In this document: positions 1 to 64,000 of the stretch, in pieces
How the letters are laid out: each line of letters opens with the position of its first letter
Numbering within the stretch: position 1 is the stretch's first letter
From: an uncultured bacterium
GTDB taxonomy: Bacteria > Planctomycetota > UBA1135 > GCA-002686595
NCBI GenBank assembly: GCA_943787795.1
Contig: CALSNU010000004.1
Coordinates: forward strand, 1-64,000
Direction: 5' to 3'
DNA: 64,000 nucleotides
Translations under genes and position numbers: made by a program
The notes under the pieces: model-generated
Told to the model about the DNA's origin: nothing
Databases searched by the model: none
The model's input: the letters and a program-made list of their open reading frames with translations, nothing else

Positions 1-1374
1 GTTGGAGCCCCGAAGGATCAGCGTGCCGGTCGGCTCGATCACCAAAGAAGAGAGCTCGAAGACGCCATCCGTGACCGTCACCGAGTTGGGGTAGACCGGC
101 GCTCCGGGGGTACCGGAGTTGTTGCCCAGCACGTCGATCTGCGCGATCCCCGTCGCCGGGAACGTCTGGCTGTTCGTGTCCAGGACAAGGGATTCGCCCG
201 CGGCGACCCTGATGGACCCGAGACGGCCCGAGCCACCCGTGAGGCCGACCGAGAGGCGGCCACTGCCCCATTCGGCGCCCGTCTGGTCGGGGTTCTCGAG
301 GTCGGTGTTGGTGAATCCCTCGCCATCCGCGTCGGGGAGGACGATCTGGCCGAAGGTTTGAACCTCGGGGATGGCGACAAGCACACCGCCACCGCTCGCG
401 CTGGTGACGGAGTTGTTCGCGATGTCCTTGACGAGCGTCGTCACTCGCACGACGAGCAGACGCTGGTTCTGCCCCGCCGAGGGGATGTCGCCGAAGGGCG
501 TGAAGGTCGCCGCCGTCGTGAGCGTGAACTGGTCCACCTCAAGCTCGAAGGTGCCGGGGATCGGAATCCTGTCGGCGCCAGAGGTGGAGATGTCGCCATC
601 GGTGTCCAACTCGACGAAGATCGTCAGCGACTCCCCGGTCACCACGTTCGCGACGGTCGGCAGGTTCATGAGTTCGTTGAACTCAAAGTAGATCTTCGAG
701 GACGCCGCGACGTTCTCCACCGCGCTCTGAACGCTGCTGCCGATCTGCGTCCGCTCAGTGGTGAAGGCGCCGCCCGGCTCCGTCACGTCCACGTCCACAA
801 ACACATCGACCTCAGGGTTACCCGGAACGATGTCCTCGACGCCTTCCGTGGTCTCGATCGTGCAGAGCATCCGGCTCTGGTTGGCCGAGCCGCTCGTGCT
901 CCTGATGTAGGGGCCTGCGTCGCCCTGCTGCACGCCGGGGATCCGGATCTCGTAGCTGCGGTTGGCCGCGAGAGAGAAGGCCACCGAGCCGCCGACGAAG
1001 GTGATCGCGGGGCGGAAGATGACCCTGCGGGGATCGAGGGGGTCCAGGAAGCGCAGTCCGTCCGGAGCCGTGCCGTTCCCGACGTCGGTGACCTGGAAGG
1101 TCGACGGCGTCAGGGTGGTCGGATCGATCGGAGCCGAGAAGGTCACCGAGACCTCGCCGTTCTCCGTCACGTTCCGAACGATGCAGAAGACCTGATCGCC
1201 GCCCGTGCCGACGGAGCAGTTCAGGGAACAGGTTTGGATCGACAGATCCCCCCCGCTCCCGCTAGATCCTGAGCCGGAACCACATCCGGCGAGGAGCGCG
1301 AGCCCGGCGAGGGCAGCGGGAAGGAAGGAGCGTGCGGAGATGACTCGATCGCCAGAGGAAGCCTGCGTTCGCAT
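1..1374 (-). CDS. Large Ig-like-domain lipoprotein, partial (runs off left edge); paralog of the lipoproteins at 10.8-19.8 kb
   Basis: Not in ORF track (no stop in window). Manual translation from ATG 1374: MRTQASSGDRVISARSFLPAALAGLALLAGCGSGSG (lipobox LAGC), VTFSAPIDPTTL...RRVIFRP, FEFNELMN, GGSGRLGSIRV...LSSLVIEPTGTLILRGSN; frame open to position 1. Confidence 0.85.
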   Translation of the reverse strand, partial: MRTQASSGDRVISARSFLPAALAGLALLAGCGSGSGSSGSGGDLSIQTCSLNCSVGTGGDQVFCIVRNVTENGEVSVTFSAPIDPTTLTPSTFQVTDVGNGTAPDGLRFLDPLDPRRVIFRPAITFVGGSVAFSLAANRSYEIRIPGVQQGDAGPYIRSTSGSANQSRMLCTIETTEGVEDIVPGNPEVDVFVDVDVTEPGGAFTTERTQIGSSVQSAVENVAASSKIYFEFNELMNLPTVANVVTGESLTIFVELDTDGDISTSGADRIPIPGTFELEVDQFTLTTAATFTPFGDIPSAGQNQRLLVVRVTTLVKDIANNSVTSASGGGVLVAIPEVQTFGQIVLPDADGEGFTNTDLENPDQTGAEWGSGRLSVGLTGGSGRLGSIRVAAGESLVLDTNSQTFPATGIAQIDVLGNNSGTPGAPVYPNSVTVTDGVFELSSLVIEPTGTLILRGSN

Positions 1375-1789
1375 GGTGCTTTCTAGGGGGGCCCGGTATT
1401 TCGGGGGGGCGGACCGTCGACGCCGGTCCCCGACGGAGGTCGGGGGGGCGGCGTTGGGCCCGGCGGCTGGGCTCGACGAAGGAACCTTCGACGGGGCCAC
1501 CGGACGGGGACGGAATGCTGAAAGCCGGCCAGAGAAGCCTGGGCCGGTGGGTCAAAAAGGGGGGGGTGCCCACATAGTGCGCGGAGGGGCCTCGGTTTGC
1601 CAGTCCTCTTCCCGCTCCGTCACCGCCCAAGGGCTCCCTTGGTTTGGCATTCTCTTGGCCCGAGATTCGCCTCTCCCGAACTGCATGGACACTCCGCCCC
1701 TCTCCTCGCCCCCCTCAGCCCCGCTGGGCTGCAGCACCGAAGACAACGAGCACGCAGGGACGCTCAGGTCGCGCGAGCGCACACGTGCG

Positions 1790-2806
1790 ATGTCGCACAG
1801 CCTCCCCATCGCATGGACCCCGAGCCGCTGGGTCCTGGGAGCGGCGGCGATCCTCTCCGCCTGCTCTGGAGGAGCCGAGGTCGCTGGAGTCGAGGAGGAC
1901 CCAGGCTCCATCATCGTGACGCCGGAGGGGTTCGTCCCCTCGATCAGCCCCGAGGACCTCATCGAACCGCTGGTCGGGGAGCGGCGGCTCGCCCCAGACG
2001 CCATCGAGGTCGACCCGCTGGCGCTCATGCCGCCCGGCCTGCCGATCACCGAGCAAGACAGGGCCCAGCTGGCCGCGCTCCTCCGCTCGCTTCAGCCCCT
2101 CGACCCGACCCTGACCAGCGACCACCACGACCGCTGGTTCATGGACAACAAGATCCTGGTGGAGAAGCTCAAAGCCAGCGGCAGGCCCGAGCTGGGCTGG
2201 GCAGCCCTGCACGCCTTCACGAACTACCCCCAGCGGCACCACACCATCCGCAAGACCCTGCTCGAGCTTGGCGCTCGGGTCTCCCCACAAGAGGCGGAGC
2301 CCTTGCTGGCCGAGCTGGCGTTCACCTACGGGCACTTCATCGAGGATCGCTCCGAGTCCCTCTTGCTCCTCGCAGAGATTGCCCCGGAGACCTTCTTTGC
2401 GGGCGCGGAAGCCCACATTCGGCGCCAGGGAAAACCGCAGCAGACCGCGCCAAACGATGAGTTCTTCGTCAAGGGCTGGGCGGTGGCCTGCGAGCGCTCG
2501 GGCAGGTCTCCGGTCCCGATGATGTCCCAGGTGGCAACCAACTACGCCATCGAGCCCTACGCCCGCGTGATCGCGGTGAGGTCCCTGGGGGATCACGCGG
2601 ATGACCCGCGGGCCAGCGGAGCGATTCGCACCACCCTGGTCGAGTCCACTGGCGACGGCTATCTGCGGCGGGTCTCAGCCCAGACCGTCCTGGCGAGCTT
2701 CCCGAAGGAGACCGCGTGCGAGCTCCTGCAGGAGATTTCGCGGCGAGAGGCGGACATCAACTTCGCCCGCTTCCTCGACGTCGTGATCCAGTCCAACTGC
2801 CGATGA
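1790..2806 (+). CDS. Hypothetical lipoprotein, alpha-helical/HEAT-like
   Basis: Within ORF 1205..2806; likely start MSHSLPIAW...ILSAC (lipobox); helical repeats; stop overlaps TatD start (ATGA). Confidence 0.65.
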   Translation: MSHSLPIAWTPSRWVLGAAAILSACSGGAEVAGVEEDPGSIIVTPEGFVPSISPEDLIEPLVGERRLAPDAIEVDPLALMPPGLPITEQDRAQLAALLRSLQPLDPTLTSDHHDRWFMDNKILVEKLKASGRPELGWAALHAFTNYPQRHHTIRKTLLELGARVSPQEAEPLLAELAFTYGHFIEDRSESLLLLAEIAPETFFAGAEAHIRRQGKPQQTAPNDEFFVKGWAVACERSGRSPVPMMSQVATNYAIEPYARVIAVRSLGDHADDPRASGAIRTTLVESTGDGYLRRVSAQTVLASFPKETACELLQEISRREADINFARFLDVVIQSNCR

Positions 2807-3594
2807 ACGGAGGGATCACCGACTCGCACTGCCACGTCTGGTGGGATCAGTTCGACGAGGACCGTGACCTCGTGCTCCAGAGAGCCCGCGACGCTGGGGT
2901 CGAGCGAATGGTGGTCGTCGGCACAGACGTTGAGACCTCCCTGGCGTCGCTGGATCTCGCGGCACGCGAGGCGGAGCTCTTCGGCACCGCCGGCATTCAT
3001 CCCCACGACGCAGCGAAGTTCGACGAGGGGACTCGGCGCTCAATCGAGGCGCTCTGCCAACGGCCCGACTGCGTGGCCGTCGGCGAGACGGGCCTGGATT
3101 GGTTCAAGGAGTGGGCGCCGAGAGAGGCCCAGTTCGCCTCCTTCCGCTGGCACCTCGAGCTTGCCCGTACCCTGGACAAGCCGGTCATCATCCATTCCCG
3201 AGAGGCGCACGAGGACACCCTGGAGCTGGTGCGCGGCTGCCCGGGCGTCCGGGGGGTCATGCACTGCTTCGTGATGGGCCCCGAGGAACTCCCCCACTAC
3301 GTGGACGCAGGGCTGCACATCTCCTTCAGCGGCATCGTCACCTTCAAGGGCAGCGCCGCGAACCAGGAGGCGGCGCGACGCTGCCCGGAAGAGCTCCTGT
3401 TGGTGGAGACCGACGCCCCCTTTCTCGCCCCGGCCCCGTACCGGGGTAAGCGGAACGAACCAGCCTTCTGCGCGGAGACGCTCCGCTTCGTGGCGGAGCT
3501 GCGGGGGGTCTCCGTGGACCACCTCGCCCGAGTGACAACCGAGAACGCGTCGCGCCTGTTCGGCCTGCCGCCGCTACAGGCCAGGTCCAAATGA
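2803..3594 (+). CDS. tatD: TatD-family metal-dependent hydrolase/DNase
   Basis: DSHCH, GIHPH, AVGETGLD, IIHSR, VMHCF, ETDAPFLAP, RNEP motifs. Confidence 0.93.
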   Translation: MNGGITDSHCHVWWDQFDEDRDLVLQRARDAGVERMVVVGTDVETSLASLDLAAREAELFGTAGIHPHDAAKFDEGTRRSIEALCQRPDCVAVGETGLDWFKEWAPREAQFASFRWHLELARTLDKPVIIHSREAHEDTLELVRGCPGVRGVMHCFVMGPEELPHYVDAGLHISFSGIVTFKGSAANQEAARRCPEELLLVETDAPFLAPAPYRGKRNEPAFCAETLRFVAELRGVSVDHLARVTTENASRLFGLPPLQARSK

Positions 3595-3630
3595 AGGAGC
3601 GCCCCAGGCAGGACTGCCGGGGGCGCTCCT
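3595..3630. terminator. Hairpin between convergent tatD and pilin
   Basis: aggagcgcccc...ggggcgctcct inverted repeat immediately after tatD stop. Confidence 0.6.
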
Positions 3631-3667
3631 CAGCGAGCCATCAGGCGGCTCGGCGGATCAGACTCGA

Positions 3668-4444
3668 TCAGTTGCCGACCGGGGTCCAGATGTTGCCGTC
3701 CACCGCGGTGAGGCCAAGCTGCGCGAGCGCCGGGTCAGAGCCCATGTCGCTGCCCTCGGTGTAGGCCGCGTCGAAGGCGGGGACGTCGTCGAACGCATCG
3801 TAGATCTGGCCGACACCCGTACCGCCGAGGCGGTTCTGGGTCGACATCACGTCGCCCTGCTCGTTGATGAAGAAGGCGCGGTTGCCCGTCTTCGTCGTCT
3901 GGACCGGCCAGGCGTAGCAGCACCAGATGAGCTCGGAGTTGTCAGGGTCCGGGAGCGCGGCGGGGTTACCGCCCCCGGTCGCCTCGCCAAGACCAGCGAT
4001 CGCCGTGTTGCCGGTTGAGGTGGTCGGACCGGGGAGGTAGATCTTGAAGTAGTAGCCCTGACGCTCGACCGAACCGTTCGCACCGTCGGTGACGACGTTG
4101 CCGAACTGGACCGGGAGGTAGGTCGGGTCCAAGATGTCGCCCGGGTCGGCACCGATCGTGGGGGTACCGCCGCCATAGATGCGGACCGGGTCAGAGCCAG
4201 CGAGCTCGCCGAAGTATCCGTACTCACCACCGCCGTCGGCGTCGGTATCAATCGCCGAGGAGGCTTGGAGCTGCTGCTGCGCGGCGGCGATGGATCGAAG
4301 CGTGGCGATGGCGGCGTTCTCGTTGGCGGAGATACGGGCGCTGATCAGCTTCGGGATGGCGACGGCCGCGATAATGGCGATAATGGCGACCACGATCATC
4401 AGTTCGATGAGCGTGAAGCCAGCTTTGCTTGAGGTGCGTTTCAT
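3668..4444 (-). CDS. Type IV pilin / pseudopilin-like protein (258 aa)
   Basis: Class III signal MKRTSSKAG|FTLIELMIVVAIIAIIAAVAIP (G-1, F+1, E+5); last gene after pilT-pilB-pilC. Confidence 0.92.
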   Translation of the reverse strand: MKRTSSKAGFTLIELMIVVAIIAIIAAVAIPKLISARISANENAAIATLRSIAAAQQQLQASSAIDTDADGGGEYGYFGELAGSDPVRIYGGGTPTIGADPGDILDPTYLPVQFGNVVTDGANGSVERQGYYFKIYLPGPTTSTGNTAIAGLGEATGGGNPAALPDPDNSELIWCCYAWPVQTTKTGNRAFFINEQGDVMSTQNRLGGTGVGQIYDAFDDVPAFDAAYTEGSDMGSDPALAQLGLTAVDGNIWTPVGN

Positions 4445-4675
4445 CTGGTCGAGAAGTGGTAGGTAGGAGGAGGCTGAGCCTCTGGGCCCTGCGGAAGGGT
4501 CCGACTGTTTGGATTTCGGTTGGCAGTTGAGGTCCCCTCCGCGGAGACCTGGCGAGACTCGACAACGTCAAACCGCCGAGCCATGGGGGAAATCGGCGTC
4601 CGCGAGGGTGATCCTTTAGTTGTCTGTCCCGCATTTTTAGTTTTCTTGCGAGGAGGCCCGCGGCAGGCCTGGAAC

Positions 4676-4722
4676 GCGCAGGAGGGGGCCCACCGCACTC
4701 CGCGATGGCCCCCCCCCTGCGC
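4676..4722 (-). terminator. GC-rich hairpin downstream of pilC
   Basis: gcgcaggagggggcc...ggccccccccctgcgc imperfect inverted repeat just past the pilC stop. Confidence 0.45.
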
Positions 4723-4738
4723 GGAAGAACCGGCTCGA

Positions 4739-5995
4739 TCAGGTCTGAAGGGCGGTCACCATGTCGAGAATCGGCATGAAGATCGCGAGGACGACGCCTC
4801 CGACGACCACCCCCATGAAGGCGATGAGGAGCGGCTCGATCAGGCTTGTGAGCCCCTTCACCTGCGCCTTCACCTGACTGTCATAGAACTCCGCGATCTT
4901 CTCGAGCAGCATCTCCAGGGCGCCCGTGCGCTCGCCAATGGCGATCATGCGCGTGACCATGGGCGGGAAGATCTTCTCCTCTGCAAGGGGGTCCGAGAGG
5001 AGGTTGCCCTCACGCACCGCGTCTCGGGACTGGAGCACAGCCCGCTCGAGGACCCAGTTACCCGAGGTCGCGGCGACGATCTCGAGGGTGGACATGATCG
5101 GGACCCCGGACCGCACGAGGGTCGCGAAGGTGCGGCTGAAGCGGGCGAGGCAGACCTTCTGAAAGAGCGGGCCGAAGACCGGGAGGCTGAGCGTGACCCG
5201 GTCCAGGACTCGGACGCCCATCGGGGTCTTCCGGAACATCATGAATGCGATGAACGCGCCGAAAATGCTGCCGTACACCGCGATGGCGTTGTCTCGCAGG
5301 AAGTTGGAGGCGTCGAGGACGGCCTGCGTGATGAGCGGCAGCTCGATGTCCATCGAGTCGAAGACGTTCTTGAAGGTCGGAACCACGCCGATCATCAGGA
5401 AGCCCGTGATACCAAGGACGAGGATCATCGAGATGATCGGGTAGGTCATCGCGGACTTGATCTCGCGGGCAAGTTCCTCCGCGGCCTCCATGTAGTCAGC
5501 GAGGCGGTTGAGGATGACGTCCATCTGACCCGAGACCTCACCAGCCTTGACCATGCTGATGTAGAGCACGGGGAAGCAACGGGGGCACAGCTCCATGGCA
5601 GCGGAGAGATCCGATCCGCTGCGCACGGAGTCGATCAGGGTTGAGCAGACCTGGCCCATCTCCTTGGACTCAGCCTGATGCCCGAGCACCTCGAGGGACT
5701 CGAGGAGTGAGAGACCGGCCCCCACCATCGTGGCGAGCTGGCGGGTGAAGATCACGATCTCCTGCTTCTTGACGCGCAGCTTCTTCCCCGACGGCCCCGC
5801 CTTCGACGAGGACCCGGCGAGGGTGGCCTTGCCTGAGCCGAAGGAGATTCGCCTCGCCCGCTCCTCATCCAACTTGATGATGACGAGGTTCTTCTTGCGG
5901 AGCTCTGAGACGGCCGCTGCCTTGGTCTCAGCCGTGATCGTGCCCTCGACGGTCGAACCGCCGGGGCTCTTCGCGGAGTACTTGAAGTCTGCCAT
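4739..5995 (-). CDS. pilC: T4P/T2SS inner-membrane platform protein PilC/GspF
   Basis: FTRQLATMVGAGL, AGEVSGQMD, AMTYP, IGERTGALE, LIEPLLI; two T2SSF domains. Confidence 0.95.
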   Translation of the reverse strand: MADFKYSAKSPGGSTVEGTITAETKAAAVSELRKKNLVIIKLDEERARRISFGSGKATLAGSSSKAGPSGKKLRVKKQEIVIFTRQLATMVGAGLSLLESLEVLGHQAESKEMGQVCSTLIDSVRSGSDLSAAMELCPRCFPVLYISMVKAGEVSGQMDVILNRLADYMEAAEELAREIKSAMTYPIISMILVLGITGFLMIGVVPTFKNVFDSMDIELPLITQAVLDASNFLRDNAIAVYGSIFGAFIAFMMFRKTPMGVRVLDRVTLSLPVFGPLFQKVCLARFSRTFATLVRSGVPIMSTLEIVAATSGNWVLERAVLQSRDAVREGNLLSDPLAEEKIFPPMVTRMIAIGERTGALEMLLEKIAEFYDSQVKAQVKGLTSLIEPLLIAFMGVVVGGVVLAIFMPILDMVTALQT

Positions 5996-6047
5996 TTGAG
6001 GGAGGGTCTACGAGGCTTTGGAGAGTCGGAGGGCAGGCATCGGTAGA

Positions 6048-7745
6048 TCAGTTCTCCTGCGTGATTCGCAGGATCTCTTGGACAGAAGTGACGCCGCGCA
6101 TCGCGTTCAAGACCCCGACCCGTCGCAGGGTCAGCATCCCATCCGAAATGGCCTGGGCCTTGATGTCGTCCTTGGGGCGCCCTTCGACGATCATGCGCCG
6201 GACACGCTGCGTGATGGGTAGCGTCTCCAGGATCGGGAAGCGCCCCTTGTAGCCGCCTGCGCAGCGCGCACACCCGTCCGCGTTGGGCTCGAAGAGCTGG
6301 AACGGCGCGTCCCAATCCCCCGCCTCGAATCCAATCTTCAGCAGCTCCTCGCGCGGCGGCTCTTCGATGGCGACCTTGCACGAGGTGCAGAGCCGACGAC
6401 CGAGTCGCTGGGCGCAGATCACCAGGATCGAGCTCGACACCATGAAGGGGTCGATCCCCATGTCGATGAGCCTGGTGATGGTGGCTGCCGCGTCGTTCGT
6501 GTGGAGCGTCGTGAGCACAAGGTGCCCTGTCAGCGCGGCCTTGATGGCGATGTCGGCGGTCTCCTTGTCCCGGATCTCACCGACGAGGACGATGTCCGGG
6601 TCCTGACGGAGGATCGAGCGCAGCGCTCCCGCGAAGGTCGTGCCCCTCTTCGGGTTGACCGGCACCTGGTTGATGCCATCCATGCGGTACTCGACCGGAT
6701 CCTCCACCGTGGTGACGTTGACCTCGGGATGGGCCACCGCGGCCACGCAGGAATAGAGGGTGGTCGACTTACCTGAGCCCGTCGGGCCGGTGACGAGCAC
6801 CATCCCATACGGCGCGTGGATCGCGTCCTGGACATCCTGATACGACTGGTCTTCGAACCCCATCTTCGCGAGATCCAAGGAGATGCTCCCGCTGTCGAGG
6901 ATCCGGATCACCGACTTCTCGCCGCCGACGACCGGGAGGACCGAGATCCGGAAGTCCACGGTGCGTCCCTGGTACTTGATCCGGAACTTGCCGTCTTGCG
7001 GCGCGTTACGCTCGGCGATGTCCAGCTGAGCGAGGATCTTCAGTCGACTGGAGAGGGCCGGGAGCAGGGACTTCGGCGGCGTCATGATCTGCCGCAAGCG
7101 TCCGTCGATGCGGTAGCGGACCCGCAGGCTCCGGTCCCCTGGCTCGATGTGGATGTCGCTGGCCTTGTCCCGGAGCGCTCCCAGGATGATCGCGTTGGCG
7201 AGCTTGACGGCCGGCGCGTCCGCGCCGTCGAGGTCCGCCATCTCGATGTCCTCGGCCTCCTCGCCCCGGACCTCGATCTCGTCGCTCTCGCCCACCTTCT
7301 CCATCAACTCATCGACCGACGTTCCGCCGCTGAGCACGCGCTTCAACGCGCTGTTCACCATGGATCGGTGGGAGAAGACCGGCCGGATGTGGCAGTGAGT
7401 GACTCGCTTGAGGTCGTCGAAGAGGAGGACATCGAAGGGGTCAGAGACCGCAATCGTGAGGACATCCCCACTCTTCGCCACCGGGATGAAGCCCCGCTCG
7501 CGGCAGAGTTCGGGGGCGACAGTGTCGACCACCGAGGTGTCGAGCTCGACCCGTCGTAGGTCCACCGGAGGGATCCCGGCGGCTCGCCCCATGACCTCCA
7601 TGAGGGCTTGCTCATTGAGGTCGCCGTCCTGGAGAAGCGTCTCGATGGGCTCCCCTTCTCCGGCAGATGCCCGTGACCACTCACTCTCGGAGATGAGGCC
7701 CTCCCCGATGAGGAGTGCCTTGACCTTGGATGAAACGGTGACCAT
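6048..7745 (-). CDS. pilB: T4P/T2SS assembly ATPase PilB/GspE
   Basis: ASDIHIEP, Walker A GPTGSGKS, TVEDPVE, LRQDPD, TGHLVLTTLH, CTSC...CARC Zn motif. Confidence 0.95.
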   Translation of the reverse strand: MVTVSSKVKALLIGEGLISESEWSRASAGEGEPIETLLQDGDLNEQALMEVMGRAAGIPPVDLRRVELDTSVVDTVAPELCRERGFIPVAKSGDVLTIAVSDPFDVLLFDDLKRVTHCHIRPVFSHRSMVNSALKRVLSGGTSVDELMEKVGESDEIEVRGEEAEDIEMADLDGADAPAVKLANAIILGALRDKASDIHIEPGDRSLRVRYRIDGRLRQIMTPPKSLLPALSSRLKILAQLDIAERNAPQDGKFRIKYQGRTVDFRISVLPVVGGEKSVIRILDSGSISLDLAKMGFEDQSYQDVQDAIHAPYGMVLVTGPTGSGKSTTLYSCVAAVAHPEVNVTTVEDPVEYRMDGINQVPVNPKRGTTFAGALRSILRQDPDIVLVGEIRDKETADIAIKAALTGHLVLTTLHTNDAAATITRLIDMGIDPFMVSSSILVICAQRLGRRLCTSCKVAIEEPPREELLKIGFEAGDWDAPFQLFEPNADGCARCAGGYKGRFPILETLPITQRVRRMIVEGRPKDDIKAQAISDGMLTLRRVGVLNAMRGVTSVQEILRITQEN

Positions 7746-7746
7746 T

Positions 7747-8811
7747 TCAGGCAGCGCTCAACGCGCTATGAAGTTCATTCGGATCCGGCACGAGGCGCTC
7801 GGCCTCGGTCAGGCGGCATGCGCCGGCGCGGACGAGGTCGGCGAGGCTCTGGGTCATCGTCCGCATGCCGTGCTGCGCCCCGGTCTGGATGTGCGAGTAG
7901 ATCTGGTGTGCCTTGTCGTCACGAATGAGGGCCCGGATCGCAGGGGTTGCGATCATGATCTCAGAGGCGAGCACGCGCCCTTCGCCGCGCGCAGTCGGGA
8001 CCAGCGACTGGCTGAAGACGGCCTCAAGCGTGAACGAGAGCATCGTCCGGACCTGCTCCTGCTGGTGAGCTGGGAACACGTCGATGATGCGGTTCATCGT
8101 CTGGACGGCGTCGGAAGTATGGAGGGTGCCGAAGGTCAGGTGGCCTGTCTCGGCGAGCGTCAAGGCGGCCTCGATCGTCTCGTGGTCGCGAAGCTCTCCT
8201 ACCAGCACGACGTCTGGGTCCTGCCGCAGCACGCTCTTAAGCGCCTGCGCGAATCCATGGGTGTCGTCCCCCACTTCGCGCTGCGTCACCATGCACCGCT
8301 TGTGTCGGTGCGTGAATTCGACGGGATCCTCGATGGTGACGATGTGGTCACTCCGACTCTCGTTGATGTGGTCGATCATCGCCGCGAGCGATGTGGACTT
8401 GCCCGAGCCCGTCACCCCCGTGAACAGGACAAGTCCTGACGAGAGGTTGCACAGGCGCTTGCAGAGCTCGAGCGGCATGCCCAGCTGCTCGAACGTGGGC
8501 GTCCCCTCGGGGATCGCGCGCAGGACGCAGGCCACCGCACCCCGCTGATGGAAGGTGTTGACCCTGAATCGGCCGAGCCCCTCGATGCCCACGGAGCAGT
8601 CCAGCTCGAGCTCTCGGTCGAGCCGAGCGATCTGCTCCGAGTTCAGGAGGCTCGTGCTGAGCCTTCGGGTCGTCTCCGCATCCAAGGGAGGGTGCTCGAC
8701 CGCGGCGAGGGCGCCGTTGATGCGGAGTCTGGGCGGGCTACCGACCGAGATATGAAGGTCGGAGCCGCCCTGGCGCATGAGCAGCGCCAGGAGTTCTTCC
8801 ATTGAGATCAT
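7747..8811 (-). CDS. pilT: Type IV pilus retraction ATPase PilT
   Basis: SDLHISVGSPP, GVTGSGKS, LRQDPD, AETGHL, AIRALIRD (AIRNLIRE-like), GMRTM. Confidence 0.93.
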   Translation of the reverse strand: MISMEELLALLMRQGGSDLHISVGSPPRLRINGALAAVEHPPLDAETTRRLSTSLLNSEQIARLDRELELDCSVGIEGLGRFRVNTFHQRGAVACVLRAIPEGTPTFEQLGMPLELCKRLCNLSSGLVLFTGVTGSGKSTSLAAMIDHINESRSDHIVTIEDPVEFTHRHKRCMVTQREVGDDTHGFAQALKSVLRQDPDVVLVGELRDHETIEAALTLAETGHLTFGTLHTSDAVQTMNRIIDVFPAHQQEQVRTMLSFTLEAVFSQSLVPTARGEGRVLASEIMIATPAIRALIRDDKAHQIYSHIQTGAQHGMRTMTQSLADLVRAGACRLTEAERLVPDPNELHSALSAA

Positions 8812-9048
8812 GGCATAACGCCCCCGATGGCAAGGGGCTTCGAGTCTCCCATCGACGCACCGCGCCCGATCGCTTGAATGAAATGGACTGAGCGCGTTCG
8901 GTCTCCGCGCGCCAACCGGGGCGCCGGCCTCCGAGGTCCCCCACCGTCCTGAGTCTCAATCCAAGACAGGACGGCCAGCCAGGAGGAGTCCCCCCGGCTG
9001 GCCGTCCTGGCCTCGACGCCGCGCGCGAGCGCGGCCACATCGCGGACT

Positions 9049-9765
9049 CTACCTGCGGTCCTTGACGACGATCTCGACCCGGCGGTTCTTGCCCTTCTGG
9101 GCCCCCTGGTTCGGCGCCACCGGTGCGTACTGCCCGTACCCCGCCACGACGAAGCGGTCGTCGGGGATCCGAGACTCGGCGACGAGGAACTCGAGCACGG
9201 CCATGGCGCGCTGGATGGACAGGTCCCGGTTGGACTTGAACTTGGACTTCCTGATCGGGTCGCTGTCGGTGTGCCCCTCGATGTGGAACTTCGAATCGTC
9301 AGGGAAGTCCGACTTGAGACGCGAGGCCACCGACGCGAGGGCGCGGCGGCCCTCCTTGGAGACCGTCGCCTTGCCGGAGCCGAAGGTGATCTCGGTGGGA
9401 ACCGAGATCACGGTGTCGCCGGCGCGACGGCTGACGGTGATGCCCTGGTTCTCCAGCTCGGGGAAGGGCACCAGCGCGGCCTCGCCGGGGAACGACGCCG
9501 GCTGAGTGGACGGCATGGCCGTGCGAGCCTTGTCCAGCTGATCGCGCAGGTCCTCCGCCTCGTAGGTCATCAGGGAGACCCGCTCTTGGAGCTCGATCTT
9601 GTCCGAACGGAGCACCGCGATCTCTCGGTCGCGCTCCTCCACCGAGAGGCGCATTTGGGTCTCGGTGACGCAGGAGGTGAAGGTGGGCGCCGCGAGCAGG
9701 GTGAGTGCAAGCGCAATGCGGCGGTGGATCGGCGCGCTGGTCATGGGCTGGTCAGAAGTGTTCAT
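9049..9765 (-). CDS. OmpA/MotB-family lipoprotein with coiled coil
   Basis: Lipobox-like FTSC, coiled coil, FGSGKA, IEGHTD, NRDLSIQRA, GYGQYAPVAPN, NRRVEI. Confidence 0.9.
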   Translation of the reverse strand: MNTSDQPMTSAPIHRRIALALTLLAAPTFTSCVTETQMRLSVEERDREIAVLRSDKIELQERVSLMTYEAEDLRDQLDKARTAMPSTQPASFPGEAALVPFPELENQGITVSRRAGDTVISVPTEITFGSGKATVSKEGRRALASVASRLKSDFPDDSKFHIEGHTDSDPIRKSKFKSNRDLSIQRAMAVLEFLVAESRIPDDRFVVAGYGQYAPVAPNQGAQKGKNRRVEIVVKDRR

Positions 9766-9817
9766 GGGGTCCCCTCAGTCGGATTCGATAACCCTGCTCG
9801 TGCCGCCGGTGGGATCC

Positions 9818-10771
9818 CTATCCCAGCCCGAACGGCAGCAGGTCAATCACATCTTTCCAATCGAGGAGCACGATTCCAATACCAAGGGCCAAGTACGGGC
9901 CAAAGGGCAGATATCGGCCCAGGACCCTCGCGGTACGAAGGGCCTGTGGGCGACCGCGATTCGGGAGCCTACGGCGTCGCTGCCGGGCCCGAACCACCAG
10001 GTACCAGCGCAGGATGTTGAGTACCCCCACTAGCGATCCAGCGAAGACGGCCACCTGGAGGGCCTGGAACGTCCCCAAGACCCCCACCAGACCCCCTCCC
10101 GCGGCCATCAGCTTCACGTCTCCGAAGCCCATGGCATCGGCGCCGGAGGCCCGCTTGCCGATCCAGCCGAGCCCGTAGAGGACGCCACCGCCCAGCGCCA
10201 TCCCGGCGAGGCACTCGGACAGCGAGGCGACCCCATCCACAGCCCCTCCCGGGGCGAGCGCCACGGCCACCAATCCAGACGAGTGCAGCGCCGGCAACAA
10301 GAAGGACACGATCGGGGCCGCCCACATCCCGCCGATGGAGACCTGGTCAGGGATCTCGTACCGCTCAAAGTCCACGAAGGTGGCCACCACCAGCGCCGCG
10401 AGCACGATCGAGTCGAGCACCAGGAAGCTCCACCCCTGCGAGGCCGCAGCGCGCCACGAGAGGTAGAAGACGGCCGCACCGATCAGCTCGACGACCGGAT
10501 ACCGCCAGTGGATCGGGGCGGCGCAGCCCAGGCAGCGCCCGCGCTGCATGAGCCACGAGAGGACAGGGAGGTTCTCGCGCCACCCGAGCTGCCGATCGCA
10601 CCCCGGGCAGTGGGACCGGGAGGGGCTCCATACGGAGGCGCCCTCCACCGGAAAGCGATGGATGCAGACGTTGAGGAAGGAGCCGACGAAGAGCCCCATC
10701 GCGACCCAGAAGAACCCGAACCCGGCGCTCTCAAGCGCGGGGAACGTGAGGACGAAACCAAGCCAGCTCAT
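9818..10771 (-). CDS. pilD: Prepilin peptidase / N-methyltransferase
   Basis: GSFLNVCIHR, CPGC...CLGC, RYPVVEL, FVD...IPD, MGFGDVKL, PFGPYL. Confidence 0.93.
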   Translation of the reverse strand: MSWLGFVLTFPALESAGFGFFWVAMGLFVGSFLNVCIHRFPVEGASVWSPSRSHCPGCDRQLGWRENLPVLSWLMQRGRCLGCAAPIHWRYPVVELIGAAVFYLSWRAAASQGWSFLVLDSIVLAALVVATFVDFERYEIPDQVSIGGMWAAPIVSFLLPALHSSGLVAVALAPGGAVDGVASLSECLAGMALGGGVLYGLGWIGKRASGADAMGFGDVKLMAAGGGLVGVLGTFQALQVAVFAGSLVGVLNILRWYLVVRARQRRRRLPNRGRPQALRTARVLGRYLPFGPYLALGIGIVLLDWKDVIDLLPFGLG

Positions 10772-12822
10772 CGTTCGGGGCTCCAGGCCAGGTCTACGCG
10801 GTCCACGAAGGGCGGGTCCCAGGACCCGCGGCGCGGATAGACGACGAGCTCCACCCTCATGCGGACCGTCGTTCCGGCGCCGGTGGTCGGCTCGACGACG
10901 AGGCCGGGCTGATCGAATCGAGCAGCCTGAGCGAGCCCCGCCTCTCCTTGCTGGAGGATGTCTGCGCGCAGGAACTGCACGCGGTAGTCGCCTCGACCGC
11001 CCCGGGAGCCCATGACCTCCGCCTCCTGCCAGAAGCGTGGGCGCTGCCCCTTCGGGACAGGAGAGGACAACGCCACGAAGGTGAGCGGGCGAGCGAGTGG
11101 ATTATGCAGGGGCTCATCGATCAGGAGAGGCGGGACCACATTGGGGCTGGCGTTGGGGTTGTACTGGTGCGGGAGTTCGAAGCCCCCGCCCTCCCCCAGC
11201 AACCAGAGCTGCCCATCGGCTGCCCGCGGCCTCCCCTTGCCGCGAATCCGGCCGCCTGCGACCAACAGCAGTGGGGTGTCCACATTGATTTCCCCCGTCA
11301 CGACGAGGTCTCCACCGGCGATGACCACGGTCCAGGGGTGATCCAATGCCGCCGCTCGCTTCAGCCACGTCGAGAGGGACTCTGACTGCCCTTGCGGAAT
11401 GAGGAGCTTGGCGGAGTCCCACATGCCAGGTGCCTCCGTCGCCGCCGCCCGTCGGATGAGGTCCCCCTCGAGATTCAGGCGCCCCTGCGCCCGCAGGACC
11501 ACGAGGCCCCCTCCGGTGAGGTGGGTCTCTCTCCCCTCGGGGATCGACAGCCTCGTCGCCTGGGTGTCCTTGCCGGCCTCCGACTCACCCAGCACCACGT
11601 CGCCCAATCGCCCGTCCCCAGCTGCCGCCGGATACCGGATATCAACACGCCCGTTCCCGACCCACCGTGCCGTACCGTCGCTCTGTCGGTCGAGCACCGG
11701 CACGAAGTCAAGATCGTCAGTGAAGTCGAAGGTGTAGCTGTCGCTTCCCTCCGGAGAGCGCATCCACTCCCGCGCCACGATGAAGCGGATGGGGCGCTGG
11801 GGTAGCCCCACCGAGGTCCCAGAGAAGTCGCGGATTCCACCGCCGAGCCCCGCCCTCAGGTGCAACTCGAACAGCGCCGGGCCGCGACCCGCGACGACCG
11901 GGAAGGGAGTCCGAGGATAGACACGGAGCCGAGCGCCGCCGGCCCCGTCTGCGCCCTTTGCCGTCCCGATCTCCCCCTCATTCGACACCACCTCGATCCT
12001 GGCGACCTCGATCGGCGGCATCAGCAGCGGCACGGCCTCAGAAGGGGGTGCAAGGCTCAGGCGGAACTCATAGTCCGCGGCCTTGATGGACCTGGGATCC
12101 ACCGGTTCAGAGCAAGAGAGTTGAAGCGGCTCATCCCAGGCCAGCGGGAGAGTATCCGATGACCCCGGGTCACCCGCTGCAACCCGGAGGACCGCCGCTC
12201 GGCCAGGTGACGCATCACGGAGCACCGCCGATCCTTCATCTCCTGGCACCTCCGTCCCCTCGACCGACACCGCGCGGAAGTCGAAGGACATCGATCGATC
12301 CAGCGCTGCCCCGCCAACCGAGCGCACAGCGCCGAGGAAGGGGAACCCCACGAGGGTCAATCGATAGCGCTGCCCGGGGACGAATCCCCCGTCCGAGAGC
12401 GCCTGGTTGCGCACACCCGCGGGCCGAAACCGAACGAGTCGCCCGTCGACCTCCCAGTCCCCCTGGGCCTCCAGCCCGGTCAACTCGCTGACGAGCCGCG
12501 CCGAGTCCCGGGTCACCGAGGTCGGATCCACGGCCTGATTGAACGTCAAGCGGATCGAGTCGTTCAGCAGGAGCAGCGGGCCGCCAGCCTCCGGGGACAG
12601 GGCCTCCAGCTGAAGCGCGACCTCATCGGGTGGACCAGGCAAGCAACCAGCGAGCCCCCAGGCGACGACGAGTACGACCTGCCGAAGGGAGAAGCACAGC
12701 CCCCGCGCGAGGCCCCCATCGAGTCCCAAGCGCGCACCTCTGGAACGAGACCCAGGGCGTTCCGTTGTGGACCGACCGCGCCTCCAGCGACACGGCCCCA
12801 CTGGTCTCTTGGAGAGGAGCAT
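10768..12822 (-). CDS. Ig-like-domain putative lipoprotein (start uncertain)
   Basis: GLAGC lipobox-like; LTFNQAVDPTSV...VRFRP Ig-like domain; GDGRLGDVVL; C-terminal RMRVEL...PFVDRVDLAW; stop overlaps pilD ATG. Confidence 0.75.
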   Translation of the reverse strand: MLLSKRPVGPCRWRRGRSTTERPGSRSRGARLGLDGGLARGLCFSLRQVVLVVAWGLAGCLPGPPDEVALQLEALSPEAGGPLLLLNDSIRLTFNQAVDPTSVTRDSARLVSELTGLEAQGDWEVDGRLVRFRPAGVRNQALSDGGFVPGQRYRLTLVGFPFLGAVRSVGGAALDRSMSFDFRAVSVEGTEVPGDEGSAVLRDASPGRAAVLRVAAGDPGSSDTLPLAWDEPLQLSCSEPVDPRSIKAADYEFRLSLAPPSEAVPLLMPPIEVARIEVVSNEGEIGTAKGADGAGGARLRVYPRTPFPVVAGRGPALFELHLRAGLGGGIRDFSGTSVGLPQRPIRFIVAREWMRSPEGSDSYTFDFTDDLDFVPVLDRQSDGTARWVGNGRVDIRYPAAAGDGRLGDVVLGESEAGKDTQATRLSIPEGRETHLTGGGLVVLRAQGRLNLEGDLIRRAAATEAPGMWDSAKLLIPQGQSESLSTWLKRAAALDHPWTVVIAGGDLVVTGEINVDTPLLLVAGGRIRGKGRPRAADGQLWLLGEGGGFELPHQYNPNASPNVVPPLLIDEPLHNPLARPLTFVALSSPVPKGQRPRFWQEAEVMGSRGGRGDYRVQFLRADILQQGEAGLAQAARFDQPGLVVEPTTGAGTTVRMRVELVVYPRRGSWDPPFVDRVDLAWSPER

Positions 12823-12838
12823 GGCTCGATCAAACGAA

Positions 12839-12876
12839 CGAGGCCCGCTGATCGCAAGCGCGATCAGCGGGCCTCG
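12839..12876 (-). terminator. Intrinsic terminator inside the lipoprotein cluster
   Basis: Perfect 17-bp stem cgaggcccgctgatcgc/gcgatcagcgggcctcg, 4-nt loop, followed on minus strand by TTCGTTT. Confidence 0.75.
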
Positions 12877-12901
12877 ACGCACTAAGTGCCGAACGGAAGG
12901 A

Positions 12902-15900
12902 TCAGAACTTGTACTGGACCCGGAGGTAGTCCAGCGCGGGCCGCGGCGCAGCGAGATCCACACCAGAGTTGTCCACGTCCAGGTTGAACACCGCCTTGAA
13001 CCGGATGAAGCCCCAGTCTGCGCTGTTCAAGGCCGAGATGTTCGTCGCGAACGCCGAGAGGTCTCCGTTGCTGAACGAGTCGGTCGGGATCGCGCTCGGC
13101 TCCCCCGTCAGAGGGTTCTCGATCGTGGCGTCGAAGGAAATCTCCACCGAGGTGTTCAGCGGGAAGGCGTCCTCGATGCCTGCCGTACGGAGGCGGTAGA
13201 AGAACGGGACCACCTCGACCTGGACGGTGCCGTTCCCGACACCGAGCGCCACGAGCGTGTCCTCGAGGGTCGTGCCCCGGGGATCAACGACCAGCGACAG
13301 CGCGTCAGCGACGCCGTCGTAGGACCCCGACTGAACGATGAACTCGGTGGCCGCGGGGCCCGCACCGTCTCGGATGCGCACGGCGAACTCTCGCGTCAGC
13401 GCCGGGTTGAGCTTGTAGATGTCATCGAAGCCTGCGCCGGGGAACGTGAACGTCGCCGTGGCACCATCCACCGCCGGCAGCGCGCCGCCAGCGGGGATCG
13501 CCGTGTAGGGGAAGATCGCCGGCAGCTCTGCCGCGACCGTGCCGCTGCGAGGCACCGAGCCAGTGCCCAGGTCGGTGCCGCTGAAGAGCAGTTCAACCTG
13601 CTCTGACACACCACCGGGGTTCAGGCGGGCGAGGCCCAGCGGGATCCAGACCGAGAAGGCCTCGGAGCGCGCACTGAAGAAGGGGATCAGCACGTCCGCG
13701 GGCTGAGAGGGGCTGGTCCAGCCAATGGGCGGGGGAGCCATCGAGCGCGTCGGGTCAAGGTCGATCCCGTACGTTCCGGTGGCGTTGGGGAATTGCAGCT
13801 GGGTCGCAGGGTCGGACACGTGGAGCTGGATGATCCCGGGACCACCGTCACCCCCGCCGCCGATGACCGTGCCTTCGGGCGGCTGGATCACCGCACAGGC
13901 GTCGATGTTGTTGCACTGCAGCCAGATGTTCTGGTTCTGCGGCGGGATCGTCGTGTTGCCCTCGAAGTGCGCGATCGGGATCGCGTCCTGGCGCCACTGA
14001 GTGGAGCCGTTCTCGTTGGCGCCGCAGCGGCTGTCCTTGCCGCAGCCACCCTGGCCGCCAAGAGCGCGGAGCGGACGAGTCTCGTGGATGGGGACCGCGC
14101 CGTCGTCGTCGTAGAAGGCTCCGACCGAGGTCGCAGTCGCCTGCGACTCGATGACGATGGCACCCGCGCTGGAGAGCACGATGTGGCCGCCGGAACCGCC
14201 ACCGGAACCGCCGCCGATCCGGTCGAAGAAGATCGAGTTCTCGCCGCCACCGCCGTCGCCGCCGTTGGCCGAGAGCTCGCCGTCGCCGAGGAGCTCGATG
14301 TTGCCAATGGCGAGCACGAGGAGACCGCCGGCACCGCCGCCGCCGCCGGACCCCTTCTCGTCACCCGTGGGGTTGAAGGGGGTCTGAGGGAAGGTCGACG
14401 TGCGTGAAGCGTCGCCACCGCCACCGCCGCCGGACCCAGCGATCACCCCGGTGAGCTCACCGAGGATCTGCTCGCCATTGGAGGTCAGCAGGGTGCCAAG
14501 GAAGTCGTTGTCGGACCGCTCATCGGTGAACGGCGACGGACCGAGGCTCCCGCCTTGGGCCGGACCCGATCCGGAAACGGCGCCGGTAGCGTCGGGGCAA
14601 CCCGTGAAGCCCGGCTCAGCGTCCATACCCACCAGGGTCTGGCATCGAATGAGGCCGGTCGGGGCTCCTGTCTGAACGTCGAATCGGATGTCCTTTCCGG
14701 TGACACCGCCGCCGCCGCCGGCACCGCGCCGGTTCTCGATGGAGCAGGTTCCGGGGGGCGCGAAGGTGGTCTCTCCACCCCCGCCGCCCAGGTTCGGGAT
14801 GCCGAAGTAGCCTTCGCCGGGGGCACCCTGCGGAGTCGACTGGGAGGTCAGGAACGAGGCGGCGCCCCCGGCGCCACCACCGGCCTGGCCCTCGGCACCT
14901 TCCTCGGGCTGGTTGGTGGTGTTCAGCGTGCCGACACCTGCGTTGTCTCCGCCGTCGAGCGAGACCTCGCCACGAATCGTGACGGAGCCAGTGGCGAGAA
15001 TGGTGCAGGTGTTCGGACCCTGGATCACGAGTCGGCCACCGGCCTCAACAACGAGGTCGTTGACGTCCACGACGCCGTTGAACACCGGCTGGGTGAAGAA
15101 GGGCTCGCCGTTCGGACCCCCGATGATCTGGTCACCGGAAGTGTTCAGGAAAATGGTCTCGCCGGTACGGATGTACCAGTCGAAGTCGCCGCCCGGGCCG
15201 CCAGTACCGTCGAAGTCGAAGGAGGCCGCGAGGACCCCCTCATTCTGAGGAGCCGACCAGCCAGCCCGGGGGAACGCGGAGGCGATCGCCGTGTCCTCCA
15301 GCGAACCCGTGCTCGTTCCGGGCAGGCTGAAGGGAACGAGGATCTCGTCGCTTCCATCATCCTCCGTACCCCCGGCGCCGCCGGGGTTGGCGAGGGTCGA
15401 GGTCATCCGCGCAAAGCTGGTTTGAGTCGCCTGGACGCTGTCGCCTGTGAGGTCCTGGAACCCCTCCTTGACCACGACGCGGAGCGACGCGTCCTGGGGT
15501 ACCACGCCACCCGGCGTGACCCGCAGGGAGGAGCCCGTCTGGGTGCAGTTATCGATCAGCGCCACCGCCGAAGGCACCCTGGACCAGTTCACTCCGTTGT
15601 AGCTGTACTGCATCTCAATCAGCTGCGAGTTGACGTTGCTCGTCCCCGCGAACACAGGCTGATTGAAGCGCAGCACGACGGAGAACTGCTGGGAGACGTC
15701 GCTGTAGAGGTTCAGCGGCACGTCGCTGGCAATTCCGCCGAGCTGCGTCAGCGGATCGAACTGAAAGTACTCGGTCGTCCCGTCGCCGAACTCGACGGCG
15801 GACGCGGAGAGCGAGTCGAGGGGCTCACCGTTCAAGCCTCGAACCCGGACCTGCGGCGGGCCTGCGACGACGTCGACGAAGAGCACCAGCGGGTCGGTGG

Positions 15901-16375
15901 ACTCCGGCGTCGTGAAGCCGATGTTGAGGCCAACGCCGAGGGCAGCACCCGTCGTACTGAGGACCGTCACCCCTGTCGGATCCGAGACCACGCGGAGGCT
16001 GTACTCGCGTCCTTGCTTGAGACCCCCATTCGAGTTCAGGTTGTCCGTCGGGCAGACCGGCTGAAAGCGCACCGTGCGGAGATCCGACGCGGTGAACGTC
16101 CCGATCGCCGGGCCGCCCTGTGTGTCGACGATCTGAATCGTGCTCAGAGAGACCGTGGAGAAGTCCACGTCCTGGTTGAACTCGATGTCGATGGCGCGGT
16201 TCAGCTGCCAGATCGACCCGTTGAGCACGTTGGAACTCACCACGGCGAAGTCGGACCCGGGGTTGGTGCCTGCACCGCCCCCTGAGTCGCTGCCGCTGCC
16301 GCTGCATGCGACGAGGGTGAGAGCCCCGAGGGAGGCAGTTAGAAAGGCCTGAAGTCGTCGTTGCGGTCGCGGCAT
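12902..16375 (-). CDS. Giant glycine-rich Ig-like lipoprotein (~1157 aa)
   Basis: MPRPQRRLQAFLTASLGALTLVAC lipobox; IEFNQDVDFSTV and LRFNQPV Ig-like domains; long Gly-rich tract; C-terminal FIRFKAVF...PALDYLRVQYKF. Confidence 0.85.
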   Translation of the reverse strand: MPRPQRRLQAFLTASLGALTLVACSGSGSDSGGGAGTNPGSDFAVVSSNVLNGSIWQLNRAIDIEFNQDVDFSTVSLSTIQIVDTQGGPAIGTFTASDLRTVRFQPVCPTDNLNSNGGLKQGREYSLRVVSDPTGVTVLSTTGAALGVGLNIGFTTPESTDPLVLFVDVVAGPPQVRVRGLNGEPLDSLSASAVEFGDGTTEYFQFDPLTQLGGIASDVPLNLYSDVSQQFSVVLRFNQPVFAGTSNVNSQLIEMQYSYNGVNWSRVPSAVALIDNCTQTGSSLRVTPGGVVPQDASLRVVVKEGFQDLTGDSVQATQTSFARMTSTLANPGGAGGTEDDGSDEILVPFSLPGTSTGSLEDTAIASAFPRAGWSAPQNEGVLAASFDFDGTGGPGGDFDWYIRTGETIFLNTSGDQIIGGPNGEPFFTQPVFNGVVDVNDLVVEAGGRLVIQGPNTCTILATGSVTIRGEVSLDGGDNAGVGTLNTTNQPEEGAEGQAGGGAGGAASFLTSQSTPQGAPGEGYFGIPNLGGGGGETTFAPPGTCSIENRRGAGGGGGVTGKDIRFDVQTGAPTGLIRCQTLVGMDAEPGFTGCPDATGAVSGSGPAQGGSLGPSPFTDERSDNDFLGTLLTSNGEQILGELTGVIAGSGGGGGGDASRTSTFPQTPFNPTGDEKGSGGGGGAGGLLVLAIGNIELLGDGELSANGGDGGGGENSIFFDRIGGGSGGGSGGHIVLSSAGAIVIESQATATSVGAFYDDDGAVPIHETRPLRALGGQGGCGKDSRCGANENGSTQWRQDAIPIAHFEGNTTIPPQNQNIWLQCNNIDACAVIQPPEGTVIGGGGDGGPGIIQLHVSDPATQLQFPNATGTYGIDLDPTRSMAPPPIGWTSPSQPADVLIPFFSARSEAFSVWIPLGLARLNPGGVSEQVELLFSGTDLGTGSVPRSGTVAAELPAIFPYTAIPAGGALPAVDGATATFTFPGAGFDDIYKLNPALTREFAVRIRDGAGPAATEFIVQSGSYDGVADALSLVVDPRGTTLEDTLVALGVGNGTVQVEVVPFFYRLRTAGIEDAFPLNTSVEISFDATIENPLTGEPSAIPTDSFSNGDLSAFATNISALNSADWGFIRFKAVFNLDVDNSGVDLAAPRPALDYLRVQYKF

Positions 16376-16523
16376 GGTGGAGATGTTCGCTTGGGGGGTG
16401 TTGAACATTCGGAAGGGAGCAGGCGCGTTCGGCGGCGAGGGGGCGCCGCGCTGAGACGTCAAATTGGGTTCGATGGACTCGGCGTGGAACGCTCGAGAGA
16501 GAGTGGGTTTGAGCTCGAGGAAC

Positions 16524-19500
16524 CTAGTCCTGCGACCAGGTCATCGCGAAGGCGGACAGCTCTGGTGTCTGCACCGTCACGGGGTTGCCCACGAAGGTCA
16601 GGCGCACCTGGTAAAAGCGAGCGTCATTGATCTGACTCACCTCGCTCTTCCAGTCGTCCGAGGCTCCCAGGAAGCTGATCCCCGGGTTCATGGCGTTGGT
16701 GTCGTGGTTGATCGACCCGGCGATGGCTGCCGTATCGACCTCGTTGTAGTAATCGCCGTAGAGGTCGAGCGAGAAGCCGTCCTCGGTGTAATCGATGATC
16801 CCGTTCCCGAGGCCGCCATCATCCGCATCGTTGTCCACCCGATACAGACCACTATTGTCGTAGGTGAACGACTGAGCCCCGCGGAAGTTGACCGTGATCT
16901 CCGTCCCCGGCGGCTGGGCGTTGGCGTCAGGCTCGAGGATCGGCGGGTTGTAGACCCGGGTGCTGAAGTTGGCCTCCGAGGGGATGATCGACTCGGACCA
17001 GATCGAGTAAACCTGGCTCACTCGCGTGATGTAGTCGATGCCGCCGAGGTGGACCGTGTTGTCACGACCGAAGGTCGGCGCCCCGGGGTTGGGGAGCGAG
17101 CCGGGGTTGAACCCGCCGTTGGAGATGCTCTGCGAGTCCGGGTTGACGAAGACCGTCGTTCCGGCCTGGTTCACGCCGCCCGTGCTGAACGCCCGGAAGT
17201 ACGGGCGCGAGGACGAGTTCACCGCCAGCGCAAGGACCCACGCGTTGAGGCCAATGGCCTCGGGATCCGGGTAGGTCCTGAACTCCATCAGGAGCGGTAG
17301 ACCAGAGGTCTGGACCTGCCCCGGGCGGTAGTAAGGGACGAGCGGCGCTTCGATGCCCAGCGCCAGGAGGTAGGCCTGCGGCTCCACGCCCCCGTTGGAG
17401 ATGCCCGCGCGGTCCCGGATCGTTGTGTCCCGCCAGGTGTAGTACGTGAAGTCCTCCGGAGCGATTCCGCGGTTCATCGGGAACGGCAGCAGGCTCGCGC
17501 CCGTGGGGGTCGTGAACAGGTTGCCGGAGTCCACCGTGTAGCCGCGCTCACGCGGGTGAACGGTGATATTCGGAGCCCCAGGGAGGACGTTGCTGTCGTA
17601 CTGCGGCCGCAGACCGGAGTTCTGGAACTGGGGGAAGAGGCTGGACGGGTCGATGATCTCGTCCGGAGCGTAGCGGCAGTGCGAAAGCTTGATCTCGAAC
17701 TGGGCGAACGCGTCAGGGGTGATCACCCCGCCGGACGGCTGCCAGTTCAGGCCCTCAACATCGATGTTGAGGTTCTGGGGATCGGTCAGCGAGAAGCCCG
17801 CGTCGCAGTAGCGCCAAAGCGTCTGCATCTTCGAGCCGAAGTTCGAGAGAGGCGTGACGACCCCCTGAGGGAACTGGGTCATCTGCTGCACGATCGCCTG
17901 GCTCTCGTTGATCGGAACGAAGCTGCGGATCACGGGGCGAGGCCGGATCAGCTGGCGGCCGCTGTCCACAAGGAACTGGCCGCCCCACTCCGGCTTGTTG
18001 CCAAAGGGGGGCTCCTCGTCAATGGAAGTGAAGCGACTCACGCGCCCGCCGGTGAGCTGGGACGATTGTGCCGGGGCGACCACGAGGTCCACGGCCGGCA
18101 CCGTCTCGACGATGTTGCCCGCGAGGTCACGCGGCGGGAAGTCATCCCCGACGTTGGCCAACGTGAGGAAGTAGCTCTCAGAGACTCCCTCCTCGTGCGC
18201 CAGGGGCTGGCCGGGGACGAAGGTCACGCGTCGCAAATCAGCGGATTGCCCCACGCTGCCGACCACGTAATCGGAGGTCGGCAGGTTCCCCACGGACGGG
18301 ATCAGCTCACGGGTGAGCGTGAGGGAGTCGAAGGCCGTGAGCGACAGGGGATCCATCGGCTCGCTGAACCGGAAGGTCATCTGAGCGCCTGTGGAGATCC
18401 CGAAGCCAGGGTCCTCGGGGAACCCAACGGCCTGCGGGAGGATCTGCGTGTAGCACTGGGGACGCTGAGCGTCGGGGAGCGGGTCGAACGCCGTCTGGTA
18501 GCTCGCCGGCACCGCGCCGAAGAGCTCCCAGTCGCCAGGGCCGCTCCAAGCTGCGGGATAGCTCAGCAGTTGGACCTGGACGCCAGACACAAGGCCGCCA
18601 ACCGGGGGCGGCGCATCAGCGGCCACCTGGGCAAAGACGCCGGACTGGTCAATCACGTCCCCCGGCTGGGGCGGCGACCCGCACAGGGAGGATTGGAAGA
18701 CGATTTGCGGGATCACGAATGAGGTGCTCTCCGGACCGCCAACCTGGGTCGGAGCCATCGGAACGTCAATGGGCGTCGACCCCACGACAACCGGCGCAAG
18801 GCTGTCCCGCAGGAAGCCGTTGAACGGATCGCTGATCAGATCGGGCCGGCCCCCCGAGCGGAATGCGCGGGTGACAGGGCGGGTCGACGACGAGTTGTCC
18901 ACCGGGCCGTTGTTGGAGGTCCCCAGCTGGTGATCGGTGATGTTGGAGAGCACGGTGGTGATCCCCTGCGCAGCGTTCGTTCGCGTCGGGATCCGTAGCT
19001 GGGCGTTCGCGTCGCCGAGCACAAGGCTCGGCGGCAGTCCGATCCCGTTGATCACCAGCGGCGGATTCGACGCGAACGCTTCCAGCTCGCTGATCGTCAG
19101 GTCGATCACGACGCGCGTCGGGAACAGCTGGCCGCCGGGGCCGATGTCACCGTAGAACGCGGACGGGAAGATCCGAGCCTCGAACGGGAACGCCGGCGGG
19201 AGGCCCGTGGCGATCTGGATCGAGTTCCGATTGATGGTGTTGGGGTCGATCAGATCGTCAAACGTCAGCACGACCGCGGAGTTCCGCGGGAGCATCGAGA
19301 AGACCCCCGATGTGTTGAGGTCCTGGACTTGGATCAGGTCGAGGCCCTCACCAGCGGCCTGCAGAAGGGCGACGAATTCCTCGAGGCCCTCCCGCGTGGA
19401 GACGTCTCTCAGGACGGTGAGGTTCTCCTGTCCGGTGATCGCGTTGATCCCGATCTCGTAGTCCACCTCGTCAGAGGCCAGAGACTGAGGAATCACGAAG

Positions 19501-19787
19501 TCGTCCCCCATGGGAACCCGCAAGCCGTTCTCGTCCAGGCCAAACAGCTGCACGAGGCGGCCAAACCTGGTGGAGACAAGCCTGACCTCGGTGGCGCTGC
19601 CGCCCGAGTTGGTGTCGGTGAAGTAGAACGTGCCGTCCGTGATCCCCTGGCCGCCCCCAGGCGTGGACTCAGCGGAGGAGCCGCCCCCACATGCGGTGGC
19701 CCCCAAACCCAGGATCAGGCCCGCCAGGAATCGGGGGGCTCGACTGGTTCGGGGCGAGTTGTTGGGCTGATGAGTGGTCATCGGCAT
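16524..19787 (-). CDS. Giant Ig-like lipoprotein (1087 aa)
   Basis: LGLGATAC lipobox-like; LTFDDLIDPNTI and FRFSEPMDPLSL...RRVTFVP...RDLAGN Ig-like domains; C-terminal RFYQVRLTF...TPELSAFAMTW. Confidence 0.85.
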   Translation of the reverse strand: MPMTTHQPNNSPRTSRAPRFLAGLILGLGATACGGGSSAESTPGGGQGITDGTFYFTDTNSGGSATEVRLVSTRFGRLVQLFGLDENGLRVPMGDDFVIPQSLASDEVDYEIGINAITGQENLTVLRDVSTREGLEEFVALLQAAGEGLDLIQVQDLNTSGVFSMLPRNSAVVLTFDDLIDPNTINRNSIQIATGLPPAFPFEARIFPSAFYGDIGPGGQLFPTRVVIDLTISELEAFASNPPLVINGIGLPPSLVLGDANAQLRIPTRTNAAQGITTVLSNITDHQLGTSNNGPVDNSSSTRPVTRAFRSGGRPDLISDPFNGFLRDSLAPVVVGSTPIDVPMAPTQVGGPESTSFVIPQIVFQSSLCGSPPQPGDVIDQSGVFAQVAADAPPPVGGLVSGVQVQLLSYPAAWSGPGDWELFGAVPASYQTAFDPLPDAQRPQCYTQILPQAVGFPEDPGFGISTGAQMTFRFSEPMDPLSLTAFDSLTLTRELIPSVGNLPTSDYVVGSVGQSADLRRVTFVPGQPLAHEEGVSESYFLTLANVGDDFPPRDLAGNIVETVPAVDLVVAPAQSSQLTGGRVSRFTSIDEEPPFGNKPEWGGQFLVDSGRQLIRPRPVIRSFVPINESQAIVQQMTQFPQGVVTPLSNFGSKMQTLWRYCDAGFSLTDPQNLNIDVEGLNWQPSGGVITPDAFAQFEIKLSHCRYAPDEIIDPSSLFPQFQNSGLRPQYDSNVLPGAPNITVHPRERGYTVDSGNLFTTPTGASLLPFPMNRGIAPEDFTYYTWRDTTIRDRAGISNGGVEPQAYLLALGIEAPLVPYYRPGQVQTSGLPLLMEFRTYPDPEAIGLNAWVLALAVNSSSRPYFRAFSTGGVNQAGTTVFVNPDSQSISNGGFNPGSLPNPGAPTFGRDNTVHLGGIDYITRVSQVYSIWSESIIPSEANFSTRVYNPPILEPDANAQPPGTEITVNFRGAQSFTYDNSGLYRVDNDADDGGLGNGIIDYTEDGFSLDLYGDYYNEVDTAAIAGSINHDTNAMNPGISFLGASDDWKSEVSQINDARFYQVRLTFVGNPVTVQTPELSAFAMTWSQD

Positions 19788-19941
19788 CGTTACGTCGTTG
19801 ATTCGAAGGACGTCACCTCGTTCGACGCCTCAGAAGCATCGAGCGCGGTGGCCCAGCGGGGGGGGTAGGGAGTCGCCTATTCGGTGGGAACCGCAGCGCG
19901 ACCGGGACCGCAGGCTGCCTCGGGCGGCCTGTGGGTCGAGC

Positions 19942-19969
19942 ATTGTTCCACAGAGTGGACGGGGGTCAA
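19942..19969 (-). promoter_or_regulatory. Possible sigma70-type promoter for the lipoprotein cluster
   Basis: Minus strand TTGACC-16 nt-AACAAT with TG upstream of the -10, ~155 nt before the ATG. Confidence 0.35.
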
Positions 19970-20290
19970 GGGAGCGTACCTGAGCAACCTCTGTGCCGGA
20001 GCCGCGAATCGGCCCCAGATCGTGCCTGAAGCCGCGATCCGGCCCTGAAACACGGTCCGCAGCCCCAGACGCGTGCGGAACCGCACAGCGTCTGAACCTC
20101 CCCCGAGAGGAACCGCCCGGGGCGCCGGGGAAGCGACTGATTCTCCGTCGCGCAGCCTTGCGGCTTCCAGCCGGCCCTCCGGAGCCCCCCCCCACGGCTC
20201 CCTGGAGCGTCCCATGAACCTCCGCCGAGGCCTCACGGGCAGCGAGAGCGGCCCCGCTGCATGGAGTGCGCTCCCCTGCCCGGAGCGGAT

Positions 20291-21754
20291 TCAGTGCCCC
20301 GTCAGGCTGACTGCTGGTCGGAAGCCCGCCTCCACGGCGGCCTCTTCGTTCCCGAAGAACACGAGGTGCTCGGGGAGGATCAGACGGATGGTCCCCGCTT
20401 CGGGCGCGTGGAAGATCCTGGAGCGGGAACAGCCGATGACGGCGTGGGACAGCTCCCGGGTGCAATAGGCGCACGCCACGCGCAGCGGGTCGCGCTCAAG
20501 GATCCGAAAGCGCGGCTCCGCATGCCGGGTCTCCGTGCGCGAGATGCACGACGGGTTCGGGCAGGGATTGGGACCCACGGGGACCCCGTAGGACTCGCGC
20601 ATTTCGGCCGGCTCACCCGCGGACTCGAGAGGCACTCGCCCAAGGAGCCAGGCCAGGATCGCCATCCGGATCGGGACGCCACGCGCCGCCTGCTTGAAGT
20701 AGATGCTCCGGGGGTCCGCGTCGACCTCGTCGCTGATCTCATCTCGCCTCGGCAGGGGGTGCATCACGACCGCGTCCCGCAGGGACTCGGCGGCCATGGC
20801 GCGCTTCTCAAGTCGAAGGTAGGCCGTCTCGGACAGCTCGGTGCCCGAGTGCCGCTCGGTCTGAGGCCGGGTCATGTAGACCGCATCCACGCTCTGCACC
20901 TCCCACCCGCGGGCATCCGTGAAGAGCGAGAGCTGGTGGGGCTTCTGAGGGGTGAGGTACACCGCGTCGCTGTTGGAGGCCAGGTTGCCGAGCCGTCGCG
21001 CATCCGCCCGCATGGGTTCGACCTGGAACTCCTCGTGGAGCCGCTCCACCACGTAGTCAGGGAGCTCAAGGCCAGCCTGAGGAACGCAGACAATATTGGC
21101 CCCGAACCGGGCCAGGGCGTACGCGAAGGAGTGGACCGTCCGGCTGTACTTGAGGTCACCCGCGAGGACCACGTCCAGACCCTCGATCTTGCCGCGCTCC
21201 ACGTGGAGGTTGTAGAGATCGCAGAGCGTCTGGGTCGGGTGTTCGAGGCTTCCGTCGCCGGCGTTGATGACCGGGACCGGTGAGTAGCGTGCCGCGAGCC
21301 TCGCGGCCCCCTCGCTGGGATGGCGGAGGACGATCACGTCCGCGTACCCGCCCCCCACGACCCGGATCGTGTCCGCCAAGGACTCCCCCTTGACGACGCT
21401 TGAGCTCGTCATCTCCGCGGCGGTCAGGACGCCGCCGCCAAGCCGGAGCATGGCTGACTCGAAGGACAGCCGCGTCCGGGTAGAGGGCTCATAGAAGAGG
21501 CTCGCCGAGATGAACCCCGGACAGGTATCAGCGAACGCCCGAGGGTCCGCTGCGAAGCGGTCGGCCAGCCGGAAGAGCGCGTGCATCTCAGCGAGCGAGA
21601 CGTCGTCAATCGAGACGAGATGCCTCGCCGTGGGCGGGCCCATCCCCGCGCTCGGGGGCCCCCCCGCGCTCGGGGCCAGCGCCCCACCGGGGGCGCGGTC
21701 GCCCTCCGCCTGTTCGGGTTCGCTGCTGCCGTCCGCCGCTGTGTCCTGGGTCAT
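20291..21754 (-). CDS. pyrB: Aspartate carbamoyltransferase catalytic chain fused to PyrI-like Zn module and Ada-like domain
   Basis: FYEPSTRTRLSF, KGESLADT, INAGDG..HPTQ, GDLKYSRTVHS, MHPLPR; C-terminal CPNPSCIS...CAYC then IFH...LVFFGNEEAAVEAGFRP. Confidence 0.9.
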   Translation of the reverse strand: MTQDTAADGSSEPEQAEGDRAPGGALAPSAGGPPSAGMGPPTARHLVSIDDVSLAEMHALFRLADRFAADPRAFADTCPGFISASLFYEPSTRTRLSFESAMLRLGGGVLTAAEMTSSSVVKGESLADTIRVVGGGYADVIVLRHPSEGAARLAARYSPVPVINAGDGSLEHPTQTLCDLYNLHVERGKIEGLDVVLAGDLKYSRTVHSFAYALARFGANIVCVPQAGLELPDYVVERLHEEFQVEPMRADARRLGNLASNSDAVYLTPQKPHQLSLFTDARGWEVQSVDAVYMTRPQTERHSGTELSETAYLRLEKRAMAAESLRDAVVMHPLPRRDEISDEVDADPRSIYFKQAARGVPIRMAILAWLLGRVPLESAGEPAEMRESYGVPVGPNPCPNPSCISRTETRHAEPRFRILERDPLRVACAYCTRELSHAVIGCSRSRIFHAPEAGTIRLILPEHLVFFGNEEAAVEAGFRPAVSLTGH

Positions 21755-21813
21755 TCGCGCCATCTCCTCGAGCAGGGTCCCGTGGAGTAGACCTTGCGCC
21801 CGCGCCTGAGAAG

Positions 21814-22986
21814 CTAGAGCGATGCGAGCAGAGAAGCGAGCGTCGAACCGTCGACGGTCTCGGCCGTCGCGAGATCGCACAGTCGCTCCAGGAGCTCCGG
21901 CTCGAACGGAACGGCCCGCCCAGCAACCCAGCCGGGGTGGCCGCCGAGCCCGAGGTGCTCGATAAACAGGTTCCCGATGGTCTTCCTCGCGTGCGTCGGG
22001 TCCTCAAGGGCAGAGATCCCGAGGGGCCCCCAGCCCGCGGGGCTGATGCCGCGCCGCTCTGCGGCTCGGCTCTCCAGGTGGAGGCGTCGCCCCGCAAGTC
22101 CCGGACCGCCTGGCGCCGCGGCCACTCGCTCCGAGCCCAAAGGTGAGAGTTCCAGCACGAGATCCGCGCGCGAGGCGACCCCGCGGGCGAGGCGCTGCCC
22201 TTCGGCCTCCACGGACGCAGCTGGGTCCCCCATGGCGACGGGGATCGCCAGGTCTCGCTCCCCCGCCGTATCGACCAGAATCACGGGCCAGCCACCGAGC
22301 TCCGCCGGAGCCCCGAGCGCGTCGCGCGTGGTGCCCGGACGCGCGGTCACGGCCGCTTGCTCCTCACCGAGCAGCGCATTGAAGAGGGTCGACTTACCGG
22401 CGTTCACGGGCCCGACGATCGCCACCACGGTGGGCGTCCACAGGCGGACGCAGCGGCGCCCCTCCGCGGCCAGCGCTGAGAGTCGCTGCCGTCGCTCGGC
22501 TGGCTCCGCGTCGACCAGCTCAGCCAGCTCTTCGCGCAGGGCTCCCGCAGCCTGGTCGAGGAGCACCCGGGCCCCGATCGCTGACGCCGTCCATGCCGCC
22601 GCGCGCTCCGCCCGCTCCTCCAGCGAGGGCGAACCTCCATCGTGGGTAAGAGCTCGGCCGCCTCCTCTCCCCGGAAGAGGGTCAACCTCACCCGGCTGAT
22701 CGCTGAGCAGCCCGCTGACCGCGGACACGATGGAGGGGCTCCCGTGGGTGTGAACCTCGACCCACTCGCTCCGGCCGACCAGGAGGGCCTCGTCCAGGGG
22801 AGGTTCATCCGGAGGTGAACCCGGCTCACGGAGAACGGCGAGCCGAACCTCCCCCGGTTCGGGGATGCCAGCCCTCGACAGCCCACGGAGCTTCGCGAGG
22901 GCCCTGGCCCCTCGGATGGAGAGGACCGCCACGCCGCCCGACCCGGAGGGGGTGAGCAGTTCGACGCTGGATCCGGCGGCGCTCAC
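21814..22986 (-). CDS. MnmE/TrmE-like GTPase, divergent and C-terminally shortened
   Basis: LTPSGSGGVAVLSIRG, VEVHTHGS, GPVNAGKS, PGTTRD, DTAG; lacks NKxD and terminal CxGK; GTG start overlaps coaX stop. Confidence 0.8.
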   Translation of the reverse strand: MSAAGSSVELLTPSGSGGVAVLSIRGARALAKLRGLSRAGIPEPGEVRLAVLREPGSPPDEPPLDEALLVGRSEWVEVHTHGSPSIVSAVSGLLSDQPGEVDPLPGRGGGRALTHDGGSPSLEERAERAAAWTASAIGARVLLDQAAGALREELAELVDAEPAERRQRLSALAAEGRRCVRLWTPTVVAIVGPVNAGKSTLFNALLGEEQAAVTARPGTTRDALGAPAELGGWPVILVDTAGERDLAIPVAMGDPAASVEAEGQRLARGVASRADLVLELSPLGSERVAAAPGGPGLAGRRLHLESRAAERRGISPAGWGPLGISALEDPTHARKTIGNLFIEHLGLGGHPGWVAGRAVPFEPELLERLCDLATAETVDGSTLASLLASL

Positions 22987-23783
22987 TGGAAGCACCGCCT
23001 CGCCGCCGCTGCGAGGCCGACGTGGACGAGGAGTTCGACCTCGGTCGGTCGCCGCCCGAGACCTGCCGCTACCCCGTCGAGGGCGAAGCCGCGAGCGCCG
23101 CCGGTGACAAACCCCTCGACCCGATCGGGCCCGCCGAAGGCCTCGTTCGCAATCGACCGACAGAGGGTCTCCACGGCACCCCGAAAGCCCACGACCACCC
23201 CTGCCCGCAGCGCCTCTTCGGTGGAGCGCCCAAGCGCGGGTGTATCGACTCGGATCGAAAAGTCAGGGAGCCGGGCGCCTGCGCGCGTGAGGCCCTCCGA
23301 GAGGGTTCCCGGGCCAGGGGCGATGGCGCCGCCGAGGAACGCGCCCCCTTCGGCGGTGGGCAGCACCGCGTCCACGGTCACCGCCGTCCCCGCGTCTACG
23401 ACGAGGACGCCCGCCGGACGGGGACCTCGGCCAAGCTGTTCCAGGGCTCCGCGGGCCCCGTAGAGGCGGTCCCGCCCGCAGGTCTCGGGATGGTCGAGGC
23501 GAAGCTCGAGCCCCGCGTCAGGGTTGACCGCGACGGTGAGCCCCAGACCCTCCAAGAGACCTCGCAGGCGGTGCTCCTCCGAGAGGGTTCCCACCGCGCT
23601 GACCGCGGCGAGGCGAGGGCGCTCCCCGCACGCCGCAGCGCGCTCGAGGCAGCCCCCCAGAATGGAGGCGTCCAGCTCCCCGACCTTGCAGGCGGCGAGC
23701 CGCTCCGCGCCGCCGGGACCGACACGGGCCACCGAGGCGCTGGAGTTGCCCAGGTCCAGGGTCAGCACCGCTTCTCCCGTCAC
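22983..23783 (-). CDS. coaX: Type III pantothenate kinase
   Basis: LDLGNS, GRDR, VVDAGTAVTVD, FLGGAIAPG, TGG motifs. Confidence 0.9.
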   Translation of the reverse strand: MTGEAVLTLDLGNSSASVARVGPGGAERLAACKVGELDASILGGCLERAAACGERPRLAAVSAVGTLSEEHRLRGLLEGLGLTVAVNPDAGLELRLDHPETCGRDRLYGARGALEQLGRGPRPAGVLVVDAGTAVTVDAVLPTAEGGAFLGGAIAPGPGTLSEGLTRAGARLPDFSIRVDTPALGRSTEEALRAGVVVGFRGAVETLCRSIANEAFGGPDRVEGFVTGGARGFALDGVAAGLGRRPTEVELLVHVGLAAAARRCFQ

Positions 23784-24778
23784 TCGCCGGGGCTGTGATA
23801 GACGATGGTCTCCACGCGCCCCAGTCGAAGGACCTCGACGGTCCAGACCGAGTAGCGCTCCGAGTTCGCCTTGGCGAACCCGATCGCCTCCTGCTGACTC
23901 CCAACAGGCGTCCCGTTGATCGCGATGACCACGTCTCCGGACTGAGCGCCATGCCGGCTGACAATCGAACCCTCTCGCACCTCGGTGATCTCCACGCCCG
24001 CGCGCTTCCCGTCCTTCATGTAGGTCCGGGTCTTGACGTCGTTCGAGAGGATGGACTGGTAGTCACGCGCGAGAGCATCCGCGTCCTCGGTCCCCAGGTA
24101 GAACTGACCGTTGCGCTGCTCTGTCCTGGTCGGCAGGTCGGGCTCCTGCTGGCCCCCTTTGGCGATCAGCGAGACCTTCCGGCGGGTCCGGAATTCCGCC
24201 CCGTCCTTCAGGGACTCGATCAGGTCCGCCCCGGTCCGGGAGCTGGGAGTGAGGAACTCTCGCTCCCGCCCCTCGTCCTCGAAGGAGAACTCCACGCCGG
24301 CCGAGGTGATTCGATAGACGCTGAACTCTCCTTCTGGCGACATCGCCGTGGATCCGACCGCGAACCAGCGGTCCCTCGGGTCGGCCTGGGGGGCTGCGAG
24401 CCGCACGAGGCAGAGGGACTCACCCGGGTCGCGCTCGTCAACGAGCACCATCAGCACCTCGAGCACCTCGGAGACCGGCGTGAGCCGGACGATCACGTCG
24501 TCGGTCCCGCTGCTCACGGCCTCCTCGACGACCACGGGGAGCGCGCCTGTCCAGTTGGAGAACACGATCGCCGGCTTGATGTCATCGTCGTAGTTCAGCG
24601 CAGCCGCTCGCGGAGCGGCCGGCGACTTGACGTTGTTGAGCACCGTGTCCGCCCGCTTCAGGTCGAAGTAGGTCCGGTCTCGCCCGTCGGTGTAGTAGTC
24701 GTACGCGACGTACGCCACCCCGGCAAGGAGCACTGTGGAGGCCAGGTAAGAGACCGACTTGACGATGCCGACGTTCAT
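23780..24778 (-). CDS. GspC-like TM-HR-PDZ protein, copy 1
   Basis: N-terminal TM helix, beta-rich middle domain, C-terminal PDZ (GVEITEVREGSIVSRHGAQSGDVVIAING). Confidence 0.75.
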   Translation of the reverse strand: MNVGIVKSVSYLASTVLLAGVAYVAYDYYTDGRDRTYFDLKRADTVLNNVKSPAAPRAAALNYDDDIKPAIVFSNWTGALPVVVEEAVSSGTDDVIVRLTPVSEVLEVLMVLVDERDPGESLCLVRLAAPQADPRDRWFAVGSTAMSPEGEFSVYRITSAGVEFSFEDEGREREFLTPSSRTGADLIESLKDGAEFRTRRKVSLIAKGGQQEPDLPTRTEQRNGQFYLGTEDADALARDYQSILSNDVKTRTYMKDGKRAGVEITEVREGSIVSRHGAQSGDVVIAINGTPVGSQQEAIGFAKANSERYSVWTVEVLRLGRVETIVYHSPGE

Positions 24779-24822
24779 GGGACAGGAGGCGCGTTGTGGG
24801 TGGACCCCGACGCGCTGCGCAT

Positions 24823-25821
24823 TCAGTCGTTGGAGCTGTGATAGATGATCGTCTCGATTCGGCCGAGACGCAGGACCTCGACCTCCCAGACCGAATAACG
24901 CTCTGAGTTGTTCTTGGCGAAGGAGATCGCCTCCTGCTGACTGTTGACGGGGTTCCCGTTGATCGAGATCACCACGTCCCCAGATTGGGCCCCATGGCGG
25001 GACGCGATCGACCCCTCGCGGACCTCCGTCAATTCAACACCGGAGCGCTTGCCGTCGACGTAGCGGGTCTTCGTCTTCACATCCTGGGAGAGGATCTGCT
25101 GGTACCCCTCGGCGAACTGCTTGGCGTCGTCAGATCCGATGTAGAACTGGCCGTTACGCCGCTCCGTCATCAGCGACGGCGTCCCGTCCGCGGACCCCGC
25201 GGATCCCGACCCAACGAGGGTCCGCCGCACGATGCGCTCCCCGGGGCCAAGGCTCCGGATCAGGTCCGCACCGTTGGACCGGAGGCTGAGCGAGACCACC
25301 TCCGACGGGCGCCCCGCGTCGGCGAACGAGAACTCCACGCCGTCCGCGAGGATGTTCAGAACGGAGACCTGGTCGTTGGGCGCCGGCAGGGAGGCGCCCA
25401 CCGAGAAGAGCTGCTCTGCGGGCGAGATGCTGCTATCCGAGAACCTGAGGGAGCAGTAGGAGTCCCCCGGATCCCGAGGATCCGAGAGCACCATGATCAC
25501 CTCAAGGATGTCCTCCACCGGGATGACGGGCGCCGGGGTGTCCACGGACTCGACCGCCTCGGCGACTTCGGGAGGAGGGGGCGGCTTGCCGGTCCAATCA
25601 AACCCGACGACCGTCGGCATGATGTCCTTCGCGAAGTCCAGGGCGACCGGAGCCGGCGCCTTGGGGGCCTCTACGCCGTTCAGGACCCCATACGCGTGCT
25701 CACCGTCGAAGTAGGTGACCTGGTGATCGTTCTCGTAGTAGTCGTACCCCGAATAGGCCATCGCGCTCACGCAGGCGAACGACGACAGATAAGCGAGGGA
25801 CTTGATCGTGGGGACATTCAT
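24823..25821 (-). CDS. GspC-like TM-HR-PDZ protein, copy 2
   Basis: Tandem paralog of 23780..24778 (MNVPTIKSLAYL; RNGQFY; near-identical PDZ ending TIIYHS). Confidence 0.75.
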   Translation of the reverse strand: MNVPTIKSLAYLSSFACVSAMAYSGYDYYENDHQVTYFDGEHAYGVLNGVEAPKAPAPVALDFAKDIMPTVVGFDWTGKPPPPPEVAEAVESVDTPAPVIPVEDILEVIMVLSDPRDPGDSYCSLRFSDSSISPAEQLFSVGASLPAPNDQVSVLNILADGVEFSFADAGRPSEVVSLSLRSNGADLIRSLGPGERIVRRTLVGSGSAGSADGTPSLMTERRNGQFYIGSDDAKQFAEGYQQILSQDVKTKTRYVDGKRSGVELTEVREGSIASRHGAQSGDVVISINGNPVNSQQEAISFAKNNSERYSVWEVEVLRLGRIETIIYHSSND

Positions 25822-25923
25822 GGCTCGGTCGGGGTCGCCCCCCGCGCTGAAGCAGGTTAGCAAGCAGACGCCGCGCCACGGCGATCCTTCCCAGGGACAC
25901 CGATTTTGCCCTCTCCCAGAGGA

Positions 25924-27639
25924 TCAGAGGGTTCCTTTCCGGAGCCGCAGCGCGCCCTCTCCGGAAGCGTCGGGGTCCTGTGGGGTCCGTAGCCCCGCCT
26001 TCGGCTCACCAGGCTCCTCTCGCTGAGCCGCCGCGCGCGCCGTCCCACGGACGCCTCCGTGGATTCCCCGGAGACTCATCACCAGCTCATCCGGCCGGTC
26101 AGAGGCCTCGCAGGCATCCTCCAATGAGACGGTCCCGGCTTGTACAAGCTCTGAAAGGCGACTGTTGAGCGAGACGAGCCCCGCCTCCATCCCCGACTCG
26201 ATGACCCGCCCGAGCTCGGTGGTCTTGCCCACCTCGAGCAACTCCCGAACCTGGGGCGTCGCGCTCATCAGCTCGTAGGCAGGGATCAGCCCGCCGCCAG
26301 CGCGGGGGACAAGTCGCATGGACAGGACCCCCGCGAGGGTGTCCGCCATCCGCTGCCGGATCTGGGCGTGCCGCTCCACAGGGAAGTAGCCAAGGATCCG
26401 GTCGACCGTCTGCGCAGCATTGACCGTGTGCATGGTGGACATCACCAGGTGCCCTGTCTCGATCGCCTCGAGCGCCGCGAGCACCGTCTCGGCGTCTCGC
26501 ATCTCGCCGATCAAGATCACATCGGGGCTCTGCCTCAAGGCGTGCTTGAGGCCAAGCTTGAAGGATGACGTGTCGGTGCCGATCTCGCGCTGACTGATCA
26601 CGCAGTAGCGCTCCTTGAAGAGCAGCTCGATCGGGTCCTCCAGCGTGACGATGTGCCGCTCCACGTTGCGGTTCATGAACTCGATCATCGCCGAGAGGGT
26701 GGTCGACTTGCCCGAGCCGGCGACCCCCGTGACGAGGACGAGCCCACGCTTGCGCAGGGCGAGCGCCTTCAGGTCGTCCGAGGGAAGGTTGAGTTCATCC
26801 AACCCAGGTGCGTCCTCGTTGATGCGACGGATGACGATCGCTGGCTCGCCCATCTGCTTGTAAGCGTTGATTCGGAACCGGCCCAGCCCATCCAGGTCGA
26901 GCGCCGCGTCGGCCGCTCCGACCTCGAGGAACTGCTCCATGCGCCGCTCCCCCAGGATCCCCTTCAAAACCTCGAGCATGGGCCCGGGTCCCGGCACCCG
27001 CCCCTCGAGGAACTGGATCCTCCCGCTCAGTCGTTGAGAGGGTCTCCCCCCACTGCGCAGGATCAGGTCGCTCGCATTCGACGCGACCATCTGTTTCAGC
27101 CACCCCTCGACCTCGTGCCTCGGACTGACCGAGGAGGAAGCAGGGCTGGTGTCCTCGTCGATGTCAACGGTGAGGGACCGCGGCCGGCGGCCAGGCCCAT
27201 CCAGCTCGTTCGGGAACCAGGCGTCGTCCGCAGCCGTACTCACTTGCTCCGAGTGACGATCCGCCGCGGGGTCCGCCGCCGCGGGGTTCGCCGCCGCGGA
27301 GCCCATCGCCGTATGGTCCATCGCCGTGGGACCAGCTTCGGTGAGATGACCCATCCGGACGTCTTCGCCTTCCTCGCGCGGCAGACCATCCTCAAAGGAG
27401 AACAGGCCCTCGGCGACGCCGTCCTCGGTGGAGGCGGACGGCAAGGGCGGCAACAACGCCTCCGGGCCGCTGCTCAGCGTTGACGCCGGCGCGGGTTCCG
27501 GTGTGGATGCCGGTGTGGGTGACGGGGCTGGCGCTCCAACTCGATCTGGCGCTGCTCCCGCGAGCCCCGGACCATCCCGGTCCGTTGGTGCAACCCCCTT
27601 GAAGCTGAAGTCGTCGTCGGTGATGTCGTTCACTGCCAT
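25924..27639 (-). CDS. PilT/PilU-family ATPase with long acidic N-terminal extension
   Basis: ASDLIL, GVAGSGKS, TLEDPIE, LRQSPD, ETGHLVMSTMH; AIRNLIRE motif replaced by QVRELLE. Confidence 0.88.
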   Translation of the reverse strand: MAVNDITDDDFSFKGVAPTDRDGPGLAGAAPDRVGAPAPSPTPASTPEPAPASTLSSGPEALLPPLPSASTEDGVAEGLFSFEDGLPREEGEDVRMGHLTEAGPTAMDHTAMGSAAANPAAADPAADRHSEQVSTAADDAWFPNELDGPGRRPRSLTVDIDEDTSPASSSVSPRHEVEGWLKQMVASNASDLILRSGGRPSQRLSGRIQFLEGRVPGPGPMLEVLKGILGERRMEQFLEVGAADAALDLDGLGRFRINAYKQMGEPAIVIRRINEDAPGLDELNLPSDDLKALALRKRGLVLVTGVAGSGKSTTLSAMIEFMNRNVERHIVTLEDPIELLFKERYCVISQREIGTDTSSFKLGLKHALRQSPDVILIGEMRDAETVLAALEAIETGHLVMSTMHTVNAAQTVDRILGYFPVERHAQIRQRMADTLAGVLSMRLVPRAGGGLIPAYELMSATPQVRELLEVGKTTELGRVIESGMEAGLVSLNSRLSELVQAGTVSLEDACEASDRPDELVMSLRGIHGGVRGTARAAAQREEPGEPKAGLRTPQDPDASGEGALRLRKGTL

Positions 27640-27817
27640 GCCCTCACTCGCTGCCCGCACAACCCTGGCGTGTGCCGTCCGTCCGCCCGCGCAAGAGCGG
27701 GCCGATCCAGGGCAAGGCATCGACGCCGGGGGTGCCCCCCCTTGAGCACCCATTGGGCGGGCCCGACGGCCTCTCACGCCGGGACAGAGGGGGCCCGCAG
27801 GCTCCCCAAACGGAGGC

Positions 27818-28825
27818 TCAGGCCTCGTCCAGCCCGCGGACGACCCGGTGTGCGTCGCGGAGGACCTCGTCGACACCCGTTCCGAGGACCGAGGACATGC
27901 CCAGCACAGACCTCCCGGCGACGCCGCGGAGCTGATCGAGCCGCTCCTCCCAACCCTCGTCCTCGAAGCACTTGGACGCCACCGTCAGCCGAGGCTTCGC
28001 GTGCAGCTCGGGCGAGTACCGCCGGAGCTCGTCTTCCAGGGTCTCCCAGGCCGCCGCCGGGTCGCGCTCGGCCGCCTCCGACACGTCCACGAGGTGAACG
28101 AGGATCCCGCACCGCTCAACGTGCTTCAGAAATCGATGACCGAGCCCGGCCCCCTCCGCTGCCCCCTCGATCAGCCCAGGGAGGTCGGCGATCACGAGCG
28201 TGTCGTAGTCCTTGACCCGGGCGATCCCGACCTGGGGGTCGAGCGTGGTGAACGGGTAGTCCGCGACCTTGGGTCGAGCGGCTGTGACCCGGCTGATGAA
28301 GGTGGACTTGCCCGCATTGGGGAAGCCGAGCAGCCCCACCTCCGCGAAGATCTTCAGCTCCAGCCGCAGCCGCCGCTGCTCCCCAGGCGTCCCCAGGGTG
28401 GCCTTCCGCGGCACTTGCCTGATCGCCGTCGCGAAGCGAGTGTTGCCCTTCCCCCGCCTGCCGCCTTCCGCCACCACGAGACGGTCCTCGGGCTTCGCGA
28501 GGTCGCGCATGAGGTTGCCGCGCTCGGAGTCATAGACGAGCGTCCCGACCGGGACGCGGATCTCCTCGTCTGCAGCGCTCTTGCCCGTCCGGTTCCGCGG
28601 GCCGCCTGGCTGGCCGTTGCGAGCCGCGTAACGGAACCGGCGGCCGATGTCGAGCAGCGAGTGGATGTTGGGATCCGCCACGAACACGACGCTGCCGCCG
28701 TTCCCACCATCGCCGCCGTCAGGGCCGCCGAGGGGGACGTGCGCCTCCCGTCGGAAGGAGACGATCCCGTCCCCGCCCTTGCCGGCGACCACCTCAACCT
28801 CAGCTTCGTCGCGGAACGTGGACAT
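27818..28825 (-). CDS. obgE: GTPase ObgE/CgtA
   Basis: FRDEA, GGPDGGDGGNGG, GFPNAGKS, ADYPFTTL, DLPGLIEGA; follows rplU-rpmA. Confidence 0.96.
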   Translation of the reverse strand: MSTFRDEAEVEVVAGKGGDGIVSFRREAHVPLGGPDGGDGGNGGSVVFVADPNIHSLLDIGRRFRYAARNGQPGGPRNRTGKSAADEEIRVPVGTLVYDSERGNLMRDLAKPEDRLVVAEGGRRGKGNTRFATAIRQVPRKATLGTPGEQRRLRLELKIFAEVGLLGFPNAGKSTFISRVTAARPKVADYPFTTLDPQVGIARVKDYDTLVIADLPGLIEGAAEGAGLGHRFLKHVERCGILVHLVDVSEAAERDPAAAWETLEDELRRYSPELHAKPRLTVASKCFEDEGWEERLDQLRGVAGRSVLGMSSVLGTGVDEVLRDAHRVVRGLDEA

Positions 28826-28894
28826 ATCAGATGTGCAAGCGCCGGCGCTGGACGGGAGTGTCCTGGCGCCGGCGCAGAGCGGACCCGGTGAGGG

Positions 28895-29143
28895 TCACTC
28901 GGCCGTGGCGTCCACGTGGACGCGACGACCCGTCTGGAAACGGACGGTGCCGTCCACCAACGCGTACAGGGTGTAGTCGCTGCCGAGGCCGACGTTGGTG
29001 CCCTGCTTGAAGCGGGTGCCGCACTGGCGAACGATGATGGTGCCGGCGGTGACCTGCTGGCCACCGAAGCGCTTCACGCCGCGAAACTGGGGGTTGGAGT
29101 CGCGGCCGTTTCGGGTCGAGCCCTGTCCTTTCTTGTGTGCCAT
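28895..29143 (-). CDS. rpmA: 50S ribosomal protein L27
   Basis: [16 protein letters not shown]. Confidence 0.98.
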
Positions 29144-29175
29144 GTCTGTGGTCTCCTTTCAGGCGCCGAGCGGGC

Positions 29176-29490
29176 TCAGCCGTTGATGTCCGTGATCCGG
29201 ACGCGGGTGTAGGACTGCCGGTGGCCGCGCTTGACGCGGATGTTCTTGCGGCGCTTGAAGCGGAACACGACGACCTTGTCGCCGCGTGCCTCTCCGACCA
29301 CCTCGCCGGAGACCTTGGCGCCCGCGACGGTGGGCTTGCCGATCTTCACCGAGCCCTCCTCGCCGACGAGCAGGACGTGGTCAAAGGTGATCGTGGAGCC
29401 GCGCTCTGCGTCGTCCATGAGATCGCAGAGGATCTCATCGCCGACGCGCACGGTGGCCTGATTGTTTCGGTCGCTGATGATCGCGTACAT
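29176..29490 (-). CDS. rplU: 50S ribosomal protein L21
   Basis: MYAII...KVVVFRFKRRK...GHRQ; start ATG 29490. Confidence 0.96.
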   Translation of the reverse strand: MYAIISDRNNQATVRVGDEILCDLMDDAERGSTITFDHVLLVGEEGSVKIGKPTVAGAKVSGEVVGEARGDKVVVFRFKRRKNIRVKRGHRQSYTRVRITDING

Positions 29491-29763
29491 CTGAGTCTGG
29501 TCCGGGCCCAAGCGCTCCGGATGGAGCACGCCGGGGCGTCCGGCTATCCCACGGTGTTCTCTCCCGGGGGCCGCTCGGCTGGCCGAGGGGGCGGAGAGCA
29601 TACGTCGCCCCCCTCCTGAGCACAACTGCCCCGCCGCGCCTCCTCAAGAGTCCCCTGGCCCCCTCCCCAGTGCCCAAAGCAGGCCATGTGCCCACAGCAG
29701 GCCGGCACGAGGGGGGATGCCCCTGGAACCAACCCGAGGGCCCGACGGAGCAAGGCGAATAGA

Positions 29764-29798
29764 GAGGGCCGCGGCTGCGTCGAACAGCCGCGGCCCTC
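29764..29798 (-). terminator. Hairpin terminator after rne
   Basis: Perfect 14-bp stem gagggccgcggctg/cagccgcggccctc. Confidence 0.65.
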
Positions 29799-29843
29799 GT
29801 GTCGGTCCATGTCGGCCCAGGAGGCAGCCCTCCCGGGCGCCTC

Positions 29844-32800
29844 TCAGCGCTTGCGGCGGCCGCCTGGGCGGACCTCGCGGCCGTCAGCGCGGAGGTAGCG
29901 CAGGACGCTGTCCTCCATCTGGTCGGGTACCGAGGTGAGCTCGATCTGCTTCTCGGAGCGGTGCTCGAGAGCACGCACCCAGTCCCAGAGGTCCTCCTTC
30001 AGGTACTGGACGACCTCGGGGTGGGCCCTGACCTCGACCTTGGTGAAGCCCTTCTGGACCACGGCGCCGCCGAGCCGACGGAGGATGGCCTGGGAGCGGG
30101 ACTCGATGGTCCGGACCCGGCCTGTGCCTCGGCAGCGGGGGCAGGCCTGGAAGACCTTCTTGTGCGTGCCTGGGCCGAGCCGCTGGCGGGTCAGCTCGAG
30201 CAGCCCGAACTGACTGATCCGCCCGAGCTTGCTCCGAGCGCGATCGTCCGCGAGGGCATCGCGCAGCGAGCGCTCGACCTGACGGTTGCTCGACGAGCGG
30301 ACCATGTCGATGAAGTCGCACACGATGATCCCGCCCATGTCCCTGAGCTTGATCTGCCGCGCGATCTCGGGGACCGCCTCCATGTTGGTCTTGAGCGCGA
30401 TGTCCTCGAAGTCGTAGCTGTCCGTTCGGGTGCTGCCGGAGTTGACGTCGATCGCGACCAGCGCCTCGGCCTGGTCCAGCACGATGGAGCCGCCCGAAGG
30501 CAGGTCCACCCGACGGGAGAAGATCCGCTCGAACTCCTGCTCCAGCCCGATCTCCTGGAAGAGCGGCCGGTCCCCCTCGTAGCGCTTGATGCGGTCGACG
30601 TGCTCCGGCATGAGCTTCTCTGCGAAGCTCACCATTTGCTCGTAGACCGTGAAGTCGTCCACGAGCACCTCCTTCGTCCGCCGGTTGAAGAGGTCCCTGA
30701 GTGTCCTGGTGGCCACGTCCGACTCGAGGTAGAGCGGAGCCGGGCCGCGGCTCGCCCGCAGCTTCTTCCCGAAGGACTCCCAGAGGCCAAGCAGGTAGTC
30801 GAGGTCTCGCTGGAGATCGACCTTCGTTCGCCCGACGCCCGCGGTCCGGACGATGACCCCCATATCGGAAGGGGTCTTGAGGCTCGCGAGAATGCGCTTC
30901 AGGCGCTTGCGCTCCTTGTCATCCGGGATCTTCCGACTCACACCGGTCCGCGACATCGACGGCATCAGGACGAGGTACCGCCCGGGCATCGAGATGTAGG
31001 TGGTCAGCGTCGGCCCCTTGTCGCCGATCGCGTCCTTGGTGACCTGGACCACGACCTGGTCCCCCACCTTGAGGAGCTGATCAATCGGGCGCCGCTCCCG
31101 CTGGGGGCGGCGCTCGGAGCGGCCCCTCGCGCGAGTCCCGCCCTTGGCCCCGCTCTTGCTCGCCTTGCGACGCGAGGAGGCCTTCTTCTTGGACTTCCGC
31201 TCGGGCTTCTTGGCCGACTTCTTCCTGGAGGTCTTCTTGGCGCTGCCCTCGGACCCCTCATCGGCCGAGGCCGCCTTCTTGCGACTGCGCTTACGGCTGG
31301 AGGGCCGCTTGCGGGCGTCGCCATCCGAGTCGGCGTCGCCGCTCGGCTCGCCATCGCCCTCCGAGGAAGAGGCCTTCTTCTTGGAGCTGCGACGCTTGCG
31401 CTTCTTCCGTGCAGGCTTGGCATCTCCCTCGCCGCTCGGAGCGTCGCCGTCGTCCATGGACGCCACGCGCGAGGATGCGGGGCGCCGCGACCGCGACCGG
31501 AGGGACCGTGTTCCACGCGGCTCCTCCTCCTCGTCGTCCCCGATGCCCTGGGCGAAGCCGGGTGCGGCCTCGTCCCCATCTTCTTCGGCGTCTGAATCTG
31601 ATGTCCCCTCGGAGGCCTCCGCGCGGTCTTCATCAGCGCGGTCGTCCTCGGCGTCCGCTGAGTGGCCGCTGGCCTCGTCCGACGCGGCGCCGGCATCTTC
31701 CTCGCCGGAGCCCGAGTGATCCTCGTCGTGGCTCCCCTCTTCGGGAGCCCCGCCGCGAGGATCTCCGTCGCCGGGTTCTCCGTCACCGGGGTCTCCGTCG
31801 CGGGGATCCTCGTCGTTGGGATCCTCGTCGTCGTACCCCTCGTCGTCGTCGTGATCCTCGTCGAGAGCGTCCGCCTCTTCCGACCAGTCTGCGTCGTGAT
31901 CGCCCTCCTCATCGTGGTGACCCCCGGTGAGCAGGTCCTCCAGTTGGAAGTCCTTGTCGGCGTAGATCGGGAGCACGTCCGAGGTGTGCAGGAAGCCGTT
32001 ACGGCCCTGCCCGAAGTCGATGAAGGCCGCGCCAATGGCGGGCTCCAGGTTGACGACACGGCCCCGGTAGATGTCGTTCACGAGCGTCTTCTGACTCTCG
32101 GCGGTCATCAAGATGTCTTCGATCCGACCGTTCTCGTAGACCGCCACCCGGCGCTCCTCCGGCTCCACCGCGTTCACCGCGATCGTCTGAGTTCGCAGCG
32201 CCTCGGCCTCCGCGGCCTTCTCCTCCGCGGACTTTGTCGCCGCGGCGGCGCCGGACTTCTTGGAGCGTCGACGAGTCTTCTTCGCCGAGCGCCCTTCAGC
32301 GTCAGCATCAGCGTCGCGCTCGGCATCGAGCTCAGCGTCGGGGTCTCCCTCGGAGCCCGACCGGCCCGTGGCCTTCTTCCTCGACCGGCGACGGCGGCGC
32401 TTCTTCTTGCCGCCTTCGCCATCAGGTCCGGAATCGCTCGAATCGGAGGACTCGCCGCCGTCGACGGACCGGCCTTCTTCTGACTCCTGCTCCCTGGAGA
32501 GCCCTTCGCCTGAGCGGGTCTCCGCCTCACCGTCTTCGGAGGGCTCAGTCCGACTCGACTTGCGACGGGACTTCCGGCGGGTCCGCTTCTTGCGGCCCCC
32601 CTCGGGCGGGTCCTCGTCAGCGCTCGCGTCATCGGAACCAGAGCGGCCGCGACCGCCAGCGAGTTCGTCTTCCTCGCCGGGGATGGCGTCCACCTCGGCC
32701 GAGTCCTCATCATCCCCGTCACCGCGCTTGCGGCGGCGACCGCCACGGGAACCGCGCCGGCGCCTCTTGCGCCCGCCGCGCTCATCGGAGTCGCCGCTCT

Positions 32801-33362
32801 CATCAGAGTCGTCGCGACCTTGGGAGTCCGTGCCTTCAGAGTCGCGGGGTTCGGCGGCCTCTTCGCGGCTGCCGGAGTCTTCCCGGGGAGCGTCGTCAGG
32901 GTCGGCCTTCGGTGCGGAACGGCGCCTGGAGCCCCGTGACCTTGAAGCCTTGGAACGGGACACCTTGGAGCGGGAGCCTCCCTCGCCGTCCTCCTTGGCC
33001 TCTACCGAGTCACGGTCCGCGCCAGAATCCGGGCTCGCGCCTGAGGGCTCCTCTTGGCCAGAGGTCCCCCGCGCATCAGAGTCTCTCCGCGCATCAGAGT
33101 CTCCCCCCGCACGAGAGGACGCGGCTTTCTTTCGGACTGGCTTCTTCCGGACGCGTCGCTTGCGAGCCGGCTTCTCGGACGAGCTGCTCGACGCTTCGGC
33201 CGAGTCGGAGCCCGAGGCGCCGGAGCCAGACTCGATTCCGGCGCCGAAGCCGCCGGTGCCGGTCTCATCGGGGCCTTCCCACGAGGGGAGGCGGCTCGAG
33301 AGGGCGCGAAGAACCATCGAGTCAGCAGAGAGGCCTCTGCTGACGGGGTGCTGATCTGTCAT
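29844..33362 (-). CDS. rne: Ribonuclease E/G family with large disordered N-terminus and S1-domain insertion
   Basis: IYRGRVVNLEPAIGAAFIDFG, GFLH, VQVTKDAIGDKGPTLTT, AIDVNSG, DFIDM, CPRCRG Zn link. Confidence 0.92.
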   Translation of the reverse strand: MTDQHPVSRGLSADSMVLRALSSRLPSWEGPDETGTGGFGAGIESGSGASGSDSAEASSSSSEKPARKRRVRKKPVRKKAASSRAGGDSDARRDSDARGTSGQEEPSGASPDSGADRDSVEAKEDGEGGSRSKVSRSKASRSRGSRRRSAPKADPDDAPREDSGSREEAAEPRDSEGTDSQGRDDSDESGDSDERGGRKRRRRGSRGGRRRKRGDGDDEDSAEVDAIPGEEDELAGGRGRSGSDDASADEDPPEGGRKKRTRRKSRRKSSRTEPSEDGEAETRSGEGLSREQESEEGRSVDGGESSDSSDSGPDGEGGKKKRRRRRSRKKATGRSGSEGDPDAELDAERDADADAEGRSAKKTRRRSKKSGAAAATKSAEEKAAEAEALRTQTIAVNAVEPEERRVAVYENGRIEDILMTAESQKTLVNDIYRGRVVNLEPAIGAAFIDFGQGRNGFLHTSDVLPIYADKDFQLEDLLTGGHHDEEGDHDADWSEEADALDEDHDDDEGYDDEDPNDEDPRDGDPGDGEPGDGDPRGGAPEEGSHDEDHSGSGEEDAGAASDEASGHSADAEDDRADEDRAEASEGTSDSDAEEDGDEAAPGFAQGIGDDEEEEPRGTRSLRSRSRRPASSRVASMDDGDAPSGEGDAKPARKKRKRRSSKKKASSSEGDGEPSGDADSDGDARKRPSSRKRSRKKAASADEGSEGSAKKTSRKKSAKKPERKSKKKASSRRKASKSGAKGGTRARGRSERRPQRERRPIDQLLKVGDQVVVQVTKDAIGDKGPTLTTYISMPGRYLVLMPSMSRTGVSRKIPDDKERKRLKRILASLKTPSDMGVIVRTAGVGRTKVDLQRDLDYLLGLWESFGKKLRASRGPAPLYLESDVATRTLRDLFNRRTKEVLVDDFTVYEQMVSFAEKLMPEHVDRIKRYEGDRPLFQEIGLEQEFERIFSRRVDLPSGGSIVLDQAEALVAIDVNSGSTRTDSYDFEDIALKTNMEAVPEIARQIKLRDMGGIIVCDFIDMVRSSSNRQVERSLRDALADDRARSKLGRISQFGLLELTRQRLGPGTHKKVFQACPRCRGTGRVRTIESRSQAILRRLGGAVVQKGFTKVEVRAHPEVVQYLKEDLWDWVRALEHRSEKQIELTSVPDQMEDSVLRYLRADGREVRPGGRRKR

Positions 33363-33897
33363 CGTTGTAAAGCGCCCACCGAGGTGGCGCGCGCCCCGTC
33401 ATCCATCCCCCTCCGTGGAGGGGTTTGGGACCAGGCGCAGCGTCGACAACCGCGGGGCGCGTCGCGGCCCGCGATGGGCCGCTGGGTAACTGTGTTTCGA
33501 AGGGTGGGCGCGCGGCCGAATAGATTCGGCGCTGCGCTCCGGCGATCCCCGCACGGGTGGCGGGGCTGGACTTGGTCGGGATTGGTCGCTGTTCAGGCCG
33601 GAGACCAGTCAAACTGGCCTCAGGACCGCCCCACAGATGGCGGGGTGCAGCGGGTCCTTCTGGGGCTCGTCCGGGGATGACTCCCTGGCTTGATTGGACT
33701 CTCGCAGAGCCCATCCCCTGAGTCGAACATCCCCGCCCAAAAAAGGACGGAGGCAGCCCTGAGGGGCCCAGGAGTGGGGTTGCGCCCCCACTCTCGGCCT
33801 CCCGAGCGGCGCCCCTGACCCGGGGGCACCTGGCCCCGATCGGGGCAAGTATCGGGGTCGGAGACCCGCCTTCACGGGGGTCTCCGACCCGAGGATC

Positions 33898-35688
33898 TCA
33901 CTCAGGATCTTCGTCGAGGAGCGCCTCGACCTCATCCGCGAGACGGTTCTTGCGGCGCTGAAGTTCTTGCTGGAGCAGGAACTCGGCGTCCTCGGAGTTA
34001 TGCACGAGGGACGGCGTGATGAAGATCAGGAGGCTGCGGCGGTCGCGGGACTCGTTGCGGTACTTGAAGAGCTCGCCGAGGACCGGGATGCGCGAGATGT
34101 ACGGCACCCGGCTCAGGATCTTGGTCTCCGCGTCAGTCGTCAGGCCGCCGATGACCATGGTCTGGCCGCTCTCGAAGATCATCTGCGTGAACAGGGTGGA
34201 GGAGCGGGTTCGCGGCAGCGCGATGGACCCCTCACCGCCGGCGGAGCCGACCGTGAACACATCGAAGCCCGCCGGAGCGAGGGCGCTCGCGCCCGTTCCC
34301 GAGAGGCTCGTCTCCTTCGGGATGACCTCCATGCGGATCTTCCGGGTACCCGGAATGACGTTCGGGCGCACGAGCAGTTGGAAGCCGATCTCAACGGGCG
34401 ACCCCTGGGCCTCGGCCACGGTCAGCTGGAGACCGCCGGCCTGTCCCTGCTCGGACTTGGCCTCAGCGTAGCGGACCGTCTCCCCCACGAAGATCGTCGC
34501 CTCGTTGCCGTCGAGGGTCACGATCTTGGGGGCCTGGATGACCTCTGACTTCGTGTCCCGCTGGAGCATGCGCAAGGTCGCCTGCACCTGGTTGAAGCTC
34601 AGCGCGCCGAAGATCGTCGCGGGGACCTGGGTGATCCCTGCGTTGGTGGCGCCGCCCGCCGGGTCGTTCCCGGCGTAGGGTCCGAACCCGGTGTCCGAGG
34701 CGATGATGCTGTCCTCCCAGCCGCCCTCGCCCATGCTGAAGGGAAGCTCGATCGGGATCTGCCCGCCGGAGATGGAGACCCGGGCGCCCTCGTCGCCGTA
34801 GTCGACGCCGAGGTTGAGGAGGTCCGAGTTCGCTGTGGACACGAACTTCAGGTCGACGAAGATCTGCCCGGGCTCCACATCGAGGCGGCGCAGGATCTCC
34901 TGGATCGTCTCGTGCACCTGCGTCGTGTCGCGGACGAGGATCACGTTCTGTGACTCGATGAACGTCAGGTCACCCGTGTCAGAGAGCGCGCCGTCAAGCG
35001 CGGCGAGGATAGAGAAGTGCTCGGAGGCCGGCCCTGTCGGGGGCTGCGATTGCCCCTCCACAAACTCACTCTTCAGGACCGCCGCACGGGAGCTCTTCGG
35101 CCGGATGTAGCGCAGTTGATAGCTACGGGTCACCTTCTGCATCTCCAGTTGAGCAGGGTCGACCACGCTCAGGATGTTCCGCGCCTTCTCGACGACGGTG
35201 TAGCCCCGCGCCTCGCAGATCTGCTCCAGCGCATCGCGCCAGGGGACGTTCTTCAGGCGGAGCCTGATCGTCCCCTCGACCTCGGGTGCGATGACGACGT
35301 TGGCATCCGCCGCCTTCGCGATCGTGGAGATAACCTCCCGGATGTCCTGGTCGTCGAAGACGAACTCGACGCGAATCGGGCTGCTGATCGTCAGAACGCC
35401 GGACTTGTCCTCCTCGACCACGCAGCCTGCAGACTCCGCGGCGTAGTCCAGCGCATCGCGCCAGTACACGTCCGACAGCTTGAGCGTCTTGACCTTCGCG
35501 TCCCCCCCCGCGAGGATCACGAGGTTGGCGCCAGACTTCTCGCGGAGGTACTGGACGACCTCGGAGAGGTCTCGCTCGACGATGTCGATGTCGACTCGGG
35601 CGTCGAGGCTAGGCACCTGGGCGTTCGCGAGCGGAGTGAGCGCGGCCAGGCAGAGGCCGATCGCGTTGAGGCGGTTGATGAGTTTCAC
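33898..35688 (-). CDS. pilQ: Outer-membrane secretin (PilQ/GspD family)
   Basis: Signal peptide, two N0-like domains (WRDAL twice), APKIVTLDGNEATI, IGGL...RVPYISRIPVLGELF, LLIFITP. Confidence 0.92.
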   Translation of the reverse strand: MKLINRLNAIGLCLAALTPLANAQVPSLDARVDIDIVERDLSEVVQYLREKSGANLVILAGGDAKVKTLKLSDVYWRDALDYAAESAGCVVEEDKSGVLTISSPIRVEFVFDDQDIREVISTIAKAADANVVIAPEVEGTIRLRLKNVPWRDALEQICEARGYTVVEKARNILSVVDPAQLEMQKVTRSYQLRYIRPKSSRAAVLKSEFVEGQSQPPTGPASEHFSILAALDGALSDTGDLTFIESQNVILVRDTTQVHETIQEILRRLDVEPGQIFVDLKFVSTANSDLLNLGVDYGDEGARVSISGGQIPIELPFSMGEGGWEDSIIASDTGFGPYAGNDPAGGATNAGITQVPATIFGALSFNQVQATLRMLQRDTKSEVIQAPKIVTLDGNEATIFVGETVRYAEAKSEQGQAGGLQLTVAEAQGSPVEIGFQLLVRPNVIPGTRKIRMEVIPKETSLSGTGASALAPAGFDVFTVGSAGGEGSIALPRTRSSTLFTQMIFESGQTMVIGGLTTDAETKILSRVPYISRIPVLGELFKYRNESRDRRSLLIFITPSLVHNSEDAEFLLQQELQRRKNRLADEVEALLDEDPE

Positions 35689-35806
35689 CAGGAGTCCTTC
35701 TGTCCGACGAGCGGACGGTAGTTTGCTTGGAGTGGCGTTGATTGTTGATTGAACGGTGCGGAGCTCTGGGGCGGCAGCACCCCATCGCGCTCGAGCGGAG
35801 CGCGAC

Positions 35807-37213
35807 TCAGAACTCTCGCGTCACGATGGCGCCGCGGAAGATGAAGTCGACCTCGTTGGGCCGCACGTCGTGAACGACGAGCTCGTCTCCCACCGGGTCG
35901 CCGATGGTCTTGCGCTTGCCGTCGATGATGATCACGGGCTGGAGCCCCTCGATGATGGCGACGCCGCCGACCTTGAACTCCGCCCGACTGAAGTCGCGGA
36001 GGATGGTGGCTTCCTCGGAGAGGAGGATCAGCCAGTTGGCAAGCTCCTCGCGCTCCGGGTCGTCCACCAGCAGGTCCAGGGAGTCCTCGATCGCATCGAA
36101 GGCGTCGAGCGCGTACTCGTAGCGGAACCCCTCGATGTACCCGACCATGGTGTCGCCGACGGTCTGAAGCGCGGTCGCGCTTGGCCCCTCGATCGCCTTG
36201 CTCCGATCCAGCGCGAGGCGCAGGACCTCCAGCGGGTCCGCGACCATGGTGTCCAGCCGCTTACGCGCCGGACGATACGTGATGCGCCCCTCGTCCTCGA
36301 TCCGGCCGAGATCCTCTGCGATGCGGAGGATCAGCTTCTCGAGCTCGCTGCGCTGGACCATTCGCTCCAGGACGGACTTGGCGGCGATCGACGCGGCCCA
36401 GTATCCCTGCGCCTCCTCGACGCGGGCCACCAGCTCATCCACCTCTTCCTGTTGGCGCTGGACCGTCCACGCATTCGGGTCGTCCACGCGCGCTGGTACC
36501 CGGGGATCGACCAGCGGGTCCCGACGGCCGCGGGCGCCCTGGTAGCGATAGGTCTGGAGGGTCAGCGCCTGACGACGGACACCGATCTTGCCCGAGAGCA
36601 AGTCACGCTTTCGCTCGTAGCTCCGGATCTCGACCTCGCCCTCATCGGCGCCAGGAGGGACGTACTTGTACGTCTCGACGTCGAGGACGATCGCGTGGCT
36701 CGCGATCCCCTCGTCCAGGATCTGCCGGCGGTTCGCCGACTTGATGCTCAGGGAGGACACCGCCATGAAGCGGCTGTGGGTCTCGATGCGGTTCAGGAAG
36801 TCGAGCACTTGGAAGGTGTCGCCGGCCAGTCGCCACTGGTACGAGACGCGTTCGAACGCCGAGCGTGTGCGCTGCCGCGAACTCGCCTGGGACGTGGGCC
36901 TGAACCCTTGCGAGGAGACTCCCGCCTCCTGCATGTACTCCTGGAAGTCGCGGATGACGTTGTTAAGGTCCTTCGTATCCGGGAGGATTTCGCGGATACG
37001 ATCCGAGATCTCCCGGAGGATGATGACCTCTTGCTCCACCTCCGGCGTGGACTGCACGGTGGTGCGTGACCTCTTGATCTGGTCACGAAGGGAGACGACC
37101 TCGGCCTGCGCCGTGTTCACGTTCCCGAGCTCACTGTAGATGAGGTAGCCAAAGAGGAGCGCGAGGCCTGCGGTGATGCCGCAGAAGGCGGACCAGAACT
37201 GCTTGTCCTTCAC
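35807..37213 (-). CDS. PilO-like protein with fused PilP-like C-terminal region
   Basis: TM, coiled coil, EILPD, FLNRIE..SRF ferredoxin-like PilO core; then GRRDPL motif and a C-terminal beta domain; lies between pilN and secretin. Confidence 0.75.
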   Translation of the reverse strand: MKDKQFWSAFCGITAGLALLFGYLIYSELGNVNTAQAEVVSLRDQIKRSRTTVQSTPEVEQEVIILREISDRIREILPDTKDLNNVIRDFQEYMQEAGVSSQGFRPTSQASSRQRTRSAFERVSYQWRLAGDTFQVLDFLNRIETHSRFMAVSSLSIKSANRRQILDEGIASHAIVLDVETYKYVPPGADEGEVEIRSYERKRDLLSGKIGVRRQALTLQTYRYQGARGRRDPLVDPRVPARVDDPNAWTVQRQQEEVDELVARVEEAQGYWAASIAAKSVLERMVQRSELEKLILRIAEDLGRIEDEGRITYRPARKRLDTMVADPLEVLRLALDRSKAIEGPSATALQTVGDTMVGYIEGFRYEYALDAFDAIEDSLDLLVDDPEREELANWLILLSEEATILRDFSRAEFKVGGVAIIEGLQPVIIIDGKRKTIGDPVGDELVVHDVRPNEVDFIFRGAIVTREF

Positions 37214-37875
37214 TGGTCTTCCCCCTGTGCCGCTTCGCGGTTCTTGAGGCGGTCCTGCGGGCTGAGCAGGTTCATCCGGAGCGGGAACGACCAGGTCACG
37301 GAGGGGATGAGGGTCTCATCCGGCTGCTCCTGGGTCGCCTGGAGCGGCTCGGGCGCCTCGAACATCCCCATCAAGGACGAGAGTGAGGGGTCCTCGAGGT
37401 CCTCCGCGAAGTTCGCCAGCTGCGCGTAGGCCTCCGCGCCGGAGACGCTGTCCGCGGACAACTTGCCGAAGCTGTTCCTGTCCGACTTCACCTCGGCGTC
37501 GAGATTGTTGAACCAGATGAAGTGGTCCACGCCCTCCCGGCCGGCGTGGACGACGTCGATCATCTCGTCCAGTGTCTTGGTCCACAGGACCCGGTTCTTG
37601 GTGATCTCGGCGAGCGTCTGCTCGCGCTGGGACCGCGTCGAGATCTCGGCCTTGAGGCTGTTGTGGTAGTCGACCTGCCACTTGAGGCCTGAGAGGTCAG
37701 CCTGGAGCACGTCCCTGGTCGTCTCAACGTTGGCCTTGACCCCGAAGTGGAGGTAGCCCCAGTAGGCGAAGAGCGATGTGTTGAGGAGCACGGCCGCGCT
37801 GATGGCCGCGATCATTCCGATCGGGGACTTCGCTCTGCGGCGGTACTCTTCGGGAAGGAGATTGACGCTGATCAT
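37210..37875 (-). CDS. pilN: PilN-like protein
   Basis: N-terminal SVNLLP (INLLP PilM-binding motif), TM, coiled coil; 4-nt overlaps with both neighbours. Confidence 0.85.
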   Translation of the reverse strand: MISVNLLPEEYRRRAKSPIGMIAAISAAVLLNTSLFAYWGYLHFGVKANVETTRDVLQADLSGLKWQVDYHNSLKAEISTRSQREQTLAEITKNRVLWTKTLDEMIDVVHAGREGVDHFIWFNNLDAEVKSDRNSFGKLSADSVSGAEAYAQLANFAEDLEDPSLSSLMGMFEAPEPLQATQEQPDETLIPSVTWSFPLRMNLLSPQDRLKNREAAQGEDQ

Positions 37876-38900
37876 TGGTTCACCACCCGGGACGCGAGTC
37901 CGACGGCAACGACGAGGGACGGGGCCCAAGCCTCGAGTTCTTCGACGTCGACCCGGTTGACGTCCACGCGGAGCCCCTCGAGGGGGTTCCAGAGGCGCGT
38001 CGGCCGAGCGACGGCCTGTTCGACGTACTCGGCAGCCCCAGGCGCGAGGACCCCCCCACCGGAGAGCAGGACCTCCGTGACCGTGAGGCCTTCGTTGTGT
38101 TCGACGTAGTCCATGGAGAGCATGAGCTCAGAGGCGAGGTCTTCGAGGACCGGACCGATGGCCGTTCGTACCTCGGCCTGATGGTCCTCCGAGGTGCGCT
38201 TGACGGCCTCGGCTTCGAAACCCTCAAGGCTGAGGCGGCGTGCGACGGCCTGGGTCATGTTCGCGCCGCCGATGGGGATCTCGCGGCTGAAGCAGCTGAC
38301 CCCGCCGCGCATCACGTTGATGGAGGTGACGCGCGAGCCCACATCGACGAGGGCGGTCGCGCGGGCGTCTCTCCCGTCGGCAGCCTCGGAGACCGGCATC
38401 ACGCAGAGCTCCCAGGCGTTGGCGATGGCGAACAGGTCCAGGTCAATCGCGATGGGCAGCAGGCCCGCGCTCTGGATCATCTGAGCCTGGCCGTTCAGGC
38501 GCTCGGACTGGCAAGCCGCCACGAGGACGGACATCTCCGGGTCATCCTGCGTGCCTCGGCGGAGCGGGAGGCAGTCCAGGATGAAGTCCTCGTCCGACGC
38601 GACGATCTTGTCCGCCTCGAACTGGATCGCCTGCTGTAGCTCGGTGTCCGACATGGCCGGCATGGACAGGTAGCGGACCACCGTGTCCTGCCCGGACACG
38701 CCGGATACGACCCGCTTGGAGCGGAAGCGGCCCTCCTTGAAGACCTGCTTCACGGCATCATCGATGCTCCCTCCGGGGGGAAGCTCGGCGCGGCTGAAGC
38801 CGGTGATGACCGGCTCCTGCCCCTCAAGCGTGATCTCGACGGCCTTTACGACCGAACTCCCGAGGTCGAGTCCGACCACCCTCTTCTTGCTCCGAAACAC
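37872..38900 (-). CDS. pilM: Type IV pilus assembly protein PilM
   Basis: VGLDLGSSVVKAVE, LVDVGS, FSREIPIGG, LLSGGG, NPL, VAVGLA. Confidence 0.92.
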   Translation of the reverse strand: MFRSKKRVVGLDLGSSVVKAVEITLEGQEPVITGFSRAELPPGGSIDDAVKQVFKEGRFRSKRVVSGVSGQDTVVRYLSMPAMSDTELQQAIQFEADKIVASDEDFILDCLPLRRGTQDDPEMSVLVAACQSERLNGQAQMIQSAGLLPIAIDLDLFAIANAWELCVMPVSEAADGRDARATALVDVGSRVTSINVMRGGVSCFSREIPIGGANMTQAVARRLSLEGFEAEAVKRTSEDHQAEVRTAIGPVLEDLASELMLSMDYVEHNEGLTVTEVLLSGGGVLAPGAAEYVEQAVARPTRLWNPLEGLRVDVNRVDVEELEAWAPSLVVAVGLASRVVNQ

Positions 38901-39241
38901 TTGCCTTGCCCGTTGGTTGGGAGGCCGCACTCGATGGGGTTGCCCCGGCGGCTTCACTGGCTCTGTCGTCCAGCCCCATCAAAAGGGTTGAGTGGCCGTC
39001 CCGAAAAAGAACAGCAAAGGGCCTTCACGGGGCTGCGAGCGGGTTTCCCCGCCTGGTCTGCAGCGCCGTCAGGGCCACTCCGAGCGACCCCGTGGCTCGG
39101 CCCGGGACCGGGAACAGCGCTCCCGGGAGAATCCCCCGAATGTGCGCTCGGAGTCGCGGCGATCACCCGGGCCCGGCGCCGAGAGGCCCCCTTCCGACCG
39201 GGCACGGCATGGCGCGGCTCCGAAGCCGAGCCAGGGGCTTC

Positions 39242-39538
39242 TCAGCTGGCGCTCTCGCGCTCCCCGAAGCCAGAGGCGAAGAGCTCCGCCAGACCGGACA
39301 GGAGTCCCTCTGCCCCGTCCCCATCCGCGCTGAGCTCCAGCTCGGTTCCCTGCCGCGCCTCGAGGGTCATGAGCTCGAGGATGCTCTTGCCGTTCACGTC
39401 ACGGGACTCATCCCCGGCGGAACGGATCCTGAGAGAACAGGCGTATCCCATGGCAAGGGAGACGATGGCGTGACAGGGGCGGGCATGCAGGCCCGCCTCA
39501 TTGACAACCTTGACGTTGCGGCAGTTGGTCATGATCAA
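39242..39538 (-). CDS. HPr-family phosphocarrier
   Basis: GLHARP (His15), NGKSILELM (Ser46). Confidence 0.93.
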   Translation of the reverse strand: MIMTNCRNVKVVNEAGLHARPCHAIVSLAMGYACSLRIRSAGDESRDVNGKSILELMTLEARQGTELELSADGDGAEGLLSGLAELFASGFGERESAS

Positions 39539-39574
39539 GTCCTCTGACGCGGTGCCCAGGCACCACAGCGAGGC

Positions 39575-40054
39575 TCAGATCGAGGACATCTCCTTGAGGA
39601 GCCCGACCAACTGTGGCTTGGTCTTCGCCTGGAGTGCAAACGCACGGAAGTCCGTGTCCCGCGCCAGCTTCGCGATCCAACGCATCATCTCGAGGTGATC
39701 CTCGGGATCATATTCCTCGGTGGCGTTGTGGGGCCGGATCACGGTGAAGAGGATCTGGACCGGTGCTCCGTCCACGGCCCGCCACTCCAAGCCCTCCTTG
39801 CAGACGGCCAGTGAGCAAACGGCCTCCGCGAGCCCCTCCACCTTCACGTGCGGGATCGCGACGTTCATCCCCACGCCGGTGGACGCGAGCGCCTCCCTGT
39901 CATGCAGCGCCTTTCGGATCGCCTCTCCGAGGTCCTCGTTGACCAGTCCCGAGGAGACGATCTGCGCGGCGACCTCGTCGAGGGCCTCTTCCTTCGACTC
40001 AGCCTTCATCTTCAGGATGCAGGCCTTCGACTTGAAACGCTTGTACCAGTCCAT
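39575..40054 (-). CDS. ptsN: PTS EIIA (Ntr/fructose-type) protein
   Basis: REALASTGVGMNVAIPH, AVDGAPV; rpoN-hpf-EIIA-HPr context. Confidence 0.85.
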   Translation of the reverse strand: MDWYKRFKSKACILKMKAESKEEALDEVAAQIVSSGLVNEDLGEAIRKALHDREALASTGVGMNVAIPHVKVEGLAEAVCSLAVCKEGLEWRAVDGAPVQILFTVIRPHNATEEYDPEDHLEMMRWIAKLARDTDFRAFALQAKTKPQLVGLLKEMSSI

Positions 40055-40377
40055 GGAGGCAGTGGGTGACGGAGCAGGTGGCCATGGGTTCATGGGCCGC
40101 CGGTGGGGCGATTCTAACAAGTTGAGCGCGACTCGGCTGGACGGGCATCTCCGCCCCGTCGGCGGCCCCAGGCCGCGCCCCGTCCCGAGTCTGTGCGGGC
40201 CAGGCGCCGGGACGGTCCGGACCGTCCCCATGCCCCGGAGGGTCCACCTCGCGGGGCCCCGCTCCGCTCGAAACCGAGAGGCCCCGCTTGAAACCGAGGG
40301 CGGCCCGGCTGGATCAAAGTCCAGCCGGGCCGCCCCATAGGCCACAGGACCCAGGGTCCCGCGGCAGCAGACATCGG

Positions 40378-40692
40378 TCAGGCGACCCCGTGGTTCCTCC
40401 GGGGCTCCAGCTTCGCCTTGTCGTGCTGCTTGCGCAGTTGGCGCCCCATCCGGTCGATCGCCTCGTAGAGCGCCTCCCCGAATGCGTCCCTGTGGACGTT
40501 GGCCACAAGCGTTTGCCCGCGGCCCAAATTTGCGACCAGTTCCACCCGGTGCGTTCGGGCGTCCTTCTCGAGGCGCGCATCCATGGAGATGATCTCCTGA
40601 TTGAAACGCTCGAGCGCAGCTAGACGCTCCTCGACGAGGTTGCGGTAGCGGCTCGGGTAATCGTGATGCAGGATCGACACTTTGGTCTTCAT
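40378..40692 (-). CDS. hpf: Ribosome hibernation factor HPF/RaiA (short form)
   Basis: EERLAALERF...LYEAIDRMGRQLRKQHDK; upstream GGAGG SD; rpoN context. Confidence 0.82.
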   Translation of the reverse strand: MKTKVSILHHDYPSRYRNLVEERLAALERFNQEIISMDARLEKDARTHRVELVANLGRGQTLVANVHRDAFGEALYEAIDRMGRQLRKQHDKAKLEPRRNHGVA

Positions 40693-41216
40693 GCGTACCT
40701 CCTGGAGCGTGGGTTTCGAGTTGTCCTGGTGATCCACCGGCAGTCCGGCGGGCCCCGATCGACCCTGCGACAAAGGAGCGCAGACGTCAAGGCCTCTCTT
40801 CCCAGCCGACCCCTGGGGCCCCCCGAATGCACTTTCTTCAGGAATCCTCCGGCGGTTGGCGTCCCAACAGGCGCCTGTCCTGGGGAGAGCCCCCCACGGG
40901 GTCCCGGGGCCCCGGGTCACGCCTGACGATGAGCCGCGTCAAGCGGAGTCACCCCGAGGGCCCTCGCAGGCGGGAGCGCCGCCATCAGAGGCCGTGGCTG
41001 CAGGGGGGCCGGTCTAGACGGGCCCCACCGGAGGGTCCGCTCGCTCCAGATGACCCTCGCCTGGGAGGCGAGGGCGATTCAGCGCCGCACAGGTGAAGCG
41101 CGAACCCGCTGATTGGCGAGGCGCCCGTGTCGCGAGGCTGCGCCGTGATGAGCCCGCTGCCCGCAGTTCCCGCCGCCTTTAGAGGCCGCCGCCAGGGAAA
41201 GCCGCTGTGCCGCGAC

Positions 41217-42017
41217 TCAGTCGAGGAGCCCGGGGACCCCGGCGGGGCCTCGATCTGGCCCCACGAAGGTCGGCTCGTCGTAGAGCACACGCACCATGTA
41301 GAGACCTCTGGCGGGAGCCGTAGGGCCCGCCAGGCTCCGATCGCCGGACGCCAGAGCTGCGCTGACATCGTCAGGCGACATGGCCCCCTTGCCGACCTGG
41401 ATCAGCGTGCCTGCGATGGTCCTCACCATGTTGTAGAGGAAGCCGTCCCCCTGAACGATGATGGCGAAGCGTTCCCGCCGGGCCACCAGCCGCAGGTGCT
41501 GCACCGTGCGGACCGTCGACTTGCGCGGCGACCCGGCGGTGGCGAACGCGGCGAAGTCCCGCCGCCCGATGATGCGCGCGGCGGCCGCCTTCATGGCCGC
41601 GCGGTCCAGGGGCGCGGGATCCCAGTGCACGTGCTCCACCCCCAGCGCTGGCCGGTGTCGCGTGCTCTGCACCACGTAGGCGTAGCGCTTGCCGCGCGCA
41701 TCGAAGCGCGCATGAAAGTCATCCCTGCACGTCTCGGCCCTGCGGATGCGGACCCCCGCAGGCAGGTGCGCGTTCAGCGCGTGCCGGAGGCGGTCATCGT
41801 CCAGGCGGGTATCCACGTGGAAGTGGGCCACCTGCCGGAACGCATGGACCCCGGTATCGGTTCGACCGGCGCCGTGGATGGTGACGATCGTCCCCAGGAG
41901 GTCGGCGAGACCATCCTCGATGGACGCCTGAACGCTGGCGAAGCCGTCCTGGCGCTGCCACCCGAAGAAGAGCGAGCCGTCGTATGCGACCTCGATACGG
42001 ACGTTGCGCAGCGCCAT
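41217..42017 (-). CDS. truA: tRNA pseudouridine(38-40) synthase
   Basis: AYDGS.F.GWQ, AGRTDTGVHA, FHARFDA, FLYNMVR, TAPARGL. Confidence 0.96.
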   Translation of the reverse strand: MALRNVRIEVAYDGSLFFGWQRQDGFASVQASIEDGLADLLGTIVTIHGAGRTDTGVHAFRQVAHFHVDTRLDDDRLRHALNAHLPAGVRIRRAETCRDDFHARFDARGKRYAYVVQSTRHRPALGVEHVHWDPAPLDRAAMKAAAARIIGRRDFAAFATAGSPRKSTVRTVQHLRLVARRERFAIIVQGDGFLYNMVRTIAGTLIQVGKGAMSPDDVSAALASGDRSLAGPTAPARGLYMVRVLYDEPTFVGPDRGPAGVPGLLD

Positions 42018-42037
42018 GACGCCGCGAGGATAGCCGC

Positions 42038-43417
42038 TCAGACGTGACGCTTGCGCTGGTAGGAGCTCGGGATCCCGAGTTCCTTGCGGTACTTGGCCAC
42101 CGTTCGCCGCGCGACCGCGAGGCCGGAGTCCCCCAGCGCCTCGACGATCGCCTCATCCGAGAGGGGCGCCGAGGGGTCCTCGTCATCGATCAGGTGCTTG
42201 ACCCTGATCCTCACCGCCTCCGTGGCCGCGGCCCCGCCCTCTCCCGCCGTGGATGTGGAGGTCTGGAAGAACTGACGCAGCGGGAGGATCCCGAAGGGCG
42301 TCTGCATGGACTTTCCAGCCACGGCTCGGCTGATGGTGCTGGGCGCAAGCTCGAGCTCTGCCGCGAGCTCGGTCATCGAGAGGGGGCTTAGGCCCGAGAG
42401 CCCATCGGTCATGAAGAGGGGCTGTCGGCGGATGACACCCTCGGCGACCCGCAGCAGCGTCACGCCCCTCATCTCCACCGCTTCGGCGACGGATCGAGCG
42501 CGGTCGACCTTGCCCCTCAGGTAGCCCCGAGCCTCCCCATCGAGGGCACCGCCACCGAGGAGTTCCTCCGCCATGGGGTCGATGGTGACCGACGGCAGGA
42601 GGCCCCGAACGAGCTCCACGCTCACGAGCTCCCCGTCCTTGTGGACCATCACGTCCGGCTGGATGGTGGGCGCTGCGTCCTCGGTTAGGTGCGCGGCCGG
42701 CCGGGTCTCGAGCTGGCCGAGGACGCCGAGGAGCCGGTCGAGCTCGCCGAGCTCGAGCCCGAGCTTGGCGGCCACCGACGGGCGACGGTTACGAGAGAGC
42801 TCGAAGAGGAAGTCCTCGAGGAGTGAACAGAGGAGCGCGTAGTCCCCGTCGGTTGGATCGAGCTGAAGGAGGAGCGCCTCGACCGACGAGCGCGCGCCGA
42901 TCCCGGCGGGTTCAAGCTGCTGGAGCTCTCCGATGGCTCGCCCCAGCAAGCTCCACCCTGACTCCGTCCCGGCGAGCGCGATGTCCGCGGCCACGGCGAG
43001 CGCCATCAGCTCCTCGTCGCTGTCGCCGAGCAGGCCAGATGGGTCGAGGCAGTCGACGAGGAATCGCACCCACTCCCGCAGCTCTCCCCCAGCATCCCGC
43101 GCCGCCAGCTGCTCCTCGACGGTGTCCGAGAGGGAGAGGCTCCGGTCAGGCTGAGCCATGAGCAGCGCGTGGTGGTCGTCACTGGCCCGCATGGCGGCTG
43201 CGCGCGAGCGCGAGGGCTCGAGGACTCCCCGGTCGGAGGTCAGCTCGGGACGCGGGGCCTCCACGACGAGGGCCTCGTTCCCCTCAGCCTGCTCCATGAG
43301 CCAACCCTCAAGGTCCGCTCCTGGGAGCGCGAGCACCTCGATGGCCTGCAGCATGCGCGGCGCCAGGACCATGTCCTGGCGCTGGTGCAAACCGTGATTG
43401 AGCCCGAGCTTCGCCAT
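42038..43417 (-). CDS. rpoN: RNA polymerase sigma-54
   Basis: LEPAGIGAR, STISRA, PLSD, RpoN box ARRTVAKYR. Confidence 0.95.
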   Translation of the reverse strand: MAKLGLNHGLHQRQDMVLAPRMLQAIEVLALPGADLEGWLMEQAEGNEALVVEAPRPELTSDRGVLEPSRSRAAAMRASDDHHALLMAQPDRSLSLSDTVEEQLAARDAGGELREWVRFLVDCLDPSGLLGDSDEELMALAVAADIALAGTESGWSLLGRAIGELQQLEPAGIGARSSVEALLLQLDPTDGDYALLCSLLEDFLFELSRNRRPSVAAKLGLELGELDRLLGVLGQLETRPAAHLTEDAAPTIQPDVMVHKDGELVSVELVRGLLPSVTIDPMAEELLGGGALDGEARGYLRGKVDRARSVAEAVEMRGVTLLRVAEGVIRRQPLFMTDGLSGLSPLSMTELAAELELAPSTISRAVAGKSMQTPFGILPLRQFFQTSTSTAGEGGAAATEAVRIRVKHLIDDEDPSAPLSDEAIVEALGDSGLAVARRTVAKYRKELGIPSSYQRKRHV

Positions 43418-43449
43418 CGGGGGGACTATCGGCCGATCGCGCCGAATCC

Positions 43450-43503
43450 CGTAGCCCCGCCTTCGCCCGTAGCCTGGCCTTCGCCCTGAGCCTGGCCCCG
43501 GCC
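43450..43503. repeat. 18-bp tandem repeat, 3 degenerate copies
   Basis: cgtagccccgccttcgcc / cgtagcctggccttcgcc / ctgagcctggccccggcc. Confidence 0.7.
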
Positions 43504-43505
43504 CC

Positions 43506-44123
43506 TCAGCCCTGGCGGCGCCGGATCGCCCGGCGGTCCTCGAGGGCGTCCTCGAGGACTCCCTTGTGGAGGTACTCGATGGCGCTGCCCGCCGGCAGCC
43601 CCCTGGCGAGGCGGCTGACCGTGAGCCCCTCGACCCCCGACGATTCGAGGGCGTCGAGCACGAGCAAGGCCGTGGCCTCCCCCTCCTTGTCCGGGTCAGT
43701 GGCGAGGATCACCTCCTCGACCCTCCCCCCCTGGACCCGAGCGAGCAGCGCCTTCACGGCGAGGTGCCGCTCCTCGGTGCCGTCCGCTGGATTCAAGGCC
43801 CCCATCAGGACGTGATAGCGGCCCTTGAAGACCCCCGCCCGCTCCAGAGCCTCCACGTGACGAGGCTCCTCGACGACGGCGAGGGTGGTGGTGTCGCGCT
43901 CGGGATCCGAGCAGACCTCACAGGTCTTCCCCTCGCAGACGTTGCCGCACTCCGCGCAGCGGCGGGCGCTCTCGAGGGCCACGGCTAGGCCGTCCCGGAG
44001 GCCGCGGCCCGCGGAGGCGTCCCTCAGGACGTGGAACGTGAGGCGCTCCGCACTCACCCGGCCCACGCCAGGCAGGGCCTCAAACGCGCGGACGAGCGAC
44101 TCGACAGGGGCGGGGTAAGCCAT
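43506..44123 (-). CDS. recR: Recombination mediator RecR
   Basis: LPGVG..SAERL, CAECGN..CEVC, YHVLMG, EVILAT..EGEATA, RLARGLP. Confidence 0.96.
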   Translation of the reverse strand: MAYPAPVESLVRAFEALPGVGRVSAERLTFHVLRDASAGRGLRDGLAVALESARRCAECGNVCEGKTCEVCSDPERDTTTLAVVEEPRHVEALERAGVFKGRYHVLMGALNPADGTEERHLAVKALLARVQGGRVEEVILATDPDKEGEATALLVLDALESSGVEGLTVSRLARGLPAGSAIEYLHKGVLEDALEDRRAIRRRQG

Positions 44124-44154
44124 GGTGGGTAGTCAGCGGGGACGGCTCGGGCTC

Positions 44155-44478
44155 TCAGGAGAACCACGGCAGCTGAACACCGCCTGTGATCTGTGTCAGT
44201 CGCTCGATCCGCTGGCGCTTGGCTCGCGCCTGGGCGTCGCTCGTGGCCGCGAGGACGAGCTCCTCGAGCCCCGCCCGGTCCGAGGCGCGGAGCGCCTCCT
44301 CTGAGACCTGAATCCCAAGGACCTGGCCCAACCCGTCCACGGTCGCGCCGACGACACCGCCTCCGGCCGAGCCCTCGATACGAGCCTCGCCCAGCTCCTC
44401 AAGGGCCTCTCGGACCCTCCGGTCCATCTCCTGCGCCTGGGACAGCAGGTTGCCCATATCTCCGAAGGCTCCGGTCAT
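44155..44478 (-). CDS. YbaB/EbfC nucleoid-associated protein
   Basis: AQEM, EGSAGGGVV, LEELVLAA; between dnaX and recR. Confidence 0.9.
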   Translation of the reverse strand: MTGAFGDMGNLLSQAQEMDRRVREALEELGEARIEGSAGGGVVGATVDGLGQVLGIQVSEEALRASDRAGLEELVLAATSDAQARAKRQRIERLTQITGGVQLPWFS

Positions 44479-44596
44479 GGCTGATCTCTTCAGGACGCCG
44501 GGCGCCCCTCTCTGGGTCTGGTGGTCTGGGAACTACTGGCGAGTGGCGTTGTGATCTGCTGGCACGAGAGGGCGTGAGCGCCCCGGCGGCGTCCCG

Positions 44597-46444
44597 TCAG
44601 TCTTCGACCCTGCCGCCGAAGAGCTCCGTGATCTCCTGAGTGAAGCCGTCCGCGCTGCCCCCACCGCGGTGGATCTCCAGCTTGAGGGTGACCTCCTCGC
44701 CGGACACCGCCTGGAAGGCGGACTCGATGGATGACCGGGACTCGGGGCGCTCGATGAAGGCGAGCTCGGGCTCCGTGAGACCGCGGACCTTGAGCGGCGA
44801 GACGTTGTTGCTCTCGCGCACAAGCTCAGCCTTCTTGGAGAGCAGCTCGGCCAGGTCTCCCGAGCGCCGCCCAAGCTCGCGTAACAGCCCCGTCCACCGA
44901 TCCGCCGTGCTGTTCGTCTGGACCCGGGCAGCGGAGTTGCCTGCCGCCCGGCGATCGCGCGCCGACGGGGGGCGGCGATCCGGGGACGGCTGGACCCGGA
45001 CCTCGGCCTGAGCGGGGCCAGCAGAGGGCCCAGGCTCCGACGGGGCCGCGGGTCGCGGCTGAGCCCCACGCTGAGAGGGGGGCACATAGGCGCTCGAGGC
45101 CGCGACAGAGCCAGCCCCCGAAGCCTGGGGCGGCGCGGCTGCGGGGGGCGCCACCGGGGTCGATGGGCGCGGCGCAGGAGCCGGCCCTGAATGGGGATGC
45201 CCGGACTGGGTATGCCCGGACTGGGGATGCCCGGACTGGGGATGGTCCCCTTGCCCTTGTACGCCACGCGGGGACGCCGCCTGCGGCGCTCCACCGAGGC
45301 GCGCCTCGAGCGCCTCCAGCCGCCGGCACATCTCCTCGAGAGGCATGGTCGCCTCCGGCCGGCAGAGGTCCAGGAGCGTCGTCTCCAGGACGAGACGGGC
45401 GTGAGCCCGCATGTGGACCGGCCCCATGCGCTCGCGGGCATGAAGCAGCTCCTGGAGCATCAGCTCGACCCGGCCAGCTCCGAAGGACTTGGCGAGGCCG
45501 GCCATCCGCGCCCGGCTCTCGGCGCTCGCGGCCCCGGCGGCCATGGGCGCATCTTCGCCGACGAGGGCGAGGACCAGGGCGGTGCGGACGTATCCAAGCA
45601 GCGCATCGAGGAACGCCGGCTCCTCGCCTTCGCGGGCGGGGAGCGCGCCCAGCAGCGCCGGCGGATCGGCTGCGAGGATCGCGCTCAGCACGGCCTCCAC
45701 GGCCTCGCTTGTCCCCTCCCCCGCGAGCCGCTCGGTGTCCGCGATACGGGGCGACCGGCCCACCTGGGCGAGCAGTTGATCAGCGAGGGAGAGCGCGTCG
45801 CGCATTCCGCCTCTCGCGAGCCGCGCGATCTGCGCGGTGACGCCGTCCTCTGCTTCGATCTCCTCGGCGGCGAAGACCTCGTCAAGGCGAGCCTGGATCT
45901 CGGTCTCGGAGAGCGCCGAGAGGCGCAGGACCTGACACCGGGACACCACGGTGTCGGGGACCTTGTGGAGCTCCGTGGTGGCGAAGAGAAACTTGACGTG
46001 GGGCGGCGGCTCCTCGAGCGTCTTCAAGAGCGCGTTGAACGCGCTCTTGGACAGCATGTGCACCTCATCGATGAGGAACACCTTGAAGCGCGCGGCGAGA
46101 GGCACGTAGGAGGCCTGGTCTCGGAGGCCACGGACGTGATCCACGCTCGTGTTCGACGCGGCGTCAATCTCGATGAGGTCCGCCTCAGTCCCCGAGTCGT
46201 AGGCCTCGCAGCGCGCGCAGGTGCCGCACGGCTCATCGGTCGGCCCGCTCTCGCAGTTCAGCGCCTTCGCAAAGAGCCGGGCGGAGGTCGTCTTCCCCGT
46301 CCCCCTCGGCCCAAAGAAGAGGTAGGCGTGCCCGACCCGATCCTCGGCGATCGCGCCGCGGAGCGTCCGCGTCACCACGTCCTGCCCGGCCACCTCCGCG
46401 AAGGTGCGCGGGCGGTACTTTCGAGCGAGAACGAGGTAGGACAT
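44597..46444 (-). CDS. dnaX: DNA polymerase III subunit gamma/tau
   Basis: YLVLARKYRP, GPRGTGKT, EIDAAS, DEVHMLS, LLKTLEEPP, SRC. Confidence 0.97.
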   Translation of the reverse strand: MSYLVLARKYRPRTFAEVAGQDVVTRTLRGAIAEDRVGHAYLFFGPRGTGKTTSARLFAKALNCESGPTDEPCGTCARCEAYDSGTEADLIEIDAASNTSVDHVRGLRDQASYVPLAARFKVFLIDEVHMLSKSAFNALLKTLEEPPPHVKFLFATTELHKVPDTVVSRCQVLRLSALSETEIQARLDEVFAAEEIEAEDGVTAQIARLARGGMRDALSLADQLLAQVGRSPRIADTERLAGEGTSEAVEAVLSAILAADPPALLGALPAREGEEPAFLDALLGYVRTALVLALVGEDAPMAAGAASAESRARMAGLAKSFGAGRVELMLQELLHARERMGPVHMRAHARLVLETTLLDLCRPEATMPLEEMCRRLEALEARLGGAPQAASPRGVQGQGDHPQSGHPQSGHTQSGHPHSGPAPAPRPSTPVAPPAAAPPQASGAGSVAASSAYVPPSQRGAQPRPAAPSEPGPSAGPAQAEVRVQPSPDRRPPSARDRRAAGNSAARVQTNSTADRWTGLLRELGRRSGDLAELLSKKAELVRESNNVSPLKVRGLTEPELAFIERPESRSSIESAFQAVSGEEVTLKLEIHRGGGSADGFTQEITELFGGRVED

Positions 46445-46941
46445 CGGGGGGAGCGCCGCGCCGGCGCCGCGCTGAGGATAACGCCTCGGACCCGGATGGA
46501 AGCAGCCTTCGCCGCAGGGAGCCGAGGAGGATCTTCATTGGGCCGCAGGCGAGGGCTCCGCGGCCGTACGTCCCGGCCGTCAGCGACCGCCCGTGAACTC
46601 CGGCCCCGTGACGCCGCGCACCGCGGAGACCTCGAGGTCGCCCCTCGCGCAGGGCAGCCTCGACCCGAGGTGCCCGCCGGGATAAGGCCCCGGTGGCCTT
46701 GACAGAGATTGGCACCCGCAGCCTGCGCCGGAGGGAGCCTGGGGCCCCGCTGGGCGGCCGGGCTCCCGGCAGGCTCCTTCGACAGGCCTCCGCGCTGGGT
46801 CTTTCTGGTGGGCCCTCCCGGGCTGGGTCTCCGCGGGCGGGGTCGCTCCGGTGGGCCAGGCGCAGGGCCATGATCACTCGCCGGGTCTCCACGCCCCTCT
46901 TCCTCGGACAGAAGAACGCCGGCGAAGGGACGTTGCGCGGC

Positions 46942-46995
46942 GGTAGCCCAGGTAGCCCAGGGATCTCAGGGATCTCAGGGATCCCAGGGCATCCC
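46942..46995. repeat. 9-bp tandem repeat, 6 degenerate copies
   Basis: ggtagccca x2, gggatctca x2, gggatccca, gggcatccc. Confidence 0.7.
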
Positions 46996-47028
46996 GTTGG
47001 ACCCGCCCCTCCCCGGAGGGAGAACCGC

Positions 47029-47145
47029 GCGCGCCGAAGGGCCCGGGCACCTCGCGCCTGGCGTGAGGACCTTAGGGCTGCTCCGTTCCCGGCCTGACCC
47101 GGTTCGGACCTACGCCATCGCGTGGGACCGGACCCATCGCCGCGC
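47029..47145 (-). ncRNA. ffs: Signal recognition particle RNA (small bacterial type; ends approximate)
   Basis: Minus strand GGTCAGG-CCG-GGAA-CGG-AGCAGCC domain IV within a long hairpin closed by gcgcggcga/ttcggcgcgc; upstream of dnaX. Confidence 0.88.
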
Positions 47146-47262
47146 ACGGTTGTTCTGTCTAACGGTTGTCCGTCTATTCGTGGGCCGACTCTTCGGCCGG
47201 CAACCTCTGGTCTCCCAGCGGCTGCCGTTGCTGCGCTGCCCCCCCCCTCCTGATGAGGGGGG

Positions 47263-47354
<92 letters not shown>

Positions 47355-47434
47355 AGTTGTCTTGTTCCCCTGCCGCGCGTGGAGGCCGGAGCCTCCGCCG
47401 CCCGTCGTCCGAGCCTGTGGCCGGGGTGGATGGA

Positions 47435-47524
47435 TGGCGGAGAGGGTGGGATTTGAACCCACGAGACCCGCAAAGGCCTACTGGTTTTCGAAACCAGCGC
47501 ATTCGGCCACTCTGCCACCTCTCC
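47435..47524 (-). tRNA. tRNA-Ser(CGA)
   Basis: GGAGAGGTGGCAGAGTGG...CTGGT-TTCGAAA-ACCAG...GTTCAAATCC...CCA. Confidence 0.96.
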
Positions 47525-47585
47525 GCCCGGGGGTCGCGGCCTCACGGCTACGGGCCCCCTTGGACTTGTTGATGGACGCGAGCGA

Positions 47586-48107
47586 TCAGCGCTTGCTGCG
47601 GAAGAACCGCTGCAGGAGTCGCCGCGACTCCTCCGCGAGGACCCCCTCGTGGAGCTCGGCGACGTGATTCAGCCTGGGATCGGTGAGCACCGTCCCCAGG
47701 GAGGCGGCGCCCCCGAACTTGGGATCCCGCACCGACCACACCACGCGCTCGACCCGAGCATGGCTCAGGGCGCCGGCGCACATGAAGCACGGCTCCACCG
47801 TCGTGTACACGGTGGCGCCGGGGAGCCGCATGTCACCAGTCCTCTGGAAAGCGTCGCTGAGCGCGAGCATCTCCGCGTGAGCGGTGGCCTCGCCGTGGCC
47901 GCGGCAACGATTCCGGCCCGCTCCGAGGAGCGCTCCGTCCCGGACCACCACGGCCCCGATCGGTACCTCGTCCGCGTCGCGCGCTTCCTCGGCAAGCGCG
48001 AGGGCCAGCGCGATTCCGGCTCGGTCGTCGAGGAGCAGCCTCGCGCCGTGGTCCAGGACCTGTCCGCCGCTCGATCCGCCCTCGGTGCTGAGGGTCTCGT
48101 CCATCAT
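47586..48107 (-). CDS. tadA: tRNA adenosine(34) deaminase
   Basis: EVPIGAVVV, TAHAE, TVEPCFMCAGA, RLNH, LLQRFF. Confidence 0.93.
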   Translation of the reverse strand: MMDETLSTEGGSSGGQVLDHGARLLLDDRAGIALALALAEEARDADEVPIGAVVVRDGALLGAGRNRCRGHGEATAHAEMLALSDAFQRTGDMRLPGATVYTTVEPCFMCAGALSHARVERVVWSVRDPKFGGAASLGTVLTDPRLNHVAELHEGVLAEESRRLLQRFFRSKR

Positions 48108-48263
48108 CAGATTGTCAGAGGACCGCCGAGATGGTTGAGCGTCACCGGCGGCCTTCGAAGAGCTGGCCCGGTCCGGCCCAGGGTCCTGACCCGCCGACCT
48201 GAGGTGACTTGAGAGGGACCCGAGCGCGAGGGGGCGACCTGCCGCGGGTTGCGACGGGTTGAG

Positions 48264-48340
48264 TGGTACACCCGAGAGGATTCGAACCTCTAACCTCCTG
48301 ATCCGTAGTCAGGTGCTCTATCCAGTTGAGCTACGGGTGC
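48264..48340 (-). tRNA. tRNA-Arg(ACG)
   Basis: GCACCCGTAGCTCAACTGGATAGAGC-ACCTGA-CTACGGA-TCAGG...GTTCGAATCC...CCA, 77 nt. Confidence 0.97.
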
Positions 48341-48354
48341 GTTTGCGAGGCGAG

Positions 48355-48383
48355 GTTGTAGCCACGGCCGGGGCGACCGTCAA
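48355..48383 (-). promoter_or_regulatory. Sigma70-type promoter of tRNA-Arg unit
   Basis: TTGACG-17 nt-TACAAC ending 14 nt before the tRNA 5' end. Confidence 0.65.
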
Positions 48384-48804
48384 GATTCCGCGAGGGAAAG
48401 CCGTTCGCTGCTCGTCGCCTCCGGGGCAGGCCTCGAGCCCAAGCTCCCGCCGGGCGCCGCCGCCCAGGCGGGCTCCCCAGCGCCGAGCCCCTCAGGCTCC
48501 CACTCATCCCCTGGCCCCGCAGGGCCACCCCTCGGCTCCTGAAGCTGGCCCGCCCTCCTGCCAGGGGCCCCTCTCCACCGGGCACCCGATCACGCCTCGC
48601 ATCCCCGCTGACGTCGACCCTCCGCCCAGGTCGAGCCCCACGGGCTGAGCCCTCGCACAAAGAGCCGGGCCTGGGCCCCCGTAGGGACCACGGGGTGGGA
48701 CGAGGGGGCGGCGGGCAGAGGATCGCCGCCGGGGCACCCGATCGCGCTGGAACACGGCCGAATCCAGCGTAGGATCGGAGCCCTCGCTTCCCCCCGTAGA
48801 AGAA

Positions 48805-49818
48805 ATGACCAGGACCACTCAGAGTCTGATCCGCCTCCGCGACCTGTCGGAGTCCCGCCTCGAGGACATCCTCGACCTCGCCGAACGATTCAAGGCCGGC
48901 TCCCAGCGCGCCGAGCTCGCCGGGAAGTCCGTGGGCTTCCTCTTCTTCCGCGGGTCCCTGCGAACCCGTACCTCCTTCGAGGTCGCGGTCCAGCAGCTGG
49001 GCGGCCGCGGCGTCCACCTCTCGGCAGGCTCCGACTTCTGGGAGCTGGAAGCCCGAGACGGGGTGGTCATGGACGGGACCGCCCCCGAGCACGTCCGGGA
49101 CGCCGCCGCCGTGATGTCGACCTACTGTGACGCCCTGGCCATCCGCCCGAAGCCTGCGGGGAAGGCCTGGGAAGTCGACCGGCGGGATGAGGGCATCCGC
49201 GCCTGGGCCCAGAACAGCCAGGTGCCCGTGATCAACATGGAGAGCGCGCTGTGGCACCCGCTGCAGGTCCTCGCCGACCTCTTGACCCTGCGCGAGACCT
49301 TCGGCAAGGACATCAAGGGGCGCCGGCTGGCCATCGTCTGGACGCCCTCCCCCACGCCCGCCGGCCCCGCCGTCGTGCACTCGCTCCTGCACGCGGCGCT
49401 GCGCGCCGGCGCGAGCGTCTCCCTCGCCCACCCGGCGGGCTATGAGCTCGACGGCGAGGTGCTCTCCGAGGCCCGGCAGATCGCCGCCGATGCGGAGACG
49501 TCCTTCGAGGAGGTCTCGTCCGCCGACGCGGCAGCCCGAGGCGCGGACGTGATCTACGCGCGCTCTTGGGGAGCGCTCGAGAGCTACGGTCAGCCGACCA
49601 TGGCGGCCCACCGGGTCGCGCAAAGCCGCGACTGGCTCGTGGACGAGAGCCTGATGAAGCTCGGCGATGACGCCCGCCTCATGCACCCCATGCCGGTGCG
49701 CCGCAACCTCGAGGTCACCGACGAGGTCCTCGACGGGCCGCGCAGCCTGGTCTACCGACAGGCGGCGAACAGGCTTCCCACGCAAAAGGGCCTCCTCTCG
49801 CTCCTGCTCCGCGGCTGA
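48805..49818 (+). CDS. argF: N-acyl(acetyl/succinyl)ornithine carbamoyltransferase
   Basis: FFRGSLRTRTSF, WELE..DGVVMDG..PEH, INMESALWHPLQ, YARSWG, HPMPVRRNLEV. Confidence 0.85.
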   Translation: MTRTTQSLIRLRDLSESRLEDILDLAERFKAGSQRAELAGKSVGFLFFRGSLRTRTSFEVAVQQLGGRGVHLSAGSDFWELEARDGVVMDGTAPEHVRDAAAVMSTYCDALAIRPKPAGKAWEVDRRDEGIRAWAQNSQVPVINMESALWHPLQVLADLLTLRETFGKDIKGRRLAIVWTPSPTPAGPAVVHSLLHAALRAGASVSLAHPAGYELDGEVLSEARQIAADAETSFEEVSSADAAARGADVIYARSWGALESYGQPTMAAHRVAQSRDWLVDESLMKLGDDARLMHPMPVRRNLEVTDEVLDGPRSLVYRQAANRLPTQKGLLSLLLRG

Positions 49819-49918
49819 CTCCCTGTGATCGTCTCGGGGTCATTGCCGCTCCCTGACCTCGAGACCTGCTCGCCCCGGCTCCCCGGCTCCCGCCCACCAC
49901 CCCAAAGCCCCCCGCATC

Positions 49919-52900
49919 ATGGCCGCGCCCGACTTCGTCCACCTTCACGTCCACTCGGAGTACAGCCTCCTCGACGGTGCCAACCGGATCGGCGACCTCG
50001 TCAAGGCCTGCAAGACGGACGGGCAGCGCGCGCTCGCGTTGACGGATCACGGGAACATGCACGGGGCGGTAGAGCTCTACCAGAAGGCCCACGCTGGCGA
50101 CATCAAGCCGCTGCTCGGGTGCGAGGTCTACATCGCCAAGCGGTCGATGCATGAGAAGCACTCCAAGAAGAACGGCAACGGCTACAGCCACCTGACGCTG
50201 CTGGCGCGCACCAACGAGGGCTACCAGAACCTCGTCAAGCTCACGAGCGCGGGCTTCGTGGACGGCTTCCACTTCAAACCGCGCATCGACATGGATCTCC
50301 TCCGCGAGCACGCGTCGGGGATCTCTTGCCTGTCGGGCTGCCTGGCCGGCGAGATCAACCAGCTCACGCGAACAGGAAAGGAGAACGAGGCTGAGGACCT
50401 CGCCTCGGGGCTGCGGGACCTCTTCGGTCCGGAGCACTTCTGGCTCGAGCTCCAGCGCAACGGCCTCAACATTCAGGCCGACGCCAACGAGGCGCTGGTG
50501 CGGATCCACGAGCGCACCGGCATCCCCCTCGTCGCCACCAACGACATCCACTACCTGCGAGCCGAGGACTGCCACGCTCAGGATGTCCTGCTCTGCATCA
50601 ACACCGGGGCCAAGAAGGACGAGAAGGACCGCTTCCGCTTCGAGACCGACACGCTGTTCTTCAAGTCGCGGGAGGAGATGTCGCACATGTTCCGCGACCT
50701 CCCCGACTCTGTGAAGGCGACCAACGACGTGGCGGACCAGGTCGACGTCAAGCTCACCTTTGGGGAGTACCACGTTCCGGAGTTCGAGAGCGGGACGGGC
50801 GAGACCGCGGACGCGCTCTTCGACCGACTGCTCGAGGAGCGCCTGGTCGAGCTCTACGGAACGGACAGCCAGGCGGCCCGGGATCGCCTCGAGCGCGAGA
50901 AGTCGATCATCCGGGAGCTGGGCTTCGTCTCGTACTTCCTCATCGTCTGGGACCTGATCAAGTGGGCCCGCGACCACGACATCGCCGTCGGCCCCGGCCG
51001 CGGCTCCGCGGCCGGCTCCATCGTCGCGTACCTGCTCGACATCACCCGCCTCTGCCCCCTCAAGTACGACCTGCTCTTCGAGCGCTTCCTGAACTCGAGC
51101 CGCGTCTCGATGCCCGACATCGACATCGACTTCTGCAAGGAGGGTCGCGAGCGGGTGATCGAGTACACGCGAGAGAGGTACGGTCGCGAGTGCGTCACCC
51201 AGATCGTGACGTTCGGGACGATGGCCTCTCGGACGGTGGTCCGGGACGTCGGGCGGGTCCTCGACTTGCCCCTCAACGAGATCAACAAGATCTCGAAGAA
51301 GATCCCCGCGGGTCCGGGCGCGCCGCCGCTGGCGAAGGCGCTGGAAGAGGACAGTGACCTCCAGGCGTTCCGAGACCAGGGGCCTCGGTGGAAGGAGCTG
51401 TTCCAGTACTCGGTGTCCCTCGAGGGCATGTCCCGCCACGTGTCGACCCACGCCGCCGGCGTGGTCATCACCCCCGGGCCGACGGTGGACTACGTCCCGC
51501 TGGGCCGCAACGGCGATGACATCACCACCCAGTACCCTGCGCCGCAGCTCGAGGAGCTCGGGCTCCTCAAGATGGACTACCTGGGGCTCCGGACCCTGAC
51601 CATCATCGAGCGCTGCCTGGACAACATCCGCCGGCGAGGACTTGAGGCGCCCGTCATGGACGAGCTGCCCCTCGACGACCCCGGCGTCTTCCAGCTGCTC
51701 ATGGCCGGTGACACGCTCGGCGTGTTCCAGCTCGAGTCCGAGGGCATGCGCAAGCTCCTCTCACGGCTCAAGCCGGACTGCTTCGACGACGTGATCGCCG
51801 TGCTGGCGCTCTACCGACCGGGCCCCCTCGAGTCCGGAATGGTCGACATGTTCGTCGACCGAAAGCACGGGCGGGAGGAGATCTCCTACCCCCACGAGAG
51901 CCTCATCCCGATCCTCGACAGCACCTACGGTTGCCTCGTCTATCAGGAGCAGGTGATGCTCGCCTCGGTGGAGCTGTCGGGCTTCTCGCTGAACGACGCA
52001 GACAATCTGCGGAAGGCGATGGGCAAGAAGAAGCCGGAGATCATGCAGAAGTTCTCGGCCCAGTTCATCGAGGGCGCCGTGGCCAACGGCTGCGTCGAGG
52101 ACATTGCGCGGAACACCTGGGACAACATCATCAAGTTCGGCGGGTACGGCTTCAACAAGTCCCACTCTGCGGCCTACGCGCTGATCACTTATCAGACCGC
52201 CTACCTCAAGGCCCATCACCGGACGGACTTCCTCGCGGCGAACTTCTCCTGCGAGATGAGCGACTCCAACAAGATCAAGGACTTCATCGACGACTCGAAG
52301 CGGTCCGACATCTCGATCCTGATGCCGAGCGCCATCGAGTCCGAGTGGGAGTTTCGCCCCACCACCACCGACGACGGCGGCGAGGCCATCCGCTTCGGCA
52401 TTGGCGCAGTGAAGGGGACCGGGCGCGCGGCGATCGAGGCGATGGTCGCGACCCGCAGCGAGCTCGAAGAGAAGGAGGACCCGCTCAACTTCCACTCCCT
52501 CGTGACCGCGGTTGACCCCCACGACATGGGCAAGATTGCCTGGGAGGCCCTCATCAAGTCCGGCGCCTTCGACGAGCTGGGGCACAACAGAGGCTCACTC
52601 CTCGCCGCGCTGGACTCGGCCATGACGGACGCGAGCAGCGCCGCCAAGGACCGGCGAAGCGGACAGTCCTCCATGTTCGACGCCTTCGGAGGCGCCGAGG
52701 AGCCCGAGGATGACCATGAGGTCGGCATCGACGACAGCTTCGCGATCGAGAAGGCCGAGGCGCTCAGGCTCGAGTACGAGGTGCTCGGTTTCTACCTCTC
52801 CGGACACCCCCTCGAGGAGCGCGCGGGGCTGGTGTCGCTGCTCTCCTCGTGCCCCATCCGCAAGCTCCCGGAGCTCGCCAGCCGCGAGGGCACCGTCCGA

Positions 52901-53398
52901 CTCGCAGGCCTCGTCCTGCAGAAGGCCGAGCTCGTGGTGAAGTCTGGCCGCATGGCGGGCTCGAAGATGTGCCGCTTCCGTCTCGAGGACCTCTCGGGGT
53001 CTGTGGGCGTCACATGCTTCCCGCGAACCTACGAGACCGCCAGGGATCTCATCGAGGACGGCGCGGTCCTGTTCTGTACCGGCAAGCTGGAGGACGGGGC
53101 CGACGAGCCGGCCATGCTCCTGGATGAGGTCATGAGCCTCTCCGACGCCCTCAAGCGCTTCCGCGGCGGGCTGGAACTCAAGGTCTCCCCCGCCGACCGC
53201 GGCAAGCTCAAGGACCTCAGGGACATGTGCGCGCGCCACCCTGGCGAGAACCCCCTCTTCTTCCAGGCCCTGGGCGAGGATGGCTTCACGCGACGCGTCC
53301 GCGCGAGCAAGGAGCGCGGCGTCACCATCTCCGAGGAGTTGGCAGGCGAGCTGTGCGACCTCCTCGGACATGACCGGGTCGGCATCGTACGGGTCTGA
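49919..53398 (+). CDS. dnaE: DNA polymerase III alpha subunit
   Basis: FVHLHVHSEYSLLDG, GPGRGSAAGS, PDIDIDF, LLKMDYLGL, YGFNKSH, GFYLSGHPL. Confidence 0.98.
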   Translation: MAAPDFVHLHVHSEYSLLDGANRIGDLVKACKTDGQRALALTDHGNMHGAVELYQKAHAGDIKPLLGCEVYIAKRSMHEKHSKKNGNGYSHLTLLARTNEGYQNLVKLTSAGFVDGFHFKPRIDMDLLREHASGISCLSGCLAGEINQLTRTGKENEAEDLASGLRDLFGPEHFWLELQRNGLNIQADANEALVRIHERTGIPLVATNDIHYLRAEDCHAQDVLLCINTGAKKDEKDRFRFETDTLFFKSREEMSHMFRDLPDSVKATNDVADQVDVKLTFGEYHVPEFESGTGETADALFDRLLEERLVELYGTDSQAARDRLEREKSIIRELGFVSYFLIVWDLIKWARDHDIAVGPGRGSAAGSIVAYLLDITRLCPLKYDLLFERFLNSSRVSMPDIDIDFCKEGRERVIEYTRERYGRECVTQIVTFGTMASRTVVRDVGRVLDLPLNEINKISKKIPAGPGAPPLAKALEEDSDLQAFRDQGPRWKELFQYSVSLEGMSRHVSTHAAGVVITPGPTVDYVPLGRNGDDITTQYPAPQLEELGLLKMDYLGLRTLTIIERCLDNIRRRGLEAPVMDELPLDDPGVFQLLMAGDTLGVFQLESEGMRKLLSRLKPDCFDDVIAVLALYRPGPLESGMVDMFVDRKHGREEISYPHESLIPILDSTYGCLVYQEQVMLASVELSGFSLNDADNLRKAMGKKKPEIMQKFSAQFIEGAVANGCVEDIARNTWDNIIKFGGYGFNKSHSAAYALITYQTAYLKAHHRTDFLAANFSCEMSDSNKIKDFIDDSKRSDISILMPSAIESEWEFRPTTTDDGGEAIRFGIGAVKGTGRAAIEAMVATRSELEEKEDPLNFHSLVTAVDPHDMGKIAWEALIKSGAFDELGHNRGSLLAALDSAMTDASSAAKDRRSGQSSMFDAFGGAEEPEDDHEVGIDDSFAIEKAEALRLEYEVLGFYLSGHPLEERAGLVSLLSSCPIRKLPELASREGTVRLAGLVLQKAELVVKSGRMAGSKMCRFRLEDLSGSVGVTCFPRTYETARDLIEDGAVLFCTGKLEDGADEPAMLLDEVMSLSDALKRFRGGLELKVSPADRGKLKDLRDMCARHPGENPLFFQALGEDGFTRRVRASKERGVTISEELAGELCDLLGHDRVGIVRV

Positions 53399-53532
53399 CG
53401 AGGTCCTCGCGGGCCTGACGGGCCCTGCCAGGTCTCGCCGGCCTGAGGGGCCCTGCCCGTCCTCGCCGCCCTGATGGAACAGAGGCGGCGCCCGGTCAGC
53501 GCTGATGCTGATGAGGGCCCGACCGGCCCGGA

Positions 53533-53612
53533 GCTGAACCTGCTCGAGGCTGAGTCTGCTCGGGGCTGAACCTGTTCGAGGCGGGGCGTGATCCGGACTG
53601 GACCTGCTCGGG
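53533..53612. repeat. 16-bp-period repeat in dnaE/adk convergent spacer
   Basis: gctgaacctgctcgag / gctgagtctgctcggg / gctgaacctgttcgag / 16 unrelated nt / actggacctgctcggg. Confidence 0.7.
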
Positions 53613-53645
53613 GCCGAGCCCCGAGGGGAGGGCTGACCAAGACAA

Positions 53646-53677
53646 ACGGCGACCGTTCCCCGGGGAACAGCCGCCGT
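53646..53677 (-). terminator. Terminator after adk (end of ribosomal cluster)
   Basis: Minus strand acggcggctgttccc-cg-gggaacggtcgccgt followed by TTGTCTT. Confidence 0.65.
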
Positions 53678-53723
53678 CTTGTGCGTCTTGAGGCCAGCGA
53701 GTGGCCCCCGTGGCGGGTCGCCG

Positions 53724-54296
53724 TCAGACCACCGCCCGGATGCGCTCGGCGACCTCTTCGATGGAACCGACGCCGTCGACGAAGTGGAGCGGGACCTCGC
53801 CCTGCCCCTCGTAGTAGGCGACGCAGGGCTCCGACTGGTCCTTGTAGGTCGCGATGCGGCGCTTGATGACCTCGGGGTCCGCGTCGTCCGCGCGGCTCTC
53901 CTTCTCCGCGCGCCCCTTGAGCCGCGCCATGAGCTCGTCATCCGGGACGGTGAGCACCACCACCCCGGCCAGCTTGGTCCCCTTCCCGGCGAGAAACCCG
54001 TCGAGCCAGGCCGCCTGCGGCACGTTGCGCGGGAAGCCGTCCAGGAGCACACCACCGGCGACGTCGCTCTGATGGAGACGATCCGCCACGAGGCGGTTCG
54101 TCAGCGAATCAGGTACGAGCGTCCCGGACGCGAGGAGACTCTGGACCTCCTTGCCGAGGTCCGTGCCCCCCTGGATGTTCGCGCGAAACATATCCCCAGT
54201 GGAGACGTGAGGCACGTCCAGGTGCTCCTTGAGCGAATGGGCCTGCGTGCCCTTCCCCGCTGCGGGAGGACCGAAGATCAGGAAGTGGCGAGTCAC
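53724..54296 (-). CDS. adk: Adenylate kinase (short, LID-less type)
   Basis: GPPAAGKGTQ, HVSTGDMFR, LLDGFPRN, RADD; GTG start 54296. Confidence 0.95.
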   Translation of the reverse strand: MTRHFLIFGPPAAGKGTQAHSLKEHLDVPHVSTGDMFRANIQGGTDLGKEVQSLLASGTLVPDSLTNRLVADRLHQSDVAGGVLLDGFPRNVPQAAWLDGFLAGKGTKLAGVVVLTVPDDELMARLKGRAEKESRADDADPEVIKRRIATYKDQSEPCVAYYEGQGEVPLHFVDGVGSIEEVAERIRAVV

Positions 54297-54306
54297 TGGC
54301 GACGGC

Positions 54307-54711
54307 TCACTCGGCAGCGGTCTCGGGCTCAGCCACGACCTCTTCGCGAGGCGTCCGCTCGACGAACTCCAGGATCGCACGCTCGCCGTTGTCGCCGAGG
54401 CGGCGCTTGGCAAGCTTGATGATCCGGCAGTAGCCGCCAGGACGCTCCGAGAAACGCGGACCGAGCACGTCGAACAGCTTGATGGTGCCGTCCTTGCTGC
54501 GCAACTTCGAGAACGCGCGGCGGCGGTTGTGCTGAGAGGGGTCCTTGGCCATCGTCACCAGCTTCTCGACGAAGGGCTTGACGGCCTTCGCCTTCTGAAC
54601 GGTGGTGATGATGCGCTCGTGCTCGATCAGCGACGCAGCCATGTTTCGAGTCATGGCAATACGGTGACTGGTGGTTCGGCCGAGCTTGTAACCGGCAACG
54701 CGGTGTCGCAT
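54307..54711 (-). CDS. rplQ: 50S ribosomal protein L17
   Basis: [26 protein letters not shown]. Confidence 0.98.
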
Positions 54712-54821
54712 GGGTCTTTCGTGGTCTCGCGCCCACCGTTGACCGGCAGACGTCCCCGTTAGAGGGGATCTTCAGGGGGGTGTCGGGAGCGGCCGGAGTC
54801 GGCCGCGCCCGTCGTTCAGGT

Positions 54822-55814
54822 TCAGTCGACGCGCATGCCCAGCGACAGGCCGCGCTCCGCGAGCTTGGCCTTGATCTCCGTGAGGGAGGTCTTGCCGAGG
54901 TTCTTGAGGTTGATGACGTCGTTCTCCGACATCGTCACGAGGTCGTAGAGGGTCTGCAGGTTGGCGCCGTCCAGGCAGTTACGGGCGCGGACGGACAGCT
55001 CCAGCTCTGCGATGGGCGCCTCGAGGAGGCGAGTCAACTCGCTGTCCTCCTGACGCTTGGGGTTGAACTCCGACGACTGAGGAGTCTCCAGCAGCGGCGT
55101 CCCGTCCCTCGTCTCACCCTGGAGGATGAACGGGTTGAGGTGCTTGCGGTAGATCTTGGCGGCCTCGGTCAGCGCCAGCTGGGGCGTCACCGTGCCATCC
55201 GTCCAGACCTCCAAGATCAGCCGGTCGTAGTTCGTGAACTTGCCGACGCGGGTGGCCTCGATGGAGTATCGAACGCGCTGCACGGGCGAGTAGCTCGAGT
55301 CGACCGGGATCGTACCGAGCTCCTGCCCCTCCATGCGGTTCTCCTCTGCGGGCATGTAGCCACGGCCGCGCTGCACCTCGAGCTCGATGTCGAGCTCGCG
55401 GTCCATCGTGAGCGTGCAGATGTGGAGGTCCTCGTTGATGACCTGCGCTCCACCTTCACACTCCACGTCTGCGCCCGTCACCGCACCTTCGCTCGAGCGC
55501 TGGATGCGGCAGGTGATGACATCATCCCCGTCGTACTCCACGCGCAGGCGCTTCAGGTTCAGGATGATGTCGGCGACGTCCTCGTAGACGCCTTCGAGGC
55601 TATCGAACTCGTGGTTCGCGCCCTCGATACGGACGGCCGTGACGGCGCAGCCCTCGATGGACGAGAGCAGGACTCGACGCAGGCCATTGCCGATGGTGTG
55701 CCCGAAGCCACGCTCAAAGGGATCGATCAGGAACCGACCGTATTCTTCGGTCAGCGACTCCTGCTCAGCCTCGACGCGCGAGGGAAGTTCAAAGTTACGC
55801 CAGCGGATCCTCAT
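54822..55814 (-). CDS. rpoA: RNA polymerase alpha subunit
   Basis: PFERGFGHTIGNGLRRVLLSS, ELSVRARNCL, KNLGKTSL. Confidence 0.98.
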   Translation of the reverse strand: MRIRWRNFELPSRVEAEQESLTEEYGRFLIDPFERGFGHTIGNGLRRVLLSSIEGCAVTAVRIEGANHEFDSLEGVYEDVADIILNLKRLRVEYDGDDVITCRIQRSSEGAVTGADVECEGGAQVINEDLHICTLTMDRELDIELEVQRGRGYMPAEENRMEGQELGTIPVDSSYSPVQRVRYSIEATRVGKFTNYDRLILEVWTDGTVTPQLALTEAAKIYRKHLNPFILQGETRDGTPLLETPQSSEFNPKRQEDSELTRLLEAPIAELELSVRARNCLDGANLQTLYDLVTMSENDVINLKNLGKTSLTEIKAKLAERGLSLGMRVD

Positions 55815-56001
55815 TTTCTTGGGCCCTCTAAGAGGGAACGGCCAGGAGCGGCAGCGCCGCGGCCTTGATGCCGTATGGGGGGATTCGGAGTTGAAAGGGG
55901 GACGGTTTGGGGGGAGCGCCGCGACCGCTGAACCACCCCACGGAGGGGCGGGTCGTCAGCCGCGGAGCCAACCATCGTGAGCTCCGAAGAGCTCACTCGA
56001 A

Positions 56002-56631
56002 TCACTTGGAGCAGAGCTCGACGATGAGCTGCTCCTGGATCGGGAACTGGAAGTCTTCGCGCTTGGGCAGCGAGGAGACAGAGATCGCCATTCCGTCGGC
56101 GTCAACGCTGAGCCAGTCCGGCTGAAGGCCGCCCTTGTTCACGTCAATGAAGCCAGAGATGATCTTCTTGGTGTTCTCCTTGTCGCGCGGCTGGAGCACG
56201 TCGCCAGGACGGACACGGTACGACGGGATCGTCACGCGCTTGCCGTTCACGAGGAAGTGGCCGTGGTTGACCATCTGCCGCGCCTGAGCGAGGGTCGTCG
56301 CGAAGCCTCCGGCCAGCACGACGTTGTCCATCCGGCGGCTGAGGAGGGCGAGCAGGTTCTCACCTGTGTTGCCCTTCATGCGCTCGGCCTCGGCGAAGTA
56401 GCGCTTGAACTGACGTTCAAGCACGCCGAAGACGCGCTTCAGCTTCTGCTTCTCCCGCAGGCGGACACCGTACTCGGTGACCTTACGCCGGCTCTGCGCG
56501 TGAACTCCGGGCGGGTAATCCCGACGCTGGAGCACGGCCACTTTGCCGCTCGAGGTGTTCTGGCCGAGGAAGAAGAGGTTCATCCCCTCTCGACGGCACT
56601 GCTTGATCTTGGGTCCGGTGTAACGAGCCAT
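56002..56631 (-). CDS. rpsD: 30S ribosomal protein S4
   Basis: MARYTGP, LREKQK, ARQMVNHGH, IPSY. Confidence 0.98.
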   Translation of the reverse strand: MARYTGPKIKQCRREGMNLFFLGQNTSSGKVAVLQRRDYPPGVHAQSRRKVTEYGVRLREKQKLKRVFGVLERQFKRYFAEAERMKGNTGENLLALLSRRMDNVVLAGGFATTLAQARQMVNHGHFLVNGKRVTIPSYRVRPGDVLQPRDKENTKKIISGFIDVNKGGLQPDWLSVDADGMAISVSSLPKREDFQFPIQEQLIVELCSK

Positions 56632-56684
56632 ATTGGTCCTAGGCTGGTCCTGGTCCTACTTGGTGAGCTGCGCGAAAAGCGCGA

Positions 56685-57065
56685 TCAGACGCGGCGACGC
56701 TTCTTAGCGCGGCAGCCGTTGTGCGGAAGCGGGGTGACGTCCTCGATGGAGGACACGCGGAGACCGGCGTTTGCCAGGGCTCGGACGGCCGACTCGCGAC
56801 CAGATCCAGCGCCCTTGACGCGCACCTCGACCTCCTTGAGGCCATGACGCATGGCGGCCTGAGCCGCGTTATCTGCAGCGCGCTGGGCGGCGAAGGGGGT
56901 GCTCTTACGAGTCCCCTTGAAGCCCTGACTGCCTGCGGTGCCCCACGAAATCGTGTTGCCCGCGGGATCGGTGATCGTCACGTGAGTGTTGTTGAAAGAC
57001 GACTTCACGTGGACGATGCCCTTGACGATGTTCTTCTTCGCCTTGCGCTTCGTGCTCTTAGCCAT
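56685..57065 (-). CDS. rpsK: 30S ribosomal protein S11
   Basis: [24 protein letters not shown]. Confidence 0.98.
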
Positions 57066-57148
57066 GGATCTGTATCGGGTCGGAGTGCAGGTTCAGCGAG
57101 CGGAGCTCGCCAAGGCCTGCGGGGTGTTTCGGGGTGCCGTGCGCTCGG

Positions 57149-57526
57149 TCACTTCTTGATGGACTTCTTGCCAGCGACCGTCTTCTTCGGTCCCTTGCGC
57201 GAACGGGCGTTGGTCCGGGTCCTTTGACCGCGCACCGGGAGGCCGCGCCGGTGACGAAGGCCGCGGTAGCAGCCGATGTCACGGAGGCGTGTGATGGCCT
57301 GCGCCAGGGAACGCCGAAGTTCTCCCTCGACGTTGTAGTTCTTCTGCAGGTGCGTCGCGATCGCGGTGACCTGCTCCTCGTTGAGGTCCCGGGACTTCAT
57401 GCCCGGGTCGAGGTTGAGGTCGCGACAGACGTCCAGGGCCGTCTTGCGGCCTACGCCGAAGATGTAGGTCAGGCTGATCTCCAAACGTTTGTCGTTCGGA
57501 ATGTCGACGCCGATGACGCGTGCCAT
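57149..57526 (-). CDS. rpsM: 30S ribosomal protein S13
   Basis: [32 protein letters not shown]. Confidence 0.98.
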
Positions 57527-57604
57527 TGGATGGTGGGGTGAGGGGATGCTGTCCGGCGGTTAGAGCCGGACGGGTCGCTGGTGGAATGAGGGGGGCGCGG
57601 GGGC

Positions 57605-57724
57605 TTACTTGCCCTGGCGCTGCTTGTGACGGGGGTCCGCGTTGCAGATGACTCGCACCACGCCGCGACGGCGGACGATCTTGCAGGAGGAGCACATGCG
57701 ACGGACGCTGCTTCGAACTTTCAT
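57605..57724 (-). CDS. rpmJ: 50S ribosomal protein L36 (Zn-ribbon type)
   Basis: Below ORF-track cutoff; manual translation [43 protein letters not shown] overlap with infA stop. Confidence 0.96.
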
Positions 57725-57981
57725 CTTCTTCTTCTCCTCCGGCCGCGGCCGCCACGACGGCGACGCTCACCTCGGCAGGTGATTCGGCCCTTGGTCAGGT
57801 CATAGGGGGACATCTCGACGGTGATCTTGTCGCCGGGGAGGATGCGGATGTAGTGCATCCGCATCTTGCCGGAGACGTGTGCGAGGATCTCGTGGCCGGA
57901 CTCCAGCTTCGCCCTGAATCGGGCGTTGGGCAGAGCCTCGGTAACGATGGCCTCGACGGTGATCGGTTCTTCCTTCGCCAT
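57721..57981 (-). CDS. infA: Translation initiation factor IF-1
   Basis: [36 protein letters not shown]. Confidence 0.97.
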
Positions 57982-57987
57982 AGGTTG

Positions 57988-59358
57988 CTACTCGGTACCG
58001 CCTTCGGAGGCACCGTCAGGCTTGGTCCAGGACGCGTTGCCGCGGGCCTGTCCCTTGCGCTTGCCTGACCCACCGGCGGCGGGGCCACTCGGGGCCGCTC
58101 CGCCGTCGTAGGCCTTCATGACGAGCTGAGCCTGGAGCTTGTCGACAAGCTCGAGCGCAACACCCACGACGATCAGCACGCTGGTGCCGCCGAGGAAGTA
58201 ACGCATCTCCAGGGTCAGGTTGGAATTCTTGGTGATGAAGTTCGGGAGCACCGCGATGACGGCGAGGAACGCCGCGCCAGCAAGGGTGATCCGAGTCAAC
58301 ACACTTGACAGGTACTCGGCAGTCTTCGCTCCGGGGCGGATCCCCGGGATGAAGGAGCCGTTCTCCCTGAGGTTCTTCGCGATCTCGTCCGGCTGGAACA
58401 TCAGACGGTTCCAGAAGAAGCAGAACGAGAAGATGAGGACCAGGTAGATGGCCGTGTAGACGAAGCCTGTCGGGTCCTGGAACATCCGCGTTCCGTAGTC
58501 CCAGCCGACCCAGTCGAACAGGATGCCGGGGATCACGAAGAGGACCGAGGCGAAGATGATCGGCATGACGCCAGCCATGTTGACCTTCAGCGGCAGGAAG
58601 TGACGCTGTCCCCCATAGACGCGACGGCCGCGCTGCAGGCGTGCGTACTGGATCGGGATCCGTCGCGCCCCTTTGTGCATGAAGACCACCACGAAGATGG
58701 TCACGGCCCAGACGAGCAGGAGGAACACCATGATGTTCCAGAACTCGTCGCTCCCGCGCAGGTTGAGGATGCTCGAGGGCAGCGAGGCGATGATGCCCGC
58801 CATGATGATCAGCGAGGCGCCGTTTCCGACCCCGTACTCGGTGATGAGCTCACCGATCCACATCACGAGCAGCGCGCCGGTCACCAGAGCGCCGATGACG
58901 ATGAAGGCCAGAGCGACCTTGTTCCCCGCCATGGACGAGTCGAGCATCTCCGGACGCGCAAGGAAGACGCCGGTGTAGATGAAGATGGCCTGGACCAGCG
59001 CGATGGGCACGGTGGTCAAACGAGTCCACTGGGTGATCTTCTTCTGCCCCGCTGCGCCCTCCTTGGACACCGCCTCGAGGGCAGGTGACACCTTGGTGAG
59101 CATCGAGAAGATGATCGACGCCGAGATGAACGGCATGATCCCGAGGGAGAAGATCGTCTGGGAACCGATCGCCCCCCCCGACAGCGCGGACAGGAGGCCG
59201 AAGATCCCCTCGTTGGCCTGCTCGTCCAGATACTGGGGGCTCATCCCCGGGATGGGGATCTGAAAGCCGACCCTGTACGCGATCAGAAGGCCCAGCGTGC
59301 GAAAGATTCGCTGCCGGGTCTCCGGGATCTTGAACAGCTTGAGGAAGTTGTTCTCCAC
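57988..59358 (-). CDS. secY: Preprotein translocase SecY
   Basis: IFSLGIMPFISASII, WIGELITEYGVGNG, AGVMPIIFA, IPGIRPG, GGTSVLIVVGV; GTG start 59358. Confidence 0.97.
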   Translation of the reverse strand: MENNFLKLFKIPETRQRIFRTLGLLIAYRVGFQIPIPGMSPQYLDEQANEGIFGLLSALSGGAIGSQTIFSLGIMPFISASIIFSMLTKVSPALEAVSKEGAAGQKKITQWTRLTTVPIALVQAIFIYTGVFLARPEMLDSSMAGNKVALAFIVIGALVTGALLVMWIGELITEYGVGNGASLIIMAGIIASLPSSILNLRGSDEFWNIMVFLLLVWAVTIFVVVFMHKGARRIPIQYARLQRGRRVYGGQRHFLPLKVNMAGVMPIIFASVLFVIPGILFDWVGWDYGTRMFQDPTGFVYTAIYLVLIFSFCFFWNRLMFQPDEIAKNLRENGSFIPGIRPGAKTAEYLSSVLTRITLAGAAFLAVIAVLPNFITKNSNLTLEMRYFLGGTSVLIVVGVALELVDKLQAQLVMKAYDGGAAPSGPAAGGSGKRKGQARGNASWTKPDGASEGGTE

Positions 59359-59401
59359 TGGGTGTGTGCGGTGGTGGCCGAGGGGGGAAAGGGAGGGTGA
59401 A

Positions 59402-59881
59402 TCAGGCGTCGCTGGCGGCGGCCTCGCGGCCACGACCATCAAGCTCGACGACGGTGCCGCCGGCCTTCTCGATCTTCTCGCGTGCGGTCTTCGAGAAGCG
59501 CTGGGCGCGGACGGTCAGCTTGGTGCTGAGGTCGCCGTTCCCGAGGAGCTTGAGGAGCTCGGTGTTCTTGGACGCCAGGCCCTTGGCCAGGATCGCGTCG
59601 AGGTCGACGGTGGCGCCGTCATCAAACGAGTCCAGGAGACCCACGTTGAGGATCGTGTAGTCCGTACGGAAGCGAGCGTTGGTGAAGCCACGCTTAGGTA
59701 CCTGACGGTAGATCGGCATCTGGCCACCCTCGTAGCCAGCACGGCGGCTGGCACCCGAGCGCTGACCGCGACCCTTGTGGCCACGGCCGGAGGTCTTGCC
59801 ATTACCGCTACCGGTACCGCGACCCACGCGCTGGCGGGTCTCGTACTTGGTGCCCTTTGAGCAGACAGTCTTGAGGTCCAT
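59402..59881 (-). CDS. rplO: 50S ribosomal protein L15
   Basis: RVGRGTGSG.GKTSGRGHKG, EGGQMP, PKRGF. Confidence 0.98.
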   Translation of the reverse strand: MDLKTVCSKGTKYETRQRVGRGTGSGNGKTSGRGHKGRGQRSGASRRAGYEGGQMPIYRQVPKRGFTNARFRTDYTILNVGLLDSFDDGATVDLDAILAKGLASKNTELLKLLGNGDLSTKLTVRAQRFSKTAREKIEKAGGTVVELDGRGREAAASDA

Positions 59882-59916
59882 GTCTTCTTAGGTGTCTCGG
59901 AGGATGAGCGGCGGGA

Positions 59917-60429
59917 TCAGAGCTTCGTGCTCCGAAGCTCCTCGACCTGCTCCGGCGTGCGGAGCTGAGCGAGGGCGTCGAGCGTCGCCTTGACCAGGTT
60001 GATCGGGTTGGTGGAGCCCAGTGACTTCGAGAGCAGGTTCTTGATGCCCGCCATCTCGGCCACGGCGCGGACCGAGGTGCCGGCGATGATGCCAGTACCC
60101 TCGGAGGCGGGGATGAGCTTGATGCGCGCCGAGCAGAACTCGCCAATCACCTCGTGAGGGATCGACCCCTCCTTGGTGAGCGGGACCCGCTGGAGGTGCT
60201 TGCGACCATCCTTGTTGGCCTTCTCGATGGCACCGGGGACGCCCCGTGCCTTGCCGAAGCCGTAGCCCACGACGCCGCCGCGGTTGCCGACGACGCAAAG
60301 CCCGGAGAATGAGAAGCGGCGACCGCCCTTGACGACCGCTGCGCAGCGGTTGACCTGCAGCAGCTGCTCAGCGAGCTCGCCAGCCTCTTCGACCTCGCTA
60401 TGGTCGAGGTATTCGACGTGAGTCTTCAT
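59917..60429 (-). CDS. rpsE: 30S ribosomal protein S5
   Basis: VVKGGRRFSF, GTGIIAG, GSTNPIN. Confidence 0.98.
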   Translation of the reverse strand: MKTHVEYLDHSEVEEAGELAEQLLQVNRCAAVVKGGRRFSFSGLCVVGNRGGVVGYGFGKARGVPGAIEKANKDGRKHLQRVPLTKEGSIPHEVIGEFCSARIKLIPASEGTGIIAGTSVRAVAEMAGIKNLLSKSLGSTNPINLVKATLDALAQLRTPEQVEELRSTKL

Positions 60430-60456
60430 GGTTGTTCGTATGTGCGCGCGCGGCGA

Positions 60457-60828
60457 TCAGAGGGAGAGGCCGCCTTCACGGGCAGCATCAGCGAGGGCCT
60501 TCACGCGGCCGTGGTAGCGGGAGAAGCCGCGATCGAGCACGACGTTGGTGACATCCTTCTCCTTGGCGAGACGAGCGATCTCGGCGCCGATGACGGCGGC
60601 CTTCTCGGTCTTGGTCTTGCCCTGGAGCTGGTCGGCGAGCTTCTTCGACGTGGACGACACCGCGCAGAGCGTGTTGCCGGATCCGTCGTCGATGACCTGA
60701 GCCGAGATGTGCTTGGAGGAGCGATGCACGGAGAGCCGCGGGAGGCCCGAGTACTTGCCGATACGACGGCGGACGCTCTTGGCGCGCCGGTCCCGGCGCT
60801 TGTTCTTGAGTAGAAGGGTGGACTTCAT
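60457..60828 (-). CDS. rplR: 50S ribosomal protein L18
   Basis: PRLSVHRS, AQVIDD, YHGRVKALADAAREGGL. Confidence 0.98.
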   Translation of the reverse strand: MKSTLLLKNKRRDRRAKSVRRRIGKYSGLPRLSVHRSSKHISAQVIDDGSGNTLCAVSSTSKKLADQLQGKTKTEKAAVIGAEIARLAKEKDVTNVVLDRGFSRYHGRVKALADAAREGGLSL

Positions 60829-60845
60829 ATTGATGCAGCCTCGCG

Positions 60846-61391
60846 TCAGCTACCGAACGACTTGCCGGCCTTCCTCTTCACGTACTCGCCGTGGTACCGG
60901 ATGCCCTTGCCCTTGTAGGGCTCGGGCGGGCGGACAGCGCGGATGACGGCGGCCATCTGGCCGACCATCTGCTTGTCCGGTCCGGTCAGGACGATCTGTG
61001 TGGGGTTCGGGCAATCAGCCGAGACTCCGTCCGGCAGTTGGATGGGTACGTCGTGGCAGAAGCCGATGTTCAGGACCACCTTGGTGCCCTGGACCTTGGC
61101 GTTCCAACCGACACCGACGATCTCGAGCTTCTTCTCGAAGCCCTTGGTGACACCCTCAACCATGTTGTGGACGAGGGAGCGGGTGAGGCCGTGGTAGGCG
61201 CGGGCGGCGCGGGCCGCTCCGGAGCCGTTGACCGTGACGCAGGCAGCGCTGCCTTCCACCGCGACTTCGACCTCAGGCCGAAGGGTGATGGAGAGGGTGC
61301 CCTTGGGCCCCTTCACGTTCACGTCGCGTCCCTTGACGCTGACGTCGACGCCGCCGGGGATGGCGACGGGTGCTTTTCCGATACGAGACAT
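60846..61391 (-). CDS. rplF: 50S ribosomal protein L6
   Basis: MSRIGK, RPPEPYKGKGIRY. Confidence 0.98.
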   Translation of the reverse strand: MSRIGKAPVAIPGGVDVSVKGRDVNVKGPKGTLSITLRPEVEVAVEGSAACVTVNGSGAARAARAYHGLTRSLVHNMVEGVTKGFEKKLEIVGVGWNAKVQGTKVVLNIGFCHDVPIQLPDGVSADCPNPTQIVLTGPDKQMVGQMAAVIRAVRPPEPYKGKGIRYHGEYVKRKAGKSFGS

Positions 61392-61415
61392 TTCAGGATC
61401 CTCGGTGCAGCGTGA

Positions 61416-61811
61416 TCAGTAGACCTCGGCGAGAAGCTCGCCGCCGACGCCCATCTCTCGGGCCTTGCGGTCCGAGATCACGCCCTTGGGCGTGGAGACG
61501 ACGTGGATTCCCTGACCCCGAAGGACGGGCTTGAGTTCACGCTGGCCGGCATAGACGCGGCGACCAGGAGTGCTGACCCGCTGGATGGAGCGGATGACTT
61601 TCTCGCCATCCACGCCGTAGCGGAGGTCTACCGTGAGAGTGCTCGAGGGCTTCCCCTCCTCCACGGCGTAGTCTTGGATAAAGCCCTCGTCCTTGAGCAC
61701 GTTGGCAATGCCTACGCGCATACGAGAGGCCGGCATGGCAACGCTGGCGCGGCCAATCAGGTTGGCGTTCCTGATGCGCGTGAGCATGTCGGCGATAGGG
61801 TCGGTCATCAT
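61416..61811 (-). CDS. rpsH: 30S ribosomal protein S8
   Basis: DPIADMLTRIRNA, STPGRRVY, VGGE. Confidence 0.98.
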   Translation of the reverse strand: MMTDPIADMLTRIRNANLIGRASVAMPASRMRVGIANVLKDEGFIQDYAVEEGKPSSTLTVDLRYGVDGEKVIRSIQRVSTPGRRVYAGQRELKPVLRGQGIHVVSTPKGVISDRKAREMGVGGELLAEVY

Positions 61812-61842
61812 GGCTGTTGTTCTCCTTTGCCCTGTGCTGGCC

Positions 61843-62397
61843 TCAGGCCTTCTGGCTGCGGTCGATGAAGGGCATGCCGAGTTCCTTGAGCAGCATGTAG
61901 GCCTGCTCGTCGGTCTGGGCGGTGGTCACAAATGTGACGTCCATGCCCTGCTGGAACTCGATGCGGTCGAAGGGGATCTCGGGGAAGATCGACTGCTCGG
62001 AGATGCCGAGCGTGTAGTTGCCGCGGCCGTCAAGCTTGTCCTTGACCCCACGGAAGTCACGGATACGGGGGAGGACGACCGAGATCAGCCGGTCAGCGAA
62101 CTCCCACATCCGGTCCTGTCGAAGCGTGACCGCGCAGCCGATCGGCATCCCTTCGCGGAGCTTGAACCCGGCGATGGACTTCTTGGCGTTGCGAATCGTC
62201 GGCTTCTGGCCGGTCACTGTTCCCAGGTCGCGCGCGGCGGTCTCCACCTTGGACTTGGACTCGACGGCGCCCTGGACGCCCATGTTCACAACGATCTTCT
62301 CGAGACGAGGGATCGCGTGCAGGTTCTTGATCTCGAAGGCCTCCGAAAGCTTGCTTCGGACCTCCGATTGATACTTGGTTTTAAGGCGTGCAGCCAT
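61843..62397 (-). CDS. rplE: 50S ribosomal protein L5
   Basis: [28 protein letters not shown]. Confidence 0.98.
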
Positions 62398-62447
62398 TGT
62401 TCTGGGACCGGTCGTTGTCGGTCCTGGATGGACTGGGGTTGAGTGGA

Positions 62448-62708
62448 CTAGTTCGACGCGGGACGCTTGCGCGTGCCCTTGCCGGTGGATGGATCGAGCA
62501 GCATCACGTTGCTCGCATGGATGGGGAACTCGCGCTCCACTCGGTCGCCCTGCGGGTTGGACTGAGTCGGCTTGACGTGCTTGGTCCGGACGTTGACGCC
62601 CGAGACCACCACTCGATTCGCGCTGAGCATCACGTCGACGACCTCGCCGGTGCTGCCCTTGTCGTTGCCAGAGATGACGATCACCTGGTCTCCGCGCTTG
62701 ACGTGCAT
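62448..62708 (-). CDS. rplX: 50S ribosomal protein L24
   Basis: [22 protein letters not shown]. Confidence 0.96.
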
Positions 62709-63076
62709 CAGATGACCTCCTGAGCCAGCGAGACGATCTTCATGAAGCTGCGGTCGCGCAGCTCGCGGGCCACGGCCCCGAAGATGCGGGTGCCCTTGGG
62801 GTTCCCCTCTCCGTCGACCAGGACCAGAGCGTTCCGGTCGAACTTGACGTAGCTACCGTCGCCGCGGCGGGTGCTTTGCTTCACCCGGACGATGACGCCC
62901 TTCACGATGGTGCCCGTCTTCACTTCGGAGCCCGCGATGGACTTCTTCACCGAGGCCACGACGATGTCACCGAGGCCGGCGTAGCGCCGGTGTGTTCCTC
63001 CGAGAACCTTGATGCACTGCACCTGCTTGGCGCCGGTGTTGTCAGCCACATCGAGATAGGTCTGCATCTGAATCAT
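62708..63076 (-). CDS. rplN: 50S ribosomal protein L14
   Basis: [29 protein letters not shown]. Confidence 0.98.
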
Positions 63077-63456
63077 GACGACACCTCCTCGGAGCCAGCG
63101 GACTCACCCCCCATCGCGTCAGCCGTGGCGGCTGCCTGAACCTGACCGGGCTTGAGCGCACCGGCCGGGAGCGAGGGGCGCTCGACGACGCGGACCAGGC
63201 GATAACGCTTGGTCTTGGAAAGGGGGCGGCACTCCATGACCTCAACGCGGTCGCCGGTGGCAGCCTCGTTGTTCTCGTCATGAACGTGAACCTTGGAGTG
63301 GCGCCGGATGTACTTCTTGTACTTCGGGTGCTTGAACTTCCGCTCGACGCGGATGGTGATGGACTTGTCCATCGCGTCGCTTGAGACAGTTCCTTCGAGC
63401 ACGCGGCGGCTGTTGCGCGCCTGCTCGGAGTTGGTGTCTGTGGTGGTGTCGGTCAT
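63073..63456 (-). CDS. rpsQ: 30S ribosomal protein S17
   Basis: [25 protein letters not shown]. Confidence 0.97.
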
Positions 63457-63528
63457 CGCTTCGTGGCCGCCGCGAGCGGAGCCATGGGCTGAGGAAGGAT
63501 TCGTGTGGGGCGTCTACGCGGAGGGGCG

Positions 63529-63741
63529 TTACTTGGCGGCCGCGCCACGGACGCCAGTGGCGCGCTCGTGGAGAATGGTCTGGATGCGCGCCACGGAGCG
63601 GCGCAGATCCCGGACTCGGCCGGTGTTGGAGTCGGTCCCCATCGAGGCGCGGAAGCGCGCATCAAAGAGTTCCTTCTTGAGGTTCGTCATGTCGAACTCG
63701 AGCTCCGAGTCCGTCTTGGCGCGGATGTCTTCGATCTTCAT
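63529..63741 (-). CDS. rpmC: 50S ribosomal protein L29
   Basis: LKKELFDARF, RRSVARIQTIL; position after rplP. Confidence 0.95.
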   Translation of the reverse strand: MKIEDIRAKTDSELEFDMTNLKKELFDARFRASMGTDSNTGRVRDLRRSVARIQTILHERATGVRGAAAK

Positions 63742-63750
63742 GTCTTGCGA

Positions 63751-64000
63751 TCAGGTCGTCGGCGTACGCCGGACCATGCGGACCTTGACGGGCATCTTGT
63801 GGGCGATGCGCTTGAACGCGAGCTTCGCCTTGTCCTCGGTCACGTTGCCGAGCTCGAACAGAATGGTTCCCGGCCTCACCTCGGCCGCCCAGAAGTCGAT
63901 GTCACCTTTACCTTTACCCATCCGAGTCTCGGCGGGCTTGGAGGAGATCGGCTTGTCAGGGAAGACGCGGATCCAGATCTTGGCCGCGCCCTGAGTGGCA
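63751..64000 (-). CDS. rplP: 50S ribosomal protein L16, partial (3' end)
   Basis: Manual translation [26 protein letters not shown]...[15 protein letters not shown]; stop at 63751. Confidence 0.96.

Follow-up and report, generated by a model that had tools for sequence, protein, structure and literature searches.

A conserved motif of the beta-clamp-binding type in a planctomycete aspartate carbamoyltransferase fused to a PyrI zinc domain and an Ada-like domain

Aspartate carbamoyltransferase (ATCase) is a textbook allosteric enzyme. Two described ATCases stand closest to the protein reported here: the class B enzyme of E. coli and archaea (PyrB6-PyrI6) and the fused PyrB-PyrI of Thermotoga maritima (NF009916; PMC6022934, available in part). 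The beta-clamp binding motif is given as Q-aliphatic-x-[LM]-[FL], with the consensus QL[SD]LF, in a 2024 review whose clamp partners, as tabulated in its accessible portion, are replication and repair proteins only (PMC11139829). In PolA2, QxxLF is located in an unstructured loop, according to the available text of PMC12926913. The nearest precedent for a clamp that handles metabolic enzymes is PCNA, which scaffolds ENO1 and 6PGD (PMC9937922, accessible sections), and the molecular link between bacterial replication and metabolism is called largely unknown in the available part of PMC10638427.

We analysed a window of 64,000 nt (positions 1 to 64,000 of contig CALSNU010000004.1, assembly GCA_943787795.1) from an uncultured planctomycete. 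A fused ATCase gene of 487 codons occupies 20291..21754 on the minus strand, within an open frame at 20291-21880 (-) whose C-terminus holds the peptides quoted in an earlier, sequence-only reading of this DNA. The gene likely starts at ATG 21754, with GAGGAG ahead of it, because the closest homologs start MTQ; ATG 21763 is a second possible start. Residue numbers below are those of this fused protein (P0001). The gene was the sole pyrB found in the assembly, which is 85% complete, and a profile search of the same assembly for PyrR (NF003549) found none. Two further OTCace_N matches in the assembly were judged from their sequences to be an ArgF-like gene adjoining an aminotransferase and an AOTCase-like gene. 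The AOTCase-like gene, the third transcarbamylase gene, is at 48805-49818 (+) of the window; it carries SLRT and HPMP motifs, lies immediately ahead of dnaE and is presumably of the acetylornithine type. Partial coverage of the fused gene came from contigs of four marine metatranscriptome runs that belong to a single study; contigs of this kind do not reveal whether, from which strand or how strongly a gene is transcribed.

The conserved upstream neighbours of the fusion are an mnmE-like GTPase gene and coaX, encoding type III pantothenate kinase (together 21814..23783, minus strand). They mark the locus and are probably not functional partners of the fused ATCase. The mnmE/trmE-like gene itself (21814-22995, minus strand) is short, at 393 aa at most, and its TrmE_N match is weak. 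Upstream of coaX, after a PilT-type ATPase, two tandem paralogs at 23780-25863 (-) encode proteins with a hydrophobic N-terminal segment and a C-terminal PDZ domain; we take them to be GspC-like, and they are kept in relatives, including at the loci with catalytically dead copies described below. Downstream of the fusion lie three successive long ORFs whose products look like lipoproteins and contain Big_5 (Ig-like) domains (10768-19787, minus strand; 731, 1186 and 1087 aa), and the 1087-aa gene comes after the fusion in many relatives.

The catalytic chain consists of a carbamoyl-phosphate domain (21206..21625, minus strand; STRT, K121, R143, H171, Q174) and an aspartate domain interrupted by an insertion (20636..21205, minus strand; R204, R295, Q297, HPLP), which gave Pfam scores on the ORF of 146 bits for OTCace_N and 80 bits for OTCace. 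We take the active-site residues to be K84, R105, H134, Q137, R167, R229 and Q231 in E. coli numbers. Conservation was assessed in an alignment of 85 Planctomycetota rows, 25-95% identical to the fused protein (A6), from which near-duplicates, loci that are partial or have a broken frame, and a single sequence containing ambiguous bases were excluded; the homolog alignment amounts to about 63 effective sequences. The full active-site set (STRT, Lys, Arg, His, Gln, Arg, Arg, Gln, HPLP) was kept in all 73 A6 rows that bear STRT. The nearest solved chains were archaeal class B catalytic subunits (E 1e-70), those of M. jannaschii (2rgw) and P. abyssi (1ml4). A monomer structure model with a mean pLDDT of 92.3 and a pTM of 0.92 superseded an earlier one built from 30 close rows (mean pLDDT 72) and aligned with the CAD ATC domain over 298 residues (Z 37.8, rmsd 1.8). 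Fold searches returned transcarbamylase and Rossmann-type folds only and barely covered the tail.

Counting from STRT and KGE, R103 and D138 presumably correspond to E. coli Arg65 and Asp100. The E. coli pair stabilises the catalytic trimer (PMC6056424, available in part). Because the inter-chain pair is invariant in the planctomycete proteins, including all 12 dead rows of A6, the chain would be expected to trimerise like other ATCases and so to display three copies of the clamp-type motif described below.

The sequence-only reading had described a PyrB chain fused to the zinc half of PyrI, with the allosteric domain missing, and profile searches agreed on both counts. PyrI_C (PF02748) scored 37.7 bits on the ORF against a cut-off of 23.4, and the four cysteines of the zinc domain (20441..20563, minus strand; C397, C402, C427, C430) were invariant in all 37 aligned tails (alignment A5). 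The tail profile also matched the PyrI chains of solved ATCases (2yww, 1d09_B). The PyrI allosteric domain, PF01948, was missing from the ORF, did not turn up in the genome that carries this ORF (85% complete) and was present in 0 of 26 genomes with active fusions. The fused protein resembles a class B catalytic chain but, lacking the allosteric domain, belongs neither to class B nor to the Thermotoga-type fusions.

The remainder of the tail is a Cys-less domain resembling Ada_N and sunset domains (20312..20440, minus strand), recognised by profile similarity and in the structure model. It is a real domain as modelled, folding with good confidence (pLDDT 93-96) into a hairpin-helix-strand-helix arrangement. 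The earlier proposal of an Ada-like domain that had lost most of its cysteines stood as to similarity and cysteine loss, but the scores remained below the family cut-offs: Ada_Zn_binding (PF02805) gave 14.5 bits on the ORF (E 0.036; 14.5-16.4 bits across tests) against a cut-off of 23, and NCBIfam sunset NF051437 gave 22 bits on the fused protein against a cut-off of 27. At E<=0.1, PyrI_C matched 37, Ada_Zn_binding 20 and NF051437 24 of the 37 aligned tails, with a best NF051437 match of E 2.6e-6. No CxxxC or CxxC pair occurs in the Ada-like part of the fused protein, and the zinc/methyl-acceptor cysteines of Ada are missing.

The tail could in principle stand in for the allosteric domain as a module that binds DNA or RNA or senses a ligand, with the inserted loop described below binding a non-clamp partner or nothing important. 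Such a module would fit the Ada_N/sunset similarity, the retention of H448 and of the EA and GF residues even in dead copies, the presence of sunset-type domains on ribosomal proteins (going by family names) and the existence of homologs that have the tail without the motif. We regard this explanation as improbable, given the scores below both cut-offs, the lost zinc ligands and a net charge over residues 438-478 that is near neutral (averaging +0.6 for active copies and +1.3 for dead ones); moreover, it leaves the most strongly conserved feature of the protein unexplained. For ADA_N-like domains with decayed zinc sites, Cys-less ones included, the ECOD paper (PMC12353581) gives the function as undetermined in its available text. 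The suggestion of the sequence-only reading that the tail is a possible nucleic-acid-binding module found no direct support: the tail is only weakly basic and lacks both the Ada cysteines and above-threshold scores. The stronger link to DNA metabolism is a clamp-type motif that this reading did not mention.

This motif lies in an insertion of about 27 residues in the aspartate domain (about 20891..20968, minus strand), made up of a second DAVYxT-type strand and an unstructured loop. The insertion sits just ahead of the strand carrying R295, and alignments to solved ATCases break there. The loop contains QLSLF (20921..20935, minus strand; Q273-F277), which corresponds to the published beta-clamp consensus. 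Q-x-x-L-[FL] occurred in 82 of the 85 A6 rows and exact QL[SD]LF in 29; the three exceptions were QNTFF, QLALY and the locus L075. Column entropies in A6 were 0.09, 0.18 and 0.28 bits for Q, L and F, against 1.97 and 2.21 bits at motif positions 2 and 3 and 1.6-3.4 bits in the flanks. As read from the alignment, this pattern shows the clamp-type motif to be under selection. Position 2 frequently holds a residue that is not aliphatic (K, G, Q, H, N), and such rows fall outside the stricter definition of the review. In the six-frame open frames of at least 100 aa from the same genome (5.7 million residues), exact QL[SD]LF occurred four times, and the other three matches appear, from their sequence context, to fall on the opposite strand or in another frame of longer reading frames that look like the genuine genes; relaxed QxxLF was common, with 218 matches in the same set. 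In the monomer model the motif block was coil with a pLDDT of 58, the least confident internal stretch, and in the first model residues 272-279 fell below 50.

The same genome encodes clamp-type motifs in a DinB-like protein (QKTLF) and in DnaE (QSSMF). The clamp-pocket residues, taken from the list in the available text of PMC11139829 (here R151, T171, L176, P242, P346, M360 and P361), did not vary among 29 DnaN sequences from the order, which have Arg at the position of E. coli His175. DnaN was not found in four motif-bearing genomes of family f108, although dnaA is present in them. These assemblies (G405, G409, G419, G422) are 84-92% complete and lack gyrB as well. Because gyrB, which adjoins dnaN in three relatives, is missing from the same four genomes, the absence probably reflects a gap that the four assemblies have in common, in the dnaN-gyrB-tRNA block.

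The architecture, called unusual in the sequence-only reading, proved to be conserved: a profile running from the insert to the tail matched 76 of 81 genomes of the order at E<1e-57, and one of the five non-matching genomes holds a plain PyrB without the insert. Searching 401 genomes of the phylum with the tail gave matches in 95, in many cases to ordinary PyrI; 30 returned loci and 40 fetched stretches were then examined. Named relatives were mostly Planctomycetota, among them the cultured Saltatorellus ferox Poly30, which carries QLSLF (locus L118).

The wider family was assessed by a profile search of 50%-identity representatives, of which 77 among the best 150 span both the loop and the zinc domain. 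The few named clusters among these 150 included Anaerolineales, Dehalococcoidia/SAR202, Binataceae and Ca. Acidoferrales. Within the best 150, 23 of the 49 representatives whose tail runs to at least 38 residues carried the strict motif Q-x-x-[LM]-[FL], as did 1 of the 28 whose tail is shorter, counts that include Planctomycetota-type members. The other 26 long-tail representatives, some of them named Chloroflexota, Binataceae or Acidoferrales, had no strict motif. Near forms (QLALI, QLSLY) and decayed forms (QLSMS, QLAMH, QLTMV, SLTFL, TYPLW) were both seen among the wider homologs. Motif and Ada-like tail thus tend to occur together, yet not every tail bearer has the motif, and this finding weighs most heavily against a clamp role that is required. 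Short fusions of PyrB with the zinc domain only, lacking tail and motif, were common among the best 150 representatives.

Several individual loci depart from the common layout. L075 (1363-2643, genome G194) encodes PyrB, the insertion and the zinc domain behind mnmE, with neither motif nor Ada-like tail, and is a natural control for both. L138 (3290-4429, an Oscillospiraceae record) has PyrB and the zinc domain alone, with no insertion. Four proteins (P0048, P0059, P0075, P0043) are forms of about 650 aa with an additional C-terminal domain of about 190 residues, one of them being named phosphoribosyltransferase family; three of the four carry the strict motif, as QLALF, QQTLF and QMALF.

The co-occurrence of motif and tail, and the loss of both in L075, would also be expected of an internal latch, in which the loop packs against another subunit's Ada-like or zinc domain and holds or regulates the trimer or hexamer, its likeness to a clamp motif being due to chance. 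Three further observations suit a latch. The protein has no PyrI allosteric domain with which to form regulatory dimers. Wider homologs, often including those without the strict motif, retain an upstream P-x-x-P-H and hydrophobic residues in the pattern P-x-x-P-H-Q-L-x-hydrophobic, with the fifth motif position free. Finally, the loop is inserted beside the strand of the 240s loop, which follows it, and the 240s-loop region is a known inter-trimer contact of ATCases. We nevertheless consider a latch unlikely. The loop was not docked on its own tail in the pTM 0.92 model, a monomer model that is blind to docking between subunits; an invariant Gln, free positions 2 and 3 and exact QL[SD]LF are more than a generic hydrophobic latch needs; and a latch gives no reason for keeping a dead oligomer beside canonical pyrBI.

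Such dead copies, which lack the active-site residues, were found in 15 genomes of three other families (f37, f96, f57), two of them partial (L025, L041) and judged by their visible residues. The 12 represented in A6 have lost STRT, K121, H171, Q174, R295, Q297 and HPLP, yet keep Q273 and L276 (12/12), F277 (11/12), the four zinc cysteines and H448 (12/12). All 15 genomes also have a canonical pyrB and the PyrI allosteric domain. In a quick tree the dead copies formed one long branch apart from canonical pyrB; this tree, whose branches are long, was built on the N-terminal 201 columns without 19 loci (near-duplicates, same-place repeats and a fragment), and it supports that grouping and no order of events. 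We count the dead copies as a single event rather than 15. They come after coaX at 10 of 15 loci, while active copies lie behind coaX and mnmE. The mnmE-like gene is missing between coaX and the dead copies.

Dead copies could be neutral leftovers if the fusion were simply an unregulated ATCase with vestigial add-ons, and the decay of the motif in many wider homologs, together with the existence of PyrB plus zinc-only fusions without tail or motif, would accord with this. The dead copies themselves make it very improbable. At 34-79% mutual identity (12 A6 rows) they have stayed open and kept motif, cysteines and tail despite the lost active site. The frame is broken in just one of the 15 (L023/L068, G312:C29), where two overlapping open frames meet between the aspartate and zinc domains, ahead of the latter, through a frameshift, a split or an assembly error. 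Since all three add-ons persist in dead copies, the comparison points to a likely second job on the replication clamp, and it speaks for the fold itself serving as a scaffold or sensor, more than for a plain activation of catalysis.

On balance, we think it somewhat more likely than not that the fused ATCase docks on DnaN via its QLSLF loop, where its role would be non-catalytic. In this arrangement the zinc domain would pack on its own catalytic chain and hold the Ada-like domain, which may contribute a weak contact to DNA or to the clamp. Docking on DNA-loaded clamps could then couple pyrimidine supply with replication and replace NTP feedback. More tentatively, and a little short of even confidence, the ATCase trimer might be a direct clamp partner that brings three clamp motifs, a zinc domain and an Ada-like domain to replication forks and links nucleotide supply to replication without NTP feedback, a role that would have split off into a dead pseudo-ATCase in three families once ordinary pyrBI took over catalysis. 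Channelling would be a weak reason for such docking, since many steps separate ATCase from the dNTPs. Should the clamp not be the partner, the family still offers an ATCase that lacks its allosteric domain and a pseudo-ATCase whose conservation calls for an explanation.

In the literature searched, mainly open-access main texts, we found no fusion of PyrB with a zinc domain and a Cys-less Ada-like domain and no bacterial counterpart of the scaffolding of metabolic enzymes by PCNA. Within the same literature, nothing relevant linked ATCase or pyrB to the clamp, DnaN, a zinc-domain fusion or planctomycetes. The new element is a clamp-type QLSLF within the insertion of the aspartate domain, which gives a metabolic enzyme that carries a conserved clamp motif and has split naturally into an enzyme and a putative dead scaffold.

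Compared with known systems, the fusion shares with class B ATCase the catalytic chain, the active-site residues and the four-Cys zinc domain, and differs in being one polypeptide without an allosteric domain, with an extra strand, a motif loop and an Ada-like tail. Like the T. maritima enzyme it joins catalytic and regulatory parts in one chain, but the T. maritima protein holds the PF01948 allosteric domain (as a control search confirmed) and the planctomycete fusion does not; NF009916 matched 1 of 37 tails, at E 0.012. With the ADA_N-like and sunset domains (the ECOD X-group of PMC12353581; NF051437) the tail has in common its C-terminal position, profile similarity and a zinc site that has decayed, as it also has in RplD and ArfC according to the available text, whereas its scores are below cut-off and the word carbamoyltransferase is absent from the main text of that paper. 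The motif sequence, its conservation pattern and its place in an unstructured loop of a folded domain are shared with clamp partners that carry an internal QxxLF loop (DnaE, MutS, Hda, PolA2), from which the fusion differs in that its carrier is a metabolic enzyme, with clamp binding a prediction. The proposed role resembles that of PCNA with ENO1 and 6PGD in that a sliding clamp binds metabolic enzymes by a short motif, while the PCNA system, as far as described in the accessible sections of PMC9937922, is eukaryotic and cytosolic and uses the APIM motif.
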